DNA from: Macrostomum lignano
Taxonomy: Eukaryota
Length of the DNA stretch: 64,000 nucleotides
Direction: 5' to 3'
Assembly: GCA_002269645.1 (NCBI GenBank)
Contig: NIVC01002057.1
Coordinates: forward strand, 1-64,000
Every line of letters begins with the position of its first letter. Position 1 is the stretch's first letter. The translations under genes and the position numbers were made by a program. Below are positions 1 to 64,000 of the stretch, one piece after another. The notes below the pieces were generated by a model. That model worked only from the letters and a program-made list of their open reading frames with translations. It searched no databases and was not told where the DNA came from.

Positions 1-475
1 GGGTATTTTTGAAGGTCAATGGCCGGTACTTTTGAAGGTCTACAAAATGCAATCAGAAGTGAATAAACTTAGAAGTAACAAATATTTAAGACAAGTTAAT
101 TGGATGCCAGTAAATTTAAATCAAGTTGACAAAAAAATATTTAAGTTTAAGTTTACTTTAAGATCAATATTTAGAAAATTTATATAGAAAATTTTATCAT
201 TAAATAGATTTGACGTAAAAATAGAAACAGTGGAATGTGCAATGTCGATAAAAAATACATGCAATTAGCAACCAAAAGAATTTATTTATTAGGTTTGAAC
301 AAATCAATGGTCACTGTCTAAAGGGAAGCACTTTAACAATACAATCAATAAAGGAGAGAGAGAGAACTGTAAGAGTTGGAGGAGACACCGAGAGGGGGGC
401 AAAGAAAGCTAGTCAATATACTAAAGAGACGAATGAAGCTCCAGTGACAAAAACAGTTTTTAACTCATCATTAAC

Positions 476-1391
476 TCATTCGGCAATAACAGCATCACCA
501 ACAGAAAGCTCAAATTTGGCCGCCTTATCAGTAGTATTATCACTGGCAGTGGCGGACACGTACAGACCGAATTTCAACGCACCGCCTTTCATCTGGGACA
601 GGGTGCGCATGGGCTCGATTGTAGACTCGCCAGTGTCCTGGTCGATGCCAATCATGTCGCAGCTGGGTTGACATTGCGGAAGATAAATGTTTATTATCTA
701 GGCTTTTCGAATATTTAGTTCAAGTTCCTAGTCTTAGTTGACCTGGACCTACTCTGAAGCCTACTTGAGCTTGACCTTCTTTGTATCTTACTTGACCATC
801 GAGTTGACGTACAATGTACCTTAGTTGACCTTGCTTGACCTTTTCTGTAGCTTAGTTGACCTTGCTTGACTTTTTCTGTAGCTTAGCTGACCTTGCTTGA
901 CCTTTTCTGTGTAACTTACTTGACCTTGACCTTATTTGTCGTTTAATTGAACATGACCTTATTTGTACCCTAGCTGACCTTTTCTGTACCTTTTACTTAG
1001 CTGATCTTGAAGTTTGTGTACTTTAGTTGCCCTTGACCTTCTCTGTAATTAACTTAACTTTTACCTTCAATAAACCTAGTTGGCTTCAACCTTTTTCGAA
1101 GCTCCTTCACCCTAAGAATCTCTCAGACCTACCGAGTGCAGACTCCGTGAGCGGCAAACTGCCTACCGCCGATGCTCAGTCGAGTCCAGGACTCCTCGGA
1201 CATTGGCTGGCAACCCGAACCACCAGGTTGGCCCGAAATCTGGCCACCAGCTGGGACAGGTCCAGCGGGCTCTCTGGACCGATGCAGTCCAACAGGTGGG
1301 CGACACTGGCCTCGTTTAACAGCAGGAACTGCTGCTCGTTGGCTAGGGATATGGCCTGGTTGGGGAGGGGTTTCTGGCTGAGCTTAGTGAA

Positions 1392-1432
<41 letters not shown>

Positions 1433-4400
1433 CAGCGGACACTTACCTGCTCCCCAGTCTTGGCCAGCCGGTCGCCGTCCTGCCGCACCAGCCGGCACGG
1501 ATACCCAACAACGCTGTGGAGCCAGTCGGCCGCGGCCTGCCCGCAGTCCAGCAGGCGGACGCGACTGCCGCAGACGCGGCTGTGCAGGCAGAGAGCGGCA
1601 GTCTGGTGCCCGGCGTCCATTGGGACAACCGCATTTTGATCGCTGATGGGCGAGTTCAGAATCAGCAGCCGGCGTTGAATGTCCAGGAAGGGTCGGATCT
1701 GGAGTAACGAGGAATAGGATGCACATTGATATCCGGGTTGGCGACCATCTTTGAAGTGGTTGAGTGGCGATTTTATACTGCTCGTAGTTTAAGGGGCAAT
1801 TTTAGCATGGTTGAGGGGCAATTTTATAATGGCTGAGGGGCGATTATATAATAATTGAAGGGCGATTTCATAATTTGGGTTGAGGGGCGATTTATAATGG
1901 GGGTTGAGGGGCGATTCTACAGTGGCTGAGGGGCGATTTTATAGTGGTTGAGGGGCGATTATATAATGGTTGAAGGGCGATTTCATAATTTGGGTTGGGG
2001 GGCGATTTTATAGTGGTTGAGGGGCGATTTTATAATGGGGTAGTTGAGAAGGGGGTTATATTGGGGTGGTGGAGTGGCGGTTTTATAATGGGTGGTTGAG
2101 GGGCGATTCTTAGGCACATAAGGAGGCTAGCTAGTGTGTGGTTAATTGGCTAAACACAAAGAGTTAACGACAGCAACAAAAATCGTCATAAATCACCTGA
2201 CTAAGCCGCGGCTCCCGTTTCATAGTCAGACACAAGCCGGACTCGTTTACAACCATCCAGTGCCGGTCAAGATGAAAGCCGCGCCGATCTACGGGCCAAC
2301 TAGCGGCAACTTCAAAGGCGGCGCAAGATTTCACAGGATAGAGAAATATGCGGCCCAAATGGGGCCAGTGCGACTCCGCGGCCGCCTTTGACGCTGCTGA
2401 TTGGCCGCCGCGGCACAGGTTGGCCAGCTCGTCTCGGGACATTGACATCAAAGGCGCCGACGCCGCCGCAGCCAACAATACCGGCATAGGTTTTGTTATT
2501 ACAAAATTGTCCGTTACCATAGCAACCAGAGCGTCGGCGTCGGATTCGTCCGACATGTAGCCAAATGAGGCTCGGACAGCGCCGGTAGGTCGGCCGTCGA
2601 CTAGATCGACACCGTCGCCGCACACGTGGCCGGCGCGAAGATTAGCCAACAGCTGTTCGTCCGTGATGTCCAGATAGCGCTGGCAGGCGCCCACGTTGCA
2701 GAAGCAGCCCACTCGGAGCTTTGGCGAGTAGGGTTGGGGTGGGGAAGGGCCATTTTATAGGGGTCAGGGTGGCTGACTGACTGACTGACTGACTGACTGA
2801 CTGACTGACTGACTGACTGACTGACTGACTGACTGACTGACTGACTGACTGACTGACTGACTGACTGACTGACTGACTGACTGACTTGAGTGAGTGGGTG
2901 ACTGGCTGACTGACTGACTGACTGACTGACTGACTGACTGACTGACTGACTGACTGACTGACTGACTGACTTGAGTGAGTGGGTGACTGACTGACTTGAG
3001 TGAGTGGGTGACTGACTGACTTGAGTGAGTGGGTGACTGACTGACTTGAGTGAGTGGGTGACTGACTGACTTGAGTGAGTGGGTGACTGACTGACTTGAG
3101 TGAGTGGGTGACTGGCTGACTGACTGACTGACCTGACTTAAAAGTAACAGCAATAAGTCGCACCTGTATCCGATAGTTTTCAGCCCTGGAGCTCAGATCC
3201 GAATAGCCAACAAAGCTACCATCGCAGCGCACTAAATTGAAAGCCACAATGCCGCCCTGCTTAGTCCAGTCCGTATAGTCATTATCGGTGTACAGCAGGC
3301 AAACAGGGGAGCCGTCAGAGTGGCGCAGCTCGCTTAAACGCCGGGCCAAGTACTGGGCCAGGCGAAAGACTCGCTGACTGATCTGCTGCATCCCGCCGCC
3401 AAGCTGTTCGAGAGCCCATAAGCCGTGACGCACTGCTAGGATGCTCAGATAGTTTATGGTGCCGTCTTCGAAACCGGCGGCAAGGTCCGGCGACTGCTGG
3501 ACGAACGAGCCGGATGGGACCATCGCCTGCCACCGATTTCAGAGAGTCTTTCTTTGTAGGTCTAACATTTTTGGCGATTCTTGAGGGCGATTTATAAAAT
3601 CGATACTTAAAGGCGATTCTATGGGGCGATTCAGGGCGATTCTTGTGGTTGATTATAGGGGGAAGGAAGCGATTAATATTCAATAAAAGCGATTCTTAAA
3701 GGCGATTCTTAGGGGCGATTATTGGGTGCGATTCTTAAGGGCGATTTTTGGGGACGATTCTTGAGGGCGATTCTTAAAGGCGATTCTTTAGGGCGATTCT
3801 TGAGGGCGATTATTGGGGACGATTCTTAAGGGCGATTTTTGGGGACGATTCTTAAGGGCGATTTTTGGGGACGATTCTTAAGGGCGATTCTTGAGGGCGA
3901 TTATTGGGGACGATTCTTAAGGGCGATTATTGGGGGCGATTCTTAAGGGGGATTTTTGGGGACGATTCTTGAGGGCAATTCTTGAGGGCGATTCTTGTGG
4001 GTGATTCTTGAGGGCGATTCTTGAGGGCGATTTTTAAGGGCGATTTTTGGGGACGATTCTTGAGGGCGATTCTTGAGGGCAATTCTTGGGGGCGATTCTT
4101 GAGGGCGATTCTTGAGGGCGATTCTTGAGGGCGATTCTTGAGGGCGACTCTTGAGGGCGATTCTTGTGGGCGATTCTTGCGGGCGATTCTTGAGGGCGAT
4201 TCTTGTGGGCGATTCTTGAGGGCGACTCTTGAGGGCGATTCTTGAGGGCGATTCTTGAGGGCGATTCTTGGGGGCGATTCTTAAAGGCGAGCGATTCTTC
4301 AGGGCGATTCTTGCGGGCGATTATTGGGGGCGATTCTTAAGGGCGATTTTTGAGGGCGATTTTTGCGGACGATTCATGTGGGTCTCTTGAGGGCCAGTTG

Positions 4401-5731
4401 CTAAAAGCAGTTAATAGCAGTGCCTAATAACCTCAATTAGCTATTTATGTTTCATCATAAGAGATTCACTGATGATAAACAAGTGCAGAAAAGTAAAAAC
4501 AATTTTGCTTCACCTGCACGGTACCACCGCCAAAGTAGGCCTTCTTAAGCACCGATTCACCATTGGCCACTCTATCCAGCCGCACAATGAGAGCTCCGAG
4601 GCCCGTAGGGTAGCCAAACATTTTATAAAACGATAAGCAGACAAAATCAGCCGAACAAGCTGTCAGATCCAATGGACAGGTGGCGGCAAATGATGCAGCA
4701 TCCAGCAGCACGTACGCGTCTTTATTATTGGCTTTCAATCGGTCCACAATGCTTAAATCCAGTTTCCTGCCGGAGAAATTGCACTGAGCAGGCAGGGCAA
4801 ACAGAACGCGACCGTCACTACTACTGCTAGTAGCTGATTCCAGCTCCAGCTCAGTCCTGCTGCACCTCACAACGAATCCTCTGGACCGGAGCACTTCCCG
4901 CATGCCAACAATAGAGGTGTGCGAGTCTAATAAATAATTAAACAAACCAGCGCCGTGCTGGCCTGCTTGGAAACTCTCGGCTAAAATTTTCACTGCAGCC
5001 GTGGCGCCGGATGTGAAAATGACAGCATGCTGCTGGTTGCTGGTGTTGAAATGTTTCAGCACAGAGTTGCGAGCCTCCTCAACTAGGCGACTGGTGTGAG
5101 CACTTTTGCGGGCCTGGCGAGATGCAGGGAGGGAGAGGAGACAGATATGGGATAGGAGGGATAGGAGGTATGAAGGGAGGGATAGAGCCTAGAGGAGATG
5201 AAGGGAGGAATAGAGGAGGTGAAGGGAGGGATATAGGAGATGAAGGGAGGGATATAGGAGATGAAGGGAGGGATAGAGGATATGAAGGGAGGGATAGAGG
5301 AGATGAAGGGAGGAATAGAGGAGATGAAGGGAGGGATAGAGGATATGAAGGGAGGGATAGAGGAGATGAAGGGAGGAATAGAGGAGATGAAGGGAGGGAT
5401 AGAGGATATGAAGGGAGGAATATAGGAGATGGAGCGAGGGATAGGGGAGATGAAGGGAGGGATAGAGGAGATGAAGGGATGAATGATGGGAGACAAACAT
5501 GCAGGAAGACAGTGTAAAGAAAGGAAAGACGGAGAGAGAGTAAATCCAAGAGCCAAGTTAAACAGACGTTACCTGAGTATGCGGATTGCCATATAACCCC
5601 GACTGCAGCTCCTGCATCACCCTGGTCAGCTGCCTCTCCGAATAGAGAGTGGCGCCTGCATGATCCAGATAGACATAATCGTTTAGTTGGGGAAATTCCA
5701 ACTGCCTGAGCTGCCTGACGTCCATTGGCAT
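476..5731 (-). CDS. MOCOS: Molybdenum cofactor sulfurase (NifS-like PLP domain + MOSC domain), 7 exons, ~777 aa if the exon-6 frameshift is corrected
   Basis: Exons (minus): 5731-5573, 5113-4514, 3526-3164, 2718-2197, 1698-1447, 1382(or 1373)-1133, 662-476, all GT-AG. Motifs: YLDHAGATLYS, GNPH, FTSGATAA, LLDAAS, PLP-lysine SFYKMFGYPTGLGAL, FEDGT, persulfide GCFCNVGACQ, GAVRASFGYMS, MOSC IFLYPVKSC, SLANEQQFLL, RFRANLVV, CTRCDMIGIDQDTG. Stop TGA at 476-478; AATAAA (minus) at 281-286. Confidence 0.95.
735..1060. repeat. Degenerate TTGACC-core tandem array (MOCOS intron 6)
   Basis: Repeated ttgacctt/cttgacc units. Confidence 0.75.
1393..1431. repeat. (GACA)n microsatellite (MOCOS intron 5)
   Basis: Direct observation. 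Confidence 0.95.
1790..2110. repeat. Degenerate GAGGGGCGATT array (MOCOS intron 4)
   Basis: Repeated ggttgaggggcgatt units. Confidence 0.8.
2772..3135. repeat. (TGAC)n microsatellite with TTGAGTGAGTGGG interruptions (MOCOS intron 3)
   Basis: Direct observation. Confidence 0.95.
3575..4375. repeat. ~13-bp CTTGAGGGCGATT array (MOCOS intron 2)
   Basis: Direct observation. Confidence 0.9.
5140..5480. repeat. 21-bp purine-rich minisatellite (MOCOS intron 1)
   Basis: Unit GAGATGAAGGGAGGGATAGAG. Confidence 0.9.
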
Positions 5732-5888
5732 GCAAAAATATCAGTAGAAATACTGCTAATTTAAAGATATATAGACACTACTATAGATGCTTCATAAAAA
5801 TCATACTACTTACTTAATAACTGAAGGCTGTTTATAGATAGATATACTACTTACTTAAGTAGCTGTTGTAAGGGGTTGTAGCCTAGCA

Positions 5889-6190
5889 GGGACTGTAGCC
5901 TAGTGGTAAGGGTGTCGGACTCACGACTGAAAGGTCGGGGGTTCGATTCCCGATCCCACCTCGGAAAAATTTGTGTCCTTGAGCAAGACATTTAACTCTG
6001 TATTGCTTCAGTTCACCCAGCTGTAAAATGGGTGCCAGCATTAACTGGGGTATTTGAGGCTGTGTGGCGACCCCCCAGTCCTTGGACTGAACAGCCTTAC
6101 GCAGCCTTCAGATGCGCCGCGCAATAGCTGCGGCTGAGCTGTCGGTTGCACATCTGCTTAATTGGGGCAGGTGTAATCAATTATTATTAA
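5889..6190 (+). mobile_element. tRNA-derived SINE with CORE-like central domain
   Basis: tRNA-like head 5889-5957 with A box TAGCCTAGTGG and B box GGTTCGATTCCC. It is followed at 5971-6032 by TTGTGTCCTTGAGCAAGACATTTAAC..TGCTTCAGTTCACCCAGCTGTAAAATGGG, resembling the MIR/CORE-SINE core. ATT-rich tail near 6180-6190. Confidence 0.75.
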
Positions 6191-6549
6191 CGAGTAGCTA
6201 CGAGTGTCAAAATTCTGCAAAAATCTTGAGTAATTACATACGAGTTACTTATAAAACAGCCAATTATTTAAAGAACTCAAACTAACTCGAACTTTAGTAC
6301 TGTTGAATAGTAAGACAAAAGCATTTATTTGTTGGATCATATATTGCAAAACAAAGATCTCTGCAGACTAGTAAAGTTTGTATTTCGCAGCACATACCGT
6401 AAAATACTCACTAAAATAAACTTAAAAAATTGATTTATTATTAAAATCACAGCACCTGAAGAAGTTTGCGAAGTAGTGATGAAGAGGAACTCCGCTACTA
6501 GGGAATCGAATGGATTTTAGAGCCAACAAAAAGGTGTGAGAAGGTGTGA

Positions 6550-7112
6550 GAAGCGCCAAAAAGGCCATGGGAGGCGCCAAATAGGGAATGAGAGGCGCCG
6601 AATATAGGGGTGTGAGAGGCGCCGAATAGAGGGGTGTGAGAGGCGCCGAATAGAGGGGTGTGAGAGGCGCCGAATAGAGGGGTGAGAGGCGCCGAATAGA
6701 GGGGTGTGAGAGGCGCCAAATAGAGAATGAGAGGCGCCGAATAGAGGGGTGTGAGAGGCGCCAAATAGAGGGGTGTGAGAGGCGCCAAATAGGGAATGAG
6801 AGGTGCCGAATAGAGGGGTGTGAGAGGCGCCGAATAGAGGGGTGTGAGAGGCGCCGAATAGAGGGGTGTGAGAGGCGCCGAATAGAGGGGTGTGAGAGGC
6901 GCCAAATATGGGGGTGTGAGAGGCGCCAAATATGGGGGTGTGAGGCGCCAAATATGGGGGTGTGAGAGGCGCCAAATAAGGGGTGTGAGAGGCGCCGAAT
7001 AGGGGGATTGAGAGGCACCAAAAAGGGGGTGTGAGAGGCACCAAAAATAGGGATGTGAGAGGCGCCAAATATGGGGGTGTGAGAGGCGCCAAATATGGGG
7101 TGGGGGAGGCGC
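6550..7112. repeat. 24-bp minisatellite
   Basis: Unit GAGAGGCGCCGAATAGAGGGGTGT. Confidence 0.9.
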
Positions 7113-7232
7113 CAAAAAGTAACTGATTGATTAATTAATGAACTGATTGCAGATAATTTATTGCACAACTTTAATTTTTGAAATCATGTTAAAAAACCGT
7201 TTACTTCAAAAGCCAATTAAAAGTACACGCTG

Positions 7233-7724
7233 TCACCCTAACTCGTACCAAGCAGTGGAGTTGTGCTCAAAATCAGCCAGAGAGATTCGAGCCGAGCCCA
7301 GCAACACGCCCCGACTAAGACGCGCCGCCGGGCCAGGCAGAATGCTCTTGCTCTTCGGTTTCCTATGCAGCACTCGAACCCGCAGGTAACGATAAGACAA
7401 TTCAATTTCGTTCACTTGAAAATCAAACGACTCATCGAACACAGGCGTGAGAGTGGAGCGCGCTGTACCGGTGCGCTTGCTCTGCTTCTTGGATTGCTGA
7501 TTAGCATAAGCAGAAGATTCCGCTGCTTCTATGGAGAATTTTACGTAGGGATTGCAGAGATTTGTGTCTACGGTGGGGCCCGCTGTCTGCGGCAGCAGCT
7601 GCACCCGGTGGCAGGCCAGCACCAGGCTCTGCCGGGCCGGGCTGTAGCGGAGGGTCAGCTCGATGCGGCCGAGGCGCTCGGCATAGCTCGGGTCCGACTG
7701 CTGCCGCTGCTGCTCTTGCTGCTC
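7233..7724 (-). CDS. Orphan C2-domain exon paralogous to the C-terminal C2 of the neighbouring extended synaptotagmin
   Basis: Acceptor ctctgattgcttccAG|GAG at 7724, open in phase 0 for 163 codons: EQQ..ERLGRIELTLRYSPARQSLVLACHRVQLL..NPYVK..TLTPVFDESFDF..LLGSARISLADFEHNSTAWYELG*. No in-frame Met; in-frame TAA at 7743-7745 upstream; AATAAA (minus) at 7157-7162. Confidence 0.8.
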   Translation of the reverse strand, partial: EQQEQQRQQSDPSYAERLGRIELTLRYSPARQSLVLACHRVQLLPQTAGPTVDTNLCNPYVKFSIEAAESSAYANQQSKKQSKRTGTARSTLTPVFDESFDFQVNEIELSYRYLRVRVLHRKPKSKSILPGPAARLSRGVLLGSARISLADFEHNSTAWYELG

Positions 7725-7837
7725 CTGGAAGCAATCAGAGAGTTAATTTTTTAGTACTAGTAGATCTAGAGATAAAAAATTCAGATGACAAGTGAGCATT
7801 CTATACACTATTTGGACTTCAGGACATTAGAATTCTG

Positions 7838-7843
7838 AGAGAC

Positions 7844-7874
<31 letters not shown>

Positions 7875-7876
7875 TA

Positions 7877-7911
<35 letters not shown>

Positions 7912-8320
7912 GGCAGACAGACAGACACGGAGACAGACACTGAGACAGACACTGAGACAGACACGGAGACAGACACTGAGTCAGACACGGAGACAGACAC
8001 TGAGACAGACACTGAGACAGACACTGAGTCAGACACTGAGACAGACACTGAGACAGACACTGAGACACACTGAGACAGACACTGAGACAGACACTGAGAC
8101 AGACACTGAGTCAGACACTGAGACAGACACTGAGACAGACACTGAGACACACTGAGACACACTGAGACAGACACTGAGACAGACACTGAGACAGACACGG
8201 AGACACACACTGAGACAGACACTGAGACAGACACTGAGACACACTGAGACAGACACTGAGACAGACACGGAGACAGACACTGAGACAGACACTGAGACAC
8301 ACTGAGACAGACATAGACAG
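7838..8320. repeat. (GACA)n grading into a 12-bp CTGAGACAGACA array
   Basis: Direct observation. Confidence 0.9.
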
Positions 8321-9169
8321 ACATCCCTATAGCACTTATTCAATCTTATCCAGCCAGCTAAAAAGTCAATAAGCAACAAAGCCAACAAGCAGTACTCGAA
8401 TGCCAATAGAATAAAAAAGCCAAGGCAACACGCTGACCCAATTAAATTGAATAGTTCACAGTGAACTACAGTGCTCATTAGCGAGAGAGAGTAAAATTGC
8501 TTCACACAAAAGACAGCAGCAAAAAGCAGTGCCAGCAGAAGCTAATAGAAGCCAGTCTAAATTTAGAAAAAAGACTACTAGAAAAAGTAACAATTAAAAG
8601 GAGATACAAAAAGGGAACAGAAACAGCTGGAGAGCAGTCTGTCTGATTGAACTTATTTGGCCAGCAATATTGATATAGAAATTCGGCACACCAAAACAAA
8701 ATAACTTGAGTACACAACTATATCAAATTGTACAGAGATAGATAAAATAGAAAAATCAATTATTAAACTTTCAAGGCAAGGTAAGCTGCAGATGGATAGG
8801 AGGAACAAAAAGTAGAATATAATTTTTAAAAACTGGTTTTAAAAATAAAATTTGGCTACGAATAACAGCAATTAAAGCCACTGATGATCTTCTTTACGAA
8901 ACGAAACTCGACTTGAAAAAATAAAAATAAATAGTTAAAATATATTAGCTGTTTGTACGGTAGTTTAGACAGAAATGATACATAAATCTCTATTGTCATC
9001 AGCATGAAAAACAAAGCACAGAACATATAAAAACGTCAATAATAAAAAAATGATAGAAATTGGCAAATAATGGCTTCATTTACACTAATGGAAACTGATT
9101 CAATGTTTAATAATCTGTTTTGATAAATAAGAGAGACAAACTTAGATAGAAATAGGATTAAAAGACATA

Positions 9170-10225
9170 GATCAAATCTCAAATCCCCCAAAAGAGATCG
9201 CTTGAATCCCCAAAATCCCTACGGAAGATTGCTCAAATTCCAAATCCCCATAAGAGATTGCTCAAATTCCAAATCCCAATAAGAGCTTGCTCAAATCCCC
9301 TCAAGAGATTGCTCAATTTCTCACAAGAGATTTCTCAAATTCTCACAAGAGATTGCTCAATTTCTCACAAGAGATTGCTCAAGTTCTCACAAGAGATTGC
9401 TCAAATTCTCACAAGAGATTGCTCAATTTCTCACAAGAGATTGCTCAAGTTCTCACAAGAGATTGCTCAAATCCCCACAAGAGGTTGCTCAAATCCCTAC
9501 AAGATATTGCTCACATCCCCATAAGAGTTGGCTCAAATCCTCACAAGAGTTTGCTCAAATCCCCACAAGAGATTGCTTAAATCCTCACAAGAGATTGCTC
9601 AAATCCCCATTAAGAGATGCTCAAATCCCAAATCCCCATAAGAGATGCTCAAATCCCAAATCCCAATAAGAGATTGCTCAAATCCCAAATCTCCATAAGA
9701 GATGCTCAAATCCCAAATCCCAATAAGAGATTGCTCAAATCCCAAATCTCCATAAGAGATGCTCAAATCCCAAATCCCCATAAGAGATGCTCAAATCCCA
9801 AATCTCCATAAGAGATGCTCAAATCCCAAATCACCATAAGAGATGCTCAAATCCCAAATCCCCATAAGAGATGCTCAAATCCCAAATCTCCATAAGAGAT
9901 GCTCAAATCCCAAATCTCCATAAGAGATGCTCAAATCCCAAATCCTCATAAGAGATGCTCAAATCCCAAATCTCCATAAGAGATGCTCACATACCAAATC
10001 CCCATAAGAGATGCTCAAATCCCAAATCTCCATAAGAGATGCTCAAATCCCAAATCTCCATAAGAGATGCTCAAATCCCAAATCCCCATAAGAGATGCTC
10101 AAATCCCAAATCTCCATAAGAGATGCTCAAATCCCAAATCCCCATAAGAGATGCTCAAATCCCAAATCCCCATAAGAGATGCTCAAATCCCAAATCCCAA
10201 TAAGAGATTGCTCAAATCCCCAACC
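9170..10225. repeat. Composite 22-bp / 28-29-bp minisatellite
   Basis: Units TCACAAGAGATTGCTCAAATTC, then ATAAGAGATGCTCAAATCCCAAATCCCC. Confidence 0.9.
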
Positions 10226-10321
10226 CCAATGAGAAAACAAAACAAATCTAAAAAAACAAAGCACCTGCATAGCAAAGGTGTGAAATACCGAGAGTCCAGA
10301 AACCACTTGTCAATCAATCAG

Positions 10322-13300
10322 TCACTCGTCGCCAGCCATCCCAGCAGCCGTCTTCAAATCGTACCAAACAGTAGCGGCATTCTGCTCCAAATCTGCCAGT
10401 GCAATGCTGGCCAAGCCAATCTGATGGTTCTTGCCGCCAATCAGTTTGCCGCACTGCTTCATCAAAGCCACGCAGAGCGAGCTGCTGGATAAGTCGGACT
10501 CTGGCAGGGAGAATTCGAAAGACTCGTCATAAACTGGGTTCCTAGTAGCTTTCATCGTCTTAGTCTTCTGCTTCTTTGAAGACACAGCGCCTCGACTGTC
10601 GGATTTGATGTAGAGCTTAGCGTACGGATCCAAGCTCGAGTCGTCCGTAGCAACGGTTGCTATGGGCAAGTCGGCTTGGTGGCACACCACTACAAGGCAT
10701 TGGCGCGGCTGGCTGTAGCGGATGGTAAGCTGCACTCTGCCCTGCTGAGATGGTGCGGCGGCGGTTGCGGCGGCGGGTGCGGCGGCGGGTGCGGCGGCGG
10801 GTGCATTCTTTCGCTGCCGGACACCATCGCTGTCCGAGTTGGTTGAAATTGTATTAGCGGCCTCGGGTTCATCTTGAGCTTCAGCCTGAGCTGGTTCGGC
10901 TGCCTCAGCTGCAGGTATCGTTTTAACGGGAATTTCGGCTGGAGCTTCGTATTGGCCTTCAACAATGGCGCGAAGGGCCAGGAACAGGACGATCTGGGGG
11001 TGGGGGTGATTTTTATATGAAGATTTATAAAAAACTGAGCTAATTTTCATAGGCAAAAAACGTTTCTGGAGGATTCGGAATGGAAGCATTCTGACATGAA
11101 GTAAACAGAATGACAATGGCACTTTTCAATACAAATGGCACTACTCAGACTTAAAATGGCACTATTCAGGACACACAATGGCACTACTCAGACTCACAAT
11201 GGCACTACTCAGACTCAAAATGGGCACTATTCAGGACACAATGGCACTACTCAGACTCAAAATGGCACTATTCAGGACACACAATTGCACTACTCAGACT
11301 CAAAATGGCACTATTCAGGACACACAATGGCACTACTCAGACTCAAAATGGCACTATTCAGGACACACAATGGCACTACTCAGACTCAAAATGGCACTAC
11401 TCAGACACAAAACGGCACTACTCAGACTCAAAATGGCACTATTCAGGACACACAATGGCACTACTCAGACTCAAAATGGCACTATTCAGGACACACAATG
11501 GCACTACTCAGACTCAAAATGGCACTACTCAGACACAAAATGGCACTACTCAGACACAAAATGGCACTACTCAGACACAAAATGGCACTACTCAGACTCA
11601 AAATGGGCACTATTCAGGACACACAATGGCACTACTCAGACTCAAAATGGGCACTATTTAGGACACACAATGGCACTACTCAGACTCAAAATGGCACTAT
11701 TCAGGACACACAATGGCACTACTCAGACTCAAAATGGTACTATTTAAATAAAAATGGCACTACTCAGACTCAAAATGGTACTATTTAAATAAAAATGGCA
11801 CTACTCAGACTCAAAATGGTACTATTTAAATACAAATGGCACTACTCAGACACAAAATGGAACCACCACTAAGGCACAAAATGGCACTACTTAGACACAA
11901 AATGGCACTACTCAGACACAAAATGGCACTACTCAGACACAAAATGGCACTACTCAGACACAAAATGGCACTACTCAGACACAAAATGGCACTACTCAGA
12001 CACAAAATGGCACTACTCAGACACAAAATGGCACTACTCAGACTCAAAATGGCACTATTCAGGACACACAATGGCACTACTCAGACTCAAAATGGCACTA
12101 TTCAGGACACACAATGGCACTACTCAGACTCAAAATGGCACTATTCAGGACACACAATGGCACTACTCAGACTCAAAATGGCACTATTTAGGTCACACAA
12201 TGGCACTACTCAGACTAAAAATGGCACTATTCAGGTCGCACAATGGCACTACTCAGACTCAAAATGGTACTATTTAAATAAAAATGGCACTACTCAGACT
12301 CAAAATGGTACTATTTAAATAAAAATGGCACTACTCAGACACAAAACGGCACTACTCAGACACAAAATGGCACTACTCAGACACAAAATGGCACTACTCA
12401 GACACAAAATGGCACTACTCAGATACAAAATGGCACTACTCAGACACAAAATGGCACTACTCAGACACAAAATGGCACTACTCAGACACAAAATGGCACT
12501 ACTCAGACACAAAATGGCACTACTCAAATTAAAAAACGGCATAAATAGGGCATAAAAAACTGCACTAAAGATAGAGCACTATCTTCTCACCTGAGACTGC
12601 GTCCCACTGTCAGTATTGAGATCCCAGGCCCTATGCAGCTGCATGTTGGCCTCCTGCAGCAGGAAGCGCAGCGGTATTTGCACCTGCCCAAGGCGCCGCC
12701 GACCTCTGTGCAGAACGGTCAGCTGTACGCTTGCAATAGAAGGCTCGGATACAAAAAAATGAAACGGCGCTTCGAATATCGGATTTGGCGAGTCCTCAAA
12801 AGTGGCGGTGCGCTGCGCGTCGGTTGAGCTGCTGCCACTGCCCCCGCCTCCGCCCGTCACGCTAATTTCCACCTGGAGGTTTTAGCAGCAATTATTTATA
12901 GATTAGGGGATCAACAAATTAGGCTGTCCACTCTCTGGCCTTCGTAGTGTATTTAATAGGGCTTGATAATTAAACTTATAGTTTGCTAATATGCGAGACA
13001 ATACGTGTTATTTTGTGTAGGTTGGAGGTGAGATTCCCAATCAGTACATTAGAGGGCGAGATTTCCCATGTGTACATTGCGGAGGGTGGGATTCCCAATG
13101 TGTAAATTTTGGGGAGTGGGATTCCCCATGTATAAACTGTGGAGCGTGGGATTTGGGATTCCCCATGTGTACATTTTGGAGGGTGGGATTCCCATGTGTA
13201 CATTTTGGAGGGTGGGATTCTCCATGTGTACATTGTTGAGGGTGGGATTAACTATGTGTACATTGCGAGCGCCTAGTGGTGGGATTCCCTTATATGTACA

Positions 13301-16300
13301 TAGGAACAGGGGGTGGTTCGATGACATAAGCACACCTGTGCCAGACTCAGTCAGGGGAATTAGCTGTACTTACCAGAGCTGAAGGCTCCTGGCCGCACTT
13401 CACCGTGGGCAGAGAGCGGCAGCAGTCAACGCCGACGTACAGGAAGGCCCGGCTGAACTCGCCGCCACCGCTGCCTCGTGTGCTGGGCGCCTGGCAACCG
13501 GTTATTAAAAGGAGTTCATGACTATTTATCAAGACTGAACCTTAAGACCTTAAGATCTTAATCTCTTTATACTCTATGTTCCGATCTCCCTACATCTTTT
13601 CTTAGTCTTCTCTCAATATATCTCAGCCTCTCTTCCCAACATCTCATATCAGCCTCCCTTCCCAACATCTCATCTCAGCCTCCCTTCCCTACATCTCATC
13701 TCAGCCTCCCTTCCCTACATCTTATCTCAGCCTCCCTTCCCTACATCTCATATCAGCCTCCCTTCCCAACATCTCATATCAGCCTCCCTTTCCAACATCT
13801 TATCTCAGCCTCCCTTCCCTACATTTCATCTCAGCCTCCCTTCCCTACATCTCATCTCAGCCTCCCTTCCCAACATCTCATCTCAGCCTCCCTTCCCTAC
13901 ATCTCATCTCAGCCTCCCTTCCCTACATCTCATCTCAGCCTCCCTTCCCAACATCTCATATCAGCCTCCCTTCCCAACATCTCATATCAGCCTCCCTTCC
14001 CAACATCTCATCTCAGCCTCCCTTCTCTACATCTCATCTCAGCCTCCCTTCTCTACATCTCATCTCAGCCTCCCTTCTCTACATCACATCTCAGCCTCCC
14101 TTCCCTACATCACATCCCAGTCACCTTAACCTGATCCCAGCCTCCCACACCGATCTCAACAGACTCAGCGCCCACCTGAAACAAGGCCGTGTCCATCAGG
14201 TTGGCCCAGCTCATCCGCAGCCTAACCGAGCCAGTGTCCACATCATCCAGTTTCAGCCAGGTATCTAGAACGCCTTCCCTAGCAACGCTGCCCAGATCGA
14301 CTTTAGCAGATCCCAACTCATCGTCCTTAGATCCGGCATCCTCGTCGAACAGTTCAATATCCAATAGCTGACCCTGTCGCACATCGACTGCGGCCTCGAA
14401 TGCGGCGTTCCACACGGGATTAAGCGAGTTGGCAATCGCTTTGGTTGTGTACTTTTGCGAGCCGACTGTTACTATGGCGTAGGGATCGGACTTGCCGGAC
14501 CTGATCAGGCCCACGTCGCTGCGTTTGAGGTCTCGAGCCTCCACTACCTGCATTGCATATGGGTGGTGGAGCATTAACCAGCTGGGAGTGGGATAACCGA
14601 TGGGATAATAATCCCCATGAAACTATACATAGGATTATCCGATGGGATAATAATCCCCATGAAACTATACATAGGATTATCTGATGGGATAATAATCCCC
14701 ATGAAACTACACAACATAGTATTAACCGATAGGATAATAATCCCCATGAAACTATACATAGGATTATCCAATGGGATAATAATCCCCATAAAACTATACA
14801 TAGGATTATCCAATGGGATAATAATCCCCATGAAACTATACATAGGATTATCCGATGGGATAATAATCCCCATAAAACTATACATAGGATTATCCGATGG
14901 GATAATAATCCAATGAAACTAAACATAGGATTATCCAATGGGATAATAATCCCAAACTCTGACACTAAAATCCATGGGAAAATTATCCCCAAACAGATGC
15001 ATATAGGTAGATTTGAAACGAAATATTTCACCTTAAACCGAAGAACCCCCTGCGGCAGGATCCACTTCATAGCGGTCAGGTCCACATCGCCAGCCAAAGG
15101 AACCAACAGCCTATTAGGCACAACCAACTGAGCAGAGATTTGATCGGAAACCACTTTGACAAGCATCTGCCTCAAGCCTGGCAGGTCCAGTATGTTTCCC
15201 AGATCGGTCAGGTCAAAGTTCAAATACGGCACGGAAAGAAACGTGACTGTGACGCAGGCGGCGATAGGTATCCGAGGGATCAGTGGCGAGATTACGACAC
15301 GGAGAATGCCGCGCAATTCGATACTTTTGATGCCAGCTTTGATGCCTTTTGTTTTCATTTCGATTTTAGCGTCGCCATAGTAGATTAAGTCCATGTCCAT
15401 CACTATTTCCGAACGGCGAGTGTTGTCGCCCGTGTACACCTGGTTAATGTGTTTGAGGCGGCACCGGGATATTAGAGCACATTATTGAGTACGGGATATT
15501 CAATTTCTAAGGATTAGATTGGGGATAATGGGATTTGAGGCAGTGGGTTGGGGATAATGGGATTTGAGGCAGTGGATTGGGGATAATGGGGGATTTGAGG
15601 CAGTGGATTGGGGATAATGGGGGATTTGAGGCAGTAGATTGAGGATAATAGGGGATTTGAGGCAGTGGATTGGGGATAATGGGGGATTTGAGGCAGTAGA
15701 TTGAGGATAATAGGGGATTTGAGGCAGTGGATTGGGGATAATGGGGGATTTGAGGCAGTAACTTGAGGATAATGGGGGATTTGAGGCAGTGGATTGGGGA
15801 TAATGGGGGATTTGAGGCAGTTGATTGAGGATAATGGGCGGTTTGAGGCAGTAGATTGAGGATAATGGGGGATTTGAGGCAGTGGATTAGGGATAATGGG
15901 GGATTTGAGGCAGTAGATTGAGGATAATGGGGGATTTGAGGCAGTGGATTGAGGATAATTTGGGATTTGAGGCAGTAGATTGAGGATAATGGGGGATTTG
16001 AGGCAGTGGATTGAGGATAATGGGGGATTTGAGGCAGTAGATTGAGGATAATGGGGGATTTGAGGCAGTGAATTGAGGATAATGGGGGATTTGAGGCAGT
16101 GAATTGAGGATAATTTGGGATTTGAGGCAGTAGATTGAGGATAATGGGGGATTTGAGGCAGTGGATTGGGGATAATTTGGGATTTGAGGCAGTAGATTGA
16201 GGATAATGGGGGATTTGAGGCAGTGGATTGGGGATAATGGGGGATTTGAGGCACTAGCTTGAGGATAATGGGCGGTTTGAGGCAGTAGATTGAGGATAAT

Positions 16301-17646
16301 GGGGGATTTAAGGTAGTGGATTAGGGATAATGGGATTTGAAGCAGTGACTACGGATAATAAGATTTGAAGCAGTGGATTGGGATAATGGGGGATTTGAAG
16401 CAATGTATTGGGAATAGTGAGATTTGAGGCAGCCAATACATGTAGACTTGGAATAATAGGATTTAAGGTTGGTATCAAAATATATGGGATTAAAAATGAC
16501 GACGATTTGATACCCATGATAAATATTGGATTACTATATTAATAATTCAACACTAACCTTGACTCCGCCAAAACGTGGCGCTATATCGCCCAGATCCAGT
16601 CTAGAAAATCGTAAGTCCTGAATCACCCCAGGCAGGTTGTCCCTAACCCCGGGCATGATCTGTTTCTCAATGATTAACACTGCGTAATCCTTGACGAATG
16701 GCCAGGCCTGCTTGATAATGGAGTTCAGCCATTCGGCCCGCTCCACATCCGGGAAGAACACCCAGGATGGCAGGTTCTCCACGTTAGCCAGGAACTGGCG
16801 CTCGTCTCTGGGTGAGGGAATGAAGCACACAATTATTTAAGTACTCTTTGCAATTTGCATCATAAATTAACACCCGCGTAAGTGATAGATAGGGGGTCCA
16901 GCAACTGGGGATCTGGGAGGCTGGCCCAGCAACTGACACTCTGGGAGGCTGGCCCAACAACTGGGGATCTGGGAGGCTGGCCCAGCAACTGACACTCTGG
17001 GAGGCTGGCCCAGCAACAGAGGATCTGGGAGGCTGGCCCAGCAACTGACACTCTGGGAGGCTGGCCCAACAACTGGGGATCTGGGAGGCTGGCCCAGCAA
17101 CTGAGGATCTGGGAGGCTGGCCCAACAACTGGGGATCTGGGAGGCTGGCCCAGCAACTGACACTCTGGGAGGCTGGCCCAACAACTGGGGATCTGGGAGG
17201 CTGGCCCAACAACTGGGGATCTGGGAGGCTGGCCCAACAACTGGGGATCTGGGAGGCTGGCCCAGCAACTGAGGATCTGGGAGGCTGGCCCAACAACTGG
17301 GGATCTGGGAGGCTGGCCCAGCAACTGACACTCTGGGAGGCTGGCCCAGCAACTGAGGATCTGGGAGGCTGGCCCAGAAAATGAGAATCTGGTACACAAG
17401 AGCCTCTAAGACTTCTTACCTAGCCAATGCTTGGAAAGCCTTAGTTCGCACCTTCCTTTGCTCTTTAATGTAACTGGTGATGATGTAAGCCAGCACAGCA
17501 ACTACCAGCCAGGTTACACTGAAGCCCAGATAGCCGATAAGCCAGACGCCGGTTACAAGACCAAATAGTTTAAAGAATCGTTTAATTTGCTCCAGCAGCT
17601 GCTGCTCAATGCTGCGAGCATGCGCCTCGCTAGCCGATTGGTTCAT
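10322..17646 (-). CDS. ESYT: Extended synaptotagmin (ESYT2/3-type: hairpin TM, SMP, C2A, C2B, C2C), 7 coding exons, ~775 aa
   Basis: Exons (minus): 17646-17420, 16807-16558, 15439-15032, 14547-14176, 13490-13374, 12872-12591, 10993-10322; summed length 2328 nt, in frame. Motifs: WLIGYLGFSVTWL, LPSWVFFPDVERAEWLN (SMP start), DLGDIAPRFGGVKVY, C2A with Ca-type Asp residues (SD..KSDPY..FDEDAGSKDDELG), terminal C2 GRVQLTIRYS..NPVYDESFEF..WYDL. Confidence 0.95.
11115..12530. repeat. 21-bp minisatellite (ESYT intron 6)
   Basis: Unit AAAATGGCACTACTCAGACAC and variants. Confidence 0.9.
13050..13285. repeat. ~30-bp degenerate array (ESYT intron 5)
   Basis: Unit about GGGATTCCCATGTGTACATTTTGGAGGGT. 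Confidence 0.8.
13620..14110. repeat. 26-bp minisatellite (ESYT intron 4)
   Basis: Unit ATCTCATCTCAGCCTCCCTTCCCTAC. Confidence 0.9.
14590..14955. repeat. 42-bp minisatellite (ESYT intron 3)
   Basis: Unit ATGGGATAATAATCCCCATGAAACTATACATAGGATTATCCG. Confidence 0.9.
15500..16430. repeat. 31-bp minisatellite (ESYT intron 2)
   Basis: Unit GGGGATAATGGGGGATTTGAGGCAGTGGATT. Confidence 0.9.
16900..17380. repeat. 28-bp minisatellite (ESYT intron 1)
   Basis: Unit CTGGGAGGCTGGCCCAGCAACTGACACT. Confidence 0.9.
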
Positions 17647-19873
17647 CTTGACTAATTTTAGCTACTATGAGTAGAAAGTCTAGCAAAAACTATACTTATA
17701 TCTGTCTAGACTCAGAAATGGATTACATGGATTCATATAGTATTCTTTATGCTAACTGTTAGAAATCAGTGCTCCAGTGCTTTATTTAAGACGTTTAACC
17801 ACACTTTAAGACTATTGGTGAAACTTTTATTAGTTATATCTTTGGTCCATTTTTTACCCTTTCAAACCTTTTTTACCTACAGGACCAGATAAAAATCTGT
17901 TGATTGCTACAGACCAAATGAGGGAGGAAATAAGAGGGGATAGAGAAGAGGAAGAGATTAGAGATAAGAAAACAAAAGAGGAGATAAGGAGAGAGGATAA
18001 AAAGAGTTTAATATTTTGCATATTAAACTCTTTTCTTACCTGGGGTAACCCTATTCTTCCTATTGGCTTATAAGAGTGCTATTTAAGAATCTAGGCACCC
18101 TAAAGTAACTAATAAACATTTTTTGTCATACCAACCTTCTCTTATTTCTCTCTTTTTTGATGATTATTCTTGATAATCAATATTTTAGTAATTTTCTCAA
18201 TCTTAATCTTGGTTTTAAATTAAGATTTCAAAAATTCAAGATTTATAATTATGTAACTAGTCCTATGGAATGACTATGTCTATGATACTATCAGTATTAT
18301 ATTTATATTTGAATTTGATAATGATATATACCAAATTATTATCAATATTATGTTTAATATTAAATATTCATTTATTGTTTTTCCTTGTATTTTTATCATT
18401 ATACTTAGCCCTAGGCCTATACACATGAAAAATAAGCCCTAACCATATTAGCATTCATGGTTAAATTATAGGCCTAGGCCTACTATAAAAAGGCCAACTA
18501 AATGCTAATCTCAAATCTTAATCAAATTGGTCTTGTTTTGAAAATCTAAAATATGTGATATTGTTTTTTTCTAGTCATCCAACCTATATATGCCCCACAC
18601 CTGTCCAAACTAGACAGGTGAAATTGCCACCAGCCAAGGTAAGTTGCAAAATTGAAAATGCAAAAAATGAAAAATTGGAGGAAGAAAGAAAGGAAAGGAA
18701 GAGAAAAGGAAAAGAAAGGAGGGAGAAAAGAGAGGGAGGAAAGAGGAAAAAGAAAGAGAAGAGTAAAAGGCAAGAAAAGTCATATACACTAAAAATAAGT
18801 TGCAATCAAGAGGAACTAAATCACAATTAGGACAAACTAAGTCGCAAATCTGGACAGTTGCACTAGATAGGTGAAATTTTGAGGTTGGGCATATATTATG
18901 AAACCCCAGTTTAATTATAAAAGAACTTGCCTAAATCAATTGGCAATTTCTAAATTGCTAAAAGTCATCTTTGCTAAATCACAAGAAATAGGCTTTTGTT
19001 GAAATAGACTATGTGATCCTTAAGGATTCTAAGGATCCTTAAAGATTAGACCTAGGAGTAAGGAGCTTATATCATTTGTCTTAAGTACTTGACTTGAGTT
19101 AGAGTAGGCCTAGTCCTTAGCTTAGATTGTAGGCAGTAGGCCTACACTAACTTTACTTTAATTAAAATATCATTTTATTTTAGTTTGAAAAGGCATTTTT
19201 AGAATTTATAGATGGTATAGAAGGATTGCCTAAAATAATAGAAAACTTAATACTCTATAAGGATATTAAAATGGGTATAATCAAAATTGTCATATTCTAA
19301 ATTGTCATGTGATGATGACAACTTGGCCAATCTGTAAGACTTTAACATTTGAATATGAAGAATCTACGAATTTGTCAAAGTTCTTAGAAATGAAACCAAA
19401 TTAAAGAAAATAACATAGGACCTTAGAGTAAATTAAAGCACATTTTAATAATAGCTAATGAGTTAAAGAATAGGCTTAATATCTTGAATAAAGTTTAAAA
19501 ATATATTTGCTTCTAATTAACCCCCCCCCTATGCTAGGCCTATAGAGTTTATAAAATGTTACAATGCAATCTTTCTATCATTCTTAGTTAAACCTTGAAT
19601 ATTCAGTTAGACAATTAACTTTAATATAGGGATTATAGGATCTAGGAATTAGTCTAAGGCTTTGCATCTTTTAAGCCAATAGGCGATAGTAGGCCTATGA
19701 ATATAATTTAAAGTTGAAAATTTTTTGTTAGCAAACTATCTCATTTTGTAGGCCCTAGCTAGGCCTAGCTATAAAAGCCAAGATCCTTGTATAGGCCTAG
19801 CCAATGGAACATAATGATTATTTAGACCTAGGCCTAGGCCTAGTGAATGCAGCATTGTCCAATGCTGAGACAG

Positions 19874-20249
19874 CAGTGGCAACACAGGGGGAGAGATAGG
19901 GGGGCCAGGGGACAGCTGCCCTAGGGTGACCACAGGTCACTGCCTCAAGGGGGGTGACTGGCCCACCATCCCCATGGCCCTCAAAAAGACCCTAGGAAGG
20001 GAAGGCAGATAGTCACCCCTTTTTATGCAACTTGCATCAATGATTAAAAATGCATTTTTATAAGAAATTTCATGTTGTATAGGTTAGGCCTATTCATTTT
20101 GTAAGAAGTAGGCCTATATCATAATTTGTTCATAGGCCTAATTTTTTACTTTCTTAGAAGGGTGACCACCTACCTAAGAGGATGGGGGGGTGACCACCTA
20201 ACTACTGACCCCCCACCCCCCCTTAACTAGAAATACTGTGTTGCCATTG
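19874..20249. mobile_element. MITE (~376 bp)
   Basis: TIRs CAGTGGCAACACAG (19874-19887) and CTGTGTTGCCATTG (20236-20249), 13/14 match; flanking direct repeat CTGAGACA at 19865-19872 and 20250-20257. Confidence 0.7.
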
Positions 20250-20516
20250 CTGAGACAATGATGATTTAGATGATTTAGACTTACTCACTTAGGCCCTAGA
20301 CTTGAGTTGTTTTTCTTGCCACCTGCATATAGATGGATGATATGACAATCTCAAATATGATGACTTTGGCTGGAGCCATTAAAATATCCTTGACAAATGA
20401 TGTACAGCACAGTCCAGGATTAGGCCTACTTATTTTTTTTAAATAATAAATTAATATTTATCTTAGCCTCAGGCCCACTCAATGTTAGGCCTAATGCCTA
20501 GGCCCTATTATGTCAT

Positions 20517-20818
20517 GAGGCTTTTCACATTACCAATTTCAGAACCAGAATCGGTTCGGATCTTCCAAAAAAGCAGTATAACTATCTATCTATGTAACTT
20601 TGTTAAATGTCTGAGTGACTACCTAGTGCCTAACTGCCTTAATTAACAGCCAGCAGCCTTAGCCTTACTTTGCACAATTTTTCACATTGTTCTTGGCCAT
20701 TGCCATTCAATATTTACAACATTATAGCTTGTCTATCCATCTAGTGTAGGGGACAAAAAGTAATACTTTACAAATTGGATCTGGTTCTGAAACCACAACA
20801 AGCGATATGAAAAGGCCC
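20517..20818. mobile_element. Possible Harbinger-like MITE
   Basis: Outer imperfect IR GGCTTTTCACAT / ATATGAAAAGGCC and inner perfect 13-bp IR TTTCAGAACCAGA (20537-20549) / TCTGGTTCTGAAA (20780-20792). TSD not clear. Confidence 0.4.
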
Positions 20819-22039
20819 TATTATCACCATCATTATTATTAAACGGGCGTTAAAACCCGCTGATTGTCAATATTTTGAATTTTTACAACATTCCTAGAAA
20901 GCAGTTTAAGCAAACACAAGACAATTTCGCAATCGCAAATATGACTTGTTATCACTAAATAGGATATACTTAATTCACAAAATACCATATATGTACTAAT
21001 ATGACTAATATGATTCATTTTAACGCAACTGGTCAAATATTCTACTTTGAATCCGCTATCCATGGTTAAGGTTAAGTTGTTGATTATGAACCTTGCATTT
21101 ATGCCCTACAGCTACATGTACGTATACTATATATATGTAAGCTAAAAGTAGTGCAAAGCTTGTCGGTTTATACGCTGAACATAGCAATGAAAATATATCA
21201 GTTGGTGGTAAGTATGGCGGATTTAAACACGGAATTCTTACCCATATGAACTGTTTTCTCATAACCACCTCAGCCAGCTGCTTTCTCCCAAAGCCCCAAA
21301 CCTTTTGAGGAGTGACAGGGCCCATACATGTATAGGGGCCTCAGCCCAGGCGATAGGCCGACACGTCAGTGCTCCTGCGACAGTGCTGACGCAGAATCCG
21401 TGACCCTAGCTTTACATGTACCATCATTCCGCTCGATTGGTCTTTGGACCTTGAACTTTGGCCTTTTGTTCTTTGTTTTAGCTTTTTTTTGTAATTTGTA
21501 TTTAAGGCTAATTTGAAGTATTATTGTAACGAAATGCAATGCATTTCACTTAACGTAACAGACTACTAACAGTAGCCGTAAGTAGACAGGATAGCGGGTG
21601 AAAAAAATTCTTGTAAACAGTATTTAATATCCGCAAGAGCCAATAAGATAACGGAGTGGGGTGTACATGGGCTACAAATATATGACTGTCAAGGCAGCAA
21701 AACATCAAAGGAGCCGACTGCAATTTCTACAGAGAAAAATAGCTGTTTAGGGTGGAAAAAGAATTTGTAGGTGCTCACTCTCGGAGTCGATTCGAATCTT
21801 TCAAAACTATTTCTAATTATAGTCAGAGATAATTTCCATTTCCTTAAAATTATGCCGCCTGCTCTGTCACAGCAGCCAGCAAGCTGGAAGGAGTTGATTG
21901 ACAACGGAAATCTAGCGCTGCCTTCTGGCGATCAAAACGATAATGAAAACTCGACAGCAGCGGTTCATGTTAGCAGTCAAGGTAATTGACAGTTCTCTGT
22001 GCTTTAAGCATATGTACATTATTTTCATAAACCGTATAA

Positions 22040-23545
22040 ACCTCACCAGATCCTCCAGTGGGTGCCGCTACACCCTCCAGATCCTTCAGTGGGTGCCGCT
22101 ACACCCTCCAGATCCTTCAGTGGGTGCCGCTACACCCTCCAGATCCTTCAGTGGGTGCTGCTAGACCCTCCAGATCCTTCAGTGGGTGCTGCTACACCCT
22201 CCAGATCCTTCAGTGGGTGCTGCTATACCCTCCAGATCCTTCAGTGGGTGCTGCTAGACCCTCCAGATCCTTCAATGGGTGCTGCTACACCCACCAGATC
22301 CTTCAATGGGTGCTGCTACACCCTCCAGATCCTTCAGTGGGTGCCGCTACACCCTCCAGATCCTTCAGTGGGTGCTGCTACACCCTCCAGATCCTTCAGT
22401 GGGTGCTGCTAGACACTCCAGATCCTTCAGTGGGTGCTGCTAGACACTCCAGATCCTTCAGTGGGTGCTGCTATACCCTCCAGATCCTTCAGTGGGTGCT
22501 GCTAGACCCTCCAGATCCTTCAATGGGTGCTGCTACACCCACCAGATTCTTCAATGGGTGCTGCTACACCCTCCAGATCCTTCAGTGGGTGCCGCTACAC
22601 CCTCCAGATCCTTTAGTGGGTGCTGCTACACCCTCCAGATCCTTCAGTGGGTGCTGCTAGACACTCCAGATCCTTCAGTGGGTGCTGCTAGACACTCCAG
22701 ATTCTTCAGTGGGTGCTGCTAGACCCTCCAGATCTTTCAGTGGGTGCTGCTACACCCTCCAGATCCTTCAGTGGGTGCTGCTACACCCTCCAGATCCTTC
22801 AGTGGGTGCCGCTAGACCCTCCAGATCCTTCAGTGGGTGCTGCTAGACCCTCCAGATCCTTCAGTGGGTGCTGCTAGACCCTCCAGATCCTTCAGTGGGT
22901 GCTGCTACACCCTCCAGATCCTTCAGTGGGTGCTGCTACACCCTCCAGATCCTTCAGTGGGTGCTGCTGGACCCTCCAGATCTTCAGTGGGTGCCGCTAC
23001 ACCCTCCAGATCCTTCAGTGGGTGCTGCTACACCTTCCAGATCCTTCAGTGAGTGCCGCTACACCCTCCAGATCCTTCAGTAGCTGCCGCTACACCCTCC
23101 AGATCCTTCAATGGGTGCTGCTACACCCTCCAGATCCTTCATTGGGTGCTGCTAGACCCTCCAGATCCTTCAGTGGGTGCTGCTACACCCTCCAGATCCT
23201 TCAGTGGGTGCTGCTAGACCCTCCAGATCCTTCAGTGGGTGCTGCTAGACCCTCAAGATCCTTCAGTGGGTGCTGCTAGACCCTCCAGATCCTTCATTGG
23301 GTGCTGCTACACCCTCCAGATCCTTCAATGGGTGCTGCTACACCCTCCAGATCCTTCATTGGGTGCTGCTAGACCCTCCAGATCCTTCAGTGGGTGCTGC
23401 TACACCCTCCAGATCCTTCAGTGGGTGCTGCTAGACCCTCCAGATCCTTCAGTGGGTGCTGCTAGACCCTCAAGATCCTTCAGTGGGTGCTGCTAGACCC
23501 TCCAGATCCTTCAGTGGGTGCTGCTAGACCCTCCAGATCCTTGGG
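22040..23545. repeat. 31-bp minisatellite (~48 copies)
   Basis: Unit CCTCCAGATCCTTCAGTGGGTGCTGCTACAC. Confidence 0.95.
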
Positions 23546-24189
23546 TGGATGCCGCAGTAACTCTACTAAAGCAAATTCTACCAAATAGAATTGAGCAATC
23601 GCTAGAAATGTGAAATGCATGTATACAGTTACTGCAAAAAAGCAGCCCCAAAATTATATTATGAGATCTGCGCTAGGAATTTTATAAATATTTTATGCAT
23701 GCCACTAAAGCTATACATGCTTGGCCTTAAAAAAGAACGCAAAAACACATTTTCGTCCATGGTTCCGCATAAAAATCCCAATATTATAGGCTTAAATCCT
23801 TAAAAACTCGTATAAAATATCCAGGCCGCCAATATGGAAATCGAAATTCCATCGCATCGTGTGCGTCCGCGGATAAAATATCCCCAATTCGGCCAATTCC
23901 CGCCGCGTGTCGCCTGCAGTGCATGTCAAAATCCCAGTTGGGGAATATTACGTGTATGAGCACTCGGCCGCCTATAGGCCCCTGCAATCACATGAGCGTT
24001 GGAAATTCATCAAAAATTTCGATTTCTATATTGAAAATAATTTTGGTATCAAACTCCATGCTTTCTATGCCAAGCATATTTCCTTTTAAGATTTTTCCAT
24101 CCTCATCTTCTATGATCATTAATCCCCGAAATCGGAAAAAATAGAAAAGCCCTTTGAAGGCTTTGGCTTATTTAAAATAATTAATCTTT

Positions 24190-25095
24190 CTGTAATCGGC
24201 GCCCCAATCCCCTCGGTAAATAAGCATCCACCTAAATCGGCGCCCCTTTTAATCGGCGCCCCTTTTAATCGGCGCCCCTTTTAATCGGCGCCCAATGATC
24301 CTCGGCGGCCCCCTCAATTGGCGCTCCTCAATCGGCGCCCCCTATATAACTGGCTCCCCTCAATCGGTGCCCCCCTTAACTGGCTCCCCTCAATCGGTGC
24401 CCCCCTTAACTGGCTCCCCTCAATCGGTGCCCTCCTTAACTGGCTCGACTCATTCGGCGCCCCCCCCCCTTAACTGGCTCCCCTCAATCGGTGCCCCCCT
24501 TAACTGGCTCCCCTCAATCGGTGCCCTCCTTAACTGGCTCGACTCATTCGGCGCCCCCCCCCTTAACTGGCTCCCCTCAATCGGTGCCCTCCTTAACTGG
24601 CTCGACTCAATCGGTGCCCTCCTTAACTGGCTCGACTCAATCGGTGCCCCCCTTAACTGGCTCCCCTCATTCGGCCCCCCCCTTAACTGGCTCCCCTCAT
24701 TCGGCGCCCCCTCAATTGGCACCCCCCTCAATCGGCGCCCCCTCAATTGGCGCCCCCCTCAATCGGCGCCCCCCTCAATCGGCGCCCCCCTCAATCTGCG
24801 CCCCCCTCAATCGGCGCCCCTCAATCGGCGCCCCCTCAATCCCCCCTCAATAGGTAGCCCCTTTTAATCGGCGCCCCCCTCAATCCCCCCTCAATAGGTA
24901 GCCCCTTTTAATCGGCGCCCCCCTTAATCCCCCTCAATAGGTAGCCCCTTTTAATCGCCTTCCTCAATCGGCGCCCCTCAATCGGCGCCCCCCCTTCAAT
25001 CGGCGCCTCTTAATTATCGGCGCCCCTCAATTAGCGCCCCCCCCCCTTAATTGGCGCCCCTCATCGGTAGCCCTTTTAATAGGCGCCCCTAAAAC
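24190..25095. repeat. AATCGGCGCCCC-core composite array
   Basis: Short units flank a ~30-bp CCTTAACTGGCTCCCCTCAATCGGTGCCCC core. Confidence 0.9.
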
Positions 25096-25809
25096 TTATT
25101 TGACCGCCTTGACTACAATATGGTTGCTAAGCAAGAGCACATCTGCTGCACAAAGGGCTCCACCGTCAACTGCAGGCAACGGCAATTATACTGTATTTAG
25201 GCCAAGCAAATGGTGAATATGCAGACGCATATCGAGTCACAGACAAACACGACTTTTATATGAGCAAGTCGTAAAACTTTGCATTCTTGGACATTGCATC
25301 GCAACTAAACGCATACATCGCGTTTGCGCTTGCGGGAGCGGAGTGGGGGAGGAGAGGAGAGTGCTTGCTTGCTTTGTGCTTCTTTAGCGCCTACAGTTCT
25401 TTACGGAAATCTCCATTTCGGACAGCACCAGAGGGGCCACAATAAATATCTATATATAGCTAAGCTTACAGATGGATCCGATGCCTTAGTATAGTGTATT
25501 CATATATTATATGCATATTATTAGCTATGTGGCAATAAAAATTGCTTTGAAAATTTACAACTGCCGCTGCTGCTGCATGCTTAGCAATGGCGGTGGGATG
25601 GGGGGCTTGGCGGTCAGACCCTTTTCAAATAAATTGCTGTGCAGCAAATGTGCAGCTTTCTTTTGCTTGCTGCAGCACAAGAAGTTAGGAAAGGAGAATC
25701 AATATAGCTCCCCACGATATGGGCTGCATTTTATATGTATTGTTATTATCATAAATTCAGATAATAGCTATTGTTTTTACTTTGGGCTTAGGGATGCCCC
25801 TGTTGTGTC

Positions 25810-26095
25810 TCACTGACTTGTCTGTTGTGACTTGTCTCTTTTGTGACTTGTCTTTTGTGACTTGTCTCTTTTGTGACTTGTCTTTTGTGACTTGTCTGTT
25901 GTGACTTGTCTCTTTTGTGACTTGTCTTTTGTGACTTGCCTGTGGTTTGTCTCAATTGTCTCTGTTGTGACTTATCTTTTGTGACTTGTCTCTTTTGTGA
26001 CTTGTCTTTTGTGACTTGTCTGTTGTGACTTGCCTGTTGTGACATGTCTGTTGTGACTTGCCTGTTGTGACTTGTCAGTTGTGACTTGTCTCTTG
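25810..26095. repeat. 13-15-bp TTGTGACTTGTCT array
   Basis: Direct observation. Confidence 0.9.
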
Positions 26096-26764
26096 TCTCC
26101 CGTTTCTTCCAATCCTTAATACGAACACAATAGCTATAGCTTGAATAGCTTTACGAGTTTACTTGACCATGAAGACGCCTAAAGTTTTATACTGTGTACA
26201 GCATCCTTTGTGAGTGAATTAGCAATGGGCATACTGCATTGATACTGCAATAAATAGCAACCCGGGTAATTCCGATCTCAATTCCTAATAGTATATACAG
26301 CATCCATATATTGATGCGCTATTTACGATCTAATTGGACCTGCAGGGTAACTGAAGCTGCTTTACAGCTTGCTTCCGGTCTTAGGCATGCCATGAGGCCG
26401 ATGAGGGTCATGCACCCCCCCACGGTACATCCGAATTATATATTTTCCTACCACATGAGATGGAGATAAGATATGGTTTCAACTGCTATCGTGAGTCTGT
26501 CCGCTACCGATTCTTTAGCTAACTAAACACTGACCTCTCTCTATGTCTATGATACCCGTGTATTTTTTGTATTCATTATCATTGCAATATTATTGATTTT
26601 TTATGTTTAATCAAACCCAGATTAAAATGAATTTCCAACCAATTCAAAACCAAAGGGATCGATAGTGTACGATAATGTACGAGAATTACTAATCGTTAAA
26701 AGCATTGTAATTTGCAATTGCAACCACATGCGAAAACGCACGCGTTCAGCAAACTAAGCTAAGA

Positions 26765-27560
26765 CGGCCAGGCCAACCAGTGTGTGGTTGGCCGGCGATA
26801 CTGACGCTAGTAGTAGTAAATCATTGCTCCGGGGTCCCAACCCAACTCCAAGCTTGGAACTTGAGGGGTCTTTCGGAGCCATTTGGCGGGGGAGGGCATT
26901 TTTGGGGGAGGCTGATTGGAGCTGAGGTGGGTGACCAGCGGGCCGCTAGCATTTATAATGAGCCCCCGCTAGCCTCCCCCCATAACCCTTAAAAGAGGCA
27001 GGCCTTCGCGGTTTTTTTTTGGGCTTTTGATGTTAAAATTACCCTCCCCAAAACCCAAAGCCCCGAGAAGAGAAAAGCGGAGGACAGGGAGGGGTAGTCA
27101 GTTGGCGGTTATTCTGCGGCGGGGTTTGTGGAATAAGGGTACGATTTTACAACCTCAGCCGTCAACCCCAGTTTCAGGCTTTACTCTCTCCTAAATAGTT
27201 TTTAGGGCTGTGGTTTTACAACCTCAAGCAACCACCCCGCCTTAGTAGGCCATCCCTCCTTAGGGGGTCTGGTCTTGCCCGTTGGTTGACCACGCTGTTT
27301 TGGTGTTTGGGCGGTCAGGGGTGGTAGGCTTTACAACCTCAAACCGCCCACCCCATTTTAACCCCTGCCCGCCCAGACCAAAGCTCCTAAATAGCTTCGG
27401 GCCTGGCTCTTGCACTGTGGTGTTGGGTCATAAAAGTCTTTTTTGCAAGGGAGAGGGTAATTTGGTTCTCTTTTATTTCTTTGCATGGGTTGAACCGGTA
27501 GGGGACCCGCCTGCCTTTAATGCCCTTCATTCTATAGCTGGGCATAAGGGAAAGCCATAA
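26765..27560. mobile_element. Degenerate retroelement-like (RTE UTR-like) fragment
   Basis: GC-rich island; 9-bp hairpin GGCCAACCA/TGGTTGGCC at 26771-26793; three copies of TTTACAACCTCA (~27145, 27214, 27330); no ORF. Family assignment is from recalled resemblance only. Confidence 0.3.
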
Positions 27561-28951
27561 AACCAATAGTTGAAAAAGTGGAAATTTTAGTTTTGCCTTT
27601 CAGTCTTCCTTAGCAATTTCGCACAGCACGTCACTCGTCAGCGAAGAAAATAAGTGGAAAAGGGAAATTAATTTAAGGACGTTCTAGACGAAGATGAAAT
27701 CTAAGTGTAGTAGGAAATGAGGAACGGAAGAAATGTTTTCGGTGAAATCAAAGAAAGCTTCGAGAGAAACACATTTGAATAAGAAATCCTCATCTTCGCA
27801 GCTTAGCATTAGCACTGCTGCTGCAATGCACTGCGTAGGCGTGTTAGATTAGATTAGGATTGGGAATTCCTTGCTGACACAACCGCAGTGAGAAAACGTT
27901 TTTTTACAGGAATGAAAGCATTAAAAAGTCTAGAGTTGTTTCAGTACACTTAAGTCCAAACGACTGCATCACGGTTTTAAACTATAATTTATGTTTCATG
28001 GTACTAGCGTAGATTTCAGTGCAATATGAGGTCACCTATATTTAGATGTATGGAAGCAATGTATACTGCATGACTAGGTTATGACGAATAAGCGAACAAC
28101 TATATTATCATACAAAAATTAACTTTACGCATGAAAGATGAAGCTACTAAAAGTACTATGTATACTTCATTCTAATTCCGAAATACTATAACATATATAT
28201 AATAGTTACTAATAGTATAGTCTCGTAGTCCGACTGTCTCCTTGGGACACGATCCTCTTGAATCTTGATTAGGTATTTTAATTAAGAGGCTGGCGTCGAC
28301 TGAAGCTGAATTTTAAGTAGCCCCTTCCCGGTCTGGATTAGCGGGGATATGAATTCCCATTGACGAGGATATTTTGTTTTTTCTTCAATCCTTAGTAGAA
28401 GTAACGCAATTGAGCCCCCTCATAAACAATTAAAAGATCTTCAAAAGCTCGATTCTCTAGCCATAATATAAGGATTGAATACGGCTCGTATCGTTGCTCC
28501 GAGGCTATAGCCTATAAGCCATAGACATAGCCAGCAATAAGATCCATAGAAAACTGACTAAGTTATGTACTTCACCTGTGACTGTAAGACTATCAGTGAC
28601 ACTGCGATGGTTTTTCACGCGTAACTTTTGAATGAAATGACCAAAATACGCGCGACTGAATTCATTAGAAAGAAGAGATGTGCCGCTATAAAATGACACC
28701 AAAGTTGTGCTTGCAGCTGCTACTGTTTTTGGCGTCGGATTAAGTGTCAACTTTCCGCAGACACCCTCCGGAATGGCCAATCCATAGTCTATGGACTCTA
28801 TGGCCATTCCCTAAACGGGGCGTATAGTCTATGGCCAATTGGTTTTCTTTACATCGCTCGTGCTGGTTTGTATACAGGGGAGCATATACATACATGTGAT
28901 CTCGTTTTGTTTGACTACTCTATAAAGTCTCATTGATTAGATCGTCCAGAG

Positions 28952-29181
28952 CAGGATCGGCAAACTTTTTTACCTCAAAGGCCAAATAGAGAACCTAGCG
29001 CATGACAGGAGGCGAGGAGAGGAGAGAAGAGAGAGGAGAGAAGAGAGGAGCGGAGATCAGAGAGAAGGGAGCTGAGAAAAGACAAAACCTAAAGCGGGCC
29101 GGATTTCCATTGTTAAGTTTAAAATGACCCGAGGGCCGGATGCAGAGGCTTTGCGGGCTGCGGAGTGCTGCCGAACCCATG
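28952..29181. mobile_element. hAT (Charlie-like) MITE
   Basis: Starts CAGGATCGGCAAACTTTTTT..AAAGGCCAAATAG and ends GCGGGCTGCGGAGTGCTGCCGAACCCATG, the typical end layout of Charlie/MER58-like elements. Left flank GTCCAGAG resembles the NTCTAGAN target; right TSD degenerate. Confidence 0.55.
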
Positions 29182-29879
29182 GTCAAAGCGATATATAATT
29201 AATAGAATAATTTTGGCCGGATAATTGCCGTTATAGCTTATCTGCGGATTTCATTGCTCTTATCTTATTGTTCGCCTGTCCAATATTAAACGGCCGTTGT
29301 CTAATATAATGCAAACCGTTTTGAAGAATCATAAATCTCCATTATAGTAGGGGATACTTAGAGAAAATTTTTATGGTCGACGAATGTACATATATATTCA
29401 CCACTAATTGGTCCACAGCTAAATATATCGACTGGATCGAGAATTAAAAGTGGCGAGGTAATGCCTTTAATTGATTAATCGTTAAAAATGCTTTGGTTCT
29501 ATAATATTGGGACAAGTATGAAAAAATCGATTTTATGCGCCTAAAACCGATACAGCATGTGCTGAAATGGTGTGTATTGTATAACATAATTTATATTAGG
29601 TGTCGTAAAAAAATACTCGTAAAATTCTAAAGGTTCTCTTACGCATGGACTTCTTAAACAGCATTTTACAAGTAAAAAAGATGGAAATAATAACAATTAT
29701 TGATTACACCTGCCCTATGCTGCATTACACCAATTTAACATCTAGGTCAACTGAAGCAATTCAGAGTTAAATTAAATTGTCTGGCTTAAGGACACAAATT
29801 GTTCCTTAAGCTACTAAGCTACATCCCCATATGTTCAGCTAATTAACTAATTAAAATATTATTTCGCTTCATTAGTCAC

Positions 29880-32800
29880 ATGTACAACCATGTTACATCG
29901 GAGCACTCTACTCCCATCATCCACGCAACTCCAGATCTCACTGTTAAGCTCAAAATGTCTCCATCTGCAGATGCGGATCCGCTGTCCCCAAGCTGGTCAT
30001 CTTCGGCCTCGTCAAGCAGCGCTGGCAGCCTGCTCGGAGGCACCGACCTGCTGCCCGTGTACTGCGGCCTGCTCGGCTGCCTGATCCTCGGTTTAGTGGC
30101 CTGGATCCTTGTCAAACAGATGCTGAGAAGAGCGGGCACGTCGACAACCGAGGAGAAGGCGGTTGCGGTGGAGTCAGCATTGCGACAGCAGCATCAGCCT
30201 GAGCATGAGCATCAGGAGCCAGAGCATCAGGAGCAGTTGGTGCTGTTCCAGTTCCCCCTAACAGCAGCCAACTCCTCCGGATGTCGTCGACCGAAGCGTC
30301 GCAGCGCCGATAGCGGATTCGGCGGCAGCGAGCCAACCGAGGACAATATTCTAGTTGACGGACGGCGACTGTTGAGGGAACTGTCAGGATCGCGGATGCA
30401 ACGATTGGAGAATATTCTGGCTAACGATGCTGATCCCGATAGGTGGCGACGGCTGGCGAGTGAGCTGGGTGAGTTGTGGAAGTTGTGACGCCATAAACAA
30501 TAACAGGCCTAGGTTCGGCACGATAAACAATAACAGGTTTGGCGCCATACCAGTAAACAATATCAGGTTTGGCGCCATACCAGTAAACAATAACAGGTTT
30601 GGCGCCATACCAGTAAACAATATCAGGTTTGGGACCATACCGGTAAACAATATCAGGTTTGGCGCCATTCCAGTAAACAATATCAGGTTTGGCGCCATAC
30701 CAGTAAACAATATCCGGTTTGGGACCATAAATAACAACAGATTCGGTGCTTATTGTACATGATATTATTTAAAAGGTAAAACGATTAAACCCGCAGATAG
30801 GTTTAGCAGCAAAACGCAAAGCATACTACTTACCTATTTGTAGAGTAGAATAGGCAGTACATACGAGTGTATTTTAAGACAAAATAAATTTTATCTTCCT
30901 ATTTACGAGCAGTTTAGTCAAAACTCAAACAGGCGAGTGGGCGTTGTAAAAACTGAGAACACAATGAATATTTGAGTTAGTTAGTCTCTCTTCTGCATCC
31001 TCTCCTTCAAACAAAATAATCGCATCAGTATAGAGCTCTTGGAAAATTTCAGCATAGAAACAATGGTTAATTTTGTCTGGAAAATATTTTAATTAAACAA
31101 AGCAATGGGGAAAACAATTAGCCATTTGCTCATCGAACCAAGACCGAAATGCATGCATCGTTAGGCAAAATTTATCGGCAATATTTTTCCTGCAAAACAT
31201 TTCTCTGAAATAAAACTGACAACTGCGAGACTGTAAGTAATGTGAGAAATATTTATTGCCTTTAATATAGCATTCCATTAAAGCAAAAATGCTATAATGA
31301 TGTTTATGAAGTACTGTACACTATTAAAAGACTTTTCGATGCATTACTGTTCAGACATTTTTGCACTCTTATGTGAAGCCTTGGATTTTTCCCTTTGAAT
31401 TTTGAGTCACCTGTTAGATACCGTAGAATCTGTTAGATACTCGAGAATCACCTGTTAGACACTCGAGAATCACCTGTTAGACACTCGAGAATCACCTGTT
31501 AGACACTCGAGAATCACCTGTTAGACACTAGAGAATCACCTGTTAGATACTATAGAGGATCACCTGTTAGATACTAGAGAATCACCTGTTAGATACTAGA
31601 GAATCACCTGTTAGATACTAGAGAGAATCACCTGTTAGATACTCGAGAATCACCTGTTAGATACTCGGGAATCACCTGTTAGATAATAGAGAATCACCTG
31701 TTAGATACTATAGAGAATCACCTGTTAGATACTCGAGAATCACCTGGTAGATACTAGAGAATCACCTGTTAGATACTAGAGAATCACCTGTTAGATACTA
31801 TAGAGAATCACCTGTTAGATACTAGACAATCACCTGTTAGATACTAGACAATCACCTGTTAGATACTAGAGAATCACCTGTTAGATACTAGAGAATCACA
31901 TGTTAGATACTCGAGAATCACATGTTAGATACTAGAGAATCACATGTTAGATACTCGAGAATCACATGTTAGATACTCGAGAATCACCTGTTAGATACTA
32001 TAGAGAATCACCTGTTAGATACTCGAGAATCACCTGTTAGACACTCGAGAATCACCTGTTAGACACTCGAGAATCACCTGTTAGACACTAGAGAATCACC
32101 TGTTAGATACTATAGAGAATCACCTGTTAGATACTAGAGAATCACCTGTTAGATACTAGAGAATCACCTGTTAGATACTAGAGAATCACCTGTTAGATAC
32201 TCGAGAATCACCTGTTAGATACTAGAGAATCACCTGTTAGATACTAGAGAATCACCTGTTAGATACTCGAGAATCACCTGTTAGATACTAGAGAATCACC
32301 TGGTAGATACTAGAGAATCACCTGTTAGATACTAGAGAATCACCTGTTAGATACTAGAGAATCACCTGGTAGATACTAGAGAATCACCTGTTAGATACTA
32401 GAGAATCACCTGTTAGATACTAGAGAATCACCTGTTAGATACTAGAGAATCACCTGTTAGATACTCGAGAATCACCTGCTAGATACTAGAGAATCACCTG
32501 TTAGATACTAGAGAATCACCTGTTAGATACTATAGAGAATCACCTGTTAGATACTCGAGAATCACCTGGTAGATACTAGAGAATCACCTGTTAGATACTA
32601 GAGAATCACCTGTTAGATACTAGAGAATCACCTGTTAGATACTAGAGAATCACCTGTTAGATACTATAGAGAATCACCTGTTAGATACTCGAGAATCACC
32701 TGTTAGATACTAGAGAATCACCTGTTAGACACTCGAGAATCACCTGTTAGACACTCGAGAATCACCTGTTAGACACTCGAGAATCACCTGTTAGACACTA

Positions 32801-34141
32801 GAGAATCACCTGTTAGATACTATAGAGGATCACCTGTTAGATACTAGAGAATCACCTGTTAGATACTAGAGAATCACCTGTTAGATACTAGAGAGAATCA
32901 CCTGTTAGATACTCGAGAATCACCTGTTAGATACTCGGGAATCACCTGTTAGATAATAGAGAATCACCTGTTAGATACTAGAGAATAACCCGTTAGATAC
33001 TCGAGAATCACCCGTTAGACACTAGAGAATCACATGTTAGACACTAGAGAATCACCCGTTAGACACTCGAGAATCACCCGTTAGACACTCGAGAATCACC
33101 CGTTAGACACTCGAGAATCACCCGTTAGACACTCGAGAATCACCTGCTCATCTGTTAAATCCTCACAGGCCTCACACCTGACGAGCTGTCAATCCTGGAG
33201 CGCCAGGCCCTTCGCGGTGGCAACCAGCTCGCCATCCGGGAGATGCTGCACACCTGGTCAAGACGGCCCTCCGCCAGCATCGCGCACCTGGCTCGCTGTC
33301 TCCGTGGCGTCGGCCGCTCGGACGCACTGATTCTGTTTCGCGAGTCGCCGCTAAAATCGAACAGGCGCCAACATCGAATAGTTCGAATGCACAAGCGGCA
33401 GAGGGGGGAGCGACTCACGGGCCAGGATGAGGCTGCAGCTGCTGCAAAGCAGCCTCAGCAACAACGTGAGGAAGAAGAGGATCCTGATGAGAAGGAAAAG
33501 CCTGAGCAAAATGAGGCCGTTCCGGCGATTGAACAGTGAGTTGTGGCAGTGTTACAGCTTGATGACTCAGAATTCCTTTTGCCAGATTGTAGAATATTGC
33601 ACCTGTTAGACAGTGTCACACACCTGTTAGACAGTGTCACACACCTGTTAGACAGGACAGTGTCACACACCTGTTAGAAAATGTCACACACCTGTTAGAC
33701 AATGTCACACACCTGTTAGACAGGACAGTGTCACACACCTGTTAGACAATGTCACACACCTGTTAGACAATGTCACACACCTGTTAGACAGTGTCACACA
33801 CCTGTTAGACAGGATAGTGTCACACACCTGTTAGACAGGACAGTGTCACACACCTGTTAGACAGGACAGTGTCACACACCTGTTAGACAATGTCACACAC
33901 CTGTTAGACAGGACAGTGTCACACACCTGTTAGACAGTGTCACACACCTGTTAGACAGGACAGTGTCACATTGCTCAGTGCATCAGCACTAATGAAAGCC
34001 ACTAATTACAGAGATTGCATGCCTTAATTCAATAATTTCAGCGGCAGTGAGCAGGAGAAAAGAAGTCAAGATGCGGTGGAGTCAGAACAGGCATTGTTAT
34101 CAGCAATTTTGCCTCTTGACAATGAGAGCGAATCTCAATAA
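29880..34141 (+). CDS. p75NTR/NRADD-like single-pass membrane protein with death domain and acidic low-complexity tail, ~351 aa
   Basis: Exons 29880-30468, 33169-33535, 34042-34141 (phases 1 and 2 match). TM segment LLPVYCGLLGCLILGLVAWILVK resembles p75NTR LIPVYCSILAAVVVGLVAYIAFK. Death-domain-like LENILA..DRWRRLASELG|LTPDELS..EMLHTWS..SIAHLARCLRGVGRSDALIL. The third exon is less certain (alternative stop at 33537-33539). AATAAA at 34765-34770. Confidence 0.8.
30495..30735. repeat. 30-bp minisatellite (death-domain gene intron 1)
   Basis: Unit GGCGCCATACCAGTAAACAATATCAGGTTT. Confidence 0.9.
31405..33150. repeat. 22-bp minisatellite (death-domain gene intron 1)
   Basis: Unit GAGAATCACCTGTTAGATACTA. 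Confidence 0.95.
33600..33970. repeat. 21/26-bp minisatellite (death-domain gene intron 2)
   Basis: Unit ACCTGTTAGACAGTGTCACAC. Confidence 0.9.
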
Positions 34142-34882
34142 CAGCAGGTCAATACATCCAGCGTGTGTACATAGAAATGAAAGTTTCTGCTTTTTTGTAG
34201 ATAGTTCGCTACCCTTGATAACAGTTTTTATTAATTTTTTCATTTGAAAGCAAGTTTGCAAGCTATGCAGTGAAATATCTCATTATTGCAAATTTCGTAT
34301 TGAATGCAGATTTGCTCGTATTTTTTAGGCGTTGGATATTAAAATCGATAACTAATTTTCTACGTTAAAAATTCTTCTCAATTTATAAGCCTTGTATCCA
34401 CACACTGATACCATTCTCTGGCGATCTCATCCACTCCTTCTCACCCTCCTACTGATGCCCTCCCTCACTCTCAACCCTCTCTCTCCTCCTCTCTCCCTCA
34501 CCCTCTCGCACTATCCACTTGCTTGAATATTAAACTCTCGCCATGAACAGCTTATTAAATTGTAAATTTTCTCGATGAAGAATAAGTACGCAAGTACAAT
34601 CGTACAGTAGTTTATAGCAAACGAATTACAATGTTTTAAAGAATGTTAATTTTAAAGCTTGCATTTAAACTTAACGCATCTAGATTTCGCATCAATAATG
34701 TTTAATAATGGCACAAGCAGTCAAACACATTTTGCTTTTAGATTTCGCTTTGTGTTCGATAGTAAATAAACACAGTAGTTTGTTCAATTTGTTTTGAATG
34801 CAATTCAACTCATAGTTGGGTTTGCCATTCAGTTGCCTTTGTGATTAAATTGCAGACTCAGTTATGGGGATTCTGCAGCTAA

Positions 34883-34919
<37 letters not shown>

Positions 34920-35295
34920 AAGACAGACAGACAGAAAGACAGAGATAGATAGAAAGATAGTAGATGGCGAGAAAGAGCGAGCGAAGCGAGCTCTTTCGAG
35001 CTTGCTTGCCGCAGCCAATCAAGCTGAAAGCACGCACACAAGATCACCGGAAACGATTAAGGCAGCTGGAAAGCCAATGGGCGCGGTAAGCGCTTTTATC
35101 CAGAGGAACTACCTGCTGGAACCAGCCATGCCGAACGAAAATCAGACTACTCAAGTAGTGCAAAAGAGTACGTGCAACTACCGAGAAATCTAATTTTCGT
35201 AACCGCTCCGGTGCAGGTCCTGACTATAGATAGTAGATAGCGAGAAAGAGCGAGCGAAGCGAGATAGATCCATTTATCTTAGATCCTATCTATCC

Positions 35296-35872
<577 letters not shown>

Positions 35873-36211
35873 GATAATTGGAGACAGTCGGCAGTCATCC
35901 GCATTCCAAATTAGGCAACCTAGCTCAGTAACGACCCCCCCCTGAACGCGCCCACCTGCCGTGAGCTCGTTAATTCGGCCCCACCAAACGTCTCGACTTT
36001 CACGCGCTCCAACTCCAGTGTAGATAATGTTTCTTCTTGCTCGCTTAAAAGTGTAAAGTTTCTCTTTGATGGATAATCATTTATAGTAGGAATCGTTCTC
36101 AATCTCTTCCGCACAGGAGTAGGCTCACCTTAATAAAAATCCGCCCTTAAGCAATTCGGATACTGCCGCTTTGCCAACTCCGACACGAGTTCCTATCGAA
36201 TCAGCTCGACA

Positions 36212-50245
<14,034 letters not shown>

Positions 50246-50769
50246 ACCGGTCATATGGCCCCGATGACGACATGCCCGTGTGAAAGGCATTTGGCAATTC
50301 AACCGATAATTGAGTCGATAATTGGCTAATGTAAATGAGTCGATAATTAATTAAGTGATTGTCAAATAGAGTCAATAATTGGCTCTAAAATTGAGTCGAT
50401 AATTGGCTCTAAAATTGAGTCGATAATTGCTATAAAATTAAGAAGATAATTGGCTCTAAAGTTGAGTCGAAATTTGATGTTGCGACTAAATCAATGAGAG
50501 AATATTACATACAAAATCGAAATAGTTTTTTTTATTTTTAAACTAATATTTACTGAATTTTAATGAATATTAATGGATTAATGAATGATATATTGCCCTA
50601 CACAATTGGCTGGTTGGAATAACTGGTTGTGGCGCAATCTAATTAATCATATTTTGCTGTACAATATTATTAATAATAGTCGCACAAATTATAATAAATT
50701 TTGCTTTTTCTGTACAATAATCACTTATAAATTGAGATTATTTTGCTTAATATTCTCAGACGGGTTTTT

Positions 50770-52680
50770 AGGTGTGGCATACTGAGAGACAGGGTGTGGG
50801 ATGCTAAGAGACAGAGTGTGGGATACTGAGAGACAGGGTGTGGGATACTGAGAGACAGGGTGTGGGATGCTAAGAGACAGAGTGTGGGATACTGAGAGAC
50901 AGGGTGTGGGATACTGAGAGACAGGGTGTGGGATACTTAGAAACAGGGTGTGGCATACTGAAAGACAGGGTGTGGGATACTGAGAGACAGGGTGTGGGAT
51001 ACTGAGAGACAGGGTGTGGGATACTGAGAGACAGGGTGTGGGATACTGAGAGACAGGCTGTGGGATACTGAGAGACAGGGTGTGGGATACTTAGAGACAG
51101 GGTGTGGGATACTGAGAGACAGGGTGTGGGATACTGAGAGACAGGCTGTGGGATACTGAGAGACAGGGTGTGGGATACTTAGAAACAGGGTGTGGGATAC
51201 TTAGAAACAGGGTGTGGCATACTGAGAGACAGGGTGTGGGATACTGAGAGACAGGGTGTGGGATACTTAGAAACAGAGTGTGGCATACTGAGAGACAGGG
51301 TGTGGGATACTTAGAAACAGGGTGTGGCATACTGAAAGACAGGATGTGGGATACTGAGAGACAGTGTGTGGCATTCTGAGAGACAGTGTGTGGCATTCTG
51401 AGAGATAGGGTGTGGGATGTGGGATACTGAGAAACAGAGTGTGGGATACTGAGAGATAGGATGTTGGATACTGAGAGACAGGGTGTGGGATGCTAAGAGA
51501 CAGGGTGTGGGATACTGAGAGACAGGGTGTGGGATGCTAAGAGACAGAGTGTGGGATACTGAGAGACAGGGTGTGGCATACTGAGAGACAGGGTGTGGGA
51601 TACTGAGAGACAGGGTGTGGGATACTTAGAAACAGAGTGTGGCATACTGAGAAACAGGGTGTGGCATACTGAAAGACAGGGTGTGGCATACTGAAAGACA
51701 GGATGTGGGATACTGAGAGACAGTGTGTGGCATTCTGAGAGACAGGGTGTGGGATGTGGGATACTGAGAAACAGAGTGTGGGATACTGAGAGATAGGATG
51801 TTGGATACTGAGAGACAGGGTGTGGGATGCTAAGAGACAGGGTGTGGGATACTGAGAGACAGGGTGTGGGATGCTAAGAGACAGAGTGTGGGATACTGAG
51901 AGACAGGGTGTGGGATACTGAGAGACAGGTGTGGCATACTGAGAGACAGGGTGTGGCATACTGAGAGACAGGGTGTGGGATACTGAGAGACAGGTGTGGC
52001 ATACTGAGAGACAGAGTGTGGCATACTGAGAGACAGGTGTGGCATACTGAGAGACAGAGTGTGGCATACTGAGAGACAGGGTGTGGGATACTTAGAAACA
52101 GGGTGTGGGATACTGAGAGAACAGGATGTGGGATACTGAGAGACAAGGTGTTGGATTCTGAGAGACAGGGTGTGGGATACTGAGAGACAGGCTATGGGAT
52201 ACTGAGAAACAGGATGTGGGATACTGAGAGACAGGGTGTGGGATACTGAGAGACAGGATGTGGGATACTGAGAGACAGGTGTGGGATACTGAGAGACAGG
52301 CTGTGGGATACTGAGAGACAGGGTGTGGGATACTGAGAGACAGGCTGTGGGATACTGAGAGACAGGGTGTGGGATACTGAGAGACAGGGTGTGGGATACT
52401 GAGAGACAGGGTGTGGGATACTGAGAAACAGGATGTGGGATACTGAGAGACAGGGTGTGGGATACTGAGAGACAGGGTGTGGGATACTGAGAGACAGGGT
52501 GTGGGATACTGAGAGACAGGGTGTGGGATACTGAGAGACAGGCTGTGGGATACTGAGAGACAGGGTGTGGGATACTTAGAAACAGGGTGTGGGATACTGA
52601 GAGACAGGTGTGGCATACTGAGAGACAGAGTGTGGGATACTGAGAGACAGGGTGTGGGATACTGAGAGACAGGGTGTGGT
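50770..52680. repeat. 22-bp minisatellite
   Basis: Unit GGGATACTGAGAGACAGGGTGT. Confidence 0.95.
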
Positions 52681-53104
52681 ATCTGAGTTTAGATCTTATT
52701 TTCTTCCTCTCTTGACTTTTTCGTTCTCAACGCCGATTACCAAGGCTGCTCTGCAAAGCCACTTTGCCATGCTATCAAATGAGAACTGAGGGATTCACTA
52801 ACCAGACAACCCGCGGACTCAACCTCTCACAGTCTGCTTCACTTGATCTCTCCCACTTTTCCCACTTTACTTCCTGTCATCCCCTTCGTGCTGCTACCCT
52901 AAGCCGGTAGCCACTGTGGGAATTGGGAAGCAACTGTAGACCGAAATTTAGCCCCAGGAAAGTGGGGTTGACTTTGGGGCTTGGGATTGGGAAAAGAGTC
53001 AGATCAGGTTTAAGCGGGATTCGCTGGCTTGGGCCTAAGCTGATGAGTGCACTCAGGGCTTTTGTAGCTAAGAATGGCCTGCTTTTAAGCTGTCCACCGC
53101 TTGC

Positions 53105-53470
<366 letters not shown>

Positions 53471-53799
53471 ACAGTTGTTAATCTGGCTCGAAGAAGTTTT
53501 TGCCAGAATATTTTTGCCCCCCCCCCCGATCTTATTTCATCCAGCTGAGCAGAAAATGAACCCCAGCTGCAGAAGCAATTTTTAAGACGAAAAATTCCCC
53601 CGACAGAGAGTGAAGTGAGGCTGCTGGCCTCAGCGTACTCATATTATGTTAAAACGCTTGTGTGTATATAAATTAATAGATATGGTGGCCTAAGCTATGA
53701 CTATAAGCTACACTATGAGCATAAAAACACTAGAAATAGTGGAAACCGGCACATATTTGACACTTTTATTATGTACAAGCTCACTTACATGTAGCTGGC

Positions 53800-54230
53800 C
53801 TACTCATCTGACATACTCATCTGACATACTCATCTGACATACTCATCTGACATACTCATCTGACATACTCATCTGACATACTCATCTGACATACTCATCT
53901 GACATACTCATCTGACATACTCATCTGACATACTCATCTGACATACTCATCTGACATACTCATCTGACATACTCATCTGACATACTCATCTGACATACTC
54001 ATCTGACATACTCATCTGACATACTCATCTGACATACTCATCTGACATACTCATCTGACATACTCATCTGACATACTCATCTGACATACTCATCTGACAT
54101 ACTCATCTGACCTACTTATCGTGAGACCTGCACAAGACCTGCACAAGACCTGCACAAGACCTGCACAAGACCTGCACAAGACCTGCACAAGACCTGCACA
54201 AGACCTGCACAAGACCTGCACAAGACCTGC
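53800..54230. repeat. Near-perfect 13-bp (ACTCATCTGACAT) array followed by an 11-bp (GACCTGCACAA) array
   Basis: 53800-54112 and 54124-54230. Confidence 0.95.
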
Positions 54231-55064
54231 CACCCTAGCACCTGTGAGCCCGGCCTCATGGGGGTGAATCTTGTGCGAGAAGCTACAGGTAAAATTAGGT
54301 CAGATGAGTACTTCCTAGAATAGATGCTAGAATGAACTTCAGTTTAAGAGGAGGCGGCTTGGCAACAGCGAAAGTTTTAATCGATCTCCATAAATTAGGA
54401 TGCCGAAACAGAACGCCCAATGGCTTTTAAAATATGCATGACTGGGCCGGTCTCCATTCCAGACTCTCTTTAAGATCTGGGAGTCCCCGGCCCGCCCCAG
54501 GCGTGATCTAAGCCAGAGCCCACTTGCAGGTGACGGGCGAGCAGAGAGAGAGAAAGAGAGTGAGGTGGGGAATCGGTGATGGGACCTGTCAATAGTCTTC
54601 CCAATATCGCCGCTGGCCTGGGTGTTATACTCATATAGAAAGAGGAGAAACTCCACCCACTCAACGTCAGATAGTAACCCCCCCCCCCTATACTGCAGCC
54701 AATAGTCATAGCAACTTGCAATTACTAAAGAACAGGAGACCACAGGTCCCTGAGCAACTTGTAAATTGTAGTAGAAATTGAGGGATGCTGTGGTTAGGGT
54801 CCCGGCTGGAATGACAGCAAGATTGGTTCAAGTGGAACTAACACTCCGACTTGTTCACTTCGACATCGAATTGGCTACGAGTATTTAATCGCATGTCTGG
54901 TGTACGGAGAGACGGAAGATAAAGTTGAAGCCCTGTTGGCCATAGTATTGAATGACTGCGGCTTCAACGGTGCTCAGCAGGTGCTTCAGGGAACTGATAT
55001 AATTGAATACTTTGTGATGATGCGCTAATGTTGACTCTGGCTGCTGGCATTTGCCTGAGCGCTT

Positions 55065-55542
55065 GCGCCAGTGCCCGTTTGTGCCAGTGCCCGTTTGTGC
55101 CAGTGCCCGTTTGTGCCAGTGCCCGCTTGTGCCAGTGCCCGCTTGTGCCAGTGCCCGCTTGTGCCAGTGCCCGCTTGTGCCAGTGCCCGCTTGTGCCAGT
55201 GCCCGCTTGTGCCAGTGCCCGATTGTGCCAGTGCCCGCTTGTGCCAGTGCCCGCTTGTGCCAGTGCCCGCTTGTGGCAGTGCCCGTTTGTGCCAGTGCCC
55301 GCTTGTGCCAGTGCCCGCTTGTGCCAGTGCCCGCTTGTGCCAGTGCCCGCTTGTGCCAGTGCCCGCTTGTGCCAGTGCCCGATTGTGCCAGTGCCCGCTT
55401 GTGCCAGTGCCCGCTTGTGCCAGTGCCCGCTTGTGCCAGTGCCCGTTTGTGCCAGTGCCCGCTTGTGCCAGTGCCCGCTTGTGCCAGTGCCCGCTTGTGC
55501 CAGTGCCCGCTTGTGCCAGTGCCCGCTTGTGCCAGTGCCCGC
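55065..55542. repeat. 16-bp TTGTGCCAGTGCCCGC array
   Basis: Direct observation. Confidence 0.95.
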
Positions 55543-55916
55543 TAATGCTATCCCATAATCCCGAAGCTTCAGCTGTTCTGTGCGAGCGCTAGCATTTCTA
55601 TTTGTATCTTTCTCCTTTGTCTGGGATTTGAGTGCTTGGAAGCCCTTCGGGTTAATATTGGCCTCCCTGGGAGGATTACGGTGCAGATTGACAGGTGTAC
55701 TTTTTCGATTGCTTGCTCTACAGGAGGGTTGCAGGCACCTGAAACTGAAGTGCGTGGGCTGGTTTGACGCGCGAAAATACTTCAGTTTTCTTGTCTCCAT
55801 CCTCCCAGTGAAGTATTTGTCTTTCTCGAAAAATTTGCCTGCTCAGAAAGCCGTCACGTGTGCTTTTGGCATTGGGTGGGATATAGTCTAAATAAGCTTT
55901 CTATCTATCCACCTTT

Positions 55917-57116
<1,200 letters not shown>

Positions 57117-57619
57117 TCCATGGCTTCCCCACTCACTCAGAATGTGCAGGGCTGATACTGTCCATGGCTTTTTTGTACTATTTTCCTGGCCTGAAGTAAT
57201 CTTTCTACACCCTAAGAAAAAACAAGCTTAGCAACTGCACCTACAATTTCCTGAGCTAATTAGCAGTTTATAAAGTCATGCGTGATGCCAACGACCGGTC
57301 TACATGCACAGCAGAAGAAGGCACAATGGCAACGTTTTTTTCCCTGCTCTCCCTCTTTTTCGCCCCCCTCACCTACCCCATATTTTCTGGCAACTTTACA
57401 GCTGAAGTGCGTCACGCTCTGGGAGATAAAAGCCACTACAATACATCGCAAAAATGATAATTGTTGGAGAAACGCCCACATTAAGTCTGACGCTCAGAGT
57501 GAGATGGGGACAGGTGAGAGCGTACATGCGGATATCAAATTTATTGGAAGCATTAGTGAGTGAAAAGCTTTCTGGCACAGCTTAAAATCTTCAGCTCAAT
57601 TAATGCACTAAGTTTCCAT

Positions 57620-58088
<469 letters not shown>

Positions 58089-58709
58089 TGGGTTTATTGT
58101 TCCGAACGTGAACTGAATGCTTTCAGCACTGGGGAAGGCAACAGCCCTTGAAGTGGAGGATGTGGCTCGCAATGGTGATCATGGGATAGAAAAAGTAGAT
58201 TAGAACGAAAGAGGGAGATAGTAAAATAAAGAATGAAGTGTAGAGTAGAGAAGTTAGAGCAAAGAGTAGAAGGGGGACAATAGAGAGGAGAGAGTAGAAT
58301 GGACAGGGTAGGGTGAAGAGTAGGTAAAGAAGGCAACTCATCTGAGAACAGGCTTTTAACTGGGTCACAATACTTTTACAACGAATTTGCAGTTTTATTC
58401 AAATGAAATAAGTCATCTGTACCACCATTGCAGCAGAACAGATTTTAATAAACAATAATCGCATTTTAACAAAGAGTTTTCACTAAATTCCACATCTAAA
58501 GTTGAGATTCCAGAAACTAATGAATTTAATGAATCGTAATTTTACCAGTCAGCGAAAATATCAAATCCACCTGACAACAAACGTGGTTTATACGAGTTGA
58601 AAAATTGATTTCTTGTCTTCGGATAATCCTACGGTCTTTGTTATAAACACATAGGATTAAACGGGTTCCGCTGATGCTAGATAAGGCTCCAACGCAAGAG
58701 TCAAACTGC

Positions 58710-60420
58710 TTGTTAGACACAGGCGCTAAACTGTTTACTGGCGCGCTAATCTGTTAGACACAGGCGCTAAACTGTTAGACACTGGCGCTAAACTGTTGGA
58801 CACTGGCGCTAAACTGTTGGACACTGGCGCTAAACTGTTAGACACTGGAGCGCTAAACTGTTAGACACAGGCGCTAAACTGTTAGACACTGGCGCTAAAC
58901 TGTTGGACACTGGCGCTAAACTGTTGGACACTGGCGCTAAACTGTTTGACACTGGCGCTAATCTGTTAGATACTGGCGCTAATCTGTTAGACACTGGCGC
59001 GCTAAACTGTTAGACACTTACGCTAAACTGTTGGACACTGGCGCTAAACTGTTAGACACTGGCGCGCTAAACTGTTAGACACTGGCGCTTAACTGTTAGA
59101 CACTGGCACGCTAAGCTGTTAGACACTGGCGCTAAGCTGTTAGACACTGGCGCTAAACTGTTAGACACTGGAGCGCTAAACTGTTAGACACTGGCGCGCT
59201 AAACTGTTAGACACTGGCACGCTAAGCTGTTAGACACTGGCACGCTAAACTGTTAGGCACTGGAGCGCTAAACTGTTAGACACTGGCGCTAAACTGTTAG
59301 ACACAGGCGCTTAACTGTTAGACACTGGCGCTAAACTGTCAGACACTGGAGCGCTAAACTGTTAGACACTGGAGCGCTAAACTGTTAGACACAGGCGCTA
59401 AACTGTTAGACACTGGCGCTAAGCTGTTAGACACTGGCGCTAATCTGTTAGATACTGGCGCTAATCTGTTGGACACTGGCGCTAAACTGTTGGACACTGG
59501 CGCTAAACTGTTAGGCACTGGAGCGCTAAACTGTTAGACACTGGCGCTAAACTGTTAGACACAGGCGCTTAACTGTTAGACACTGGCGCTAAACTGTCAG
59601 ACACTGGAGCGCTAAACTGTTAGACACTGGAGCGCTAAACTGTTAGACACTGGCGCTAAACTGTTAGACACAGGCGCTTAACTGTTAGACACTGGCGCTA
59701 AACTGTCAGACACTGGAGCGCTAAACTGTTAGACACTGGAGCGCTAAACTGTTAGACACAGGCGCTAAACTGTTAGACACTGGCGCTAAGCTGTTAGACA
59801 CTGGCGCTAATCTGTTAGATACTGGCGCTAATCTGTTGGACACTGGCGCTAAACTGTTAGACACTGGCGCTAAACTGTTAGACACTGGCGCTAAACTGTT
59901 AGACACTGGCGCTAAACTGTTAGACACTGGCGCTAAACTGTTAGACACTGGCGCTAAACTGTTAGACACTGGCGCGCTAAACTGTTAGACACTGGCGCTA
60001 AACTGTTAGACACAGGCGCTAAACTGTTAGACACTGGCGCGCTAAACTGTTAGACACTGGCACGCTAAGCTGTTAGACACTGGCACGCTAAACTGTTAGA
60101 CACTGGCGCTAAGCTGTTAGACACTGGCACGCTAAGCTGTTAGACACTGAAGCGCTAAACTGTTAGACACTGGCGCTAAACTGTTAGACACAGGCGCTTA
60201 ACTGTTAGACACTGGCACGCTAAGCTGTTAGACACTGGCACGCTAAACTGTTAGACACTGGCGCTAAGCTGTTAGACACTGGCGCTAAGCTGTTAGACAC
60301 TGGCGCTAAACTGTTAGACACATGCGCTAATCTGTTAGACGCAGGCGCTAATCTGTTAGACACTGGCGCTATACTGTTAGACACTGGAGCGCTAAGCTGT
60401 TAGACACTGGCGCTAAACTG

Positions 60421-60430
<10 letters not shown>
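58710..60430. repeat. 21-bp minisatellite
   Basis: Unit CTGTTAGACACTGGCGCTAAA. Confidence 0.95.
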
Positions 60431-62250
<1,820 letters not shown>

Positions 62251-62483
62251 CCCTTGAAAATTGAATTTCGTTTTTAAGCAGAATAAACTTTTTTCTCCGA
62301 AACTGGTCCGAGCCGCCTCTCCGCGACCTCTCCTCATCCCTTTTGTTGACTGTGCCGGCCAATGGGATGCTGGGGATCTGCGGACCAATGCGATCCTCCT
62401 TGACTTGTGACGGCTCAGATAGCCTGTCTCTCTCCTATCTCCCTGCTATCGAAACTTTTCTTCCAGTAGCGCGAGCCTCCTGC

Positions 62484-63391
<908 letters not shown>

Positions 63392-63779
63392 CAATTTCAT
63401 CGACCCAAATCCCATGGCCTGAGCACGCATACTCAAGCGTATACACTATGTAGCTCCAGATCAATGCTTGTCCCAGGGCATCACAATCGAAAATGTTTTA
63501 GTTTAACCAGTTCAAAGTAGCTGGCATTTCTTTTACACAGAACAGCTGAGACCCCTCACTCCTTCGGTGGCTGTACTTTTAATCCAAGCGCCAGCCAGCA
63601 CTTGAATCGAATTGATTGGCACCGGACCCGCATCGATTGGAGATGAAAAAAGGCCCAGTGAAGGATGCCAATTTGAATTGCTGTTGTGCGAGAATGCGGG
63701 CAGAACACTGGAGAGTAGCGTTTTCTTACAGCCTCTTCGCCCCACTGGAGGGCCTCCGTGTCTCCTGCCCTTTACATCT

Positions 63780-64000
63780 CTGCCTCATATCTGCCTCATC
63801 TCTGCCTCATCTCTGCCTCATCTCTGCCTCATCTCTGCCTCATATCTGCCTCATCTCTGCCTCATCTCTGCCTCATCTCTGCCTCATCTCTGTCTCATCT
63901 CTGCCTCATCTTTGTCTCATTTCTGCCTCATCTCTGCCTCATCTCTGTCTCATCTCTGCCTCATCTCTGTCTCATCTCTGCCTCATCTCTGCCCCACCTC
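63780..64000. repeat. 11-bp CTGCCTCATCT array (runs off the window end)
   Basis: Direct observation. Confidence 0.9.

What the first reader, a model, noticed from the sequence alone, without database searches (positions are those of the whole stretch)
7233..7724. Met-less duplicate of the ESYT terminal C2 domain: alternative last exon, or a gene whose start codon comes from the spliced leader
Seen: a complete C2 domain colinear with ESYT C2C (GRIELTLRYSPARQSLVLACH vs GRVQLTIRYSQPRQCLVVVCH; PVFDESFDF vs PVYDESFEF; AWYEL vs VWYDL) but strongly diverged. It has a good phase-0 acceptor, its own AATAAA 70 nt after the stop, no in-frame ATG anywhere, and a stop codon just upstream of the acceptor. 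Model A: mutually exclusive terminal exon joined from the phase-0 donor at 12591, swapping the plasma-membrane-binding C2. This would drop the last C2B strand (IVLFLALR), and I found no good internal donor in exon 7. Model B: the flatworm SL ends in AUG and is known to be able to supply the initiator Met (shown in schistosomes). SL-AUG|GAG CAG would be exactly in frame and give a free ~164-aa C2 protein that might compete with ESYT at ER-PM contacts.
Basis: partly seen in the sequence, partly recalled or inferred. Interest (0 to 1): 0.75.

Follow-up and report, generated by a model that had tools for sequence, protein, structure and literature searches.

The report
Start-codon-less stand-alone C2 domain gene
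Next to the flatworm Macrostomum lignano's extended-synaptotagmin gene lies an old, still protein-coding copy of that gene's last C2 domain with no start codon of its own; it most likely gets its AUG from the trans-spliced leader, a mechanism already known in flatworms.

Summary
Window 7233-7724 (minus strand) is an open 163-codon exon. It encodes a complete C2 domain (Pfam E 1.7e-12; AlphaFold model with eight strands) that is 39% identical to the C2C domain in the last exon of the ESYT gene 2.6 kb upstream.

The window is Macrostomum lignano (assembly Mlig_3_7). GenBank already annotates this exon as a separate 5'-partial gene (PAA65617.1, Mlig025581.g1). Its CDS starts on the first base after the TTCCAG acceptor. 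That annotation pipeline cuts transcripts at spliced-leader (SL) read peaks.

The duplication is ancient and the copy has stayed coding:
- Synonymous sites are saturated (pS 0.74) while pN is 0.38.
- Identity by codon position is 0.58/0.70/0.34.
- Between homeologous loci the exon differs 3.4-fold less than its unique flanks (p = 0.003).

The ORF contains no Met. The M. lignano SL ends in ...TTGCATG, and its AUG is in frame at 7724 and at a second acceptor at 7718.

Model B (SL-supplied AUG, 164-aa basic free C2 protein) is the best reading, at about 0.55. No RNA read was inspected here. It is a new member of a known kind, of moderate interest.

The parts
7233..7724 (-). C2' exon: 163 codons plus TGA (7235-7233). 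Encodes a disordered Gln/Glu-rich leader of about 18 aa and a complete ESYT-C2C-type C2 domain. It contains no Met.
   Evidence: GenBank PAA65617.1 is the equivalent in locus L001.
7725..7745 (-). 3' splice site region: taa ctc tct gat tgc TTCCAG. AG at 7726-7725; in-frame TAA at 7745-7743. Fits the M. lignano trans-splice acceptor motif [T/C]TNCAG.
   Evidence: motif from PMC8629364.
7718..7723 (-). GAGCAG: the six bases between the main acceptor (exon start 7724) and a second in-frame acceptor (AG at 7720-7719, exon start 7718). The CDS annotated on this contig (P0001, 161 aa) starts at 7718.
   Evidence: Weak evidence, because almost every codon boundary in this CAG-rich stretch follows an AG.
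7157..7162 (-). AATAAA poly(A) signal, 70 nt after the C2' stop. It is the first minus-strand AATAAA downstream of the ESYT stop codon in this contig.
10322..10993 (-). ESYT exon 7, the parent of the duplicate. It encodes the last C2B strand (IVLFLALR), a linker with VRQRK, the C2C domain and the stop (10324-10322).
10322..17646 (-). Extended-synaptotagmin gene: seven exons, 775 aa (SMP_LBD plus three C2 domains). Exons: 17646-17420, 16807-16558, 15439-15032, 14547-14176, 13490-13374, 12872-12591, 10993-10322. The donors of exons 2-6 are all phase 0.
7746..10321 (-). Putative outron / intercistronic region. The ESYT stop-to-acceptor interval (7725-10321) is 2.6 kb, of which about 1.46 kb is minisatellite (7883-8323, 9213-10228). 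It holds an AT-rich unique core (8330-9200) with ATTAAA at about 9111 but no AATAAA.

Best explanation
The exon is an independent gene, annotated Mlig025581. It arose by an ancient tandem duplication of the 3' part of the last exon of the neighbouring ESYT gene (end of the linker plus the C2C domain).

The proposed mechanism has three steps.
1. The exon is transcribed on the same strand as ESYT, probably as the downstream cistron of an ESYT read-through pre-mRNA.
2. The M. lignano spliced leader is trans-spliced to the TTCCAG acceptor at 7724, and sometimes to the acceptor 6 nt downstream.
3. Because the SL ends in AUG, the mature mRNA reads ...UUGCAUG|GAG CAG.... The SL AUG opens a 164-codon ORF (MEQQEQQRQQ...WYELG), which ends at the TGA and is polyadenylated after the AATAAA at 7162-7157.

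The product would be a soluble, basic (pI about 9.5) single-C2 protein of about 18.5 kDa. It has no membrane anchor, no SMP domain and no Ca2+-ligand aspartates. It most likely binds acidic phosphoinositide-rich membranes as ESYT C2C does, and so could modulate or compete with ESYT tethering.

Shown here: the domain, its descent from ESYT C2C, long-term coding constraint, the lack of any AUG, the reading-frame relation to the SL, and the separate 5'-partial annotation.

Inferred: the trans-splicing event itself, translation from the SL AUG, operon-type transcription, and the function.
For: 1. Identity and origin.
- C2 domain by Pfam.
- In 117 of 120 ESYTs the best match of this exon is the last C2.
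- PDB hits include 2dmg, the E-Syt2 C2C domain.
- The AlphaFold model has pLDDT 79.7, pTM 0.74 and eight strands.
- It shares a beta3-beta4 loop insertion with the M. lignano C2C.

2. It is coding.
- Against C2C: pS 0.74 (saturated) versus pN 0.38, with identity by codon position 0.58/0.70/0.34.
- An open frame arises in only 0.26% of shuffles.
- Between homeologs L001 and L003 the exon shows 5/492 differences against 53/1529 in unique flanks (Fisher p 0.003). The C2 core has 0/285.

3. It needs an external AUG.
- There is no Met in the 163 aa, and a TAA lies 21 nt upstream in frame.

4. The SL route fits.
- The M. lignano SL is CGGTCTCTTACTGCGAAGACTCAATTTATTGCATG, and its acceptor motif [T/C]TNCAG matches TTCCAG here.
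- The AUG is in frame at both acceptors.

5. Annotation.
- The Mlig_3_7 annotation is built from RNA-seq, with transcripts cut at SL-read peaks and ORFs called by TransDecoder.
- It lists this exon as a separate 5'-partial gene in three loci. The CDS starts exactly at the acceptor in L001 (163 aa) and 6 nt downstream on this contig.
- With the upstream TAA, an ORF without Met can be called only if the transcript starts within 2 nt of the acceptor.

6. Precedent.
- Use of the flatworm SL AUG as initiator Met is established: Cheng et al. 2006, as cited in PMC9851317 and PMC12582326.

7. Operon-like context.
- Same strand as ESYT. The stop-to-acceptor distance is 2598 nt, of which about 1457 nt is tandem repeat. 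That is near the repeat-adjusted threshold of 1 kb or less used for M. lignano operons.
- There is no AATAAA between the ESYT stop and this gene's own signal on this contig.
Against: - No SL-containing read, cDNA or peptide was inspected. The trans-splice site is inferred from where the annotated CDS starts.
- The start at 7718 is uninformative on its own, because nearly every codon boundary there follows an AG.
- The exact sequences M+EQQ... and M+QEQQ... are not in the 15-billion-protein collection. That collection seems to lack Macrostomum transcriptomes altogether.
- Of the five homeolog differences four are non-synonymous, so recent constraint may be relaxed.
- Divergence along the locus is heterogeneous. 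ESYT exons 3-7 and their introns are almost identical between the homeologs, so the low exon divergence could partly reflect gene conversion.
- One copy (L002) has a 1-nt deletion that breaks the frame between the acceptor and the C2 domain. L002 differs from the window only by single-base indels, so this is probably an assembly error.
- The -3 position of the SL AUG is U, a weak Kozak context.
- The ESYT donors of exons 2-6 are all phase 0, so cis-splicing into 7724 would also be in frame.
- No ortholog from another species was available.
Confidence: 0.55

Rival explanations
1. Alternative 3'-terminal exon of ESYT, used by cis-splicing. A phase-0 ESYT donor is joined to 7724, giving an ESYT isoform whose membrane-binding C2C is replaced by C2'. 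The donor could be that of exon 6 at 12591 or that of exon 4 at 14176 (SMP-C2A-C2'). The acceptor might be shared between cis- and trans-splicing, as described for parasitic flatworms.
For: - The donors of exons 2-6 are all phase 0 and the acceptor is phase 0.
- There is no AATAAA between the ESYT stop and 7162 on this contig.
- The exon 4 donor would leave C2A intact.
- An older gene model (UniProt A0A1I8JRL4, P0004) joins ESYT sequence to exactly this acceptor.
- Extensive sharing of 3' splice sites between cis- and trans-splicing is reported in flatworms.
Against: - Exon 6 joined to C2' removes the conserved last C2B strand (IxLxLxLRIL), which is encoded by the first codons of exon 7.
- Exon 7 has no in-frame GT[AG]AG donor; the only candidate is the weak att|GTTGAA at 10964.
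- The evidence-based annotation keeps the two genes separate in all three loci and calls the C2' CDS 5'-partial rather than linked.
- The P0004 junction uses a donor on the ESYT stop codon. It is in frame only because of an extra base in the error-rich ML2 assembly. On the window sequence it would give a tail of about 22 aa and a stop, not C2'.
- L001 has an AATAAA in the intergenic core.
Confidence: 0.15
2. Untranslated relic. The exon is a decaying partial duplicate, transcribed only as part of ESYT read-through or 3'-UTR, or as a trans-spliced RNA that is not productively translated. Its open frame is residual.
For: - It has no AUG of its own.
- It is annotated only as 'hypothetical, partial'.
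- Four of the five homeolog differences are non-synonymous.
- One copy carries a frameshifting deletion.
- No close homolog is found in any database.
Against: - Synonymous sites against the parent are saturated, while second codon positions are still 70% identical and the frame is open over 163 codons. That is not expected of a sequence that lost coding constraint early.
- The exon is 3.4-fold less diverged than its flanks between homeologs, and the C2 core shows 0/285 differences.
- All columns that are invariant in ESYT C2C domains are kept.
- The AlphaFold model is a confident, complete C2 fold.
- The exon has its own acceptor, stop and AATAAA.
Confidence: 0.17
3. The gene has its own promoter and an unrecognised upstream exon with an ATG, located in the 2.6-kb spacer or further upstream, that is cis-spliced to 7724.
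For: The spacer has an AT-rich unique core of about 0.9 kb. One ATG mini-ORF there has a phase-0 GTAAAG donor (9026/9005/8999 to 8898).
Against: - That candidate encodes a hydrophobic AT-rich peptide with no homology. It is the only one apart from two trivial ORFs of 1 and 5 codons inside the repeats.
- The RNA-seq-based annotation would have included such an exon and called a complete CDS. Instead the CDS is 5'-partial and starts at the acceptor.
Confidence: 0.05

Closest known systems
C2C domain of extended synaptotagmins (e.g. human E-Syt2 C2C, PDB 2DMG; C2C of the adjacent M. lignano ESYT)
   Same: - Same domain type and fold. It is the best-matching domain in 117 of 120 ESYTs.
- 29% identity to 2dmg, ranked third in Foldseek, and 39% identity to the neighbouring C2C.
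- It keeps the GRIxLTLRYS, DPYVK-like, NPVFDE and WY(D/E)L motifs and a basic beta3-beta4 region.
- It lacks the Ca2+-ligand aspartates in the loop 3 region (sequence), in keeping with the Ca2+-independent behaviour reported for ESYT C2C (my knowledge, not tested).
   Different: - It is not attached to a hairpin anchor, an SMP domain or C2A/C2B.
- It is more basic: domain pI 9.8 against 7.8.
- It has Asp to Asn in the loop 1 motif (NPY instead of DPY), a longer beta3-beta4 loop and a basic insertion of about 10 aa in the beta6-beta7 loop.
- It is encoded by its own gene.
SL-AUG-initiated mRNAs of flatworms (Cheng, Cohen, Ndegwa and Davis 2006, J Biol Chem 281:733; 'slORFs', PMC9851317)
   Same: The SL ends in AUG. 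The recipient exon has no in-frame AUG of its own. The SL AUG is in frame with a conserved ORF.
   Different: The mechanism was shown experimentally for Schistosoma mansoni genes. Here trans-splicing and translation are inferred only from annotation and sequence. In addition, the recipient is a domain-sized partial duplicate of the upstream gene, not an ordinary gene.
M. lignano operons and TBONE-defined trans-spliced genes (Wudarski et al. 2017, PMC5730564; Ustyantsev and Berezikov 2021, PMC8629364)
   Same: Same-strand neighbour genes, a repeat-rich spacer, a downstream gene that begins at a YTNCAG acceptor, and its own poly(A) signal.
   Different: The poly(A) site of the upstream ESYT is unknown, so the repeat-adjusted distance cannot be fixed (1141 nt or less from stop to acceptor). 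Whether the pair was classed as an operon by those authors could not be looked up.
Alternative last exons that swap a C-terminal domain
   Same: Tandem paralogous terminal coding exons, each with its own stop and poly(A) signal, and compatible splice phases.
   Different: The natural exon boundary lies inside C2B, so the swap would break that domain. The annotation does not link the exons.

Membership tests
C2 domain (Pfam PF00168) | Significant match to the family HMM over its full length | tested here: met
   E 1.7e-12, 47.9 bits (cut-off 22); profile positions 8-104 of 104.
C2 domain (Pfam PF00168) | Eight-stranded beta-sandwich | tested here: met
   AlphaFold2 model with pLDDT 79.7 and pTM 0.74. 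Eight strands: 19-28, 33-43, 59-67, 82-84, 95-103, 112-120, 140-148, 156-162. Foldseek probability 1.00 to Syt1 C2A and E-Syt2 C2C.
Extended synaptotagmin (ESYT) protein family | N-terminal membrane hairpin plus SMP lipid-transfer domain, followed by C2 domains | tested here: not met
   The 163/164-aa product has only the C2 domain. The hairpin, SMP_LBD and three C2 domains are in the separate upstream 775-aa gene. C2' derives from an ESYT domain, but its product is not an ESYT.
Extended synaptotagmin (ESYT) protein family | The terminal C2 is of the C2C type | tested here: met
   The best match in 117 of 120 ESYTs is the C-terminal C2. All ten invariant columns of a 20-sequence C2C alignment are kept.
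SL-AUG-initiated ORF (flatworm slORF) | The species' SL ends in AUG | tested here: met
   From the literature: the M. lignano SL is ...CAATTTATTGCATG (PMC8629364). The species was identified from the GenBank contig NIVC01002057.1.
SL-AUG-initiated ORF (flatworm slORF) | The SL is actually trans-spliced to the acceptor at the ORF start | not testable with these tools
   Only indirect evidence. The annotated 5'-partial CDS begins at the acceptor, in an annotation that cuts at SL-read peaks, and the acceptor fits YTNCAG. No reads were accessible.
SL-AUG-initiated ORF (flatworm slORF) | The SL AUG is in frame with a conserved ORF that has no usable AUG of its own | tested here: met
   AUG|GAG CAG... 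is frame 0. There is no Met in the 163 aa, and a TAA lies 21 nt upstream. Coding constraint is shown.
SL-AUG-initiated ORF (flatworm slORF) | Translation starts at the SL AUG | not testable with these tools
   Needs Ribo-seq, N-terminal proteomics or reporter assays.
M. lignano operon (criteria of Ustyantsev and Berezikov 2021) | Same orientation, downstream gene SL-trans-spliced, repeat-adjusted intergenic distance of 1 kb or less | tested here: inconclusive
   Same strand. Stop-to-acceptor distance is 2598 nt minus about 1457 nt of tandem repeats, which leaves 1141 nt including the unknown ESYT 3'-UTR. The ESYT poly(A) site and the SL reads were not available.
Alternative / mutually exclusive terminal exon of ESYT | In-frame junction that yields intact domains | tested here: not met
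   For the proposed exon 6 donor, the phase fits but the last C2B strand is lost. There is no good in-frame donor inside exon 7. Only the exon 4 donor would give intact domains.
Alternative / mutually exclusive terminal exon of ESYT | Transcripts linking ESYT exons to the exon | not testable with these tools
   The annotation keeps them as separate genes. The only linking model (P0004) is a frameshift-ridden prediction on the older assembly.

The most novel reading that the evidence does not exclude
A domain-sized fragment of a gene (linker end plus C2C of ESYT), duplicated in tandem without promoter or start codon, became a new protein-coding gene merely by acquiring a trans-splice acceptor. 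The spliced leader supplies the cap, the 5'-UTR and the only AUG, and the gene rides on its parent's transcription as an operon-like downstream cistron. The resulting free, highly basic C2C-like protein acts as a soluble modulator or decoy of ESYT-mediated ER-plasma-membrane tethering. This would be a concrete case of SL trans-splicing lowering the barrier to gene birth from partial duplicates.
Probability: 0.3. Interest if true: 0.6.

Novelty: new member of a known kind. Interest (0 to 1): 0.4.

Why it matters
If confirmed, three things follow.

1. The GenBank entry 'hypothetical protein, partial' would in fact be a complete gene once the SL AUG is counted. This bears on annotation: TransDecoder-style ORF calling on SL-trimmed transcripts will systematically label such genes partial.

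2. It would be a clean example of how an SL that ends in AUG lets a promoter-less, ATG-less partial duplicate survive as a gene.

3. It would give M. lignano, a transgenesis-capable flatworm, a natural free C2C domain with which to probe ESYT tethering.

None of this changes established concepts. SL-AUG initiation and flatworm operons are already known.

Tried and rejected
- **Protein search with the C2' exon**: only the protein itself was found.
- **Cluster look-up**: this gave the species and the GenBank name.
- **Protein search with ESYT exon 7**: swamped by the poly-Ala linker. Its only hit was the chimeric ML2 model P0004.
- **Protein search with ESYT residues 1-552**: returned ESYTs of other phyla at 42% identity or less. 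It returned no M. lignano isoform and no other Macrostomum species, so the databases hold no orthologs with which to test conservation or isoforms.
- **Exact look-ups** of the ESYT 775-aa protein, the Model A 715-aa protein, and M+EQQ... / M+QEQQ... in two alleles: none is in the collection, which is uninformative.
- **Literature**: 'Mlig025581' does not occur in any searchable main text or in the held supplements of PMC5816591, PMC8629364 and PMC5730564.
- **Exon chaining**: a brute-force search timed out. It was replaced by per-intron frame-consistent site listing.
- **SL RNA gene**: none in the window.
- **RNA scans**: no Rfam family and no tRNA.
- **L002's 152-aa ORF as a third start site**: rejected. 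It results from a 1-nt deletion, and L002 differs from the window only by indels, so it is probably an assembly error.
- **P0004's ESYT-C2' fusion as evidence for cis-splicing**: rejected. It is in frame only in the indel-rich ML2 assembly.
- **An in-frame ATG mini-exon in the spacer**: only an implausible AT-rich candidate was found.

Full report
**1. What is there**

On the minus strand, window 7724-7233 reads as 163 sense codons followed by TGA. The exon is preceded by ...taa ctc tct gat tgc ttc cag|GAG CAG CAA GAG.... This gives a pyrimidine-rich tract, an AG at 7726-7725, and an in-frame TAA seven codons upstream. The peptide contains no methionine.

The peptide is a C2 domain:
- Pfam PF00168 matches at E 1.7e-12, across nearly the whole profile.
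- An AlphaFold2 model built on a 20-sequence alignment gives pLDDT 79.7 and pTM 0.74. It has all eight strands and a disordered Gln/Glu-rich leader of about 14-18 residues.
- Foldseek places the model among synaptotagmin-type C2 domains. The human E-Syt2 C2C domain (2dmg) ranks third and has the highest sequence identity (sequence search).

An AATAAA lies 70 nt after the stop (7162-7157).

**2. Where the window comes from, and what is already annotated**

The exact peptide belongs to a three-member cluster from GenBank assembly GCA_002269645.1 (Macrostomum lignano Mlig_3_7). One member is PAA65617.1, 'hypothetical protein BOX15_Mlig025581g1, partial'. The window is the first 64 kb of contig NIVC01002057.1.

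Three homeologous or duplicate loci show the same gene order on one strand: ESYT (775 aa), then the C2-only gene, then a MOSC/aminotransferase-class-V gene.

I rebuilt the ESYT CDS as seven exons. It yields exactly 775 aa and has SMP_LBD plus three C2 domains. Its relatives in other phyla are named extended synaptotagmin-2-like.

**3. Relation to ESYT**

C2' is 39% identical to the C2C domain encoded in ESYT exon 7 (E 9e-25). In 117 of 120 ESYTs from other animals its best match is the C-terminal C2.

C2' and the M. lignano C2C share an enlarged beta3-beta4 loop that other ESYTs lack. This points to a duplication within the flatworm lineage. Even so, C2' is about as distant from its neighbour as from foreign C2C domains (28-38% identity), so the duplication is old.

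The duplicated segment starts in the linker. The QQRQQ in the C2' leader aligns with the conserved (L/V)RQRK linker motif. Only the 3' part of exon 7 was copied.

**4. Is it still a coding sequence?**

Comparison with the parent, over 132 aligned codons:
- Synonymous differences are saturated (pS 0.74) and pN is 0.38.
- Identity at codon positions 1/2/3 is 0.58/0.70/0.34.

If C2' had drifted neutrally for most of the time since the duplication, the second positions would be as randomised as the third. Only 0.26% of composition-matched shuffles keep the frame open.

Comparison between homeologs L001 and L003:
- The exon has 5/492 differences against 53/1529 in non-repetitive flanks (p 0.003). 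There are none in the 285 nt that encode the C2 core.
- Caveats: four of the five differences are non-synonymous. Divergence is also patchy along the locus, since ESYT exons 3-7 and their introns are almost identical between the homeologs.

L002 is identical to the window except for single-base indels. One of these is a 1-nt deletion in the leader, which explains its 152-aa ORF. Because the only differences are indels, I take this as an assembly error.

Overall, I consider the exon a protein-coding sequence under at least long-term constraint.

**5. How does it get a start codon?**

The M. lignano spliced leader is CGGTCTCTTACTGCGAAGACTCAATTTATTGCATG, and the enriched trans-acceptor motif is [T/C]TNCAG (PMC8629364). 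The acceptor here, TTCCAG, fits that motif, whereas only one of the six ESYT cis-acceptors does. Joining the SL gives ...UUGCAUG|GAGCAG..., with the AUG in frame. A second AG 6 nt downstream also keeps the frame.

The Mlig_3_7 annotation was made from RNA-seq. Its TBONE pipeline cuts transcriptional units at peaks of SL-containing reads and at poly(A) sites, and ORFs are called by TransDecoder (PMC5730564).

Given the upstream TAA and the absence of Met, an ORF beginning EQQEQQ can be called only if the transcript model starts within 2 nt of the acceptor. That is exactly what is annotated in L001 (163 aa). On this contig the CDS starts 6 nt later, after the second AG (161 aa). This is the expected signature of an SL site whose AUG was trimmed away with the leader.

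Use of the flatworm SL AUG as initiator is established. Cheng et al. 2006 found the AUG in frame in 28% of S. mansoni trans-spliced transcripts, and more than 40 cDNAs depend on it (as cited in PMC9851317; PMC12582326).

**6. The cis-splicing alternative**

The donors of ESYT exons 2-6 are all phase 0, so several in-frame junctions to 7724 are formally possible.
However, alignment with seven other ESYTs shows that the exon 6/7 boundary falls immediately before the conserved last C2B strand (I-x-L-x-L-x-L-R-I-L, here IVLFLALRAI). That strand would be lost.
- Inside exon 7 no in-frame GT[AG]AG exists. The only site that would retain this strand is the weak att|GTTGAA at 10964.
- The exon 4 donor (14176) would give a structurally sound SMP-C2A-C2' protein, but it would have to skip three exons.
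- On this contig there is no minus-strand AATAAA between the ESYT stop and 7162. L001 has one in the spacer, which is AATAAT here. An ATTAAA lies at about 9111. This is compatible with read-through of ESYT into the C2' exon, which both an operon-type precursor and an alternative last exon require.
- An older UniProt model (A0A1I8JRL4, P0004) joins the end of C2C directly to EQQEQQ through a donor that overlaps the ESYT stop codon. It needs an extra base and contains several further frameshifts. On the window sequence that junction would give a tail of about 22 aa and a stop. I regard it as a prediction artefact that merely confirms the strength of the acceptor.
- A scan of the spacer for an ATG mini-exon with a phase-0 donor found nothing credible.

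**7. Likely function (inference)**

The product would be about 18.5 kDa with a pI of about 9.5. The domain itself has a pI of 9.8, against 7.8 for the parental C2C.

It retains the basic beta3-beta4 segment (SKKQSKR) and adds a basic insertion (HRKPKSKS...RLSR). It has Asn in place of the loop 1 Asp and no acidic loop 3 residues.

By analogy with ESYT C2C, which is known from the literature (my own knowledge, not tested here) to bind PI(4,5)P2-rich plasma membrane, the free domain probably binds acidic membranes independently of Ca2+. It could modulate or compete with ESYT tethering.

**8. Verdict**

This is a real feature, correctly observed. It is best explained as a separately annotated, SL-dependent, ATG-less gene derived from an ancient partial duplication of ESYT's last exon.

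The mechanism belongs to a known kind (SL-AUG initiation in flatworm operon-like units). The particular gene, a stand-alone ESYT-C2C paralogue, appears undescribed beyond a 'hypothetical, partial' entry.

Confidence in the SL-AUG reading is about 0.55. The rivals are cis use as an alternative last exon (0.15), an untranslated relic (0.17) and an unseen ATG exon (0.05). Interest is moderate.

Noticed in passing
window 5728-5740 (minus); L001:11989-11992; L003:11988-11991: The annotated CDS of the downstream MOSC/aminotransferase-V gene (molybdenum-cofactor-sulfurase-like) starts with CCA immediately after a genomic ATG (5731-5729). The genomic TTTTTGCATG|CC shares TTGCATG with the 3' end of the SL, and no AG precedes the start. 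This looks like SL-trimming in the annotation pipeline clipping a genuine start codon, so that 'partial' CDS may be an artefact.
   Followed up: partly
window 1176-5728 (minus) versus L001:11992-17167 and L002:2539-7792: The MOSC-type gene product is 690 aa on this contig but 767 aa at the other two loci. The cause (annotation or assembly difference) was not examined.
   Followed up: no
window ~5893-5960 (sense on + strand): A tRNA-like sequence (...GTAGCCTAGTGGTAAGGGTGTCGGACTCACGACTGAAAGGTCGGGGGTTCGATTCCCGATCCCACC) lies between the C2' gene and the MOSC gene. ARAGORN and Rfam do not call it. It is probably the head of a tRNA-derived SINE.
   Followed up: partly
window 6543-7113, 7883-8323, 9213-10228, 11115-12526: Large minisatellite arrays (24/117-mer, 12-mer AGACAGACACTG, 22/28/29-mers, 21/43-mer) fill the intergenic spacers and ESYT intron 6. 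They make up more than half of the ESYT-to-C2' spacer.
   Followed up: partly
L002:1-2500 versus L003 (window 5200-8300): L002 (contig NIVC01001811) and the window contig differ by single-base indels only, with 0 substitutions across the compared exon and unique flanks (about 1.5 kb). This suggests the same haplotype assembled twice, with residual long-read indel errors. One such indel breaks the C2' leader frame in L002.
   Followed up: partly
P0004 (UniProt A0A1I8JRL4, older ML2 assembly): A chimeric, frameshift-ridden 362-aa gene model fuses pieces of ESYT C2A, C2B and C2C to the C2' exon through a donor that overlaps the ESYT stop codon (window ~10324) and the acceptor at 7724.
   Followed up: yes
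L001 versus L003, ESYT exons 3-7 (window ~10322-15439): The homeologs are almost identical across ESYT exons 3-7 and the adjoining intron ends (about 0.2% divergence). The region around C2' differs by 3-5% in unique sequence. This patchy divergence suggests gene conversion or a mosaic of haplotypes.
   Followed up: partly
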